From positions 1-43,190 of the forward strand of contig CAWIEK010000032.1 of the NCBI GenBank assembly GCA_963835065.1: a stretch of DNA of 43,190 bases, read 5' to 3'. The number at the start of each line of letters is the position of its first letter. Within the stretch, counting starts at the first letter, position 1. This DNA is from an uncultured Chthonomonadaceae bacterium. GTDB taxonomy: Bacteria; Armatimonadota; Chthonomonadetes; Chthonomonadales; Chthonomonadaceae. A program made the position numbers and the translations under genes. Positions 1-43,190 of the stretch are shown here, one piece after another. The notes under the pieces are model-generated. The model worked only from the letters and a program-made list of their open reading frames with translations, did no database searches and was not told the DNA's origin.

Positions 1-35
1 GCGCCCTGCGTGTTGCTGTCGTTCAGGAGAAAACA

Positions 36-2562
36 ATGAAACGTCGCTTTCAACCACTTTTCTGCGCTGTTGCCGGATTGATGACAATGGCAGGCTTCGC
101 GCCGCGCGGACAGGCGCAGGGAATGTTGTTCCCGGAGGCGCGTAATCGTCCGATACATCCCATTCCCGCGCCTATCATTCAGCCGTTTTTTGTGAAGGAT
201 TTGCGCGTCAACGCGGTCATTCACGATGCGGTTGCCGAAACGACGGTGGAGCAAACGTTTGTCAACGACAGCAGCGTGGAGCAGGAGGGCACGTACCTGT
301 ATCCCCTGCCTGCGGGCGCAAGTCCGAGCGCGTTCAGCATGACCGTTGGCGACCGGACGCTGGAACCCAAAATCCTGACGCATGACGAGGCGCGGGGCAT
401 TTACGAAGAAATCGTGCGGCGGCGGCGCGACCCGGCGCTGCTGGAATATGTCGGGCGCGATCTGGTCAAGATCAGCGTGTACCCGATTCCCGCGCATGGC
501 GAGCGCAAAATCTCGCTGCGCTATACGGAAATCCTCAAACCCGAAAACGGCCTGCGCAAGTATGCGTATCCCCTGTCCACGTCCCGGTTTGGCGCGCGTC
601 CTGTGGGTACGGCGGTTGTCAGCATCAAACTGAACACCAACGCGCCCATCAAAAACATCTACTCGCCCACGCACGAATTATTGGTGCGTAAAACGGACGA
701 ACACACGGCTTCGGCTTCCTACGAGGGGAGTAACGAGGCTTCGGACCGCGATCTTACCCTGTATTTCAGCACGAACAGCGATGATGTGGGCATGTCGCTG
801 CTGACCTACAAGAGCGGCAGTGGGGACGGGTATTTCGTGCTGCTGGCTTCGCCCCGCGTGTCGGTTCCCAAAGAAAAAATTCTGCCCAAGCAGGTGCTGT
901 TCGTGCTGGATCGAACGGGGTCTATGGCGGGCAAGAAGATTGAGCAGGCGCGCAAATCCCTGCTGTACTGCCTGAACAGCCTGCGCAAAGAAGACCGCTT
1001 CGACCTGATTACCTTCAGCGAGTCGGCGGAAGTGCTGATGCCCAAAATGGAACCCGCGAACGAGGCGAACGTGAGCCGGGCGCGCAAGTTCGTGGAAAAC
1101 ATCGAAGCGTCTGGCGGAACCAACATTGACGAAGCCCTGCGCACAGCCCTGAAACTGGTCAAAGACGATCCGGGTACGCAGAAGATGATCGTGTTTCTGA
1201 CGGACGGCCTGCCGACTGTGGGCGAAACCAACATCAACACCATTTTGCAGCATGTCCGCGACCTCAACGGCGAACATCGGCAGGCGTCCGTTTTTCCGGG
1301 GAATGGCGCGAAGCGGGGTTTGCGCCATGTTGGGTTTGACGCCCGGTTTGGACGAGCCGAAAGCGCAGGCGGAAGGCGCAAACGCGCGCATTTTCTGCTT
1401 CGGCCTGGGCTACGACGTGAACGTGCCGTTTCTGGACCGCATCGGGGAGCAGGAGCGAGGCGACAGCGATTTCATCAAGCCGGAAGAAGACGTTGAGGTG
1501 AAAGTCTCGGCGTTCTTCGCCAAAGTCGCATCGCCCGTGCTGTCGGACGTGAAACTGGCGTTTGACGGCGGCGATGTGTACGATGTGTTTCCCAAGCAGA
1601 TGCCCGATCTGTTCAAGGGGTCGCAGCTTGTGATTACGGGGCGGTTCCGGGGCGACAAATCGGGAACCGTTCATCTGGCGGGGCTGGCGAACGGCGCGCA
1701 GGAAACCTTCAAAACGGCTGCGCCCTTCGGGAGCGCGGACGGACTGAACAGCTTTGTGCCGCGCTTGTGGGCGCAGCGCAAAATCGGTTTCTTGATTGAC
1801 CAATTGCGGCTGAATAGCGGCACAACGCCGAACAAAGAACTGGTAGACGAAATCGTCCGTTTGTCCCACGAGTATGGCATTATCACGGAATACACGTCGT
1901 TTTTGGTGGATGACCGCGAACAGCGCGTTTTGAGCCTGGGGCGCAGCGCCGGCAAAATGTCCAAGATGAGCCTACGGGACAACGCAATCGTGGAGCGGGA
2001 AGTGATGGCGCGGGCGGGACAGTTCGGCGCGACGGGCGCAGGCGTGACGGATCAAAGCGCGCGGGCCAAAGATTACAAGAACGCTTCCACGCTCGGCTCG
2101 CGCTACCAGTCAGCCAACGGAGGCGTAAACGCGCTTTCCTCAGCTGGCGGCGCGAACGGGCCAGGTGGCCCCACTTCGTTGCCGCAGGCCGTGTTCGCGA
2201 GCAAGGCGAAAATGGGCAACTTCGGCGGGGCGCGTTCGCAGAGCGGCAGGGGCGCGTTTGCGGGCACATCCGGCGGCAGCAACGAAGTCGTGGTACAGGC
2301 AGTGAGTGACCGGACGTTCTACCGGCAGGCGGGCAATGTGTGGCAGGATCAATCCTACGACGCCACAAAGAACGCGCTGACCAAAATACAGGCGTTCAGC
2401 GACGCGCATTTCGCTTTGTTGCGCGCCGTTCCCGCCCTGGCCGCGTACTCTTCGGTAGGCGATGATGTGATTGTCCGGCTCGGCAACAACGCCATACAAA
2501 TCGGCAAGGAAGGCAAAGACAAACTGACCGCAGCCGAACTCAAACAGTTCACCGGGAAGTAG
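36..2562 (+). CDS. Secreted VIT + von Willebrand factor A domain protein (inter-alpha-trypsin inhibitor-like); one apparent frameshift near 1300-1340
   Basis: Signal peptide (..APRGQAQ), VIT segment (VAETTVEQTFVN..EGTYLYPLP), MIDAS motif FVLDRTGSM, GGTNI, FLTDGLPT in ORF 36..1496; continues in ORF 1252..2562 with RIFCFGLGYDVN, VPRLWAQRKI, YGIITEYTSFLV; RBS AGGAG upstream. Confidence 0.85.
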
Positions 2563-2820
2563 TCCTTGCATTGCGGACAACGTAAGGGGCCATAACTCTT
2601 TAAGTTCCCAAACCAGCGGAAAGTAGGAACCGTTAGGAAGAGGGCATGCAGGGAAAGGGTAGGCAGAAAAAAGATATGTAGAGTCATCGTCGAAATCTTG
2701 GCAATACAGCGCTTCCAGCCCGATGTCTCGTTGTGTCAAGTTGTAGGAGAGAGGCGTCATGGCCTCAGCAGCGTCAGGGCGAACGGGAGGGGTGAAACAT
2801 AGGCTTTGCACCTCCCTTCT

Positions 2821-2874
2821 GGGTTAGGGTTCTAGGGTTCTAGGGTTTTAGGGTTTTAGGTTGATAGTTGATAG
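2821..2874. repeat. Short tandem repeats (TAGGGTTC/T)n followed by (GTTGATA)2
   Basis: gggttagggttctagggttctagggttttagggttttaggttgatagttgatag read directly. Confidence 0.85.
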
Positions 2875-3093
2875 GAACTCGGACGTTCAACCTTCCTGTC
2901 TGTATAGTAGACATTTGTATTATTTAGACAGGGGATGTGGGGCAAAGGTTTCCTGTTTTTGGGGTGTTTTGCTCTTTTTTGCAGAAATGTTTTTGTGGGA
3001 GCGTTGCTGTTGGCATCGTGTGAGGAACGGGGAGCGGCGCTTGCCTGGGGAACTGTAAATCTATCACTTGCTGGCGGGCGCAACGCGCAAGGA

Positions 3094-3230
3094 GGACACA
3101 ACATGTTGTGTCCCTACGTTCGGGAACTTAATCTTTTACAGACCCTAAGGGTCCGTAAAAGATTAAGTTCCCGTTTGCAAAGGTCAGCGTTCCCGCCTGT
3201 TCGGGAAGTTATACTTTTACGAACCCTAAG
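3094..3230. repeat. REP-like palindrome cluster
   Basis: Perfect palindrome GGACACAACATGTTGTGTCC (3094-3113) followed by CTAC (GTAG on minus); 53-nt near-perfect palindrome 3121-3173; degenerate half copy 3199-3230. Confidence 0.8.
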
Positions 3231-3404
3231 CGCGTTTCTGCAACAAACATTAGCGGCCTGCTGTCTATGATAGCAGGCCGCGCCTACTGCTAACCCGCTG
3301 AGAATGTAAGGAACTGCCTTATCTCTTGAAGCAATTTGTCTAATTGGCGCGTTTGACATTCCCAAACAACTAACGTCTGCCCCCGTCCTATCAGGATAAA
3401 TTAC

Positions 3405-3614
3405 ATGGTTTTGGTTACCATTACCTTCGACACGCAGGGAACCTCACCTGATGACATTCGCGATCTGATAAAAGGCGGACAGGTGATGCACACAGCAGGT
3501 ATTTTGAATACTCGTTGGGAAGATTACTCTGCTTTGCATGTCGCAGAACAGGCCGACCTGCATACAGTTGAGTGGGATTATACAGGAGATGACATCCGGC
3601 AACACTTAAGTTGA
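3405..3614 (+). CDS. Small hypothetical protein
   Basis: 69-aa ORF with AGGA upstream and plausible composition; no recognised motif. Confidence 0.4.
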   Translation: MVLVTITFDTQGTSPDDIRDLIKGGQVMHTAGILNTRWEDYSALHVAEQADLHTVEWDYTGDDIRQHLS

Positions 3615-3705
3615 CAGTATGGTATCCCATCTCAACAAAGCGCAAGTAAACGCGCGCCTGCGAGAAATTTGCAGCATTGAGACGGTGGAAGTAAACGGAG
3701 AGTTA

Positions 3706-4466
3706 TTATGCGACATCTATAGTGAAGTGCCATTCGACGGTGAGTGATTGCCTGTACCTGCTTTGTATCGCAAGCGCATTGTGCGGGTCACGAATGATGC
3801 GCGGAACCGGGGCAGCCGTCAGGTTGCCGACAACAATCAGCCAGTAATTGCCTTTTCTGAGTTTCGCTTCTGACCATTCGCGGTCTGTGAACAAGATGCC
3901 GCCGCGAGTTTCTTTTAGTCCCTTCACTTCGATTGCCCATTCAGCCCTACCCTTTACACCGAAGTCAAAGCGCAAGCCGCGTTTCGCAAATCAAGAATGT
4001 TGTCGTTGATGACCTGAACCAGCGAATGGGAATGTTGAAGGAAATATCTTCGGCGCGGCGCCCTGATAAAAGCCGTTCGGCGACATTATGGGCTACGCGA
4101 TTGACAACCGCCAAAGCGTCTATGGCTTCCACAATCTCGTTCTCGTCACGCTTAAGAATACGCTCTACAAGTTCAAGCAGAGCATCATCGCTTACATCTG
4201 AGTTCATCAAGCACACGCTGCCGATTCGGGCGTAAAATGCGTTGATGCCAGCCACGACGGGGGTTGGAGTGAACAGGATCGAACTCGTCCCGCAAGTTAT
4301 CAAAAGTGCGTGGCGGCTTGGTAAGCGAGTTTGCGGCTTCGGCAAAGGCTTGCTCCCACGTTTTGAATTCTCGCGCAGCCAGATAGCCTGTATCAAGACG
4401 GCTCATAGCGTAACCAATGACGATAGCCTCTGTTTCAATGCGAAAACGTTTGCGTTCTTCCGACAT
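3706..4466 (-). CDS. DUF3883 (PD-(D/E)xK, NO VEIN C-terminal-like) domain nuclease; three apparent frameshifts (~4200, ~4047, ~3970)
   Basis: Stitched reading MSEERKRF..NLRDEFDPVHSNPRRGWHQR..SDDALLELVERIL..GRRAE-YFLQH..DLRNAAC-FDFGV..AIEVKGL..ILFTDREWSEA..YWLIVV; the FD..IEVKG..T..EW..A..YWL pattern is typical of DUF3883. Confidence 0.7.
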
Positions 4467-4647
4467 TTCGCGCCATCCTGCTACACACGATTCAAATAAC
4501 ACCCCGTCAGGTTGGGACTGCTTACGGGTTAGTATACAATCTTTCACGGCACAAGCGTAACAAAAGTTTCACGCCCGCTCTGGACTGAATAGTTACTCTA
4601 CGTGTATAATACCAGCAACATTCGATTGTTTATTCGAGGAATGGACA

Positions 4648-4865
4648 TGATTGATCCTGAAGAACCTGTCCAAATAGAACAAGCCGTAGTCCAGCAGTTT
4701 GCTTCATGCGTGGACGCTCAAAAACAAGCCGCTTTTCATCAGGCTCTGCTTGCTTCAGGATTAGTCAAAACAATCAAAACGCCACCTGCCGATATGCCTG
4801 AATGTGCGGCGGTTCCCATACTAGGCAAGCCGCTTTCAGAAACCATTATGGAGGAGCGACGCTGA
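4648..4865 (+). CDS. Putative type II antitoxin (VapB-like)
   Basis: C-terminus LLASGLV..VPILGKPLSETIMEERR resembles antitoxins that precede PIN/VapC genes; GAGGA RBS upstream; start codon uncertain (4641 region vs 4648). Confidence 0.55.
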
Positions 4866-4912
4866 GTGGCAGTATACAATGCGTGATGACATGGCTAAAG
4901 AAAGTAGGGGAA

Positions 4913-5178
4913 ATGGCAGCTACCCAACACACCGCAATCGTCAGAGAAAACGGTTTTCTGGAAATTGCACAAGGCATTCAAGAGCACTTGGCTTGCAGCC
5001 TGGCGATGAAGTCGAAATTGTACTTCTGAATGAACCGAAGGACGGCGGCAGTTCGCTATCCACTTCCTCTTCGACGGAGCAAGCGGAAGTCTCTATGACC
5101 TTCTCGAAGGCGTCATCGGTTCTGTGGAAGGCAACGGAGAAAAACTCCGAGCAGACGGGCGCAAAGTTCACAAAATAG
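4913..5178 (+). pseudogene. AbrB/MazE-like antitoxin, frameshifted
   Basis: Stitched MAATQHTAIVRENGFLEIAQGIQEHL-GLQPGDEVEIVL is the AbrB swapped-hairpin signature; C-terminal SLYDLLEGVIGSVEG..SEQTGAKFT in shifting frames; RBS AGGGG. Confidence 0.55.
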
Positions 5179-5199
5179 TTTTCAGAAGGTATAGAAGAT

Positions 5200-5658
5200 A
5201 TGAAATTAGCGGAAGCCCTGTTGTTGCGGGCGGATTGTCAGAAGAAGATGGAGCAATTGCGGCAGCGCATTGTCGGCAGCGCGAAAGTGCAGGAGGGCGA
5301 TGAGCCGCCCGAAAACCCGGCGCAATTGCTGGAAGAGATGGAGCGGGTTGCCGCGCAACTGCTGGCCCTGATTCAGAACATTAACACAACCAATTCCACG
5401 ACGGAATACGCGCCGGGTAAAAGCCTGTCGGACGCGCTGGCGGAACGCGATGTGCTGATGCTGCGCCGCAATGTTTATGCTGACCTTGCCCGCTCCGCGT
5501 CCGTCGTGCAGGCGCGCACCAGCCGTTCGGAAGTGAAGTTTGTCGGCACGGTGCGGGTTGCGGACATGCAGGAACAGGTGGATGCGCTGTCCAAAGCCTA
5601 CCGGGAAACCGACGCCCGCGTACAGGAATTGAACTGGCGGACGGAATTGAAGGAGTAG
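5200..5658 (+). CDS. DIP1984 family (septicolysin-annotated) helical protein
   Basis: MKLAEALLLRAD..SAKVQEGDEPPENP..INTTN..SLSDALAERD..SRSEVKF..VQELNWRTEL matches the family pattern end to end. Confidence 0.88.
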   Translation: MKLAEALLLRADCQKKMEQLRQRIVGSAKVQEGDEPPENPAQLLEEMERVAAQLLALIQNINTTNSTTEYAPGKSLSDALAERDVLMLRRNVYADLARSASVVQARTSRSEVKFVGTVRVADMQEQVDALSKAYRETDARVQELNWRTELKE

Positions 5659-5685
5659 GGGTGTTGGGTGTTGGGTATGCAGAGT

Positions 5686-5816
5686 CCGTGCAATAAATTG
5701 CGCGGCTGTGGTAACGAAGTCCGCCTTCGCGGACTCAATGCGGAAGAGATCATCTTTATACGGTGGAGTCCGCGAAGGCGGACTTCGTTACCACAGCCGC
5801 GAGTTTCAACTCACGG
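5686..5816. repeat. REPIN/MITE-like inverted-repeat doublet
   Basis: 36-bp perfect inverted repeat 5701-5736 / 5766-5801 (cgcggctgtggtaacgaagtccgccttcgcggactc), each arm with an internal hairpin agtccgccttcgcggact; imperfect extension outward to ~5686/5816. Confidence 0.85.
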
Positions 5817-5875
5817 CGCTTGTGTGAACGGTATTCAGGGGTTAGGACCCTCAACTCTCAACTCAAACACGCAGC

Positions 5876-6101
5876 CGGTAGCCGAATGTGGGGAAGCGAG
5901 CGCAGCCTGCCAACGGGGTACAGTTGGAAGATCGCCGTAATGGTGATACATGGTCGGCGTCGGAGCATCGTCGAGCGGGTTCGATCCCCGCACAGTACCG
6001 TCAGGCTCATCACGGTAACAAGGGTATCGGGCATTGTTACGCTGCACTACCATGCGCTGGTCGGCACATTCGGTGAGGGTGGGTACGGGGAAACTGCGCG
6101 T
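5876..6101 (+). ncRNA. Putative structured ncRNA with tRNA-like domain downstream of the DIP1984 gene
   Basis: Helix GCCGAATGTG 5881-5890 / CACATTCGGT 6065-6074; acceptor-like GGTACAGT 5917-5924 / ACAGTACC 5992-5999; T-arm GCGGG-TTCGATC-CCCGC 5975-5991; stem GTAACAA 6015-6021 / TTGTTAC 6034-6040; terminator immediately after; no credible ORF. Confidence 0.65.
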
Positions 6102-6116
6102 TTTGTGGGTTTGCAC

Positions 6117-6146
6117 AGCCTGCCGCAATTTGCGGCAGGCTTTTTT
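6117..6146 (+). terminator. Rho-independent terminator
   Basis: agcctgccgcaa-t-ttgcggcaggct followed by T-run. Confidence 0.85.
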
Positions 6147-6252
6147 CACGTCCGGCAGGGCTGCGGGCAGATCGGCTTTCAGGCTCTCACGAGAAGGGAA
6201 GACATATATTCTTCACGCTAAGGCTGAACCGGCGCGTGGAGCAGAAACGTTT

Positions 6253-9069
6253 TCAAACGGCTGCGGGCGCGGGTGCATCAAATTTTTGCAGCGCATACGC
6301 AATGGCTTCTTCCAGCGTGAGGCAGCGTCCCGCCGCCCATTCCGCCGCGAAAGCCGCTTCCCCCAGGTGGGAGCGCGCAATGGCAAGCTGTGCCTCCGTT
6401 TCCTGCGCGTCCTCCGGCGGCAGGGGAACATGAATGATTTCCCGCTGCGCTTCGACAACGCTCATCAAGCGGGCCATCTGCGCCCACTGATTTAACGCCG
6501 CATGGAGATAGGCAAGACTTTCCAAAATATAAGGGATATACTGACGCCCGCCCAATTGCTGAAACAGCCGCAAACTCTCCGCATACATCCGGCGATGCGT
6601 CGGCGTAATCGCCCATGCGAAAAGCGGCTTCCGCGATATTGTTCAACTCCACAGCCATGCGAAACTTGTCCCCAAGCTGACGATATATCGCCAGGCACTG
6701 CGCCCCTAATACGCGCGCATTCTCATCATGGCCTTGCCTGGAAGCGATCAAAGACAGGTTGCTCAGGGTCATGGCCGCGTACCGTTTATCGCCGCACTTG
6801 TTTAACAGGCGCAGGCTGTCTTCAAAATAATGACGCGCGTTTTCATAATCCTGCCGCAGATGGGAAGCGATGTTGCCCAAGCGAGTTCAGCGTAATCCCC
6901 ATGCCATGCTCGTCGCCGATTTCCTGCTGAATTTCCAGGCAGCGCAGGTGCAGGGCGCGCGCGGCTTCTGCGTCTTGCTCGGCATACGCGATGTCGCCCA
7001 ATCCGCTCAAGGCAAGAGCAACGCCTGCCCGGTAATCCAATTTTTCGGAGAGTTCCAGGCTTTGCTGAAAGTTGTCCTGCGCATGGCGGTAATCGCCCTG
7101 CGCCCACGCCAGCGTGCCCACGCCCCGCAGCGCGTCGGCCCAATCGGTTGTCGCCTGTTCGCAGCCCGGCTGCGCCATCAGGCGCGTCAAGCTGTTCGCG
7201 TCCCTCGCTGAAGTAGCCGCGTATCTCCCAGAAGCGCCACAAGGAGGAGGCCAGGCATAAACTTGTGTCATTGGCCTGCCGGTTCAGGGCGGCGCGCAGA
7301 TTGTCGTGTTCCTTTTCCAGTTGATCCAGCCACGTGGCCTGCTGCGGTCCCGTCAATTGGGCGTCGGCCTCCTTCGCCAGCGTGAGGTAATAATCCTGAT
7401 GCTTTTGCTGCGCTGCCTCCTTTTCGGCATGGGATTGCAGCTTTTCGGCGGCATACTGGCGCACCGTTTCCAGCAGGCGATAGCGCGTATGCCCCTCCTG
7501 CTCCTCATGCGCGACCAGGCTTTTATCCACCAGGCCGGCAAGGAGGTCCAAAACCTCCCAATCCTCAATTTCCTCACCGGCGCACACCTGCTCCGCCGCA
7601 TCCGGCGTCCATCCGCCCGCGAATACCGACAGGCAGGCAAGCAGCGTCTTTTCCTGATCGTTAAGCAGATCATACGACCAGTCAATAAGGGCGCGTAATG
7701 TTTGCTGGCGCGGCAGGGCAGCGCGGCTTCCGCCTGTGAGCAGGCGGAACCGGTTGTCCAGCTTGCTGTCAATCTCCTCAACCGACAGCGAGCGCGTTCT
7801 TGCCGCCGCCAGTTCAATGGCAAGCGGGATGCCGTCCAACTGCCGGCACAAATGCGCAATGGCGGCCACGTTGCCGGAATACAGCGTAAAATCCTGACGC
7901 TGCTGCCGGGCGCGCTCCACAAACAGCCGGGGCGCGTCGTACTCCATCAGCCGCAGGATCGGGTCGGCGGCTTCTTGGCCGATGATTTCTTGATCCACGA
8001 GCGTCGTGTCTTCAGGAGCCGGGGCGAGGAGGGACGGGATGCGCCACGCATGTTCGCCCGAAATGCCCAACCGCTCCCGACTTGTCGCCAGAATCGTCAG
8101 ATGCGGACAGCTTTTGAGCAGGGTGTCGGCGACGCGGGCGCAGGCGTTTATCAGATGCTCGCAGTTGTCCAGCAGCAAAAGTATCTGCTTATCGCGCAGG
8201 CTGTCAGTGAGGGTTTGCAGCAGGGAACGGTTCGCTTCCTCGCGCACACTCAGCGCGGAAGCAATCGCCTGCGGAACCAGGTCGGGTTCCGTCAGCGCGG
8301 CCAGTTCCACCAGCCACACGCCGTCCTTGTACTGGTCCAGCAGGTCGGCTCCCACCTGCACGGAAAGGCGGGTTTTGCCCACGCCGCCGATGCCTAAGAG
8401 CGTCAGCAGGGGCGTGGTGGTGAGAAGCCGCTTGATTTCCGCCATTTCGCGCTGCCTGCCGATAAAGGAGGACATTTGCCGGGGGAGGTTCGTGGGCAGG
8501 TAGTCCAGCGATTTGAGGGGCGGAAATTCTGTCGGCAGGGCCGGATGGAAAAGCTGCCAGACATGTTCGGGAGCCTGCAGGTCTTTGAGGCGGTGCATCC
8601 CCATGTCCTGAAGCGTGACATCGGGGGGCAGGCTGTCGCAAACAAGCCGGTAGGTTGCCTCAGAAATCAGCGTCTGCTGCCCGTGTCCGACGCCCTGCAA
8701 GCGGGCGACCCGGTTGAGCGTTTGCCCGAAGTAGTCGTTGTCGCGCTCTTCCGCCTGCCCGGTATGCAGTCCCATACGCACCCGAATGGAGCCAACCTCG
8801 CCCCAATCCGGCTTTTGCAGGGCTAAATGGGCGTCCAGGGCGGCGGCGAGCGCATCGGGGGCTGTGGGAAACGCCGCGCAGAACGCATCGCCAACGGTCT
8901 TGAAGACATGCCCGTGATGCTGTTCAATCGCGTAGCGCAGCAGTTCGTCATGGCAGGCCAGCGCCCTGCGCATTCCTTCAGGATACTTTTCCCATAGCTT
9001 GGTGCTGCCTTCAATATCCGTGAAAAGGAAGGTAATGTTCCCGGTTGGCATAGATGGCCTAGATGACAT
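6253..9069 (-). CDS. Class III adenylate/guanylate cyclase + NB-ARC/STAND ATPase + TPR protein; frameshifts near 7185, 6880, 6590
   Basis: FLFTDIEGST, KTVGDAFC, VRMGLHTG, LNRVARL cyclase motifs; Walker A GIGGVGKT, LLLDNCEH, LDGIPLAIELAA; TPR segments in ORFs 6843..7271, 6278..6880, 6253..6588 ending AWAAGR..LEEAIAYAL-type tail. Confidence 0.88.
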
Positions 9070-9381
9070 AAGTTAAATCCCGCCCGCCTCGTAAATCTTA
9101 ACAAGCGTTAAACGAAACTTCGCGCGCAGTGGAGGCAGCCGATGCTGTGGCTGCCTGCAAATGTTCCCTCGCAAGGCTGCATGGAAGCCTTGTAAAAGTT
9201 AGACGAAAATTCCTGCAAAAAGAAATACGGGTTTTTTATTCGCAAAGCAGGAATCAACGCGCGGTAAGTGAGAACCCTGTTGTTTGAGAATGCAGGATAA
9301 GCGCCTGCTTTTAATCCGGTTTATGAACTATTCTCATAAATTTTGGCACATTTACCCGCAAACATCGAAGCCGCCGCAGTT

Positions 9382-9397
9382 TGGCATGATTCTTGCA
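9382..9397 (+). promoter_or_regulatory. Sigma54 (-24/-12) promoter
   Basis: TGGCATGATTCTTGCA matches TGGCAC-N5-TTGCW with exact GG-N10-GC spacing, ~100 nt upstream of the PEP-CTERM gene. Confidence 0.7.
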
Positions 9398-9500
9398 CAC
9401 AGTATAGAGTATTAAAGGCGCTTCTGACTGTGACGGTTTTCACTTGAAACCGTCCGGCCTCAACAAATCCCATTGACTTCTATTTTCAAGGAGACGCAAC

Positions 9501-10100
9501 ATGAAAGCCAAATTGATTTTAGCTTCTACCGCGCTGTGCCTCGGCCTCGCCGCATCCTCGCAGGCGCAAAAGCCGACGGTAACGGCTGCGCGCGCGGGCG
9601 GAATTCCCCAGGGCGGCGGCATTGTCGGCGTCCAGGGAGCTATTACCAACACTTCTTCCTCGGATGCGCTGACGATTACCGCCGACACGATTACCCTTGT
9701 GGCCGGTTCCGTCAATGAAGATTTCATCCAGTTTACGGATGGCTTCATCAATTCCAACCTGCCCCTGGTAATTAATCCCGGTTCCAGCTTCGTCGGCTTC
9801 ACAAGTTCAAGCGCCAGCAACCGGGATCCGAACAACAATGGCACTACGCTTCCCAATGTCGGGACAACGCCGTACCTGTTTACCGTCGTTTACAGCGGCA
9901 GCAGCATGCCGACAGACCCGACTACGGGTACGGTTCAACTGAGCTACACGCTTGGCACAAACCCCTTTGTCTTCACCGACACATTTATTTTCCCCGCTTC
10001 GCCGCCACCCCTGACGCCGGAACCGGGAATGATGGCGCTGATGGGAAGCGGCCTGGTAAGTGGCGGCCTGTTCCTGGCCCGCCGCCGTTCCCGCAAGTAG
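9501..10100 (+). CDS. PEP-CTERM sorting domain surface protein
   Basis: Signal peptide (ASSQA), Thr/Ser-rich body, C-terminal TPEPGMMALMGSGLVSGGLFLARRRSRK; RBS AAGGAG. Confidence 0.92.
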   Translation: MKAKLILASTALCLGLAASSQAQKPTVTAARAGGIPQGGGIVGVQGAITNTSSSDALTITADTITLVAGSVNEDFIQFTDGFINSNLPLVINPGSSFVGFTSSSASNRDPNNNGTTLPNVGTTPYLFTVVYSGSSMPTDPTTGTVQLSYTLGTNPFVFTDTFIFPASPPPLTPEPGMMALMGSGLVSGGLFLARRRSRK

Positions 10101-10144
10101 CGAAGGCGCGTTTTTCCAGTGTGAACCTTTTTCGTTGTGAACAC

Positions 10145-10190
10145 AACAGCTTCGGCGCGAAGAATTCCTTTGCGCCGAAGTTGTTTGCTT
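10145..10190 (+). terminator. Probable terminator hairpin after PEP-CTERM gene
   Basis: aacagcttcggcgcgaag / ctttgcgccgaagttgtt stem followed by T-rich tract. Confidence 0.6.
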
Positions 10191-10235
10191 GTTGCGGCGC
10201 GTACATACAACAATACTGCTCAATGAAAGAGATTT

Positions 10236-11516
10236 ATGCGTGTTCGCGCGATTTTTGCTTTGTGGCTGCCGCTTGCCATCAGTTTTGAGTTGATGATGCT
10301 GGAAGGGCCGACGGTACAGGCCGCGATTGGCCGCCTGCCCAACCCGGAACTGCATTTGGCCGCGTGGGGCCTGACCATTTCCCTGTCGCTGCTGATCGAA
10401 AGCCCGGTCATCATGCTGCTGGCGACGGCGATTGCGCTTGTGCAGGACGCGGATTCGTACCACGCCCTGCGCCGCTTCATGCTGAATTTGGCAGGCGGCT
10501 GTACGCTCCTCACCCTGCTGATCGCCTTCACGCCGCTTTTCGATGTGGTTGCGGGCGGCATCATGCGGCAGCCCGCGCCCATTGTCGCCGCCGCCCGCCC
10601 CGCCATGCAGATCATGCTTTTGTGGAGCGCCGCCATCGCCTGGCGGCGCTTTTATCAGGGGCTTTTGGTGCGCTGCGGGCGAACGCGCCTGGTGTCGTGG
10701 GGAACTCTGCTGCGCCTGACATCTGCGGTCAGCGTCGCCACCGTTCTCGCCACCCGCCACCGGCTTCCCGGCATCCAAGTAGGCGCATACGCGCTCATGG
10801 CCGCTGTCCTGTCCGAAGCATTGGCAATCACGCTGTTCGCGCTGCCGGTCGTCAGGCGCCAGTGGCTAATGCCCAACACCCAACACCCAACACCCAACAC
10901 CCTCTCTCAACGCGCTATTTGGAAGTTTCACGCGCCCTTAGCCGCGACGACGCTGCTGACCTTGCTGGCACAACCGCTGACGGCGACGGCGTTGGCGTAC
11001 CTGCCCAACCGAACCGCTACGCTGGCTGTGTGGCCGGTGGTGTCTATGCTGCTGCTTGTGATGCGCGGGTGGGGGCTTGCCTTGCAGGAAATTACCGTGT
11101 CGCAGGCTAAAGACCCCGCTTCCCACGCCCCCCTGCGCCGCTTCACTCTGCTTGTCGGCCTGACAACCACGCTTGTCACCATTCTGATCGCCGTAACGCC
11201 GCTTTTTGAGTTGTACGCCGGGAATGTACTGCACCTGCCGCTTGAATTGCACCATCTGGCGCGAATTGGGGTTGGCGTGGGCGCGCTGCTGCCCCTGCTG
11301 TCGTCCCTCAGCGCGTGGGCGGGCGGCATGGTGGTTGCGTCCGGGCACACCCATCATCGCTACCGGGGCATGGCGCTGAATTTGGGTACGCACGTTGCCC
11401 TGCTCCTCCTCGGCGTCGGCCTGCGCCTGCCGGGAATGTGGGTCGCCGCCGGCGCGTTCACCTGCGCGTCGCTTGCAGAATACCTTTACCTCGCTGCGCA
11501 CACAAAACAAGAATAA
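10236..11516 (+). CDS. MATE/MOP-superfamily-like (ANKH-like) polytopic membrane protein
   Basis: About 12 hydrophobic segments in two repeats (FALWLPLAIS / WKFHAPLAAT), IESPVIMLL, WRRFYQGLLVR. Confidence 0.7.
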   Translation: MRVRAIFALWLPLAISFELMMLEGPTVQAAIGRLPNPELHLAAWGLTISLSLLIESPVIMLLATAIALVQDADSYHALRRFMLNLAGGCTLLTLLIAFTPLFDVVAGGIMRQPAPIVAAARPAMQIMLLWSAAIAWRRFYQGLLVRCGRTRLVSWGTLLRLTSAVSVATVLATRHRLPGIQVGAYALMAAVLSEALAITLFALPVVRRQWLMPNTQHPTPNTLSQRAIWKFHAPLAATTLLTLLAQPLTATALAYLPNRTATLAVWPVVSMLLLVMRGWGLALQEITVSQAKDPASHAPLRRFTLLVGLTTTLVTILIAVTPLFELYAGNVLHLPLELHHLARIGVGVGALLPLLSSLSAWAGGMVVASGHTHHRYRGMALNLGTHVALLLLGVGLRLPGMWVAAGAFTCASLAEYLYLAAHTKQE

Positions 11517-11781
11517 ACCACCCGCTGCGCTAGAGACACAGAGACACAGAGAAAGAGCCGATGCGAGAAGAACAGAAGGGGAAAAGAGAGGGAACCGCAA
11601 AGAGGCAAAGAGAGCAAAGGAATTGCTAACAAGAGGAGAATCTATTCTCTTGTTGTTTGCCTTCGTTGTTTTCTTTGCGTCCTTTGCTCCTTTACGGTTC
11701 GTCCTTCTCTCCTCTTCTCTCCTATATTTTCTCGTATTGCTTTTCCTCTGTGTCTCTGTGTCTCTAGCGCAGCGGGTGGTT
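11516..11781. mobile_element. Nested MITE-like inverted-repeat element
   Basis: Outer 36-bp perfect IR 11516-11551 / 11746-11781 with CACAGAGA units; inner imperfect IR 11592-11619 / 11673-11700 with GCAAAG units; purine-rich left half, pyrimidine-rich right half. Confidence 0.75.
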
Positions 11782-11783
11782 AG

Positions 11784-14700
11784 TTATTTGTCTTTGTCGT
11801 TGATGCCCATGCCGCTTTTGTTCGGGATACGGCGGGCGCTTGGGCGCGACGTAGGGGGCGCGTTTCAGTTCGTCGAGCATCTGCTTGATGCCCGCGTCGA
11901 GTTGGGGGTCGCCGCCGTTGGTCATTAAGGCGGGGTCGTCCATCACTTCGATGTCGGGGTCTACGCCGTGCCCTTCGATGCCCCATGTGCTGTTGAGCTT
12001 GTAGAAGGCGAAGGTGGGCGCGGTGACAGCGCCGCCGTCAATGAGGCCGGGGTTGCCGGAAATGCCGACAAGCCCGCCCCACGTGCGCGTCCCGATGAGT
12101 TTGCCCAGTTTGGCCTGCCGGAACATCCAGGGGAACGCATCGCCGCCCGAACCCGCCAGCCCGTTGATTAACATGCACTTGGGGCCGGGATTGGAAACCG
12201 GAGGCCACTGCCAGTCCAGGCCGTCGCGCTTGGCCCAGTAGTTGGTGATGGGACGGTTGAGCAGTTCGATGAAGCGGTCGGGAATCTGCCCGCCGCCGTT
12301 CCAGCGCTCATCAATAATCAGCGCGTCCTTGTCGAACTGCCCCATGAACTGCCGGAACAGATCGTTTTGCCCGTTGACGCCCGTATCCGGCACGTAGATA
12401 TAGCCCACGCGCCCGCCCGTCTTTTGCTCCACGTACTTGCGGTTCTGCTCAATCCAGTCGCGGTAGCGCAATGTACCTTCGCTTCCCGTCAGGCGAACCG
12501 TCACGTCGCGGGCCGCGCTGTCCATTGTCGGCTTGTCGCTGACCGTGATGGTAACGACTCTGTCCGCAAGATTTTGGAACGCCGCCCAGGGATCCTGCTT
12601 CGTGTCGAGGGGCGTGCCATTGACGGCGAGAAGGTAATCCCCCGCCTTAACGTTGACGCCCGGTTGTGCCAGTGGCCCCCGCGTTTCCACGTCCCATGGG
12701 GCGCCGGACACGATTTTCTTGATGCGGTACGCGCCGTTTTCCAGCGCATAGTCCGCGCCCAACATGCCGACAGATACGCTCGGCTCCGCCGCCACATCCC
12801 CGCCCGAATAGTAGGCGTGTCCCACGTTGAGTTCCGAGATCATTTCGCTGATAACGTAGCTCACATCGTCGCGGGTCGCGCAGCTTTCCAGCATTTTGGC
12901 GTACTGGTCATGCACGTTTTTCCAGTTCAGGCCGTGCATATTAGGGTCGTAGAAGAAGTCGCGTTCGATCCGCCACGCATCGTCAAACAACTGCTTCCAT
13001 TCCGTGCGGGGGTCAATGGTCGTGGTCATGGCGGCAGGTGTTACCGTATCGCCTGTCGCGCCTGCGGAAGCGTCCTGCACGGTTGCGCTTGGGCCGCGCA
13101 CGATCAGGATTTTCTTGCCGTCCGGCGTGATGTCCATGCCGACGGCTCCGGCGGCAACGGTCTGCTCCTGCCGCTTTTCATCGGTGATGTCGAACAGCTT
13201 GATGCCCGCGCCCTCCTGCGAACCGGGCGTACCGAAGCGGGCAAACAGCAGTTGGTTGCGGTCATTGACGGCCAATCCGCCGAACCGCCCGCTGCGCAGG
13301 GGCAGCAGAATGGCGCGGCTTTCCAGTCCGTCCATGTCAATTGTGACGTGGAGGGGAGCGGCGGCGGGAGGCGTACCGGGTTTAGCTCCGGGCGTTCCGG
13401 GGTTGGCGGGAGCGCCGGGTTTGGGCGGGGGCGCATTGCCGACGCGCTCCGCCGACATTGCCATGATCTGCCCCATGATGGTGATGCTGCCGGAGATGCG
13501 ATTGCCGGAGATTTTGGCCGTCATTGTGCCGACAACGCCGCCGGGCAGGGCCAGACTCAACGTGAGTTCTTTTGTGGCCGGGTTGTACGTGCCCGTAATG
13601 TCGGCGTTGCCCTGGTCGGACTGCGCCTGCCCCGTCACCACGTTATTCGCGCCCAGCGTCAGATGCAGCGTGAAGCTGACGGCTCCCGCCATGCCCTTCC
13701 AATCGCCGGATACCTCGTCGGTTTGGGCTTGCCGGACAACGGGTTCGTCCAAACCCAATTGGGCGAACACGCTTACGCTTGCTTTGGGACTATCGGCAAA
13801 CGGTTCCGCTTCGGATTTGGGCAGGTAGGGCGAACGAACGTCTTTGCGCAGGGGCATGGCGACCAGAATCTGCGTTCCGCTGTAAATCCAGGTGCTGCCC
13901 TCATCGCCGTACTGCGGGTTGAAGCTGCGCGCGCTGGCGAAATACAGGTAATCGCCCTTGCGGTCAAACACGGGGTCGGAATCGCTGAACAGGCCGCTCG
14001 TCACCGAGTGTGGCCTTGCCGGAGTCGAGGCTGTACAGATAAATGGAGGACGTTCGGCGGCGTCCGCTGCCCCGCGCATAGGTGAGCCATTTGCTGTCTG
14101 GCGACCATGTGGGCGTGATTGTGTTGGCGGCGGGATCGGTGTCTACCAGTTTGGTTTGCCCGCTTGCGATGGTATACAGGTACAACGCGCCGGTTTTGTC
14201 GGCGAACGTGATGTATTTGGTGTCGGGCGACCATTGCACACCGGTACGGAACGCGCTGCCGTTTTTGGTTAGCTGCTTGGCTTCGCCCTTGCCGTCCGAG
14301 GGCATCATGTAGAGTTCGTACTCGCCCGTCGCGTCCGACAGATAGGCGATCCAGCGTCCGTCGGGACTCCAGGCCGGGTCGCGTTCGGCAATGCCGTTGG
14401 TGTGCGTCAGGTTGCGGGCGACGCCTTCTTTCACGGGCGCGATCCAGATGTCGCCCCGCGCTTCCATGACGACGTGCTTGCCGCTCGGCGAAACGCCCCA
14501 ACCGGTCAGAAAACGAGTGACATCCACGCTGCGCGGGCGCAGTTCGCCCTGATCGCCGGGGATGCGAACGTCCACGACATGCGTTTTATTGGTCGCCAGG
14601 TCAAGCAGTTCCAGGTTCGCGCCGTGCTGAAACACGATCTCGCCCTTGCCGTTCGCGCCGGGTCCGATGGACGGCCATTTGAGGTCATAATCAGTTACAT

Positions 14701-15482
14701 GCGTGACTTGCTGGCGCTGCGCGTTTTTGGTATCGTAGCGCCAGATGTTAAGCCGGTGTTCCGGGCCGCCGTCCGACAAATAATAGATGGTCGTGCCCTG
14801 CCACATCGGGAGGGTGTCCGTGCCTTCCCAATCCGTGATTTTTTTGGCGGTCTTGGTTTGCAGGTCGAACAGCCAGATGTCCTGCGCCCACCCGCCCCGG
14901 TAGCGTTTCCAGGTGCGGTTGTTGGTGGACGAGGGGGTATACGCGAGATAGCGTCCGTCGGGGCTGATGGCCGCGTCATCGCCATACGGAACGGGCAGTT
15001 TCTCCGGCAGGCCGCCGGTTGGAGGCACAACAAAAAGCTGATCCTGCCGCGCCTGCCCGACAAGCCCGTTGGACGCGAACAGCAGCTTGCCGTCCGGCGT
15101 CCAGTTGCACAGGCGCTCGGCAGACGGATGGTGCGTCACGCGGGTCGGCAATCCACCCTCGGCGGGAATGGTGTACAAATCGTAATTGCCGTCGTAATTG
15201 CCCGTAAACGCGACGGTTGTGCCGTCCTTATTAAAGTGGGGCAGAATGGCGCGTCCTGACGGCGATGCGAGGGGAATGGCCTGTCCGCCCTCGCGCCCGA
15301 CAATCCAGAGCTTGTTGGCGTAGGTAAACACGATTTGCTTCGCGCTCACGGACGGGTAGCGCAGCATCCCGGCATGAATTTTCACGGTTTGCGGAGCCTG
15401 CCGCGCCCACAGGGTCAGGGGGCAAAGCAGCAAACTCGCGCTGATAAGCCACTTTTTCTGAGCGGCTTCGTAGCTTCGACAT
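11784..15482 (-). CDS. Tricorn protease homolog (peptidase S41, beta-propellers + PDZ); frameshifts near 15455, 14005, 11825
   Basis: MLRYPSVS, WKRYRGG, PD40 repeats (WSPDG), WRIERDFFYDPNMHG, ELNVGHAY, GYIYVPDT, DERWNGGG, GSGGDAFP catalytic Ser motif, GTRTWGG, EGHGVDPDIEV, DPQL. Confidence 0.93.
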
Positions 15483-15561
15483 AGTCTCTCCTCATTCAGA
15501 ATTATTCAAAGTTCAACAGGATAATTATACTTGGTGACGGGGTAAGAATCCTCCAAAGGCG

Positions 15562-15598
15562 AAAAAATGCCGTTGAAGGTTTCCCAACTTCAACGGCA
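15562..15598 (-). terminator. Probable minus-strand terminator upstream of tricorn gene
   Basis: 11-bp stem tgccgttgaag / cttcaacggca with A6 on the left (T6 on minus). Confidence 0.55.
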
Positions 15599-15931
15599 AA
15601 GGAGGTGTTATTACTTTTGGTTCATTTTCGACTCACCGGTTAGACGGAGCCAAATCCAGTCCGTTTCACTAATATCAGGCGCGATTTTCTACCGGATTAT
15701 TGACTGGAACGCCTATTTTTTGGAAAATGGGAACAAAACCGCGCATAAGCGGTATCCTATCGGGTATAGTTGTAGTTGTTAAGATGGGATTAAGGTTCCC
15801 AGTGTTTGGCAGGGCTGCCACGCGACAATTTACTTTCTGCGTTCTTTGGGAATGATAGGGAGAAATCGTGCGCGTGTTTTTTATTTTTGCCTTGCAGTCA
15901 TTTTCTTTCCCAATCCACCAGGAGGTGTCTT

Positions 15932-16851
15932 TTGTACCAAACCAGTTTCCCCACACGTACTAAATCAGCCTTTACGCTGATCGAATTGCTCGTCGTGATT
16001 GCAATCATTGCAATTCTGGCGGCAATCCTGTTCCCTGTGTTCGCCCAGGCGCGCGAGTCGGCGCGAAAAACGTCGTGCCTGAGTAACGAAAAGCAGCTTG
16101 CCACCGGAACCGCCATGTATGTCCAGGATTTCGATGAAACCTACTTCGGTCCCTGGGATTGTGGGACGTACCTGCTGCGCGACAGCGATGGCTCTCAGTA
16201 TCGCAACTATCTGCCGTGGACGGCTCTGATACAGCCTTACGAGAAGAACACGGATTTGCTGATCTGCCCCGATCAGACGGACCAGGCATTCATCAAAGCC
16301 GCTAATCCCATCGCGCGCAAGGAGCTGTACTCGGGCTACGGACTGAACTATGGCTATCTGACCACCTTCAACGGCACCTGCGCCAATACCGGGCAGTACT
16401 CGTTTCCGGGAATTTCGCTGGCGCAGGTCAAGCGCGCGGCAAACACTGTTCATGCTCGTGGATACGGTTGGGCTGAACTATGCCAGATCGCAGCGCCGGC
16501 ACCGTCTGGACGCCGGTCGGCACGACGGTAGAACCGCCCATTGACTGCTATGCCTTTGCCCGCTCTACGACAGACTGTGACGCTTTCTCGGATGGCTGGA
16601 CGGGCACAACCGACAGCCTCACCGCAGGTTATGATTTCCCCGGCTACGGCGGCGCGTCGTTCCGGCACGCTGGCGGATCGTGGAAAGACAAAACTCTGCC
16701 CGACGGCGGCATAAACGTGGCCTTCTGCGATGGGCACGCCAAGTTCTTCAAGGCGGGCGCGCTGCTGGCGGGCACAAACTTCGATCCCACAAAGGGCGGT
16801 GGCGCTAAAGTGACGGACACCAGCGCTTATATGTGGGACCCGAACAACTAG
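15932..16851 (+). CDS. Prepilin-type N-terminal cleavage/methylation, DUF1559 / H-X9-DG domain protein; frameshift near 16450
   Basis: [48 protein letters not shown]-terminal [14 protein letters not shown] in ORF 16480..16851; AGGAGG before TTG 15932. Confidence 0.9.
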
Positions 16852-16881
16852 ACCCAATAACGTAAAAGGAGCGATACATTC

Positions 16882-17073
16882 ATGCGTAAACTGATACTTG
16901 CCGTTGTTGTCTGCTGCGCCTGTACGCCCCTGATGGGCTGTCACGGTGGCGATGATGGCGGTGAGAACAAGGTCATTCAGTCCAAAGGCGGCAATCCCCC
17001 TGTGGAAAAGCCTGCCGACCCCAGCCGCGTCAAGCCCACCTTGAGTACCTCGGGTGGCGGAGCCGGAAAGTAG
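16882..17073 (+). CDS. Small lipoprotein
   Basis: Lipobox LMGC after hydrophobic signal; RBS AAGGAG; follows the DUF1559 gene. Confidence 0.75.
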   Translation: MRKLILAVVVCCACTPLMGCHGGDDGGENKVIQSKGGNPPVEKPADPSRVKPTLSTSGGGAGK

Positions 17074-17150
17074 GCGTACTTCGCCATTGATGAAAGCGCA
17101 GAAATGCGCAGGCAGTGGCGCAAAGCGAAACTGAATACCGACAAATGGAA

Positions 17151-17349
17151 GCGCGTCCCTGACAACGCAGCAGAGTACCAGAGATGGTAAACTCTGTTCG
17201 CTGTTAAGGACGCGCTTTAACCAGTTCCGGGTGTTGAAAACACCCGGCAGGAAAGTGCAAGCGTCTTCCAGACGCGATACACTGTTGTACAAAGGTTTGC
17301 GTCCGTAGGACGCTTGTTTTGTCCTGCCGGGTACTTTCAGTACCCGGCA
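17151..17349. repeat. Long hairpin plus REPIN-like doublet between convergent genes
   Basis: Imperfect hairpin 17151-17216 (gcgcgtcc..ggacgcgc); palindromes ccgggtgtt-gaa-aacacccgg 17227-17247 and tgccgggtact-ttc-agtacccggca 17325-17349 with inverted inner arms. Confidence 0.7.
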
Positions 17350-17369
17350 ACAAACAGGATGCGGGCATT

Positions 17370-19260
17370 TCACAGCAAAAGGCTATGTAAGGCAAGGACG
17401 GCTTCGGCGCGCGTTCCCGTAAACGTTTCTGGCGCGGGAACAGCCTTGTTCGCTGTTGCTGACATAGTTGCTTCTGCCGCCTGCCGCCATGCCTGCCAAT
17501 TGTCGGGTGTAATCGGCTCGTCGGGACGGAACCGTAAATCTTCCGGGTTGCCGAGCGACTCGCAGCACAGGGCAAGCGTTTGTACAGCCGCGAACGCGGG
17601 ATGCGAAAGCGGCACGTCCACGTACCAGTTCAGCGCAATGCCGTTCGCCAGCAAGGATTGCTGATAGCTGTGCCGTAATGCGGCGTCTTCATAAACGGCG
17701 CGGGGCGAGTGGTTTTGCCGCGCGGCAAACGCGGCCAGCAGTCCCGCCAACTCGCCGATGTTCCATTCAATCGGATGCAGGCGGTACGCGCCGTTTGTTA
17801 AATGGGTCGTGCCCAGGTTCTTGCAGGCCGGGAGCAGGTTTGTCCAGCGAACCGGAATCAGCGCGCCCAGTGGAATCTGAAACGGGCGCGTGGCAACATA
17901 ATGGTTGGGTTCGCCGTGTCCGTTGGGGTGAATGTCCAGCGCGTAATGCCCGACGCCAACCGAATCCGGCATAAACGCAGCCCGCGCCTTGTCGCCCCGC
18001 CACACACCTCCCCCAAAATCTTTAACGACAATCTCCTGTTCCAAAATCGGACGCAACGCTTTGATTCGCCGCGACTCTCGAATATAAGGTTCGGGCGCGC
18101 AGCCATCCGGCGTATCGAACCAGTCGGCGCGCAGGCGGAATTCGGGATAACCGAGAGGCGAAGAAAGTGATGAGTGATGAGTGATGAGTGATGAATGGGC
18201 ATTCAATTCATCACTCATCATTCCGCGTTCAGCATTGTCTCCTTTCTCCTCCTCTGGCACATTCCGTTTGCAGCCAGTACACGTAGCCCAGGGAGGCGCG
18301 GCGCGCGCGGGCAAGCGTGGCCTGGATTTGCGCCGCGTCGCCAACGAGTTCGTTTGGGCCGAGGATGTTGCCGCCGTAGTAATCGTTGCCTGCCGTGTTG
18401 ATCATGGCGACATCGTGGGGGATGCGCGGGTCGTCGAAGTTTTCCGCCGCCAGAACGCGCCGGTACTGCCACCATGGGGCGCGGCCTTCAAAAAGTCCCG
18501 TAATCGCGCCGTGCAGAATTTTGTAATCCTGCTGCGCTTTCAGTTCTTCGTAGTCGTGGGGCGGCGCGATGATGTTTGTGTCGGCGGTTTCGGGCGACCA
18601 TTCCAGCGCGAAGGGAAACGTGAACGGCTGCACCCAATGCGGGCGGGCTTCGGGCGGGGCGTCTGGTTCCCCGGTTTCCGTTTGCGACTCCGCGCCAATC
18701 ACCCAATCCACGCCTTCTTGTCCGCACAGCGCCAGGATTTCGCCCGTATCCGTAGCGTCCAGCACATAGCGCGGCACAAAGCGTAGGATGCTGCCGTCTG
18801 CGGTTTCTGTGATTACGACGGCAATAGCGTTCGGGTCATTCGGGTTCATCTCGCAGGCGGTGACGCGCGTGTTGAGCAACACTTGCAGGCGTCCGGCTGC
18901 TTCGCCTGGTCGCAGCATGTCGCGCAGAATCATCGCGCCCACTTTCGGCTCGTAGCTCAATCGGCTGACCCAACAGCTTCCAGGGTTGAAATACGGCTGT
19001 TCTGCGCCCTTTGCGCTGAGTTGGTACGTGGCGCGGTAATGCGCGCGCATCCGGTTGCGAAAGTCGTAGTAGCGTCTCGTTCCGCCGAAGGTTTCGATAT
19101 GCGCCTGCTCGTCGGGCGTACAAACCCCCTGCGCCGTTAATTGCCCGCCAAGCCAGTTTCCCGCTTCCAGCAGGCACACGGACGCGCCTGCTTCGGTTGC
19201 CGCCAGTGCCGCCGCGCACCCGCCCGCGCTCCCGCCCACAATCACAATGTCACACTGCAT
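17370..19260 (-). CDS. FAD-dependent oxidoreductase (FAD_oxidored family); frameshift near 18255
   Basis: DIVIVGGSAGGCAAA, WLGGQLTAQG, DATDTGE, PYIRESRR, DSVGVGHYALDIH, PFQIPLGALIP, KNLGTTHLTNGAYRLHPIEWNIG. Confidence 0.9.
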
Positions 19261-19286
19261 TTCGCTGCCCTTCCCGTAAAAATTAG

Positions 19287-19438
19287 TAACTTTTCACCAC
19301 CAAGTCTCTAAGAACACCAAGTAAAGCAGGCACTACTAACAGATCAGAACACGCGAAGCCTTCCATATCTTCTGTAATTTACAACGTCCTTCTTCTCGTT
19401 CTTCTTGGTGTTCTTGGCGGCTTGGTGGTGAAAAGTTA
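19287..19438. mobile_element. MITE-like inverted-repeat element
   Basis: taacttttcaccaccaag 19287-19304 / cttggtggtgaaaagtta 19421-19438, plus aagaacaccaag / cttggtgttctt. Confidence 0.7.
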
Positions 19439-19598
19439 AAAATTACTTCTTCTTTCTGGAGTCTACCCGTATTGAACCGGATACAGAAAGGGAGAAACGT
19501 TCCGAGGGGCAGATTCTCAGGAAAACTTCCCCGTTCCTGTTTGCTGTTGACGCCCTGCGCAACGATATAGGAGCCGACACTTGCTTGAGGAACTAATC

Positions 19599-20423
19599 AT
19601 GACTCTTTTCAATCTTGCTTCCACTCCCGATGCCCTGCGGCGCGCGTACCGACAGGAACGCGATGCCTGGCTTGCGCATACAGCGCCGATGCTGGAAAAC
19701 GATCCGCGTGTGATTGCGGCTTGGCTGTTCGGCTCGTTGGGACGGGGAACCGAAGACGATTTGAGCGATGTGGATATTTTTGTGGTTCTTGCGGATGCCA
19801 GCGCCGACAGGGTTATGGCAAACCGGCAGGAACATATTGCTTCGCGCGAAAAACCTTTGCTCCTGCTCGACGCGCCGCAGAACGCCCCGCCTTTTGGCGC
19901 GTACAATATGGCGCTGTACGATGGACAATCAGGGCCGCATCAGGTGGATTGGTACTGGCAGCCGCAAGCGCAGGCGCGTATTCCCACCCAAACACGATTG
20001 CTTTTTGATCGCGCCGGGCTTCCGCATTCGGACGGCCCGCCGCAGTTTACCTATCAGCCCGTGCCGGAGCGTACGCCTGAAGAAGCCATCGCGCAGGCCG
20101 TCAACTTTTTCTGGGCCATGCTGCTGATTACCGCCAAATACGCGGTTCGCAAGCCCGATGATTCCGATACAGGCTTGCTTACCTACCCACTCACATCCCT
20201 GCGCGAAGTACGCGCGTTTACAGGCGACACTACGCCCATGCCGTTTACAGCCGACGTTTCCTGCCCGGACTTTGGCACGAGATTGCGCCTGCTGCGCGTT
20301 CTGGCTGACGATATGGAACGGCAAATGCCGAAATTATCCGTTCGTGACATTCCCATTCCTGACGGTATCGCCCCATCCATGTATCGGTATTTGGATTTTG
20401 TCGAGACAGTTGGGAAAAGGTAA
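19599..20423 (+). CDS. Pol-beta superfamily nucleotidyltransferase (antibiotic adenylyltransferase-like)
   Basis: DPRVIAAWLFGSLGRGTEDDLSDVD motif, QVDWY third Asp, helical C-domain (FFWAMLLITAKYAVR); GAGG RBS before ATG 19599. Confidence 0.8.
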   Translation: MTLFNLASTPDALRRAYRQERDAWLAHTAPMLENDPRVIAAWLFGSLGRGTEDDLSDVDIFVVLADASADRVMANRQEHIASREKPLLLLDAPQNAPPFGAYNMALYDGQSGPHQVDWYWQPQAQARIPTQTRLLFDRAGLPHSDGPPQFTYQPVPERTPEEAIAQAVNFFWAMLLITAKYAVRKPDDSDTGLLTYPLTSLREVRAFTGDTTPMPFTADVSCPDFGTRLRLLRVLADDMERQMPKLSVRDIPIPDGIAPSMYRYLDFVETVGKR

Positions 20424-20506
20424 AAAGTTCTGCAACTTTCCACCTGCCGAACCTGTCAAGGCTAAACCTGTGTTACGAATGAACGAATTAACGACAAGGA
20501 GGAACC

Positions 20507-22753
20507 ATGTCCCCGCTCCATTCCGCGGATTCCGCTGCCGCGAAGGAACAACCGGAACGCCCGCCCGCCGATCAGAACACCGCCCTTGCCGCCGACGTTC
20601 CGATGCTGCCTGCGCTGATTCAACTGGAAGGCGATTACGCCGAGGACGGGCAGTATGGCCGCCGCATTTTTGAAGTGACCGCCGAACAAGTCCGCGTGAT
20701 GGAAGCCAACGGCGCGGTTTCGTTCCAGATGCCGATTGCCGAAGTAAAATCCGCCCGCAACGAGCCGATGGTCGGCGGCGGGCAACTGGAAATCACCACC
20801 AAAACCAACGAAATCGTGCCTGTACTCGCGTACTCGCTGACCCTTGCCGCCAAGTTTTCGGAAGCGGCGCGGGGATTGGAGCAGCTTGCCAAAGGGGAAG
20901 AACTCTGCATCAATCTGAAGCTGGAACGCCTCCGCTGCGAGAAATGCGACCGCCTGCTTCCCGAAAAGGACGGTATCTGCCCCGCCTGCGTCAATCGCCG
21001 CAAAACCCTGCTGCGTATCGCGGGCTTTCTCGGCCCATACCGACGCCATGCGGCGGGACTTATCGGGCTGGCCCTGCTTACGACGGTTATCAACTTACTG
21101 CCGCCGATTATACAGGGCAGCATCATTGACAATGTGCTGACCACGCATCGCAACATCGGCAAATTGGGCGGACTGATGGGCGCGTGGCTGGCGATTGTGG
21201 TTGTCGCCACGCTCGTACAAATCGCCACCGGACGCCTGACGGCGATTTTGAGCGGCAGCATCGCCGCCGATTTACGGGCAGGCGTGTACCGCGCCATCGA
21301 GCAATTGCAGGTCAGCTACTTCGACAAAAAGCAGGTGGGCGCGATTACCAGCCGCGTCACACAGGACACGGATCGCGTGTGGGGCTTTCTCGTGGACGGC
21401 CTGCCATACCTGGTTTCCAACGCGCTGCTGCTTGTCGGCGTCGGAGCCTTGCTGTTCGCAACGAATTGGAAACTCGCCCTGTACGTGCTGTCGCCCATGC
21501 CGCTCGTCCTGCTGCTCAGTGGCGTGTTCTGGAAGCCGATTTCCCAAAAGTATTTCCGCGTCGGCCAAAAGTGGGCGCGCTTTCACATGCACCTGAACGA
21601 ATCCTTGACAGGTATTCGCGTCGTGAAAGCGTTTGCCAAAGAAGACCACGAGTACGATAAATTTACGCGGCACAACCTGGAATTGCGCGACGCGGGCGTG
21701 GAAGCCGACGTGAAATGGTTCACGATTTTCAGCGCCATGATTCTGTTCACCAGCCTGGGCGCGCTGATAAACTGGACGGTTGGCGGCTACATGGTGTACC
21801 GGGGCGAACTCTCGCTCGGCAGCTTCATCCGTATCAACGCCTTCATCGGCATGATCTATATGCCCCTGCAATGGTTCGGGCAGTTGAACCAGTGGTTCAG
21901 TCGGGCAATGGCGGGCGCGGAGCGGATTTTCGAGATCATAGACGCGGAAAAAGAGCAGTACGCCAAAGAAAACGGCAAGCCTCACGCCATTGTGGGCGAG
22001 GTGCAGTTTGATAATGTGCGCTTCGGTTACGACAAGTCCAACCCGATTTTGAAGGGGCTGAACTTTACCGCGCAGCCGGGGGAAATGATCGGGCTTGTCG
22101 GCAAATCCGGCGCGGGCAAATCCACGACCATCAACCTGCTGTGCCGCTTTTACGAACCGGACGCGGGCAGCATCAAGATTGACGGCATAGATTACCGCGA
22201 CATTACCTTGCAGGACATGCGGCATCAGATCGGCATCGTGTTGCAGGAACCGTTTCTGTTCAACGGCTCGGTTGCCGAAAACATCGCGTATGGCAAGCCG
22301 GACGCGAGTTTTGAAGAGATCGTCGCAGCCGCCAAAGCCGCCAACGCCCACAACTTCATTTTGGGCAAGCCGGACGGCTACGACACGATGGTAGGCGAAA
22401 AGGGCGGCAAGCTATCGGGCGGCGAGCGGCAGCGCGTATCCATTGCCCGCGCCATTCTGCACAATCCGCGCATCCTGATTCTGGACGAGGCGACTTCGAG
22501 CGTAGACGTGGAAACCGAAAAACAAATACAGGAAGCCATCAGCCGCCTGATTGCCGGACGCACCACGTTCGCCATCGCGCACCGCCTGTCCACATTGCGC
22601 AACGCCAGCCGCCTGATCGTGCTGGAAAAAGGCGAAATCGTCGAAATGGGAACCCATCAGGAACTCATGGAAAAGAAGGGCGAGTTCTACAAACTGGTAG
22701 AAACGCAATCGCAAGTCACGCAAATACTCGGCGTCATTGGTGAAGACAAATAA
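20507..22753 (+). CDS. ABC exporter (fused permease + ATPase) with N-terminal extension and Zn ribbon; DUF1854/cyanophycin-associated type
   Basis: CEKC..CPAC, six TM segments, GKSGAGKST, LSGGERQR, ILILDEATSSVD, IAHRLST; RBS AGGAGG. Confidence 0.92.
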   Translation: MSPLHSADSAAAKEQPERPPADQNTALAADVPMLPALIQLEGDYAEDGQYGRRIFEVTAEQVRVMEANGAVSFQMPIAEVKSARNEPMVGGGQLEITTKTNEIVPVLAYSLTLAAKFSEAARGLEQLAKGEELCINLKLERLRCEKCDRLLPEKDGICPACVNRRKTLLRIAGFLGPYRRHAAGLIGLALLTTVINLLPPIIQGSIIDNVLTTHRNIGKLGGLMGAWLAIVVVATLVQIATGRLTAILSGSIAADLRAGVYRAIEQLQVSYFDKKQVGAITSRVTQDTDRVWGFLVDGLPYLVSNALLLVGVGALLFATNWKLALYVLSPMPLVLLLSGVFWKPISQKYFRVGQKWARFHMHLNESLTGIRVVKAFAKEDHEYDKFTRHNLELRDAGVEADVKWFTIFSAMILFTSLGALINWTVGGYMVYRGELSLGSFIRINAFIGMIYMPLQWFGQLNQWFSRAMAGAERIFEIIDAEKEQYAKENGKPHAIVGEVQFDNVRFGYDKSNPILKGLNFTAQPGEMIGLVGKSGAGKSTTINLLCRFYEPDAGSIKIDGIDYRDITLQDMRHQIGIVLQEPFLFNGSVAENIAYGKPDASFEEIVAAAKAANAHNFILGKPDGYDTMVGEKGGKLSGGERQRVSIARAILHNPRILILDEATSSVDVETEKQIQEAISRLIAGRTTFAIAHRLSTLRNASRLIVLEKGEIVEMGTHQELMEKKGEFYKLVETQSQVTQILGVIGEDK

Positions 22754-22762
22754 AAATTCATC

Positions 22763-22891
22763 TCACCACAGAGGCACAGAGACACAGAGGTTTCACAGAG
22801 AAATAAATGGAGAGAAGAGGAGGTTCTTTTGTCTTTCTTTCCCTCTGGAATTCCTCTGTGAAACCTCTGTGTCTCTGTGCCTCTGTGGTGA
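22763..22891. mobile_element. MITE-like inverted-repeat element
   Basis: 38-bp perfect IR tcaccacagaggcacagagacacagaggtttcacagag 22763-22800 / 22854-22891. Confidence 0.8.
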
Positions 22892-22915
22892 AGGTTTGTT
22901 CTGAAGGAGGCAACA

Positions 22916-24088
22916 GTGGAGATACGCGAACTTAGACCCGAGGAGCAGGAAACGGCGACGTATATCGGGCGGCAGGCGTTTGCGCATGGGAATCGGGGCG
23001 GGACCGGCTGGCAATCCGACCCGAACTGCCCGCCGCTTACGTCATTGGGCGTGTTTGATGACGCGGGGATGCAGGCGCGGTTGAACATTATTCATTACCG
23101 CGTTCACCTGGGCGCGGATGTGGTTGTACCGATGGGCGGAATTGGCGGCGTGGCGTGTCTGCCCGCCAGTCGGGGCAAGGGGTACACGGGCAAGCTGCTG
23201 CAAGCCGCGCTGGAGCGGATGCGCGACCTGCAAATGCCTATTTCATCGCTGTTTCCGTTCAGTTGGGAGTTTTACCGGCGTTATGGCTGGGAGTGGGTAG
23301 GCTGGACGCGCCAGTACAACATTCCCACGCGCCTGTTCAAGCCCAGCCCGCATACGGAACACGTTCGCGCCGCAACCCCTTCCGACCGTTCTCAAATCGA
23401 AGCGTGTTACACCGCGTATGCTCAACGATTTCGGGGTATGCTGGAACGCGACGAGAAACGCTGGAACGACAAACTCAAAGACCGGGACGACAAATATACC
23501 TTTACGTTCGTGTACGAGAACAACGGCATCGTGGAAGGCTACTTGTCCTATCACGGCGGCTCGGATGACGAAACCTGGCTGAGTGAGTTTATCGCGCTCA
23601 CCCCGAACGCGCGTTTAGCCTTGTTCGGACTACTGCGCCGCCACGATATGCAGACGGAAAAGTTCGCCTGGCGCGCGCCCGACAACGATCCGCTGTTTCA
23701 CCAGCTATGCCATGACGACATTAACATCAAACTGTTTCCGACCACGCAGGGGCGCGTCATAGATGTTGCCGCCGCTTTTGCCGCGTGGAAGCCCGACACG
23801 GACCTGCGCGGCAGTGTCCGCCTTGCGGTTACGGATGAACACGCGCCCTGGAATCAAGGCATCTGGCACATCGAATTCGAGAACGGCCAAACCGACATCC
23901 GCAAAACCGACCGCGAAGCCCAGGTCACTCTGTCCATACAAGCCCTGTCGCAAGCCTACTACGGCACTCCAACCTTAGACGAAATTCGCGAACAAGCGCA
24001 TCAAATCCAAATTCACGATGAAAGCGGCTACGAGGCTCTGCGCGACCTGCTCACCGGCCCGCCCATGTGGACCTACGACAGCTTCTGA
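22916..24088 (+). CDS. Eis-family GNAT N-acetyltransferase with C-terminal SCP2-like domain
   Basis: PMGGIGGVACLPASRGKG, SSLFPFSWEFYRRYGWE, GRVIDV, VTDEHAPWNQG, IQALSQAYYG; RBS AGGAGG. Confidence 0.9.
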   Translation: MEIRELRPEEQETATYIGRQAFAHGNRGGTGWQSDPNCPPLTSLGVFDDAGMQARLNIIHYRVHLGADVVVPMGGIGGVACLPASRGKGYTGKLLQAALERMRDLQMPISSLFPFSWEFYRRYGWEWVGWTRQYNIPTRLFKPSPHTEHVRAATPSDRSQIEACYTAYAQRFRGMLERDEKRWNDKLKDRDDKYTFTFVYENNGIVEGYLSYHGGSDDETWLSEFIALTPNARLALFGLLRRHDMQTEKFAWRAPDNDPLFHQLCHDDINIKLFPTTQGRVIDVAAAFAAWKPDTDLRGSVRLAVTDEHAPWNQGIWHIEFENGQTDIRKTDREAQVTLSIQALSQAYYGTPTLDEIREQAHQIQIHDESGYEALRDLLTGPPMWTYDSF

Positions 24089-24108
24089 AAATCTGCATTG
24101 GAGACCCT

Positions 24109-24582
24109 ATGGAACCCGCAAGTTTGAAACTGTTTTACCATCCTAAAGACCGGCTGCGGCTGACGATTGGCGAGGAGAAATCCTACCCAACCGTAAAGCC
24201 CGCGTGGGCCGCGCCCCTGTCGCGTCCCAATCACTATTTGTGTCTGCTGGATGGCAAGGGCAACGAGATCGTGATGCTGACCGATCCCGCCGCGCTGCCG
24301 CCCGATTCGTGGGAGGCCGTACAGCAGGAATTGCGACGGCGGTACATGACCGGCACGGTGACGGCGATTCACGACGCCCGCGTGGAATACGGCGCGACCT
24401 ATTGGAGCGTGGACACCAACCGGGGCAAGCGCGACTTCGTGACGCAGAGCCTGCAGGAAAACGCGCAATGGCTGTCGCCCACGCACTTATTGCTCATAGA
24501 CGTGGACGGCAACCGCTTCGAGATTCCCGACGTGAACGCCCTCGACCCCCGCAGCCACAACTTTATCACAGCGATATTATAA
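24109..24582 (+). CDS. DUF1854 domain protein
   Basis: PLSRPNHYLCLLDGKGNEI, ELRRRY, WSVDTNRG, LLIDVDGNRFEIPDVNALDPRS; GGAG RBS. Confidence 0.85.
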   Translation: MEPASLKLFYHPKDRLRLTIGEEKSYPTVKPAWAAPLSRPNHYLCLLDGKGNEIVMLTDPAALPPDSWEAVQQELRRRYMTGTVTAIHDARVEYGATYWSVDTNRGKRDFVTQSLQENAQWLSPTHLLLIDVDGNRFEIPDVNALDPRSHNFITAIL

Positions 24583-24596
24583 AGGGGGATAAAGAA

Positions 24597-24644
24597 AGCC
24601 CCTCTTCTGCAAACATAAAAATCTATGTTTGCAGAAGAGGGGCT
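24597..24644. terminator. 21-bp perfect inverted repeat between convergent genes (probable bidirectional terminator or REP)
   Basis: agcccctcttctgcaaacata / tatgtttgcagaagaggggct. Confidence 0.65.
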
Positions 24645-24735
24645 GAAATCAGGCAGTTCTAAAAGGCTCCAACGCAAGGATGCACAACGCATCACCCTAA
24701 CCACCTAAAACCCTAGAACCCTAATCCCCTACACC

Positions 24736-26664
24736 TTACGGCATCAGCGCGCCGCCCACGGGAGGCAATCCGCCCGCGCCACCTGCGCCGGGAGCCGCCA
24801 GGCCACCGCCGACACCACCGCCCGCGCCCACGCTGCTGGGACGCTCCGGGATAATCGTCGGCGTGATGAAGACGACCAGTTCCGAGTCGTCCGTCGTGAC
24901 GTTGCGCGAACGGAACAGCGTCCCGATGAGGGGCAGGTCGCCCAACAGCGGCACTTTGTTGGTGGAAACGTTGTCGCGCTTGCGGGTCAGGCCGGCAATG
25001 ACCATCGAGTCGCCGTTGCGCACGATGCGCGTGATGGTAACGGGCTGCGTAATGGTAATCGGGATCGTGCCGCCGGACGGGTTGGTAATCGTACCGGTAA
25101 CGTCGCTGAAAACGACCTGGCCGAAGAGCGTAATGGAATCATCGCCGTTGATGCGCGGCGTGACATTGAGCTGCACCGTGACCGGAACCGTCTGAATGGT
25201 CGAGGTGACGGCGCTTTGCCCGTTGGCCGTCAGCACCGCGCCCGAAAGAATGACCGGGATCAGCTGCTGACTGGTGAAGTTGGCAGCAACGCCGTTGAGG
25301 GTTGTGGCGAGGGGCGACGCGACGACTTTGCCTCGTCCCTGCGTGAGAATAAAGCTCAACTGCGCTTGCAGGTTGCCCGTCGCATACTGCACAAACGCGG
25401 TATTGGCCGTTTGATAGCCGATGTTCGCGCCCGCCAGCAGGTTCACTTTGGTAAAGTTGAAGTTGAGGCCGAAAGAGTTGACGTCGTTCTGCGTGACCGT
25501 GACGAATTCCGCCTTGATTTGAATCTGGCGCGGCTTTACATCCAGCACTTGCAGCACCTGCTGCAGGTTGGCAATCTGAACCGGGTCGTCATAGCGCAGC
25601 ACGAGCGAGTTATCCGCGTCAAGCGCGAAAATGTCTTGTGAGGAGATACCCTGCAGGAAGCCCTGCGCGGCTCCGAAGCCGGGGGCGTTGTTCTGTCCCG
25701 TGCCGCCTGTGCCGCCCGGCTGTCCAAGTCCTCCGCCGCCACCAAAAGCGCCCTGTCCTCTGCCGAATTCGCTGAAGTTACGGGAATCGCGATTGGCATT
25801 CTGGTCGCCATTCGCGCCATTGGCTCCAAAGTTGCCGCCGGAATTATTGCCGGAGTTGTTTCCAAAATTGTTGCCGGGCGCGGCGGAATTTCCGCCGTTG
25901 TTCCCGCCGGGCTGGAGTGAGCCGCCGTTGGCGCGGTTGGAAAGCGGGTTGCTGCCGTTGATGGGCGCGCTGGGGCCGACCTGCGGGCCGGCGTTGGGAA
26001 CCTGCGGATTGATCGGGCCGGCTCCGTAGGGCAGAACCGTAATGCCGCCGCCGGAATTACCGTTGCTGCTGAAGTAGGGGCGCGGGTACATGGCTTCGAT
26101 GAACTGGCGGTTGGACGCGATTTCAAACTGCTCATCGGGATCGAGGGCGTCGGAGGGAGCCAGTCCCAACATGCGCAGCATGCGCTTGGGCGGCGTGTAC
26201 TTGAGATAAAACTTTTCGTATTTCAACACGCGCTGCGCGGGCGGAGCCATGTTGTCCTGCGCCGTTGCGACAAGCGGCGGCGTCACGACATGGGGCGCGC
26301 TGCCGATGGGGCCGATGAAGTAGGTTCCATGCTCCTGCCACAGTTCCGCGCCCGCCGACTGCGCGATGATCTTGAGCGCTTCGGAAACGGGCTTGCGCGA
26401 AATAGAAACCTGGACGCGCCGGTAATCGCCGGGCATCAGCACGTAATCCACATGGGTCTGCTGGCCGACCAGCCGCAAGGCGATGGGCAGGGGCGTATCC
26501 ACCAGGTCTACGTTTTTCAGCTGCGCTTCCAGAGCGCCCGTGTCGTCTGCCGACGTCGCGTTCTGCGCGCGAGTCACGGCGCTGCCCACCATCAACAGCG
26601 ACGCGCCTGCCACAGCGGTCGTCGCCAGGCGGCGTTTCCGCCGACTCAAACGTTGCAAGCTCAT
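24736..26664 (-). CDS. pilQ: Secretin (PilQ/GspD family)
   Basis: N-terminal STN-like domain, LDVKPRQIQIKAEFV, GKVVASP, VTPRIN, KVPLLGDLPLIGTLFRS, ELVVFITPTII; last gene of pil cluster. Confidence 0.88.
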   Translation of the reverse strand: MSLQRLSRRKRRLATTAVAGASLLMVGSAVTRAQNATSADDTGALEAQLKNVDLVDTPLPIALRLVGQQTHVDYVLMPGDYRRVQVSISRKPVSEALKIIAQSAGAELWQEHGTYFIGPIGSAPHVVTPPLVATAQDNMAPPAQRVLKYEKFYLKYTPPKRMLRMLGLAPSDALDPDEQFEIASNRQFIEAMYPRPYFSSNGNSGGGITVLPYGAGPINPQVPNAGPQVGPSAPINGSNPLSNRANGGSLQPGGNNGGNSAAPGNNFGNNSGNNSGGNFGANGANGDQNANRDSRNFSEFGRGQGAFGGGGGLGQPGGTGGTGQNNAPGFGAAQGFLQGISSQDIFALDADNSLVLRYDDPVQIANLQQVLQVLDVKPRQIQIKAEFVTVTQNDVNSFGLNFNFTKVNLLAGANIGYQTANTAFVQYATGNLQAQLSFILTQGRGKVVASPLATTLNGVAANFTSQQLIPVILSGAVLTANGQSAVTSTIQTVPVTVQLNVTPRINGDDSITLFGQVVFSDVTGTITNPSGGTIPITITQPVTITRIVRNGDSMVIAGLTRKRDNVSTNKVPLLGDLPLIGTLFRSRNVTTDDSELVVFITPTIIPERPSSVGAGGGVGGGLAAPGAGGAGGLPPVGGALMP

Positions 26665-27063
26665 ACCAGTCTCCCTTACGCCGCGCCGAACATGCGGGCG
26701 GGCGCTTCTTGTTGCATGGATCTATCGAACAGAGGCATTTGTACCTAAGACGTACTTAAAATGGCTGTCAGTTCGCTTTACACGGGCGAACCGGCTTATT
26801 TTGCCGCAACCGGAATTGCATGGAACGGCGAAAGGCACACGAAGACGGCTTTCCTTGATGCAACAACAGCAGGATTGCACAGCAAAGGAACGGACACCGC
26901 GAGGAAACGCGCCGCAGAAGCGCGTCACGGCAGAAATCTTGGAAGGTCAAAACAAGGCAATCAAACCGAGGGCACAGAGTGGGAAGGAGCAAAGCCCCTT
27001 CCCATTTCCGCACAAATTCTCAACTCGCGCACAATCAATTACGAACTTTCAACCGGCAATTGC

Positions 27064-27840
27064 TTAGAAGCCGCGGCCACCGCCGCCGCCACCACCCAGG
27101 CCGCCGCTGATGCCGCCGCCAAAGCCACCGCCGCCGCCACCGAAGCTGCTGCCGCCGCCGCCAAAGCCGCCACCGCCGCTGCCCCCGAAGCCGCCGCCGC
27201 CGAAGCTGCTGCCGCCACCACCAAGTCCACCGCCGAAGCCGCCGCCACCGAAGCCGCCACCGCCGCCAGTGCCTCCCAGACCACCACCCTGCTGCTGTTG
27301 CCCTACAATGGAGGGAATGATCTGCGCTTTGAGCAGGCTCGCAATGTAGAAGGAGTTGTAGTGGATTTCACCCGTCGAACCGAAAAACTTGCGGTACTTC
27401 AACAGGTTGCTCTTCGGCTCGTCAGGTGTCGGCTCCACGCCTGTGGTATCGCCTGGATCGATTTTCTTTTCAATGATGGAGTAGACGCCGCCTTCCACCT
27501 TGTACGTCAGGGGAACCTGCGAGTTCACGCTTTTCAGCAGCAAGTCCAGCGCGCTGCGGAACGGGATGTTGGTCAGTTTTGCCGTCACCGACAGTTGCCG
27601 CAGGCTGGGATCAAGAATATAGTTGCCCTTGATCTGCACAAACAGCAACTTCAGCGCCGAATACAGGTCGGCGTTCTCCAGGTCCAGATTAATCGGCTTG
27701 TTGGACGCTTCGCTGCCACTGGCCGGGTCGTTGCCCGGAAGCTGCGCGTCCTGCCCTTGAGCGGACGCGGGCATGGCGAGCGCGCCCAACGCCGTGAGCG
27801 ATACACAGGCCACGCCAAACAATCCATAACGTGTTTTCAA
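27064..27840 (-). CDS. Secreted secretin-N/STN-like domain protein with (GGGF)n tail
   Basis: TTG start after GAGGAGG, signal peptide (PASA), INLDLENADLYSALKLLF..NIPFRSALDLLL..YKVEGGVYSI, Gly/Phe-rich C-terminus; no secretin C-domain. Confidence 0.78.
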   Translation of the reverse strand: MKTRYGLFGVACVSLTALGALAMPASAQGQDAQLPGNDPASGSEASNKPINLDLENADLYSALKLLFVQIKGNYILDPSLRQLSVTAKLTNIPFRSALDLLLKSVNSQVPLTYKVEGGVYSIIEKKIDPGDTTGVEPTPDEPKSNLLKYRKFFGSTGEIHYNSFYIASLLKAQIIPSIVGQQQQGGGLGGTGGGGGFGGGGFGGGLGGGGSSFGGGGFGGSGGGGFGGGGSSFGGGGGGFGGGISGGLGGGGGGGRGF

Positions 27841-28217
27841 TGGTTTCTCCTCCTCGGGTGAGCCGCGTATTCGCAAAAGCGCGCGACCTGTTTCCTGCAA
27901 AGTCCGGTTTGTTACCGCTTACGCTCGTTCCGCATCGGTTTGGGAAACGCGCCGCTCCGGCAATTGGTGAACGCGGGCGAGTGAAAGCCTCGCCGCTACT
28001 TTGGGAACGCGCTTACGCCTCTGGCTGTTCCAAAATTTGGAACGGCAGGCATTATGGCGAAACGCGCCGTGCTTTAGACGTTCAGGTTCCCGGGTTGGTT
28101 ACATAGTCGGTTGATTATACCAGAGACCGCGTTGGTTTTCCTGCTTGTTTGGACGACAAAAAGGACAAATTTTGAGAAAAGTTCTCATTTTGTCCTTTTT
28201 GCTCGGATTCACCGCAT

Positions 28218-29273
28218 TTAATCGCTGCCGCCGGCTTTACCGCCGCCGCCACCGCCGGGCTTAGGCCGGGGCGCTGCCTGCCGCCGCCACTGCCACCCAA
28301 AGCCGCCGCTGCCTGCCGGTCCGCCGCTGCCGCCCGGAAAGCCGCCCCGGTTCCCGCCACGCCCGCCGAACAATCCGCCTGAATTGGATTGCTGGCTGTT
28401 TGACGCATCCGTCAGGGGAACAATCTGGGTGCGAATGACGTTGCCGTCCTTGCGCTGCAATTTCACGCTGTCGCTGCTAATGGACGCCACGCGGTAGCCG
28501 TCCGGGGTCATGCTGCCGGGCTTGACGATGACCGGGTCGCCACCCTCCGCGCTTTCCAGAATCGCGAACACGCCATCCCCGCTCATGATGCCCGACACGC
28601 GCCGGGTCGCCAATTCGCGTATGTTGACTTCACCCGGCGGGGGAACTTCCACTTCGGCGCTTGCCAGGCGCATCGGCTGAATGCTGTCGAATACATAAGG
28701 AGGCGGCGGCACTTTATGCCAGGTCACTTTGAACGGATCAAGTTCGGGATGCTTCTGGATGGAAGCGATCTTGGTTCCGGGCACACCGGGCGTACCGGGC
28801 GCAGCCGGTGTTCCCGGAGCCGCGGGAGTTCCCGGAGCCGCCGGTGTTCCCTGCGCGGGAGCAGGGCCGCCGCCCAAAGTGCCGGCTGCCGGGGGCGCAG
28901 CGGGCGTCACGCCCCCCGGCGCTCCGGTTCCGTTAGGCGTTCCTTTGGCCCCGGCCATTTTGCCGTTGTCGCCCTTGCTCTTGGCCTGCATCTTATCCCC
29001 GGCCTTGCCCCCGCCCTGGGGCGAGAACGGGTCGGCTTTGCCATTGCCGCCCTTGCCTGCGGCTTGCGCGTCCTTGCCCGCGCCCGGCGCTCCGGGCGCT
29101 CCCGGCGCAGGCTTGGCGCCCATACCCGGCGCTCCGGCGGCAGGCTTCGTGGGACGCGCCGGCACGGCAGCGGGAGTGGTATCCGCGCTTTCCGCGTCAT
29201 CTTTATGGCAGCCGGTCAACACCAGCGCGGCTATCACGCCCCCCGCCAACAAAATCGGACTGTTTTTCAGCAT
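28218..29273 (-). CDS. PilP-like lipoprotein with long Pro/Ala/Gly linker
   Basis: Lipobox LTGC, DPF motif, RRVSGIMSGDGVFAILE..IVKPGS..YRVASISSDSVKL; PilP position in operon. Confidence 0.75.
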   Translation of the reverse strand: MLKNSPILLAGGVIAALVLTGCHKDDAESADTTPAAVPARPTKPAAGAPGMGAKPAPGAPGAPGAGKDAQAAGKGGNGKADPFSPQGGGKAGDKMQAKSKGDNGKMAGAKGTPNGTGAPGGVTPAAPPAAGTLGGGPAPAQGTPAAPGTPAAPGTPAAPGTPGVPGTKIASIQKHPELDPFKVTWHKVPPPPYVFDSIQPMRLASAEVEVPPPGEVNIRELATRRVSGIMSGDGVFAILESAEGGDPVIVKPGSMTPDGYRVASISSDSVKLQRKDGNVIRTQIVPLTDASNSQQSNSGGLFGGRGGNRGGFPGGSGGPAGSGGFGWQWRRQAAPRPKPGGGGGGKAGGSD

Positions 29274-29414
29274 GTCAGAACACCTTTACTCTTAACGCTT
29301 GCAATGCGAGTGGAAGCGCGTTCCACGTTCCTGTTCCAATGTCTAAAGGAGCAGTCGCTGAAAGTTCGTAGTTCCTGCATCCCTATCAACTACGAACTAT
29401 CAACTATCAACTCG

Positions 29415-30281
29415 TTAGTCGGTAGAGCCTTTGCCGCCACCGCCGCCGATAGAGCCGCCCTGGGGCGCTAACTTGCCCTTGCCGCCGCCGCCACCACCGC
29501 CAAGCGCGGCGGGCGCGCCGACGGGAGCCGCTCCCGCCGCGCCTGCGCCGGAGGGATCAATCATCGGGTCTTTCACCGGCGGCTTGCTGCGCGGAATGAT
29601 GTACAGCGCCATATCGTAAGCCAGCAGCAGATTGGGCGTTTGCCCCGAAAGGGCTACCTTGTCAATCACAGGCATTCCATGCAGTTGCATGTTGTTGAAG
29701 CGGCGCAGATGGGCCAGCGCGTCATTGAAGGTTTTGCACTCCACTTTCACAGACCAGGGCTTGCCGTCTTCCGGGAAGGTGAGATGGCCGTTGAGCGCGT
29801 TCGTCAACTGGTTGGGGTCGGCGGAAAACTCCTTGATGGGAAATTCCGTGCCCGGCACACGTGACACGCCGCTGTTCCGCTGCGCATCGTACCACCCCGT
29901 CACCCATTGCCCCCAGACGGTGGGAATGTCGCGGAAGCCCAGCAATTGTCCCTTGCTGCTTTTCCCGACAGGCGGAAAAAAATACAGTTCAAGGTCGTTG
30001 GTTTTTTCGTTGTACGGCAGGAGCGGCATGTATTTGTTTTCGTTGACGGACCACTTGGCTTTGGTAGTCGCCGCGTCCGCTTTGGTTTTAGCGAGTTCCT
30101 TGACTTTTTGATCAATCGCCGCCTGGGTGCCGCCCGCGTCCTGCGTGGATTTTACGGAACCCGTCGTGGTTTCCAGTTCCTCATTTTTGGGCTTGACAAG
30201 CATGTACCAGAGAATGCCGGCCAGCAGCAGCCCAATCACAGCGCCAATGATATTGATGTGAAGCAATGTTAATTTTGACAT
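29415..30281 (-). CDS. PilO-like protein
   Basis: N-terminal TM helix (..WYMLVKPK), coiled coil, ferredoxin-like C-domain (TFNDALAHLRRF); overlaps pilN stop region. Confidence 0.65.
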   Translation of the reverse strand: MSKLTLLHINIIGAVIGLLLAGILWYMLVKPKNEELETTTGSVKSTQDAGGTQAAIDQKVKELAKTKADAATTKAKWSVNENKYMPLLPYNEKTNDLELYFFPPVGKSSKGQLLGFRDIPTVWGQWVTGWYDAQRNSGVSRVPGTEFPIKEFSADPNQLTNALNGHLTFPEDGKPWSVKVECKTFNDALAHLRRFNNMQLHGMPVIDKVALSGQTPNLLLAYDMALYIIPRSKPPVKDPMIDPSGAGAAGAAPVGAPAALGGGGGGGKGKLAPQGGSIGGGGGKGSTD

Positions 30282-30284
30282 GAC

Positions 30285-31202
30285 TTACTCCCTTCCTGCC
30301 GAACCCACTGCGCCGGCTCCACCAGACCCCGGGCCACCAGACCCAGGCCCACCGGAACCGGGGAAAGCGCCTGGCCCAGTCGCGTTCCCGCCGCCTCCTC
30401 CGCCCGCCGGCCATATCGGAGCGTTCGCGATCCCTTTTGCCAGCGGGTCACGCAGCGTGGCGCGCACAACAAAGTTGACGCCGGACTTGCCTTCGATGTC
30501 CGTCGGTCCAACGCCCTCAGCGGCTGCCCCGCCGCCCGCGCCGGGAAAGCCACCCGAACCACCGAAGCCGCCCGATCCACCAGGGCCGCCGGAACCTCCC
30601 GACAGGCCAATGGAAGGTCCTTTACCGCCTCCGAAACCGCCGGAGCCGGGGAAACCGCCCGGCCCGCCCGAACCCGGAGCGCCACCCGGCCCATTCGCCG
30701 ATGCGGGCGCGAAAGGATGCGTGGGAATTTGCATCACCACGTTGTCGAAAATGTCCGTGTGTTTCTTCAGATCAATCCACCAGTGCGCGATGACCATTTC
30801 ATTGGGCGCGAAGGCCGTCATGGTGAGGGTTCTGTGATCCGCGCCAATCGCCATGCTTTTGAGCAGGACATCCTTGCTGGTCACGTCGCGCATCAGTTCA
30901 AACGTGTCCGGCCAGGCCTGATTGTAGGTCTGCGCGTCCGCGATGAACTTCTGCTTGGTTTCGGTTTCCGCGATCTGGTTCTTGACGCCGCCGATTGCCG
31001 ATACCTGGGCGTCGTACTTGGATTTATAGCCGTTCGCCTTTTCCAGGTCGGCTTTGGCGGCGTCCACGTTCTTCTGAATGTTGGACGATATGACGCCGAA
31101 GACGACGATCACCCCGACAATGACGGCTACCCAAAACAGGGTCAGTTTGGGCTTGCGGCCACGCTCATTAATGTAATTGGGCAGTAGGTTAATGGGTAAC
31201 AT
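30285..31202 (-). CDS. pilN: PilN domain protein
   Basis: MLPINLLP PilM-binding motif, TM helix, coiled coil, WPDTFELMRDVTSKDVLLKSM; follows pilM. Confidence 0.8.
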   Translation of the reverse strand: MLPINLLPNYINERGRKPKLTLFWVAVIVGVIVVFGVISSNIQKNVDAAKADLEKANGYKSKYDAQVSAIGGVKNQIAETETKQKFIADAQTYNQAWPDTFELMRDVTSKDVLLKSMAIGADHRTLTMTAFAPNEMVIAHWWIDLKKHTDIFDNVVMQIPTHPFAPASANGPGGAPGSGGPGGFPGSGGFGGGKGPSIGLSGGSGGPGGSGGFGGSGGFPGAGGGAAAEGVGPTDIEGKSGVNFVVRATLRDPLAKGIANAPIWPAGGGGGGNATGPGAFPGSGGPGSGGPGSGGAGAVGSAGRE

Positions 31203-31286
31203 GCACTGTCTCCCCGACAAAAACGCGCCGAAGGTTCGGCCTCGTAGAACTTGCGAAAATGGTGTTTGGAAATAGCCGTTGGCGCT

Positions 31287-32909
31287 TTAGGCGGCTGTCG
31301 CTGCCGCCTGCTTACCCTTGGGCGCTTTCGGCGCTTTGGGCGGCTTGGGCGCTTTGCCCGGCTTGCCTTTTTTCATGGCGTTGGCGGGCGGGGCGATTAA
31401 GGGATACGCGCCCAATCCGATGCTGACCGGGAACAGCACGGCAATGTCCTGCAGGTAATCCGGCGATTGGTTTTTCGCAATCACATTCATGGTTTCCAAA
31501 GGATTGCCGATGCGGGCGGGAATACCCAACTGCTCTTCCAGAAACGGGGCCATGTTGCGCAGTTTGGCCGAGCCGCCCACAATCACCATTTCATGGATGG
31601 GCGCGTCACCCGTCTTGTTGCGGTAATAATCTATGGAGCGGCGGATTTCCTGCACCAGTTCGGCAAGGATGGGCGCAATGGCGTTGAATACGTTGATACG
31701 CATGGCTTCGCGGCCCGGATCGCCCGTCGGCGCGGCAACCGGCAGATTCGGGTCTGCAAACGGCATCGGGTCCGGCGCGGCATACGCGGTTGCGCCTGGG
31801 TTCGCAAAATCCGGCGTTGCGGGCGGCGTAAAGAAACCCGTCGCTTCGGGCGCGTTTTGAACCGGGTCCAGGCCAACGCCGGTCAAGTTATGCTGGTCGG
31901 CTTCGCCGCTGCTGAAGTCGAACGGCGTAGCGGCAGGCGGGGGCGGCGCTTCGCCCGGCGTGGAAAAGTCGAAGGGCATGCGCCCGGACGGCGAGGACGT
32001 GGGGCCGGTTCCGGGAACCGGAGCCGCCGGGTCAACGGGCAGGGGCGCAGGCTGGGCGGGATCGGTAAAGTCCATAAAGCCGCCGGGAGCGCCGAAGTCA
32101 CCACCGCCGAAACCACCGCCTGCGCCACCAAATTGGTCGAAAGCCTGCGGCGCGGCCTGTCCCATGATTACTTCGCCCACGTCGCGCTTCATCTGCTCGG
32201 CTGTGGCAAGATCAACATGCAGTTCGTTGGCGATGGCGCGGGTAAAGTTGTCGCCGGCCAGGCTCAGGGTGCGCGGAAAGGCCAGCAGTTTGTCCCGGAA
32301 AATGGAGACGTCCGTGTTGCTCGCGCCGATATTGATAATCGCTACCGTGTGTCCCGGCGCCTGGGAGGTGGAGGGAATGGTCAGCAGCGCGCGTCCCGCC
32401 GCGAGCGGCTCTACGTCAATGGCTTTGGGCTTCAATCCCGCCTTGAACAGCATCTCGACGTGGCGGTCAATCATTTCCTGCTGCGCGACGGCGAGGCATA
32501 CTTCCATGTTCTGCCCATCGCCGTAGCCTTCGGGACGCGTAATGGGCTGGTAGTCCATAACCACTTCGCTGGCATTGAAGGGAACCTGGCGCTCCACTTC
32601 CCACTTCATCGTTTCGGCGAGTTCCGCCGCGTTCATCTGTGGCACGTCAATCACGCGCACGACGACGGCGGATTGTCCCGATACGCTGCTGATGACGTCC
32701 CCGCCGCCGATGCCGGCTTTTTTGAGCAGCGCCTTGACCGCCTGCGCCAGCATTTGCGGGTCAATGATCGCGCTGTTTTCAAAGGCTTCTTGGGGCGTGG
32801 GCGCAACATCTAAAGACACGACTTCGATGCCTTTGCTCCCTTTGCGCACAGAAGCAACCTTGATGAGATTGGAACCGATGTCCAAACCGATGTAGGAACC
32901 GCCTGCCAT
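31287..32909 (-). CDS. pilM: Type IV pilus assembly protein PilM with long low-complexity insertion
   Basis: IGLDIGSNLIKV, MKWEVERQVPF, AIDVEPLA, INIGASNT, ELVQEIRRSIDYY, VGGSAKL, SIGLG. Confidence 0.92.
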   Translation of the reverse strand: MAGGSYIGLDIGSNLIKVASVRKGSKGIEVVSLDVAPTPQEAFENSAIIDPQMLAQAVKALLKKAGIGGGDVISSVSGQSAVVVRVIDVPQMNAAELAETMKWEVERQVPFNASEVVMDYQPITRPEGYGDGQNMEVCLAVAQQEMIDRHVEMLFKAGLKPKAIDVEPLAAGRALLTIPSTSQAPGHTVAIINIGASNTDVSIFRDKLLAFPRTLSLAGDNFTRAIANELHVDLATAEQMKRDVGEVIMGQAAPQAFDQFGGAGGGFGGGDFGAPGGFMDFTDPAQPAPLPVDPAAPVPGTGPTSSPSGRMPFDFSTPGEAPPPPAATPFDFSSGEADQHNLTGVGLDPVQNAPEATGFFTPPATPDFANPGATAYAAPDPMPFADPNLPVAAPTGDPGREAMRINVFNAIAPILAELVQEIRRSIDYYRNKTGDAPIHEMVIVGGSAKLRNMAPFLEEQLGIPARIGNPLETMNVIAKNQSPDYLQDIAVLFPVSIGLGAYPLIAPPANAMKKGKPGKAPKPPKAPKAPKGKQAAATAA

Positions 32910-33466
32910 GATTTGCTATCCTTAATTGTGGCTGCTATGGTGGCTGCCGCGTTCGGGCGTTCGGGAAAAGAGCGCCGGACGGGTCAGCGGGCATACGTTG
33001 GGAAATTTCGCGTTTCTGGTTTCATCCGAGTGGCGACGGGACGTCGGCAATCTGACCGACAGGACGCCGACAATGCAGGGTATCGGATGCGGAATCACCG
33101 CCGCGCAGGAGGTCTGGAAAGCGCGTACAGGCGAGTGGTGGGTTTTTTGGGTACAACACATCTTCATTGTATCCGTTTTGAACGCGCCTGTCAACTCCCC
33201 ACCTGCCGCAGAACGGTATTTTTCACCGCCTGCCTGCAAAAACGCCGCGCCCCGCTGCGTCCCTTGCTATTCCTACCTCTTTTGTTGCGTATTACAGGCA
33301 AAGGGTTCACGCGCGTATTGGCCCTCAACCCCTAACCCTTAATCTGAAAGATGGGTATTCAGGTGTTCGGGCATTTCCATACGGAGTGGCGAACGCAGTT
33401 CATAGAATTCTCTCTAAAGTTGGGAGAGGGGAACCTATGAAATAGATTCTTAAATTGAGCGAAACC

Positions 33467-33583
33467 ATGCTGACCTACAAGAAAATCACAAAAATCAAGC
33501 GTGTGCCCGTCCACACCACTGTTTACAATTTTCATGTGCCCGGCACGGAATCCTACCTTGCCAACGGCATTGTGACGCACAAC
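33467..33583 (+). other. Intein C-terminal fragment (IntC, blocks F and G)
   Basis: MLTYKKITKIKRVPVHTTVYNFHVPGTESYLANGIVTHN followed by Cys; VYN..V...SY.ANG..THN/C is the canonical intein C-terminal splice junction. Confidence 0.92.
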
Positions 33584-34348
33584 TGTTACGTTAGCCGGCG
33601 GAAGGGCGCGGCGAACCCGATTACCACGTTTGTCAATATCGAGCAGATTTGCGGCTATCTGGCGCGTCATGCGATGCGGCAGGGGGCAAAAACCGAACCT
33701 ACGATGGCTGACGCGCATTTGTGGACGTATGAACTCGGAACCAACAGCGACTGCGCCGCCGACGCGCTGGTATCCGACAACATCAAAGACCTTGTCGCCC
33801 TGTACCGAACGCTTCCCAACGCCAAAGCGACGTTTGCCACCAAGTACGTCAACCGCGACCTGCTCGGCTACGATCCGCAGGGCAAAACTCGGCTGCGCTT
33901 CAGCCTGATGCCGCCCCATGTCGCCAAAGTGGTGGATGTTCGCACATCTAAAGTGATTGACCGCATTACTGCCATCAATGATTTCGTGGAAGCCGGGTAC
34001 GAAGTGAACGTCAACTTCGCGCCCGTGATTGTGTACGACGGCTGGCTGGAAGATTACGCGGAACTGTTTGTGATGCTCGACGACCATCTCAGCCCGCGCG
34101 CCAAACAGCAAATGGCGGCGGAAGTGGCGTTTCTGACCCACAATGAGGAACTGCACGAGGTCAACCTGGGCTGGCATCCCAAAGGGGAGGAATGGCTGTG
34201 GATGCCGGAAATTCAGGAAACCAAAATCTCCGGCACGGGCGGCAAGAACCTGCGCTACAAGGTGAAACTCAAGCGGAAGTGGGTTGAGCAGTTCTGCGCC
34301 CTGCTGCGCGAAAAACTGCCCTACTGTCCCATCCGCTACGCCTTTTGA
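33467..34348 (+). CDS. IntC fused to the C-terminal part of a spore photoproduct lyase-family radical SAM protein
   Basis: After THN: CYVSRRKGAANPITTFVNIEQI, YELGTNSDC, ATFATKYVN, TRLRFSLMP, EVNVNFAPVI, FLTHN, RYK, IRYAF, matching SPL-family proteins from the third Cys of the SAM motif onward. Confidence 0.88.
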   Translation: MLTYKKITKIKRVPVHTTVYNFHVPGTESYLANGIVTHNCYVSRRKGAANPITTFVNIEQICGYLARHAMRQGAKTEPTMADAHLWTYELGTNSDCAADALVSDNIKDLVALYRTLPNAKATFATKYVNRDLLGYDPQGKTRLRFSLMPPHVAKVVDVRTSKVIDRITAINDFVEAGYEVNVNFAPVIVYDGWLEDYAELFVMLDDHLSPRAKQQMAAEVAFLTHNEELHEVNLGWHPKGEEWLWMPEIQETKISGTGGKNLRYKVKLKRKWVEQFCALLREKLPYCPIRYAF

Positions 34349-34540
34349 GGAAAGAAAAGAAGATGGTTAAAGATGCTGTAGGGGGATGCAACTACAAAGC
34401 GGAAGGCCATGAGCCGATGTAAATGAAAGCAGGAAGTATCTTCCCGCATGCGGAATACTGTTGCCAGAACCGCCCACAAAGCGCTTGCACTCGAACTCCT
34501 CATCTAAATGGAGTTCACGTCACCGAGTTAGGAAATAAGA

Positions 34541-36520
34541 ATGGAGCTGACTCTTGCGCCCGTTCGCGCGGAATTGCCGACGCGAACGCTGCTGCATTTG
34601 ATGGCTTTGGCGCGGGAAGGGGATCGCCGCGAAGGCATCCTGCTGCGCCAGAGCAAAGGCTGGTTTCAGGTATCGGGCACGGGACACGAGGCGCTGGCTG
34701 CGCTGATGTTTGCGCTGCGCCCCGACGATTATCTGTTTCCCTATTACCGGGATCGCGCGCTCGCCCTGGCGCGGGGCGTGTCCAACTACGATTTGGCGCT
34801 TGCGTATTTCGCCAAACGGGACAGCAGCAGCGGCGGGCGGCAAATGCCCGGCCATATCAGCGACCGAGAACGCAACATCTTTTCCGTCGCCACACCCACC
34901 GCCTCGCAATGCCTGCCCGCTGTCGGCGCGGCGTGGGGTTTTCGGATGGAGGGAAGCGATCAGGTTGTCGTCACGACAATCGGGGATGCGGCCACGCGGC
35001 AGGGGGAGTTTTACGAAGCGCTTGCGTTCGCGCTGCAGGAAAAGCTGCCCGTCCTTTTTGTCATTGAAGACAACCGCTACGGCATCAGCACCCCGACTGC
35101 CAAATTCTTCCCCTATAATCTGGGCGCGTTGGGCGAGGATAGCCTGATCCGCATAGACGCCCGCGATCCCTCTCTTGTTTACGAAGCCGGTAAGAAATGG
35201 GTGGCGGGCGCGCGCAGGGGAGCCGGTCCTGCCGTGCTGTGGTGCGAACTGGACAGGCTGTGTTCGCACACCAGCAGCGACGATCAGCGCTTGTACCGCG
35301 CCATTGAAGACCTTTCCTGCGACGCGGAGCGCGACCCTATCGAGATGCTGGTTCGCCGCCTGATACGGGAAGGCGCCTTGACACTGGAAGAATGGGAAGC
35401 GGAACAGATAGAAATCGCGCGGCAGGTGGATGCCGAGTACCGCGCGGCGGAAACGGCTGCCGACCCCGACCCTGGCGACGTGATGACGCACCTGTTCGGG
35501 CCGGCTGCGCCCCTTGTGCCGCCGCCCGTCCGCTTTTCGGGCGAGATTACGATGGTAGGCGCGGTCAATCAAACGCTGGCGAAAGCGCTGGAAGAAGACT
35601 CGCGCGTTCTGATGCTGGGCGAAGACATTGAAGACCCCAAGGGCGGCGTCTTCGGCCTGACCAAAGGGCTGTCGAGGCAGTTTCCCGGCAGGGTCGTCAA
35701 CGCGCCTCTGGCTGAAGCGACGATTGTGGGCGCGGCGGTAGGACTGGCAAGCGTGGGCTGGAAACCCGTGTTCGAGGTACAGTTCATAGATTTTCTATGC
35801 CCCGCGCTCAACCAATTGATGACGCAGGTGGCGTCCCTGCGCTGGCGGACATGCGGCGCGTGGGCGTGTCCCATGACGCTGATCGCTCCATACGGCGCGT
35901 ACCTGCCGGGCGGCAGCCTGTGGCACAGCGAAAGCAACGAGGGGATGTGGGCGCACATTCACGGCCTGAACGTTGTGGTTCCCAGTACGGCGGAGGACGC
36001 GGCGGGACTGTTGTGGACGGCCATTCAGGGCAACGATCCCACGCTGTTTTTGCTGCCCAAGCATATTTTCCGCAAGCGCGCGCCCGCCAATCCCAACCCT
36101 GAAGCGATTCCATTAGGGCAGGCGATTGTCCGGCGAACGGGCGAGGATGTCACGCTTGTCGCGTGGGGCAACTGCCTGGAACTGGCCGAAGAAGCCGCCG
36201 ACCATGCGCAGGACGAAGGCGTGTCCGTGGAAATCATTGACCTGCGCTGCATCGCGCCCTGCGATTACGCCACCATCGAAACGTCGCTGCGGCATACAGG
36301 GCGGCTGGTTGTGGTGCAGGAAGACGGGCGCACAACCGGCTTCGGGCAATGCCTGATTACGGAAATGACGGCCTACCCGGAGCGTTTCAACTTGTTCCTG
36401 TCTTCGCCGCAACTGGTCGCCCGCAAGGACACGCACATTCCTTACAACCCCATATTGGAATACGCCGTCCTTCCCGATTTGCAGCAGGTTCTCGCAGCCA
36501 TTCGGCTGACGATGGAGTAG
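34541..36520 (+). CDS. Fused E1 alpha/beta 2-oxoacid dehydrogenase (branched-chain/pyruvate type)
   Basis: GTGHEA, PYYRD, GGRQMPGH, TPP motif GDAATRQG..EDNRYGIS, SHTSSDD, GEDI..GGVF, PLAEATIVG, WHSE, IIDLR. Confidence 0.93.
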   Translation: MELTLAPVRAELPTRTLLHLMALAREGDRREGILLRQSKGWFQVSGTGHEALAALMFALRPDDYLFPYYRDRALALARGVSNYDLALAYFAKRDSSSGGRQMPGHISDRERNIFSVATPTASQCLPAVGAAWGFRMEGSDQVVVTTIGDAATRQGEFYEALAFALQEKLPVLFVIEDNRYGISTPTAKFFPYNLGALGEDSLIRIDARDPSLVYEAGKKWVAGARRGAGPAVLWCELDRLCSHTSSDDQRLYRAIEDLSCDAERDPIEMLVRRLIREGALTLEEWEAEQIEIARQVDAEYRAAETAADPDPGDVMTHLFGPAAPLVPPPVRFSGEITMVGAVNQTLAKALEEDSRVLMLGEDIEDPKGGVFGLTKGLSRQFPGRVVNAPLAEATIVGAAVGLASVGWKPVFEVQFIDFLCPALNQLMTQVASLRWRTCGAWACPMTLIAPYGAYLPGGSLWHSESNEGMWAHIHGLNVVVPSTAEDAAGLLWTAIQGNDPTLFLLPKHIFRKRAPANPNPEAIPLGQAIVRRTGEDVTLVAWGNCLELAEEAADHAQDEGVSVEIIDLRCIAPCDYATIETSLRHTGRLVVVQEDGRTTGFGQCLITEMTAYPERFNLFLSSPQLVARKDTHIPYNPILEYAVLPDLQQVLAAIRLTME

Positions 36521-36608
36521 AAAAACAGGGTTTCAGGTGTTGGATTGTGCCGCCAAATGAGGGTAGAAACTAAAACCCTGAAACCCACCAGAAACGAAGG
36601 TCCGCTCA

Positions 36609-37823
36609 ATGTCCGATTCCACGTTTTTAACCAGAGTCACGCTGACAAACTACAAGAGCATCGCGCATTGCGACGTGCAAATGCGCCCGCTCATGTTCCT
36701 TGTCGGACCAAATGGCGCGGGCAAAAGCAACTTTCTCGACGCCCTCCGCTTCGTATCGGACGCGCTCAATACGTCATTGGATCATGCCATTCGTAAGCGT
36801 GGTGGCTTTGAGCAGGTAAGTTGTCAGACATCAGGTGATAACTACTTCATCGTCCGTCTGGAATTCCTCTTGCCAACCGGCGAAACAGGATGTTACGGCT
36901 TTGAAATTTTACAAGTTGAAGCGAATCAGTACAACGTACTGTCTGAGGAGTGTCGGGTACATTTGGGCGGCGTTACCGACAAAGAAGCCTATTTTTACGT
37001 TGAAAATAGAAACGTGACAACGAGTGAACCCGTCGTGCCCGTTGCCTCTGACGACCGTCTATACCTTGTCGCTGCTTCCGGTCTTCCCCCATTCCGTCCT
37101 GTATACGACGCCCTTACGCGCATGGCGTTCTACAACCTGAACCCGGAGAAGTTGCGTGATTTGCAGCAGACCGATTGGGGTACATTGCTGACCCATGACG
37201 GCGACAATATTACCAGTGTTCTTCAAACCCTGATGGGCTATGCGCCTAACATAAAACAGCGCATCGAAGAGTATCTGGCGGTCATCGTTCCAGGGATTAC
37301 AGGAGTGAACGTAGAAGACTATGGGCCGAAAGAGATGTTAGAATTCAAACAGCAGGTTGAAGGAGGGTATAAAACATCGAATTTTCCGGCTTCCAGTATG
37401 TCGGACGGCACGTTGCGCGCGCTTGGCATACTCGTTGCTTTGTTTCAGACGGGTGGGGAGAGAAATGTTCTGATACCCCTTGTCGGGATTGAGGAGCCGG
37501 AAACCGCGCTGCACCCCGCCGCTGTCGCCGTTCTGCTGGACGCGCTGGAAGAGGCGAGCCTGACGCGGCAGGTGTTGATTACCAGTCATAGCGCCGATCT
37601 GCTGGACAACAAGCGCATTGATCCCGACGCCCTGCTTGCCGTTGCCGCGCGGGATGGCAAAACAGAAATCGGGCCGATTGATGCGGCCAGCCGTTCGGTA
37701 TTGCGCGATCATCTGTTTACGGCAGGAGAAATGCTCCGCATGAGTCAGTTTGCCCCGGACACAAACGCTCAGTCTTCCGAAACGGCAGACAGGTCGCCAC
37801 TCCCGGACGAACACGCCGCATGA
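36609..37823 (+). CDS. AAA/ABC-type ATPase (AAA_21/AAA_15-like)
   Basis: NYKSI, GPNGAGKSN, MSDGTLR, IEEPETALHP, ITSHSADLL. Confidence 0.9.
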   Translation: MSDSTFLTRVTLTNYKSIAHCDVQMRPLMFLVGPNGAGKSNFLDALRFVSDALNTSLDHAIRKRGGFEQVSCQTSGDNYFIVRLEFLLPTGETGCYGFEILQVEANQYNVLSEECRVHLGGVTDKEAYFYVENRNVTTSEPVVPVASDDRLYLVAASGLPPFRPVYDALTRMAFYNLNPEKLRDLQQTDWGTLLTHDGDNITSVLQTLMGYAPNIKQRIEEYLAVIVPGITGVNVEDYGPKEMLEFKQQVEGGYKTSNFPASSMSDGTLRALGILVALFQTGGERNVLIPLVGIEEPETALHPAAVAVLLDALEEASLTRQVLITSHSADLLDNKRIDPDALLAVAARDGKTEIGPIDAASRSVLRDHLFTAGEMLRMSQFAPDTNAQSSETADRSPLPDEHAA

Positions 37824-38412
37824 AACGGGTCAACCTTGCCTGTATTGTGGAAGGGGAAGGCGACGCAAAGGCCGTTCCCATTCTGGCGCGACGCATTGCG
37901 CGCGAGATTGATCCCGCCGTATATCTGAACACGCCTGACGAAGCGATCCGCGTACCCCGGGGTAAAATTGTCAAACCGGGTGAATTGGATCGGTATGTTA
38001 CGCTGGCAGCGAAAAACACAGGCGCGGCGCGATCCTGATACTCATAGACGCAGACGCGGACTGCCCGGCGATTTTGGCTCCCCAACTTCTGCTGCGGGCG
38101 CAAACCATACGCTCCGACATGCCCATTGCTGTCATTCTCGCGCAGATGGAATATGAGGCATGGTTCCTTGCCGCCGCGCTTTCCCTACGCGGACAGCAGG
38201 GACTTGCCGCCACGCTGGAGCCGCCGCCCGACCCGGAAGCCCATTCCGGCGCGAAAGAGTGGCTGCGCAGACACATGGAAGGCAGCCGCTCGTACAAAGA
38301 AACGGTGGATCAGCCCGCCCTGACACGGCTATTTGATCTCACCGCCGCCCGCCAAACCGCCTCCTTCGACAAACTCTGGCGCGACATGGAGCGGCTTCTT
38401 ACCGAACTGTAA
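37820..38412 (+). CDS. DUF4276 family (TOPRIM-like) protein; frameshift near 38030
   Basis: IVEGEGDAKAVPIL, then shifted ILILIDADADCP, EYEAWFLA, AKEWL, YKETVDQ, SFDKL; ATGA overlap with ATPase stop. Confidence 0.82.
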
Positions 38413-38476
38413 CCGCAACGTTTCGAGCAGGAATTTCCCGCTTGTCCTGTGAAACACTATTGCAGAATGATTAAAT

Positions 38477-40186
38477 ATGTCTACTATTAGAACTGTAAAC
38501 TTGTTGTGGGAAAAACGCATACGCCAGACGTACCCGGTTTCGCGCTACGCCCTGCGCGATGATGGGGGCGTGATGCTGGCCGTGCCGCGCCCGCTGGAAG
38601 CCCGCGCGTATGATCGCGCTTTATTGCTGCCGGATGGCGCAACCGAAACACAGAGCGGGTTTTCGGTGGAAACGCTGCTCAAGCTGGAACTGACGCCCAA
38701 CGCCGACAACGGGCTGGGCATGACCAGCGATGACATTTATCTGTTTCGGGAAAGCGGCAAAGAGCGGTTCATGGGCGAGCGGCATCAATTGTACGTGGAT
38801 GCCGTGCTGGATGAAACCGGGCGGAACTTGTTTGCCGCGTATTCCGATATGTCGGGCACGAACTTTGCCCTGGCGTATGGCAACATCAAGGGAACCGTCG
38901 GTTGGACGGCGGAAATCGAGGGCGTACTGACCACGCTTGCCATTTCGCGGCAAGGCAACCGGGTGGCGGCGGGCGTGGAGCATGGCGTAATTTTGCTCAA
39001 AGATGCCAGTCGGCGCGACGTGTGGGAGTTCGGGGTTGGGGAGCCGATCAGCGCGCTGGCGTGTTCGCGCGATGGCGTATGGATCGCGTATGGCACGAGC
39101 GAAGGCAGCATCGGCCTCGTGGATGGCGACGGCGTACGCAAATGGGACGCGACCCTGCCCGGCGCGATTTCCGGCCTTGCGCTGTCGGGAGATGGAACCA
39201 TTTGCGCCGTGTTGTGCCGCCCGCGCCTGGAGCCGAACAACGTTCTGCTGGCCTGCATCGGCGCGACGGGGCAGATAGACTGGCAGTACGCTTCGGAGCA
39301 AATGCTGCTCGGCCTGTCGCTTTCGGATAACGGACAATTTTTGGCGACGGGAACGCGCAACGGCACGACAGCCGTGTACAAAGTGGTGGTTGGCGAGGGC
39401 GCGGCGGCGGGGATATTGCAAACGGGCGGGCGCTCTCTGGCGCAGGCACAGGCCATGGCGCAGGCAGGCGATTTGCATGGCGCGGCCCGCGTCCTCCAAA
39501 TCGCGCTGGAAGCCGATCCCGCGAACGTAGAAGTGTACGAGGCGTGGACAGCGCAGCGCGAAGCGTGGATGACAAACGCCCTTCAGACGGCGCAAGCGCA
39601 GGCGGAGCAGGGCGATGCTATAGGCGCAATCATGGCATTGGAAACCTTGCTGCGCGACGACCCCTTGCGTTCCGATGTAATTGCCGCGCTTGCCGACGCC
39701 ACAAAACAGCGCGTACGCCAATTGCAAGAGCAGGCGCACGCGCTGATTGGGCAGGAGCAGGAAGATGCAGCCGAGGCCGCGCTTTTAGACGCCCTCAAAG
39801 TGTCGCCATTCGATTCGCGCGATATTCGTTCGCAATTGGGAACCCTGCGGACCCGGCGCAGTGGCGCGGCGGATGCGCTGGCGGATGCGTTGCTGGCGGA
39901 AGGCAAATTGGAAGAAGGCGTGGCCGCCCTGGAACGCGCGCAGGCGGTGAACCCGACCCCGGAACGCGCCGAAAAACTGCTGCGCGCGCAGACCGCGATG
40001 GAGTTCGGAGCGGGCATGGCCGCGTACAACGCCAAAGAGTACCGCGAAGCCGTGTTCCAGTTCAAGAAAGTCCTCGCCCGCGACCCGCAGCACGCCGAAG
40101 CCCGCCGGTATCTGGGCTTCGCGCAGCGTTTCGCGCAGGACACCTCCAACGAAACCCTCAACGACCGCTTCAGCCGCCTGGAATAG
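38477..40186 (+). CDS. WD40/beta-propeller + TPR protein
   Basis: Repeats LAISRQGNRVAAG, LACSRDGVWIAYG, LALSGDG, LSLSDNGQFLATG; C-terminal TPR helices (EAVFQFKKVLARDPQHAEARRYL). Confidence 0.8.
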   Translation: MSTIRTVNLLWEKRIRQTYPVSRYALRDDGGVMLAVPRPLEARAYDRALLLPDGATETQSGFSVETLLKLELTPNADNGLGMTSDDIYLFRESGKERFMGERHQLYVDAVLDETGRNLFAAYSDMSGTNFALAYGNIKGTVGWTAEIEGVLTTLAISRQGNRVAAGVEHGVILLKDASRRDVWEFGVGEPISALACSRDGVWIAYGTSEGSIGLVDGDGVRKWDATLPGAISGLALSGDGTICAVLCRPRLEPNNVLLACIGATGQIDWQYASEQMLLGLSLSDNGQFLATGTRNGTTAVYKVVVGEGAAAGILQTGGRSLAQAQAMAQAGDLHGAARVLQIALEADPANVEVYEAWTAQREAWMTNALQTAQAQAEQGDAIGAIMALETLLRDDPLRSDVIAALADATKQRVRQLQEQAHALIGQEQEDAAEAALLDALKVSPFDSRDIRSQLGTLRTRRSGAADALADALLAEGKLEEGVAALERAQAVNPTPERAEKLLRAQTAMEFGAGMAAYNAKEYREAVFQFKKVLARDPQHAEARRYLGFAQRFAQDTSNETLNDRFSRLE

Positions 40187-40223
40187 CGCGCTCATGACAG
40201 TAATCAAAAGGATGGAAAACGGT

Positions 40224-41748
40224 ATGAGCAACCCTTTGTTTGCCCGAAAACCACTGGAAATGCTGCTGAAGGAAGTGGAAGGCGAAAAAGGCAAGGTTCA
40301 ATTGAACCGCGTCCTCAGTCCTGTCGCTTTGACCGGCCTGGGCGTGGGCGCGATTATCGGGACAGGCATCTTTGTGCTGACGGGCGTGGCCGCGCATGAC
40401 AAAACAGGGCCGGCTCTGATCCTCTCCTTCATTGCCGCCGGCCTGGCCTGCATCTTTGCCGCGCTTTGTTACTCCGAATTTGCCGCGATGGTTCCTGTCG
40501 CAGGGTCGGCGTATACCTATGCGTATGCCACGCTGGGAGAGATGATGGCCTGGATCATCGGCTGGGACCTTGTCCTCGAATACGCGGTTTCCGCGGCGGC
40601 GGTGGCGCATGGCTGGTCCAAATACTTTCAGGCGTTTATCGGCATTTTTCACGTACACCTGCCGCATCTGGTGGCGACGGCTCCTTTCGACTATGATCCC
40701 ACGCAGGGTCGGATGCAGCCGACGGGCGCGTTTTTCGATCTGCCGGCGATCTTTATTACGGCTCTGCTCACGCTCGTACTTAGTCAAGGGCGTCAAGGAG
40801 AGCGTCAAGTTCAATTCCATCATGGTGTTTGTCAAGTTAGCCATTGTCGCTTTCGTCATTGTCGTAGGCGCTTTTTATGTTCACCCGGCGAACTGGCATC
40901 CTTTTGCGCCTTATGGCTACTCCGGCGTAAGTTTTTTCGGCAAAACGCTGTTCGGGCAGACGGGCAAAGGCGGGGAGCCGCTGGGTATGCTGGCCGGGGC
41001 CGGTATTATCTTCTTCGCGTACATCGGCTTCGACTCCATTTCCACACACGCCGAAGAAGCCAAAAACCCACAGCGCGATGTTCCTATCGCCATCCTTGTT
41101 TCGCTGGTTTTGTGTACCATACTCTACATTCTGGTTTCTGCCGTCTTGACCGGAATGATTCCCTACAATAAAATCAATGTGGACGCGCCTGTCTCGGATG
41201 CTTTCCGGCAGGTGGGCTTGCCCTGGGCAGAACTGCTTATTTCCGTGGGCGCGGTTGCGGGAATCACGTCCGTACTGCTGGTAACGATGCTCAGTCAGCC
41301 GCGCATTTTGCTGGCGATGGGGCGTGACGGCCTGCTGCCCAAAAGTTTCTTTGGCGCCGTACATCCGCGCTTTCATACGCCCTGGAAATCAACCATTCTG
41401 ACGGGCGTTTTCGTCGCGTTGCTGTCGGCTTTTCTGCCCCTGCGCGTGTTGGCCGACCTGGTAAGCATCGGGACGCTGCTGGCGTTCGTGATTGTATGCG
41501 CCGCCGTGCTGATTATGCGCCACACGCACCCGGAAACCAAGCGTCCCTTTCGCGCGCCCCTCGTGCCCCTTGTGCCGATTTTGGGCATGGCGACGTGCCT
41601 GCTGCTGATGTTTTCGCTGCCGGTAGAAAACTGGGTACGCTTGTTTGTATGGCTGGCCGTTGGCATGATGATTTACTTCGGGTATGGCAGGCATCACAGC
41701 ATTATGTCGCGCGATAGCGTGTTGGCGGAAGAAAGCGAAGGAGACTAA
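40224..41748 (+). CDS. APC family amino acid permease; frameshift near 40780
   Basis: GVGAIIGTGIFVLTG, CYSEFAAMVPVAGSAYTY, IIGWDLVLEY, FFAYIGFDSIST..EEAKNPQRD, RDGLLP, SIGTLLAF. Confidence 0.93.
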
Positions 41749-42258
41749 ATGGAGCCGAAGACCGAGCTGGAACTGTGCCGAATGCTGCTGATCATGCACC
41801 TGCGCGGATTTGTTTATGAACTGCGCCAACTGCCCGCCGATAAGTGGGATTGGACGCCCGATCAGGCCGCGCCGACGGCGCGTACCGTTGCGGTTCATGC
41901 GTGGCAATGGCTGATTTGCGACCGGCAGCACATCGAGGAACCGGATGCGGCCAAACACGCCGATGTGCCGGACGCGCCCCACGACCCGGAAGCCTTTTGC
42001 GCGGCCTTTGAAGCGGAAACGGAAAATTGGAACCAATTGCTGCGCGCGCTGACGCCCGAACAGCTTGACTGGAGCGGGCGGCAATTTAATATTGCGGAAG
42101 CCCCCATGAACACGCGCGGCTTCATCGGCCATGTCATTCAAAACACGATTTACAAACATGGGCAGTTCAGCACGCTGTTTTTCGCGCTCGGACTGGACGG
42201 CACGGAGCCGTATGACGCGCCCTTTCCCAACCCCATTTATGCGGAGCATTGCCGTTAA
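41749..42258 (+). CDS. DinB family protein
   Basis: LPADKWDWTP..TARTVAVH, HVIQNTIYKHGQFSTL four-helix DinB pattern. Confidence 0.75.
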   Translation: MEPKTELELCRMLLIMHLRGFVYELRQLPADKWDWTPDQAAPTARTVAVHAWQWLICDRQHIEEPDAAKHADVPDAPHDPEAFCAAFEAETENWNQLLRALTPEQLDWSGRQFNIAEAPMNTRGFIGHVIQNTIYKHGQFSTLFFALGLDGTEPYDAPFPNPIYAEHCR

Positions 42259-42287
42259 TTCAAAGCAGATTGTCAAGTTGGGAGGAA

Positions 42288-42884
42288 ATGATGCAGACAT
42301 GGACGCGGAGGGGTTTGTCGGCTGTCGGCTTGTTGGGAGTCGTAAGCCTGAGTTTCTTGGGCGGATGTGGCGGCGGAACCGGGGCGATTGTCACTCACAG
42401 GGTTGTCCTGGCCCCAACGGAAACTTATAAGGGCAGCGACGCCGACCCTAACTTGCACGGGTTTCTTGTCAGCTATCCCATCAATATTGGCTATGCAATT
42501 AACGTCAGCGTGAATGGCGTACCGCTCAATCGTGCAGACTACGGCGTGGATATGTACGCTCACTCTCTGCTGCGGCTGCGGCAGGCGGTTGCCCCGGACG
42601 CGACGGTAACTGTTCAATACACGTCGGACGAAATGAACAAGGAGCAATTCGCGGTTACGCAGGCATCGCAAACCACGTTCCACCTGTCCGATTCGGCGTT
42701 GAGTTTGTCGCTGCAAGTGGAAACCATCGGGGCGGACGGAACCAAAATGCTTACTCGCTTATCCGACAGCGAAGTGGGATTCCCGGACAATTCAACGCGG
42801 GCTGTGCATATAACCCATGCGCTGCCGGTCCCTTCCACGCTGTTTGTGTACTATGTGCCCGGCGTACAAACCGGCGAATACTGA
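42288..42884 (+). CDS. Hypothetical lipoprotein (possible twin-arginine signal)
   Basis: GGAGG RBS, TRRGL, lipobox LGGC, beta-rich duplicated domain (VTVQY / LFVYY). Confidence 0.7.
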   Translation: MMQTWTRRGLSAVGLLGVVSLSFLGGCGGGTGAIVTHRVVLAPTETYKGSDADPNLHGFLVSYPINIGYAINVSVNGVPLNRADYGVDMYAHSLLRLRQAVAPDATVTVQYTSDEMNKEQFAVTQASQTTFHLSDSALSLSLQVETIGADGTKMLTRLSDSEVGFPDNSTRAVHITHALPVPSTLFVYYVPGVQTGEY

Positions 42885-42991
42885 GTGTTGAGCCGACAGG
42901 ACGCAGGCTTGCGCGCCTGCGTTTCTGCGGATAGAATGTGGAAGCGCGCAGAAGTTGTTAAGGCAGTTCAGGTTCACTCGTAAATCTGAAC

Positions 42992-43021
42992 TTGACTTTG
43001 CGCAACCCGGCAGGGTATACT
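42992..43021 (+). promoter_or_regulatory. Sigma70-type promoter for tRNA
   Basis: TTGACT-N18-TATACT about 100 nt upstream of the tRNA. Confidence 0.55.
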
Positions 43022-43119
43022 TTTATAGTCGGCCTGCAACAAACAACGTCCATTTGCTGTCAGGAAAAGCAGAGGCCACACCAACACACTTCACCATCCG
43101 CAAAAGTGTTGGCACATAC

Positions 43120-43190
<71 letters not shown>

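Follow-up and report, generated by a model that had tools for sequence, protein, structure and literature searches.

A structured RNA family associated with DIP1984/DUF6847 genes in several bacterial phyla

The DIP1984 gene and its surroundings

The window analyzed here, a stretch of 43,190 nucleotides from an uncultured Chthonomonadaceae bacterium of the phylum Armatimonadota (assembly GCA_963835065.1, contig CAWIEK010000032.1), carries on its forward strand a DIP1984/DUF6847 gene for a 152-residue protein (5200..5658). Its assignment to the DIP1984 family in a preliminary description of this DNA is borne out by profile searches, in which NF038048 (E 4e-55, 186 bits, cut-off 70) and PF20935 (181 bits, cut-off 27) both score above their curated cut-offs. 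We know of no established function for DIP1984 proteins, for which a crystal structure dates from 2009. The sole solved relative, DIP1984 itself (PDB 3KDQ, an entry with four chains), belongs to the same protein family, shares 44% identity with the window's protein at a TM of 0.95, and is described without an RNA partner in the papers found. An alignment-based model of the window's protein (pLDDT 94) is elongated and all-helical, with two halves that look alike by eye, and in a fold search with this model 3KDQ alone stands out (Z 17.5, rmsd 1.8, 151 aligned residues; next match Z 8.0), no known enzyme fold having been found in the fold searches. A structure search with a single-sequence model returned generic helical bundles only, and from the ESM Atlas came DUF6847 clusters and, beyond these, a single viral cluster at 0.91. 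The protein alignment reveals a set of near-invariant arginines (R10, R23, R83, R106 and R135) together with the invariant residues Q142, N145 and W146.

The family comprises 3,175 clusters at 50% identity and is patchily distributed, with a full-length gene in 27 of 301 genomes; it also occurs on plasmids (370 records) and on phage contigs. Deinococcus radiodurans is among the organisms with a family match. Some records label plasmid copies, for example those of Acinetobacter, as 'septicolysin', and nothing here supports a cytolysin role.

Downstream of the gene lies a REP-like palindromic insertion (5660..5829, no strand assigned), already recognized as such in the preliminary description: the palindrome is found at about 25 places in the window's genome, and in a related contig 5659 and 5830 are linked by 43 other letters, without the insertion, which we place outside the system discussed below. 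It is followed on the forward strand by a structured non-coding RNA of ~240 nt (5865..6103) and by an intrinsic terminator (6117..6146) identified in a terminator scan. The strong terminator earlier proposed to be shared by gene and RNA is indeed the sole terminator-like site between 4500 and 7000 (6117–6141 plus a U-tract), none having been found in 4500–5200, but it is local to this genome rather than family-wide, as a strict scan places a terminator within 110 nt in 16 of 182 loci.

Elsewhere in the window are a NOV_C nuclease-like fragment (PF13020; 3706–3975, reverse strand) and two small forward-strand ORFs (4602–4865 and 4879–5178) that are antitoxin-like by eye and have no profile match. 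Genes apparently split across overlapping frames occupy 36–2562, 6253–9069 and 11764–15433 (by eye, a VIT/vWA protein, a cyclase-NTPase-TPR protein and a tricorn-like protease), which suggests frameshift errors in the assembly. An Rfam search of the window returned one tRNA and no other match.

Fold of the RNA and its support by comparison

A covariance model scores the element at 150.6 bits, the window's copy being part of the training set. The non-coding stretch previously delimited at 5876–6101 was rightly taken for structured RNA, but the element is slightly wider and extends over 5865–6103. Covariation was assessed on an alignment of 100 distinct elements with a mean identity of 56%; it had been fitted to the nested helices alone, leaving out the crossing ones, and its related sequences are not independent. 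The test that the preliminary description had put forward, a search for structure downstream of DIP1984 homologues across phyla, yields a covarying fold: the 52 proposed pairs are realized in 89.6% of the alignment cells and 47 of them show compensatory change, a real pairing value that none of 500 shuffles reaches and that compares with 33–40% in slid controls. The main nested helices also emerge from structure-free mutual information computed on plain MAFFT alignments. The folding energy of the single sequence is at chance level (z 0.78), and the case is therefore made by comparison. A short ORF inside the element was considered and ruled out: in 84 of 101 elements none of the three sense frames is open throughout, and element lengths are uniform modulo 3.

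The predicted fold is closed by an outer stem, P0, whose 5' strand (5865..5874) pairs with 6094–6103 in a variable register (64% paired, with compensatory change). Within it, a GGU at 5877..5879 could pair with the ACC at 6049–6051 to form a pseudoknot, C; 92–98 of 100 sequences are able to do so, and covariation support is absent because the pairs are invariant. The 5' strand of the main stem, P1/P2 (5881..5903), has its partner at 6054–6074 (89–99% paired, mutual information z 7–22), and the conserved internal loop between its two parts contains a purine-purine pair, 5895/6060, that itself covaries. It is followed by an H-type pseudoknot, A (5906..5927), formed by 5906–5908/5916–5918 and 5910–5914/5923–5927, which is 85–90% paired with compensatory change in all eight pairs, and by an optional hairpin (5930..5949) that varies by lineage, as judged from the alignment and a single-sequence fold. 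The loop of the next hairpin, P5 (5954..5974, 92% paired), engages through 5963–5966 with 6005–6008 in pseudoknot B (97% paired), where the pair 5964/6007 swaps between GC and AU in 11 sequences. Directly downstream, a hairpin resembling the T-arm of tRNA (5975..5991) is 96.6% paired and optional: it has 26–30 gaps per 100 sequences and is missing from about a quarter of the homologues, and a T-loop motif is present in 61 of 101 RNAs.

The six helices listed in the preliminary description can all form in the window's sequence, one of them with a mismatch, and across the 100 homologues they fall into two groups. Helices 5881–5890/6065–6074, 5954–5959/5969–5974 and 5975–5979/5987–5991 are conserved and covary. 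Helices 5917–5924/5992–5999 and 6015–6021/6034–6040, together with a proposed pseudoknot between 5900–5905 and 6094–6099, jointly reach 45% paired cells, a value equalled or exceeded in 448 of 500 shuffles; in the family, the two strands of that pseudoknot instead take part in nested pairings, 5899–5903 with 6054–6058 and 6094–6103 with 5865–5874. Comparison of the sequences thus indicates an RNA fold whose closing stem is long and which has two covarying pseudoknots and a possible, invariant third.

Linkage of gene and RNA

Homologous loci were drawn from Armatimonadota, other genomes, metagenomes, viral contigs and plasmids. Among the 205 that retain the complete gene and 330 nt or more of downstream DNA, the tract GAGGGYGGG-N2-6-GGG lies behind 174 genes, compared with 0 of 197 upstream controls, and the GGTAG...GAGGGYGGG flanks that the preliminary description had mentioned for other phyla prove to be real. 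A covariance model trained on 50 elements and applied at E < 1e-4 finds a match downstream of 80 of 85 intact genes in one set and of 96 of 97 in another, 176 of 182 in all, in seven phyla (Armatimonadota, Acidobacteriota, Chloroflexota, Cyanobacteriota, Bacillota, Pseudomonadota and Planctomycetota) and in phage contigs; this count includes the 50 training rows, partly redundant loci and a partial scan of L186–L206, and excludes weak false protein matches, partial genes, short downstream DNA and the remote phage gene of L124/L125. Matches are weak or absent at L116, L180, L223, L224 and the Acinetobacter copies L034 and L122; with filters off L034 reaches E 4e-5, and the model finds no match behind L116, L180 and the remote phage gene L124.

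The linkage is equally strict in whole genomes. In the window's own phylum (151 genomes), a strong match is present in 17 of 17 genomes with a full-length gene and in 0 of 134 without it (E < 1e-7, 15 candidates scored per genome, related genomes not being independent), and all 17 matches adjoin the DIP1984 gene. In 151 whole genomes of Bacillota, the corresponding figures are 8 of 8 and 0 of 143. Both counts rest on strong matches, weak ones (L252, L254, L256 and some in Bacillota) having also occurred. No Rfam family matches the element in the window at gathering score, and none lies over it in 20 homologous bacterial and viral loci at E ≤ 1; an exact pattern search for the RNA in viral contigs gave no match. 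Conservation, covariation and one-to-one occurrence thus sustain the central proposal of the preliminary description, that the DIP1984 gene comes with a structured RNA of its own, and comparative sequence analysis strongly supports 5865–6103 as a non-coding RNA, conserved and covarying, found behind this gene in nearly every genome examined.

Two Bacillota genomes harbor two DIP1984 paralogues ~2 kb apart (L210/L224 and L211/L223), one with an RNA that has the G-tract and the other with one that lacks it.

The arrangement of the loci bears on whether the RNA is a molecule of its own. It lies on the same strand as the gene, and 133 of 169 loci have its start no more than 30 nt beyond the stop codon, with a family median of 11 nt from stop to GGTA; this proximity, like the strict one-to-one linkage, would suit a cis-acting 3' UTR element that stabilizes or autoregulates the DIP1984 mRNA, possibly through protein binding, with no separate RNA. 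The spacing nevertheless extends to 509 nt, and insertions, intervening ORFs and tandem copies are tolerated: in phage contig L117 two small ORFs separate gene and RNA, the RNA copies (4988–5192 and 5787–5997) flank a 182-residue ORF that is homing endonuclease-like by eye, and L027, L071 and L119 have two RNA copies per gene. These features argue for a separate RNA rather than a signal tied to the stop codon. In addition, biocrust metatranscriptome contigs with up to 95–99% identity to the window cover only 5881–6069 of the interval 5000–6400; they come from three runs of one study, were available as contigs only, and may include DNA carry-over. Such coverage of the element but not of the ORF fits a stable RNA that exceeds its mRNA, and we consider a purely cis-acting role unlikely. 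A discrete RNA, likely cut from a shared gene-RNA transcript, is the reading we carry forward.

A proposed protein-RNA particle and its possible relatives

Between pseudoknot B and the ACC of the possible pseudoknot C extends a linker (5994..6048) of 6–8-nt repeats, largely without covarying pairs, whose units end in a near-invariant A (6012, 6018, 6026, 6033, 6039 and 6046). Its autocorrelation peaks at lag 7 (z 6.8) and lag 14 (z 5.9), and the distance from pseudoknot B to the ACC is 45–47 nt in 88 of 101 RNAs. Because the adenines are periodic and the length is fixed, we predict that the linker is a protein-binding tract. Farther downstream, the alignment reveals a near-invariant G-tract, GAGGGYGGGnnnGGGG (6075..6090), that could form a G-quadruplex-like cap. 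Eight short forms match the covariance model yet lack both the 5' GGUA and the G-tract, which therefore behave as one detachable module. Shortened RNAs are also seen behind DIP1984 genes on an Acinetobacter plasmid (L034:2986–3179) and an Enterococcus plasmid (L035:2949–3125), and an apparent orphan 3' half of the RNA (L250:1501–1643) follows a secretin-like gene in a genome that has 9% contamination and no DIP1984 match. The notion of a G-tract module standing free in gene-less genomes was discarded, as the matches at L251, L253 and L255 are chance occurrences inside ORFs (three of the four with ORFs listed).

We propose as probable that a DIP1984 oligomer and the RNA make up one particle, the repeats being the predicted binding site of the oligomer. 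The RNA, likely cut from the shared transcript, would persist as a stable species whose stems and pseudoknots fold into a compact body presenting a fixed-length tract of ~7-nt repeats; an elongated helical oligomer would read these repeats in series through the conserved Arg, Asn, Gln and Trp residues, and the G-tract would cap the RNA ends. The optional T-arm could act as a mimic of the tRNA elbow that tethers or decoys RNA-processing enzymes, much as Y RNAs do for Ro60. We tentatively suggest that the particle acts through this tRNA-like arm under RNA-damage or translation stress, a role for which the RNA-repair and Ro60-like neighbors described below would speak.

The roles could also be reversed, with the RNA as the active part, a ribozyme or a ligand-binding RNA built for example around the G-tract junction, and the protein only as its chaperone or stabilizer. 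The 27 columns conserved at 95% or more, mostly unpaired G and A, would suit this assignment, as would the multiple pseudoknots and a protein without a known enzyme fold; on the other hand, about 10 loci do without the G-tract module and the phage versions described below have repeats and a pseudoknot without it, and we regard an RNA-centered function as rather improbable.

A particle of protein and RNA invites comparison with Ro60/Rsr and its Y RNAs (PMC4201824), with which there are several likenesses: an RNA beside the gene of its protein, a long closing stem, a T-arm mimic, and a frequent context of tRNA arrays and RtcB. In the present family, RtcB, Ro60, RtcA, RtcR or an RNA ligase lies near 21 of 32 Acidobacteriota loci, at least three tRNAs lie near 21 of the 32, Ro60 is in the flank of 9 of the 32, and a divergent Ro60-like gene is found near 10 of 17 cyanobacterial loci. 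No RNA-repair or Ro60 neighbor was found in 15 loci of the window's own phylum (16 kb), 16 of Chloroflexota, 6 of Bacillota and 10 of Pseudomonadota, the search being by tblastn with one representative each in the fetched flanks of these 47 loci; Ro60 within 4 kb is confined to some Acidobacteriota and cyanobacterial loci. The RNA-repair link is thus recurrent yet lineage-limited.

From these neighbors and the T-arm one could also read a Y RNA of a new kind, to which Ro60 or a Ro60-like protein binds while DIP1984 is the tethered effector, and one phage RNA gives a partial, sub-threshold score with the Rfam YrlA model (44.5 versus 69 bits). The Ro-binding motif of YrlA, given as GNCGAAN0-1G in PMC4201824, is however not conserved: of 101 RNAs only 7, the window's copy included, have it within 45 nt of the 5' end. 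The Rfam YrlA model gives no match in the 20 bacterial and viral loci. Of a tRNA-like domain, the T-arm is present in about three quarters of the sequences, and no covarying D-arm or acceptor stem emerged from the alignment. Canonical Ro60 shows no enrichment in the carrier genomes of the window's phylum (5 of 17 versus 29 of 134), as counted with a Pfam model that misses the divergent Ro60-like protein present in the window's genome. The partner here is moreover a 152-residue helical protein, not a TROVE ring, and the DIP1984 RNA has the pseudoknots, the repeat linker and the G-tract in addition. We hold a Ro60-bound Y RNA to be highly improbable and retain a DIP1984-bound particle as the favored model.

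The divergent Ro60-like proteins form a family of ~480 residues (L186:513–2357, L067, L079, L084, L091, L096, L103, L106, L110, L111, L113 and L176) without a Pfam or NCBIfam match that aligns to Ro60/TROVE (hhalign 93.9%, 353 columns) and is often encoded directly upstream of DIP1984 in cyanobacteria, with a copy in the window's own genome (C45:50582–51946). Two further families of small proteins without a Pfam or NCBIfam match recur beside the gene-RNA pair, one in 24 loci (L064:3324–3980) and one in 14 loci of Acidobacteriota and cyanobacteria (L040:3703–4260).

The preliminary description had named as a possibility a defense or type III toxin-antitoxin-like pair, in which the RNA would neutralize a toxic DIP1984 protein. 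In ToxIN, CptIN and TenpIN, an RNA encoded upstream as a tandem array is cut by a nuclease of Kid/MazF fold. These systems share with the present one a small protein gene adjoining a pseudoknotted RNA on plasmids and phages, and the patchy distribution of DIP1984, its presence on plasmids and phage contigs and the occasional tandem RNA copies would be in line with such a function. Here, by contrast, a single 220-nt fold lies downstream of the gene and there is no upstream repeat array (the G-tract being found in none of the 197 upstream controls). Fold searches matched only 3KDQ clearly, the all-helical model being unlike the ToxN endoribonuclease fold, and PADLOC profiles gave no match at E ≤ 0.01. 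The nuclease-like and antitoxin-like neighbors of the window do not recur among the gene clusters of 206 loci, and lytic phages carry a related-looking pair. A toxin-antitoxin or anti-phage function in this sense is very unlikely.

OLE RNA with its protein OapA, raiA, GOLLD and ROOL are large structured bacterial non-coding RNAs, some with cognate proteins, and TRAP, Hfq and Rho are oligomers that read periodic RNA repeats. With the former the DIP1984 RNA shares pseudoknots, gene linkage and the status of a structured RNA of unknown function, some of them lying in phage tRNA clusters; it differs in being smaller, without an Rfam match, one-to-one with DUF6847 and endowed with a periodic single-stranded tract. 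With the latter it shares short, evenly spaced repeats, suggesting one per binding site, although the protein fold differs and the repeats lie in a dedicated RNA, not in target mRNAs. Literature searches returned no description of the RNA, which survey supplements or subscription papers may list under another motif name. The pair is apparently undescribed, and no system known to us matches its layout, the comparison covering OLE, raiA, GOLLD, ROOL, ToxIN, TRAP and Hfq. It would give a protein family that has had a crystal structure since 2009 and lacks a function, and that includes the 'septicolysin' gene of Acinetobacter plasmids, a partner open to testing, and would constitute a multi-phylum RNA family beyond Rfam.

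A possible parallel is found in phages. Foldseek returned weak matches to phage proteins of ~200 residues (E 0.01–0.6; E 0.04 and TMq 0.56 for the comparison with phrog_1491), among which we count, by its length, the 209-residue ORF52 of Cronobacter phage vB_CsaP_009, a member of phrog_1491, relatives of which occur in 724 phage records. The protein of phage contig L117 matches phrog_1491 at E 0.0067 over residues 2–145, and hhalign of DIP1984 against phrog_1491 gives a probability of 20.8% (0.4% against one sequence), so that homology of the two proteins is suggestive only. In all seven phages fetched, the phrog_1491 gene is followed by a 364–502-nt gap, one of which contains two short annotated ORFs, and in three of the seven the gene lies in a tRNA cluster. 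An H-type pseudoknot exceeds all 12 shuffles in five of the seven gaps, long closing stems are predicted in most, and a 7–8-nt periodicity is present in all seven (z 2.7–6.0, values inflated by the choice of the best window, which for L289 fell outside the repeat tract). The gaps keep repeats and a pseudoknot, without an obvious G-tract, and Rfam gives nothing for these phage RNAs beyond the sub-threshold YrlA score mentioned above. Compared with DIP1984, the phage proteins are longer and the repeat tracts are longer, and the period is similar; a longer repeat period in phages was entertained and dismissed, as phage and bacterial tracts both peak near 7–8 nt.

The T5 member is T5.085 (98% to the fetched copy), and the gap behind it, conserved in 444 records, has no RNA annotation, though the other stable RNAs of T5 are annotated. 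The unannotated RNA-like element of ~350 nt, recognized by closing stem, pseudoknot and repeats, lies at 43142–43504 of T5 (AY543070) and at L289:2131–2500 in the T5-like phage HdH2, with counterparts in L288 and L290–L294. Common phages of the T5 kind carry what is likely a distant version of the DIP1984 gene-RNA pair. With somewhat less than even confidence, we suggest that DIP1984 and phrog_1491 represent one ancient class of ribonucleoprotein, in which a helical oligomer would assemble on ~7-nt repeats of its own pseudoknotted RNA, protein length scaling with repeat number, to serve in tRNA or translation conflicts in bacteria and large lytic phages. If the phage link is true, T5 and about 700 sequenced phage records carry an overlooked gene, and likely then such an RNA, and the pair becomes open to standard genetics in E. 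coli and T5. The tail fiber label of phrog_1491 is doubtful.

Follow-up and report, generated by a model that had tools for sequence, protein, structure and literature searches.

An uncultured Chthonomonadaceae bacterium encodes a radical SAM protein of the spore photoproduct lyase (SPL) family in two unlinked genes, whose products are likely joined by protein trans-splicing via a naturally split intein, as deduced from their sequences. With somewhat less confidence, we propose that an Fe-S enzyme is made here only by trans-splicing from unlinked genes, and that this represents the end state of a living cycle in which a two-strand mobile split intein with an antisense HNH would be aimed at the third motif Cys of radical SAM proteins from two or more enzyme families, in several phyla and in phages, before re-fusing or drifting apart.

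The window, i.e., the complete stretch of 43,190 nucleotides analyzed, bears on the plus strand (33467–34348) an ORF of 293 aa, comprising a 39-aa IntC, the C-terminal half of the split intein (33467–33583), and a 254-aa C-extein of an SPL-family (TIGR03886) radical SAM protein (33584–34348). Just as a previous sequence-only reading had claimed, a 39-aa peptide is directly followed by CYVSRRKG in the ORF translation. This peptide starts with Met, has a net charge of +4 and ends with ANGIVTHN, and residues 19–40 of the C-half match the profile of the intein C-terminal region TIGR01443 at 31.5 bits, above the cut-off of 15.6. The TIGR03886 match extends over residues 32–293, corresponding to profile positions 83–346 of 346 (E 3.5e-127). 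Residue 1 of the C-extein, a Cys encoded at 33584–33586, is the +1 splice residue and at the same time the third Cys of CxxxCxxC. The in-frame stop placed at 33443 by the same reading is indeed present, as a TAG (33443–33445, plus strand) located 24 nt 5′ of the IntC ATG, which shuts the frame upstream (open frame of 300 aa). Likewise, tblastn with intact and contiguous-intein relatives did not find any N-extein or IntN 5′ of the ORF in the window, as had been noticed before, and the divergent neighbor upstream is pilM (type IV pilus assembly; 31287–32909, minus strand; from ORF and family assignment). A sigma-70-like promoter, TTGACA-17-TACAAT (33166–33194, minus strand; one site versus 0.8 ± 0.8 in shuffles), is directed at pilM and not at the IntC gene. 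Dispersed repeats belonging to two families and nested within one another (33320–33457; 21 blastn matches in the assembly, two self or duplicate matches included) end about 10 nt before the IntC ATG and probably represent the breakpoint where the upstream part of a cassette was lost. Sequence comparison rules out a chance origin of the IntC-headed C-half, because 33 C-halves among 224 family proteins begin with IntC, which in 30 of them has a length of 37–39 aa. An AlphaFold model of the C-half (pLDDT 75.5, with residues 19–28 and 36–55 below 50) is uninformative on the lone IntC, and in fold it comes closest to spore photoproduct lyase 4fhe (E 1.5e-14, TMq 0.69).

The window’s own assembly (G000; 8.0 Mb in 71 contigs, 91.9% complete, 3.7% contamination) mixes strains. 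Searching it by tblastn with the intact and contiguous-intein relatives resulted in identification of the partner gene, a 254-aa ORF at G000 C1:44454–45218 (plus strand; L001:7455–8219) that encodes a 162-aa N-extein ending with C156-x3-C160-x-Y162, followed by a 92-aa IntN and a stop. The earlier proposal that an SPL N-terminus ending with CxxxCxY and fused to a Cys-initiated IntN is encoded elsewhere in the genome, and could be found by such a search, is thereby confirmed, and the assignment of the +1 Cys as third Cys of the motif holds as well, since it completes C156-x3-C160-x-Y162|C of the partner. IntN and IntC thus reside in separate ORFs, each of which has a start and a stop codon and also encodes one part of the same host protein, and by sequence the CxxxCxxC motif of the radical SAM protein is present only across the splice junction. 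The C-half covers positions 83–346 of TIGR03886 and the N-half positions 1–96, tiling the profile, while the single halves (424.3 and 137.6 bits) each score below the curated cut-off of 437.55. Searching the whole of G000 with TIGR03886 gave a total of three matches, two being the C-half (on C32 and C63) and one the N-half. Accordingly, an intact copy of the gene was not found in this strain-mixed assembly of 71 contigs, though at about 92% completeness an intact allele may reside in unassembled DNA.

The partner gene is located 44 kb from one end of the 225-kb contig C1, with a probable sigma-factor gene region on one side, which we recognized by eye only and take to be such, and S-layer-like/mreB-like genes on the other. 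For the C-half, C63 provides no less than 17.7 kb of upstream sequence (C32 provides 33 kb), and about 250 kb follow downstream on C63. From the known flanking DNA around each half on C1, C32 and C63, a distance of no less than about 60 kb between the halves results. Moreover, the neighbors of the intact gene in two same-genus genomes map to G000 contigs C53, C22 and C3, hence neither half resides at the ancestral site any longer, the genome having been shuffled. The IntN stop lies at the edge of a truncated palindromic repeat, and the G000 IntN is without the last 4–6 residues of the usual 96-aa tail. Repeats consequently adjoin both breakpoints, the repeat families being different between them. 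The palindromic family at L001:8222–8285 (C1:45221–45284) gives about 94 blastn matches in G000 and is found in many copies in public-run contigs, and two further repeat families are found upstream of the IntC gene. Just 5′ of the N-half gene, a 622-bp segment with a short ORF (L001:6714–7335) is missing from an X1 contig and represents a variable insertion.

Every splicing residue checked is kept in the G000 halves, and Cys1, block-B T-x-x-H, C-terminal His-Asn and Cys at +1 classify the intein as class 1 (Hint domain). Across the split alleles, all 44 IntN sequences retain Cys1 and block B, and all 34 IntC sequences retain His-Asn. All 83 positions of TIGR01445 are matched by the G000 IntN, albeit with a score below cut-off (17.2 versus 24.5), and the nearest solved Hint domains are 2lwy and NrdJ-1 8ubs. 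The acidic IntN (net charge –8) and the basic IntC (+4) are predicted to fold into one Hint domain. Split IntC sequences are more basic than contiguous ones, with means of +2.9 and +1.1, respectively (p 0.0004, kin not being independent). A complex model of IntN and IntC reached 0.88 versus 0.00 for the best control, with runs agreeing in at least 97% of contacts and a pLDDT of 86 for the partner; 116 of 157 solved pairs pass the mark applied, as do 2 of 215 mismatched ones. Because Hint folds are already solved, this model result is a likeness to these folds and does not indicate binding. In class 1 intein chemistry, Cys+1 is the nucleophile. Trans-splicing would join Tyr162 to Cys+1 and restore CxxxCxxC, and since one thiol would be both splice nucleophile and iron ligand, splicing would have to precede [4Fe-4S] loading.

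Expression signals at the IntC gene are not obvious. A Shine-Dalgarno-like 4-mer is missing at its start, as it is at 61% of 1616 surveyed starts, about 75% of these starts pair more strongly with the 16S tail than it does, and a promoter scan did not find any plus-strand promoter consensus. The public runs listed as sharing the sequence did not include an RNA data set, which speaks neither for nor against expression. The lack of a clear ribosome binding site or promoter would fit a decaying relic, in which the uncoupled IntC gene had lost its transcript source, i.e., read-through from the N-half promoter, and both halves were becoming pseudogenes of an accessory gene; the repeats adjoining both breakpoints and the dispensability of the family, with an N-half match in 21 of 401 genomes of the phylum searched, point in the same direction. 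We nevertheless regard such a decay as unlikely, as both frames are intact in G000, also in its second copy of the C-half (three nucleotide differences, two of them synonymous), and in the related proteins P0122, P0227 and P0228 (93–96% identity), and no frameshift was found within either ORF in the public-run contigs examined. In P0227, with a C-half identity of 96%, none of the 11 differing sites is in an invariant column. Moreover, in comparisons restricted to proteins of close kin, N-halves with the same truncated tail differ mainly within the non-conserved first 67 aa (11/67 versus 7/187, p = 0.001; second comparison 8/67 versus 4/187, p = 0.003), so that changes avoid the conserved core, which suggests selection continuing after loss of the HNH. 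The dN/dS ratio between G000 and G001 (pN 0.09–0.21 versus pS 0.49–0.77) mostly reflects time before uncoupling and is no evidence for present function.

Considerably less probable is that the halves bind via the intein without being spliced, the enzyme then being a non-covalent two-chain complex with a cluster ligated by two Cys from one chain and one from the other. The intein halves are predicted to bind, and free-standing endonucleases breaking intein-less genes are mentioned by Dassa et al. (2009; PMC2677866). However, the catalytic residues are all invariant, as would be expected only if splicing matters, and a Hint domain of about 130 residues kept inside the CxxC turn is sterically unlikely. 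For the splicing route, the sequence-only reading had also considered a post-translational control. This idea found no support; evidence for regulation was not found, and the history of a mobile intein–HNH cassette accounts for the split.

An assembly or binning artefact, with the halves in reality being adjacent or stemming from different organisms, might be suspected from the strain mixture of G000 and from both junctions touching repeats, but has hardly any probability left. The IntC junction was assembled twice in G000, on C32 and C63. Furthermore, the stretch from the pilM side to the IntC start is covered by public-run contigs from X1 (32000–33368 and 33354–33734), X2 (33152–33386) and X3 (33297–33548). 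X1 and X3, both bridging the junction, come from different studies, thus a misassembly at this position, which contigs across it had been proposed to exclude, is unlikely. At the other half, the IntN stop is bridged to the next gene by X4 contigs (L001 8186–8281 and 8252–8349), X4 being near-identical and possibly the source sample. Contigs from X1 and X2 follow the N-half to three bases past its stop and then continue with DNA differing from G000, and the Logan protein P0228, encoded on a contig of 3514 nt, exactly as long as the X1 contig just mentioned, ends with the same truncated IntN tail as G000. The tetranucleotide profiles of C1 and C32 are typical of the bin (r 0.985, equaling the median), and both exteins are closest to same-genus alleles. 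The public run sharing most with G000 is labeled as biocrust metagenome. Window positions 15841–43190 were assembled again as C63:1–27210 with 97.6–98.7% identity (27 kb), hence the assembly represents a strain mixture. Within this region, about 215 bp of the window (38032–38246) have no counterpart in the C63 copy, and, within 36609–38412, an AAA_21-type ATPase with MADS3/AbiEii-like matches (MADS3 below cut-off) is followed by a frame-broken partner ORF (37820–38412).

Programmed DNA rearrangements are known from heterocyst excision elements and the sigK skin element. A rearrangement of this kind rejoining the halves at the DNA level is the least probable reading although contiguous alleles exist in the same genus (P0226 and L013) and repeats flank both breakpoints, as the breakpoints have no more than a 7-nt word in common, which random pairs of 200 nt typically share as well, the repeat families at the two breakpoints differ, no recombinase is evident among the ORFs adjoining either half (part of which were scanned against families), neither a joint nor a loose end at the IntC start was found among the public-run contigs, and the contiguous alleles are separate lineages of 74–93% identity and not from the same genome.

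For placing the unlinked allele among its relatives, 224 proteins obtained in two homolog searches (best 120 of 3155 and best 120 of 180) were sorted by motif into 126 intein-free proteins, 17 with a contiguous mini-intein of 131–149 aa, 33 C-halves and 41 N-halves, the latter count leaving out P0078 and P0202 (intein-free, mis-sorted) as well as the truncated P0149, P0164 and P0165. In 38 of the 41 N-halves, IntN has a length of exactly 96 aa. DNA was compared for 21 intein-bearing bacterial loci (13 of 18 and 8 of 80 loci), and the comparison of contiguous and split alleles proposed earlier revealed both forms, 10 and 11, respectively. The halves of 8 of the 11 split loci, which derive from Abditibacteriota, Trueperaceae, Rubrobacter and metagenome contigs, are separated by a gap of 557–609 bp with an oppositely oriented ORF of about 275 aa, encoding an HNH protein (frameshifted near its start in L032). 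In the other three, the HNH is partly deleted (L016), interrupted by a transposase (L035) or absent (L039), the IntN stop overlapping the IntC start in the last case. The L035 transposase (from position 645 onward) is probably IS30-like, judging by its motifs, and interrupts the HNH of an allele of Rubrobacter type that does not otherwise differ from L021/L036 near IntN; IntC is absent from the remaining 1.6 kb.

Family assignment of the gap ORF is based on P0234, which passes Pfam HNH_2 narrowly (22.7 versus 21 bits) and shows a weak NUMOD1 match, while P0233 does not match any Pfam family; 19 homologous clusters were found, with motif residues invariant in the 19 aligned proteins. In every locus carrying it, the HNH is encoded on the strand opposite the halves. 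Its last 70–90 codons, among them those for the final His residues of the motif, are antisense to the IntN sequence, and because of this overlap the IntN length is fixed at 96 aa. At the other end, the HNH start overlaps the IntC ATG head-to-head, sharing CATG, in L014, L022 and L037. A programmed frameshift, first suspected from the fixed IntN length, was rejected, as this length is set by the antisense HNH and the G000 halves are on separate contigs. G000 does not possess a free-standing HNH gene; the HNH profile matches only the strand opposite IntN, with a stop. Hence, the free-standing endonuclease between the halves that characterizes fractured genes is present in 8 of the 11 split bacterial loci and in the viral contigs L167–L170 but not in G000, and the three coding regions are not all on one strand.

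The distribution of the element is wide. Split halves occur in cyanobacteria of Leptolyngbya and Oculatellaceae, as judged from protein names and accessions, with one pair (HEY9693028.1 / HEY9693030.1) being one gene apart. Within the bacterium’s own phylum, the gene is present in the 21 of 401 genomes mentioned above, with a near-full-length intein in G000, G001, G138 and G149 and a partial one in G231 (L025). In IMG/VR, three viral contigs (L167–L169) carry SPL-like genes that have a short N-extein and are split by the same inverted HNH cassette, and on a 548-kb contig (L170:347–4286) the third Cys is again the position of the same element, the host being a radical SAM gene of AmmeMemoRadiSam type. 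Both halves of this gene match TIGR04337 with scores below cut-off, the HNH contains a frameshift, and additional ORFs between the HNH and IntC place the halves about 2.5 kb apart. These phage forms were found only by HNH alignment; a viral scan with IntN alone gave one distant locus, and 18 viral SPL-like loci found by N-half alignment did not contain any intein. A same-genus intein-free allele (G002 C7:95519–96752; L008, L136) shows several frameshifts, as does pilM there, which are probably assembly errors.

A tree of 201 C-exteins (leaving out P0005 and P0008) needs 31 changes in intein presence, at least 21 of which are forced by strong branches, compared with a mean of 54 after shuffling, and near-identical pairs with and without intein exist, for example, P0229/P0231 versus P0230. 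This patchy presence fits homing, though repeated loss would look similar. In an IntN tree (74 rows, few columns and rough support), the contiguous alleles are scattered among split ones with nine changes, and their monophyly is rejected (AU p 4e-10) for 27 rows hand-picked after seeing the 74-row tree. The G000 IntN belongs to a clade (support 96/87) with the HNH-tailed N-half P0123 and the contiguous L013 and P0226. Read in the antisense HNH frame, IntN does not contain a stop in 10 of 10 loci with HNH or HNH remnant, nor in the contiguous L013, nor in L039, while one stop is found in G000 and two to nine in nine other contiguous loci. Synonymous shuffling leads to an expectation of 2.3–3.0 stops, and finding none has a probability of 0.01–0.03 per locus, loci not being independent. 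Owing to the stop-free frame, L013 looks like a recent re-fusion. The single stop in G000 is not significantly fewer than expected by chance (P 0.14–0.25), and this test therefore does not show HNH ancestry for G000. Its IntC, however, starts at the same Met as in HNH-split alleles.

The simplest path to the present state would accordingly start with invasion by the cassette, followed by HNH loss and uncoupling. An IntN-[inverted HNH]-IntC cassette would have homed into the gene, already providing IntC with its own start codon, and the G000 lineage would then have lost the HNH at dispersed repeats, with genome shuffling finally separating the halves. Direct breakage of a contiguous allele is possible as well but must recreate the same start codon. 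Taking the invasion path, the unlinked halves of the G000 lineage would represent the last step of the gene-breaking model of Dassa et al. (2009).

Besides, G000 is an intein-rich genome. A presumably FolE (GTP cyclohydrolase I)-like ORF (C49:176545–177819, minus strand) bears a contiguous intein just before the Cys of CEHH, apparently a metal-ligand Cys, a gene that we take to be DnaB-like (C53:323968–327129, minus strand) has two contiguous inteins, and an NrdJ-like gene (C49:532756–535750, plus strand), recognized by eye like the others, contains inteins, its frame being broken in the assembly.

With cyanobacterial split DnaE and the Nanoarchaeum equitans polymerase, which are named as the unlinked cases (step IV) in PMC2677866, the system shares a chromosomal gene in two unlinked pieces, an acidic IntN, a short basic IntC and the absence of an endonuclease beside either half. 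In contrast to these replicative polymerases, the host here is an accessory radical SAM protein of Fe-S type, interrupted within the motif for the cluster; intermediates are still found in its genus or family, and splicing is predicted from sequence. The relatives resemble the fractured genes of PMC2677866 in the order of IntN, endonuclease gene and IntC, in half sizes (92–96 and 37–39 aa, within the ranges of 88–105 and 33–54 given there), and, in L039, in adjacent halves left by endonuclease loss, like gp41-7. Those fractured genes, however, have all three ORFs on one strand, GIY-YIG or Vsr-like nucleases and mainly phage loci, whereas the relatives of the G000 allele possess an HNH nuclease on the opposite strand, overlapping IntN and the IntC ATG, and occur both in chromosomes of bacteria and on viral contigs. 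The hosts named in the portion of PMC2677866 available do not include radical SAM proteins.

The assumption that a split intein in a chromosomal radical SAM gene would be unusual could be sustained only partly. Contiguous inteins are on record for this host type, with 48 in SplB/COG1533 of Actinobacteria (PMC4760082), which share the location in an SPL-like radical SAM protein, a split form not being mentioned in the accessible text of that source. NF038136 (NCBIfam, Rv2578c family) is another family with inteins and matches residues 153–244 of P0121 at the motif–intein junction (E 3e-8). A literature search of full texts, most subscription papers and supplements being outside its scope, did not find a description of a split intein in the SPL family. 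Consequently, novelty is restricted to the antisense HNH and to the gene being split and unlinked, whereas the class and the evolutionary model are already known.

Assignment of the host to the SPL family stands, but not its identity with SplB itself. The C-half scores 75.5 bits with TIGR04070 compared to a cut-off of 400, and Thr is found at the position of Cys140, i.e., the residue mutated in the C140A/S structures, with Glu or Cys nearby in some relatives. By contrast, the intein-free relative P0002, with a C-extein identity of 92%, reaches 577.8 bits with TIGR03886 (cut-off 437.55) and 116.3 bits with TIGR04070 (cut-off 400), and sequence comparison places the host in the uncharacterized TIGR03886 family. 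With Geobacillus SplB (4fhc–4fhg, 4k9r, 4rh0) it shares the fold (TMq 0.69–0.70), CxxxCxxC and the Tyr at the position of Y98, the residue mutated in 4k9r, at an overall identity of about 21%. Our likeliest guess at the enzyme’s role is repair of UV lesions in dried DNA or cells. Dry DNA forms spore photoproduct, and an SPL-family gene is induced by UV-C in a desiccation-tolerant non-spore-former (both PMC12029717).

If correct, the split SPL-family gene would add a chromosomal example to the split-intein genes known to be fully uncoupled, all intermediates being available in a single genus. In the path of Dassa et al. from contiguous via endonuclease-fractured to unlinked genes, the end cases named differ in gene from the intermediates, going by the available text of PMC2677866. 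Here, alleles that are intein-free, HNH-tailed split, contiguous or unlinked are all found within one gene family, and even within a single genus or family, and the model therefore becomes directly testable. The antisense, overlapping HNH would be a different way of building a mobile split intein, and roughly 40 natural IntN/IntC variants of about 130 aa with a Tyr|Cys-Tyr junction are candidate tools for protein ligation. For the enzyme itself, a splice junction coinciding with an Fe-S ligand would tie splicing to cofactor loading.
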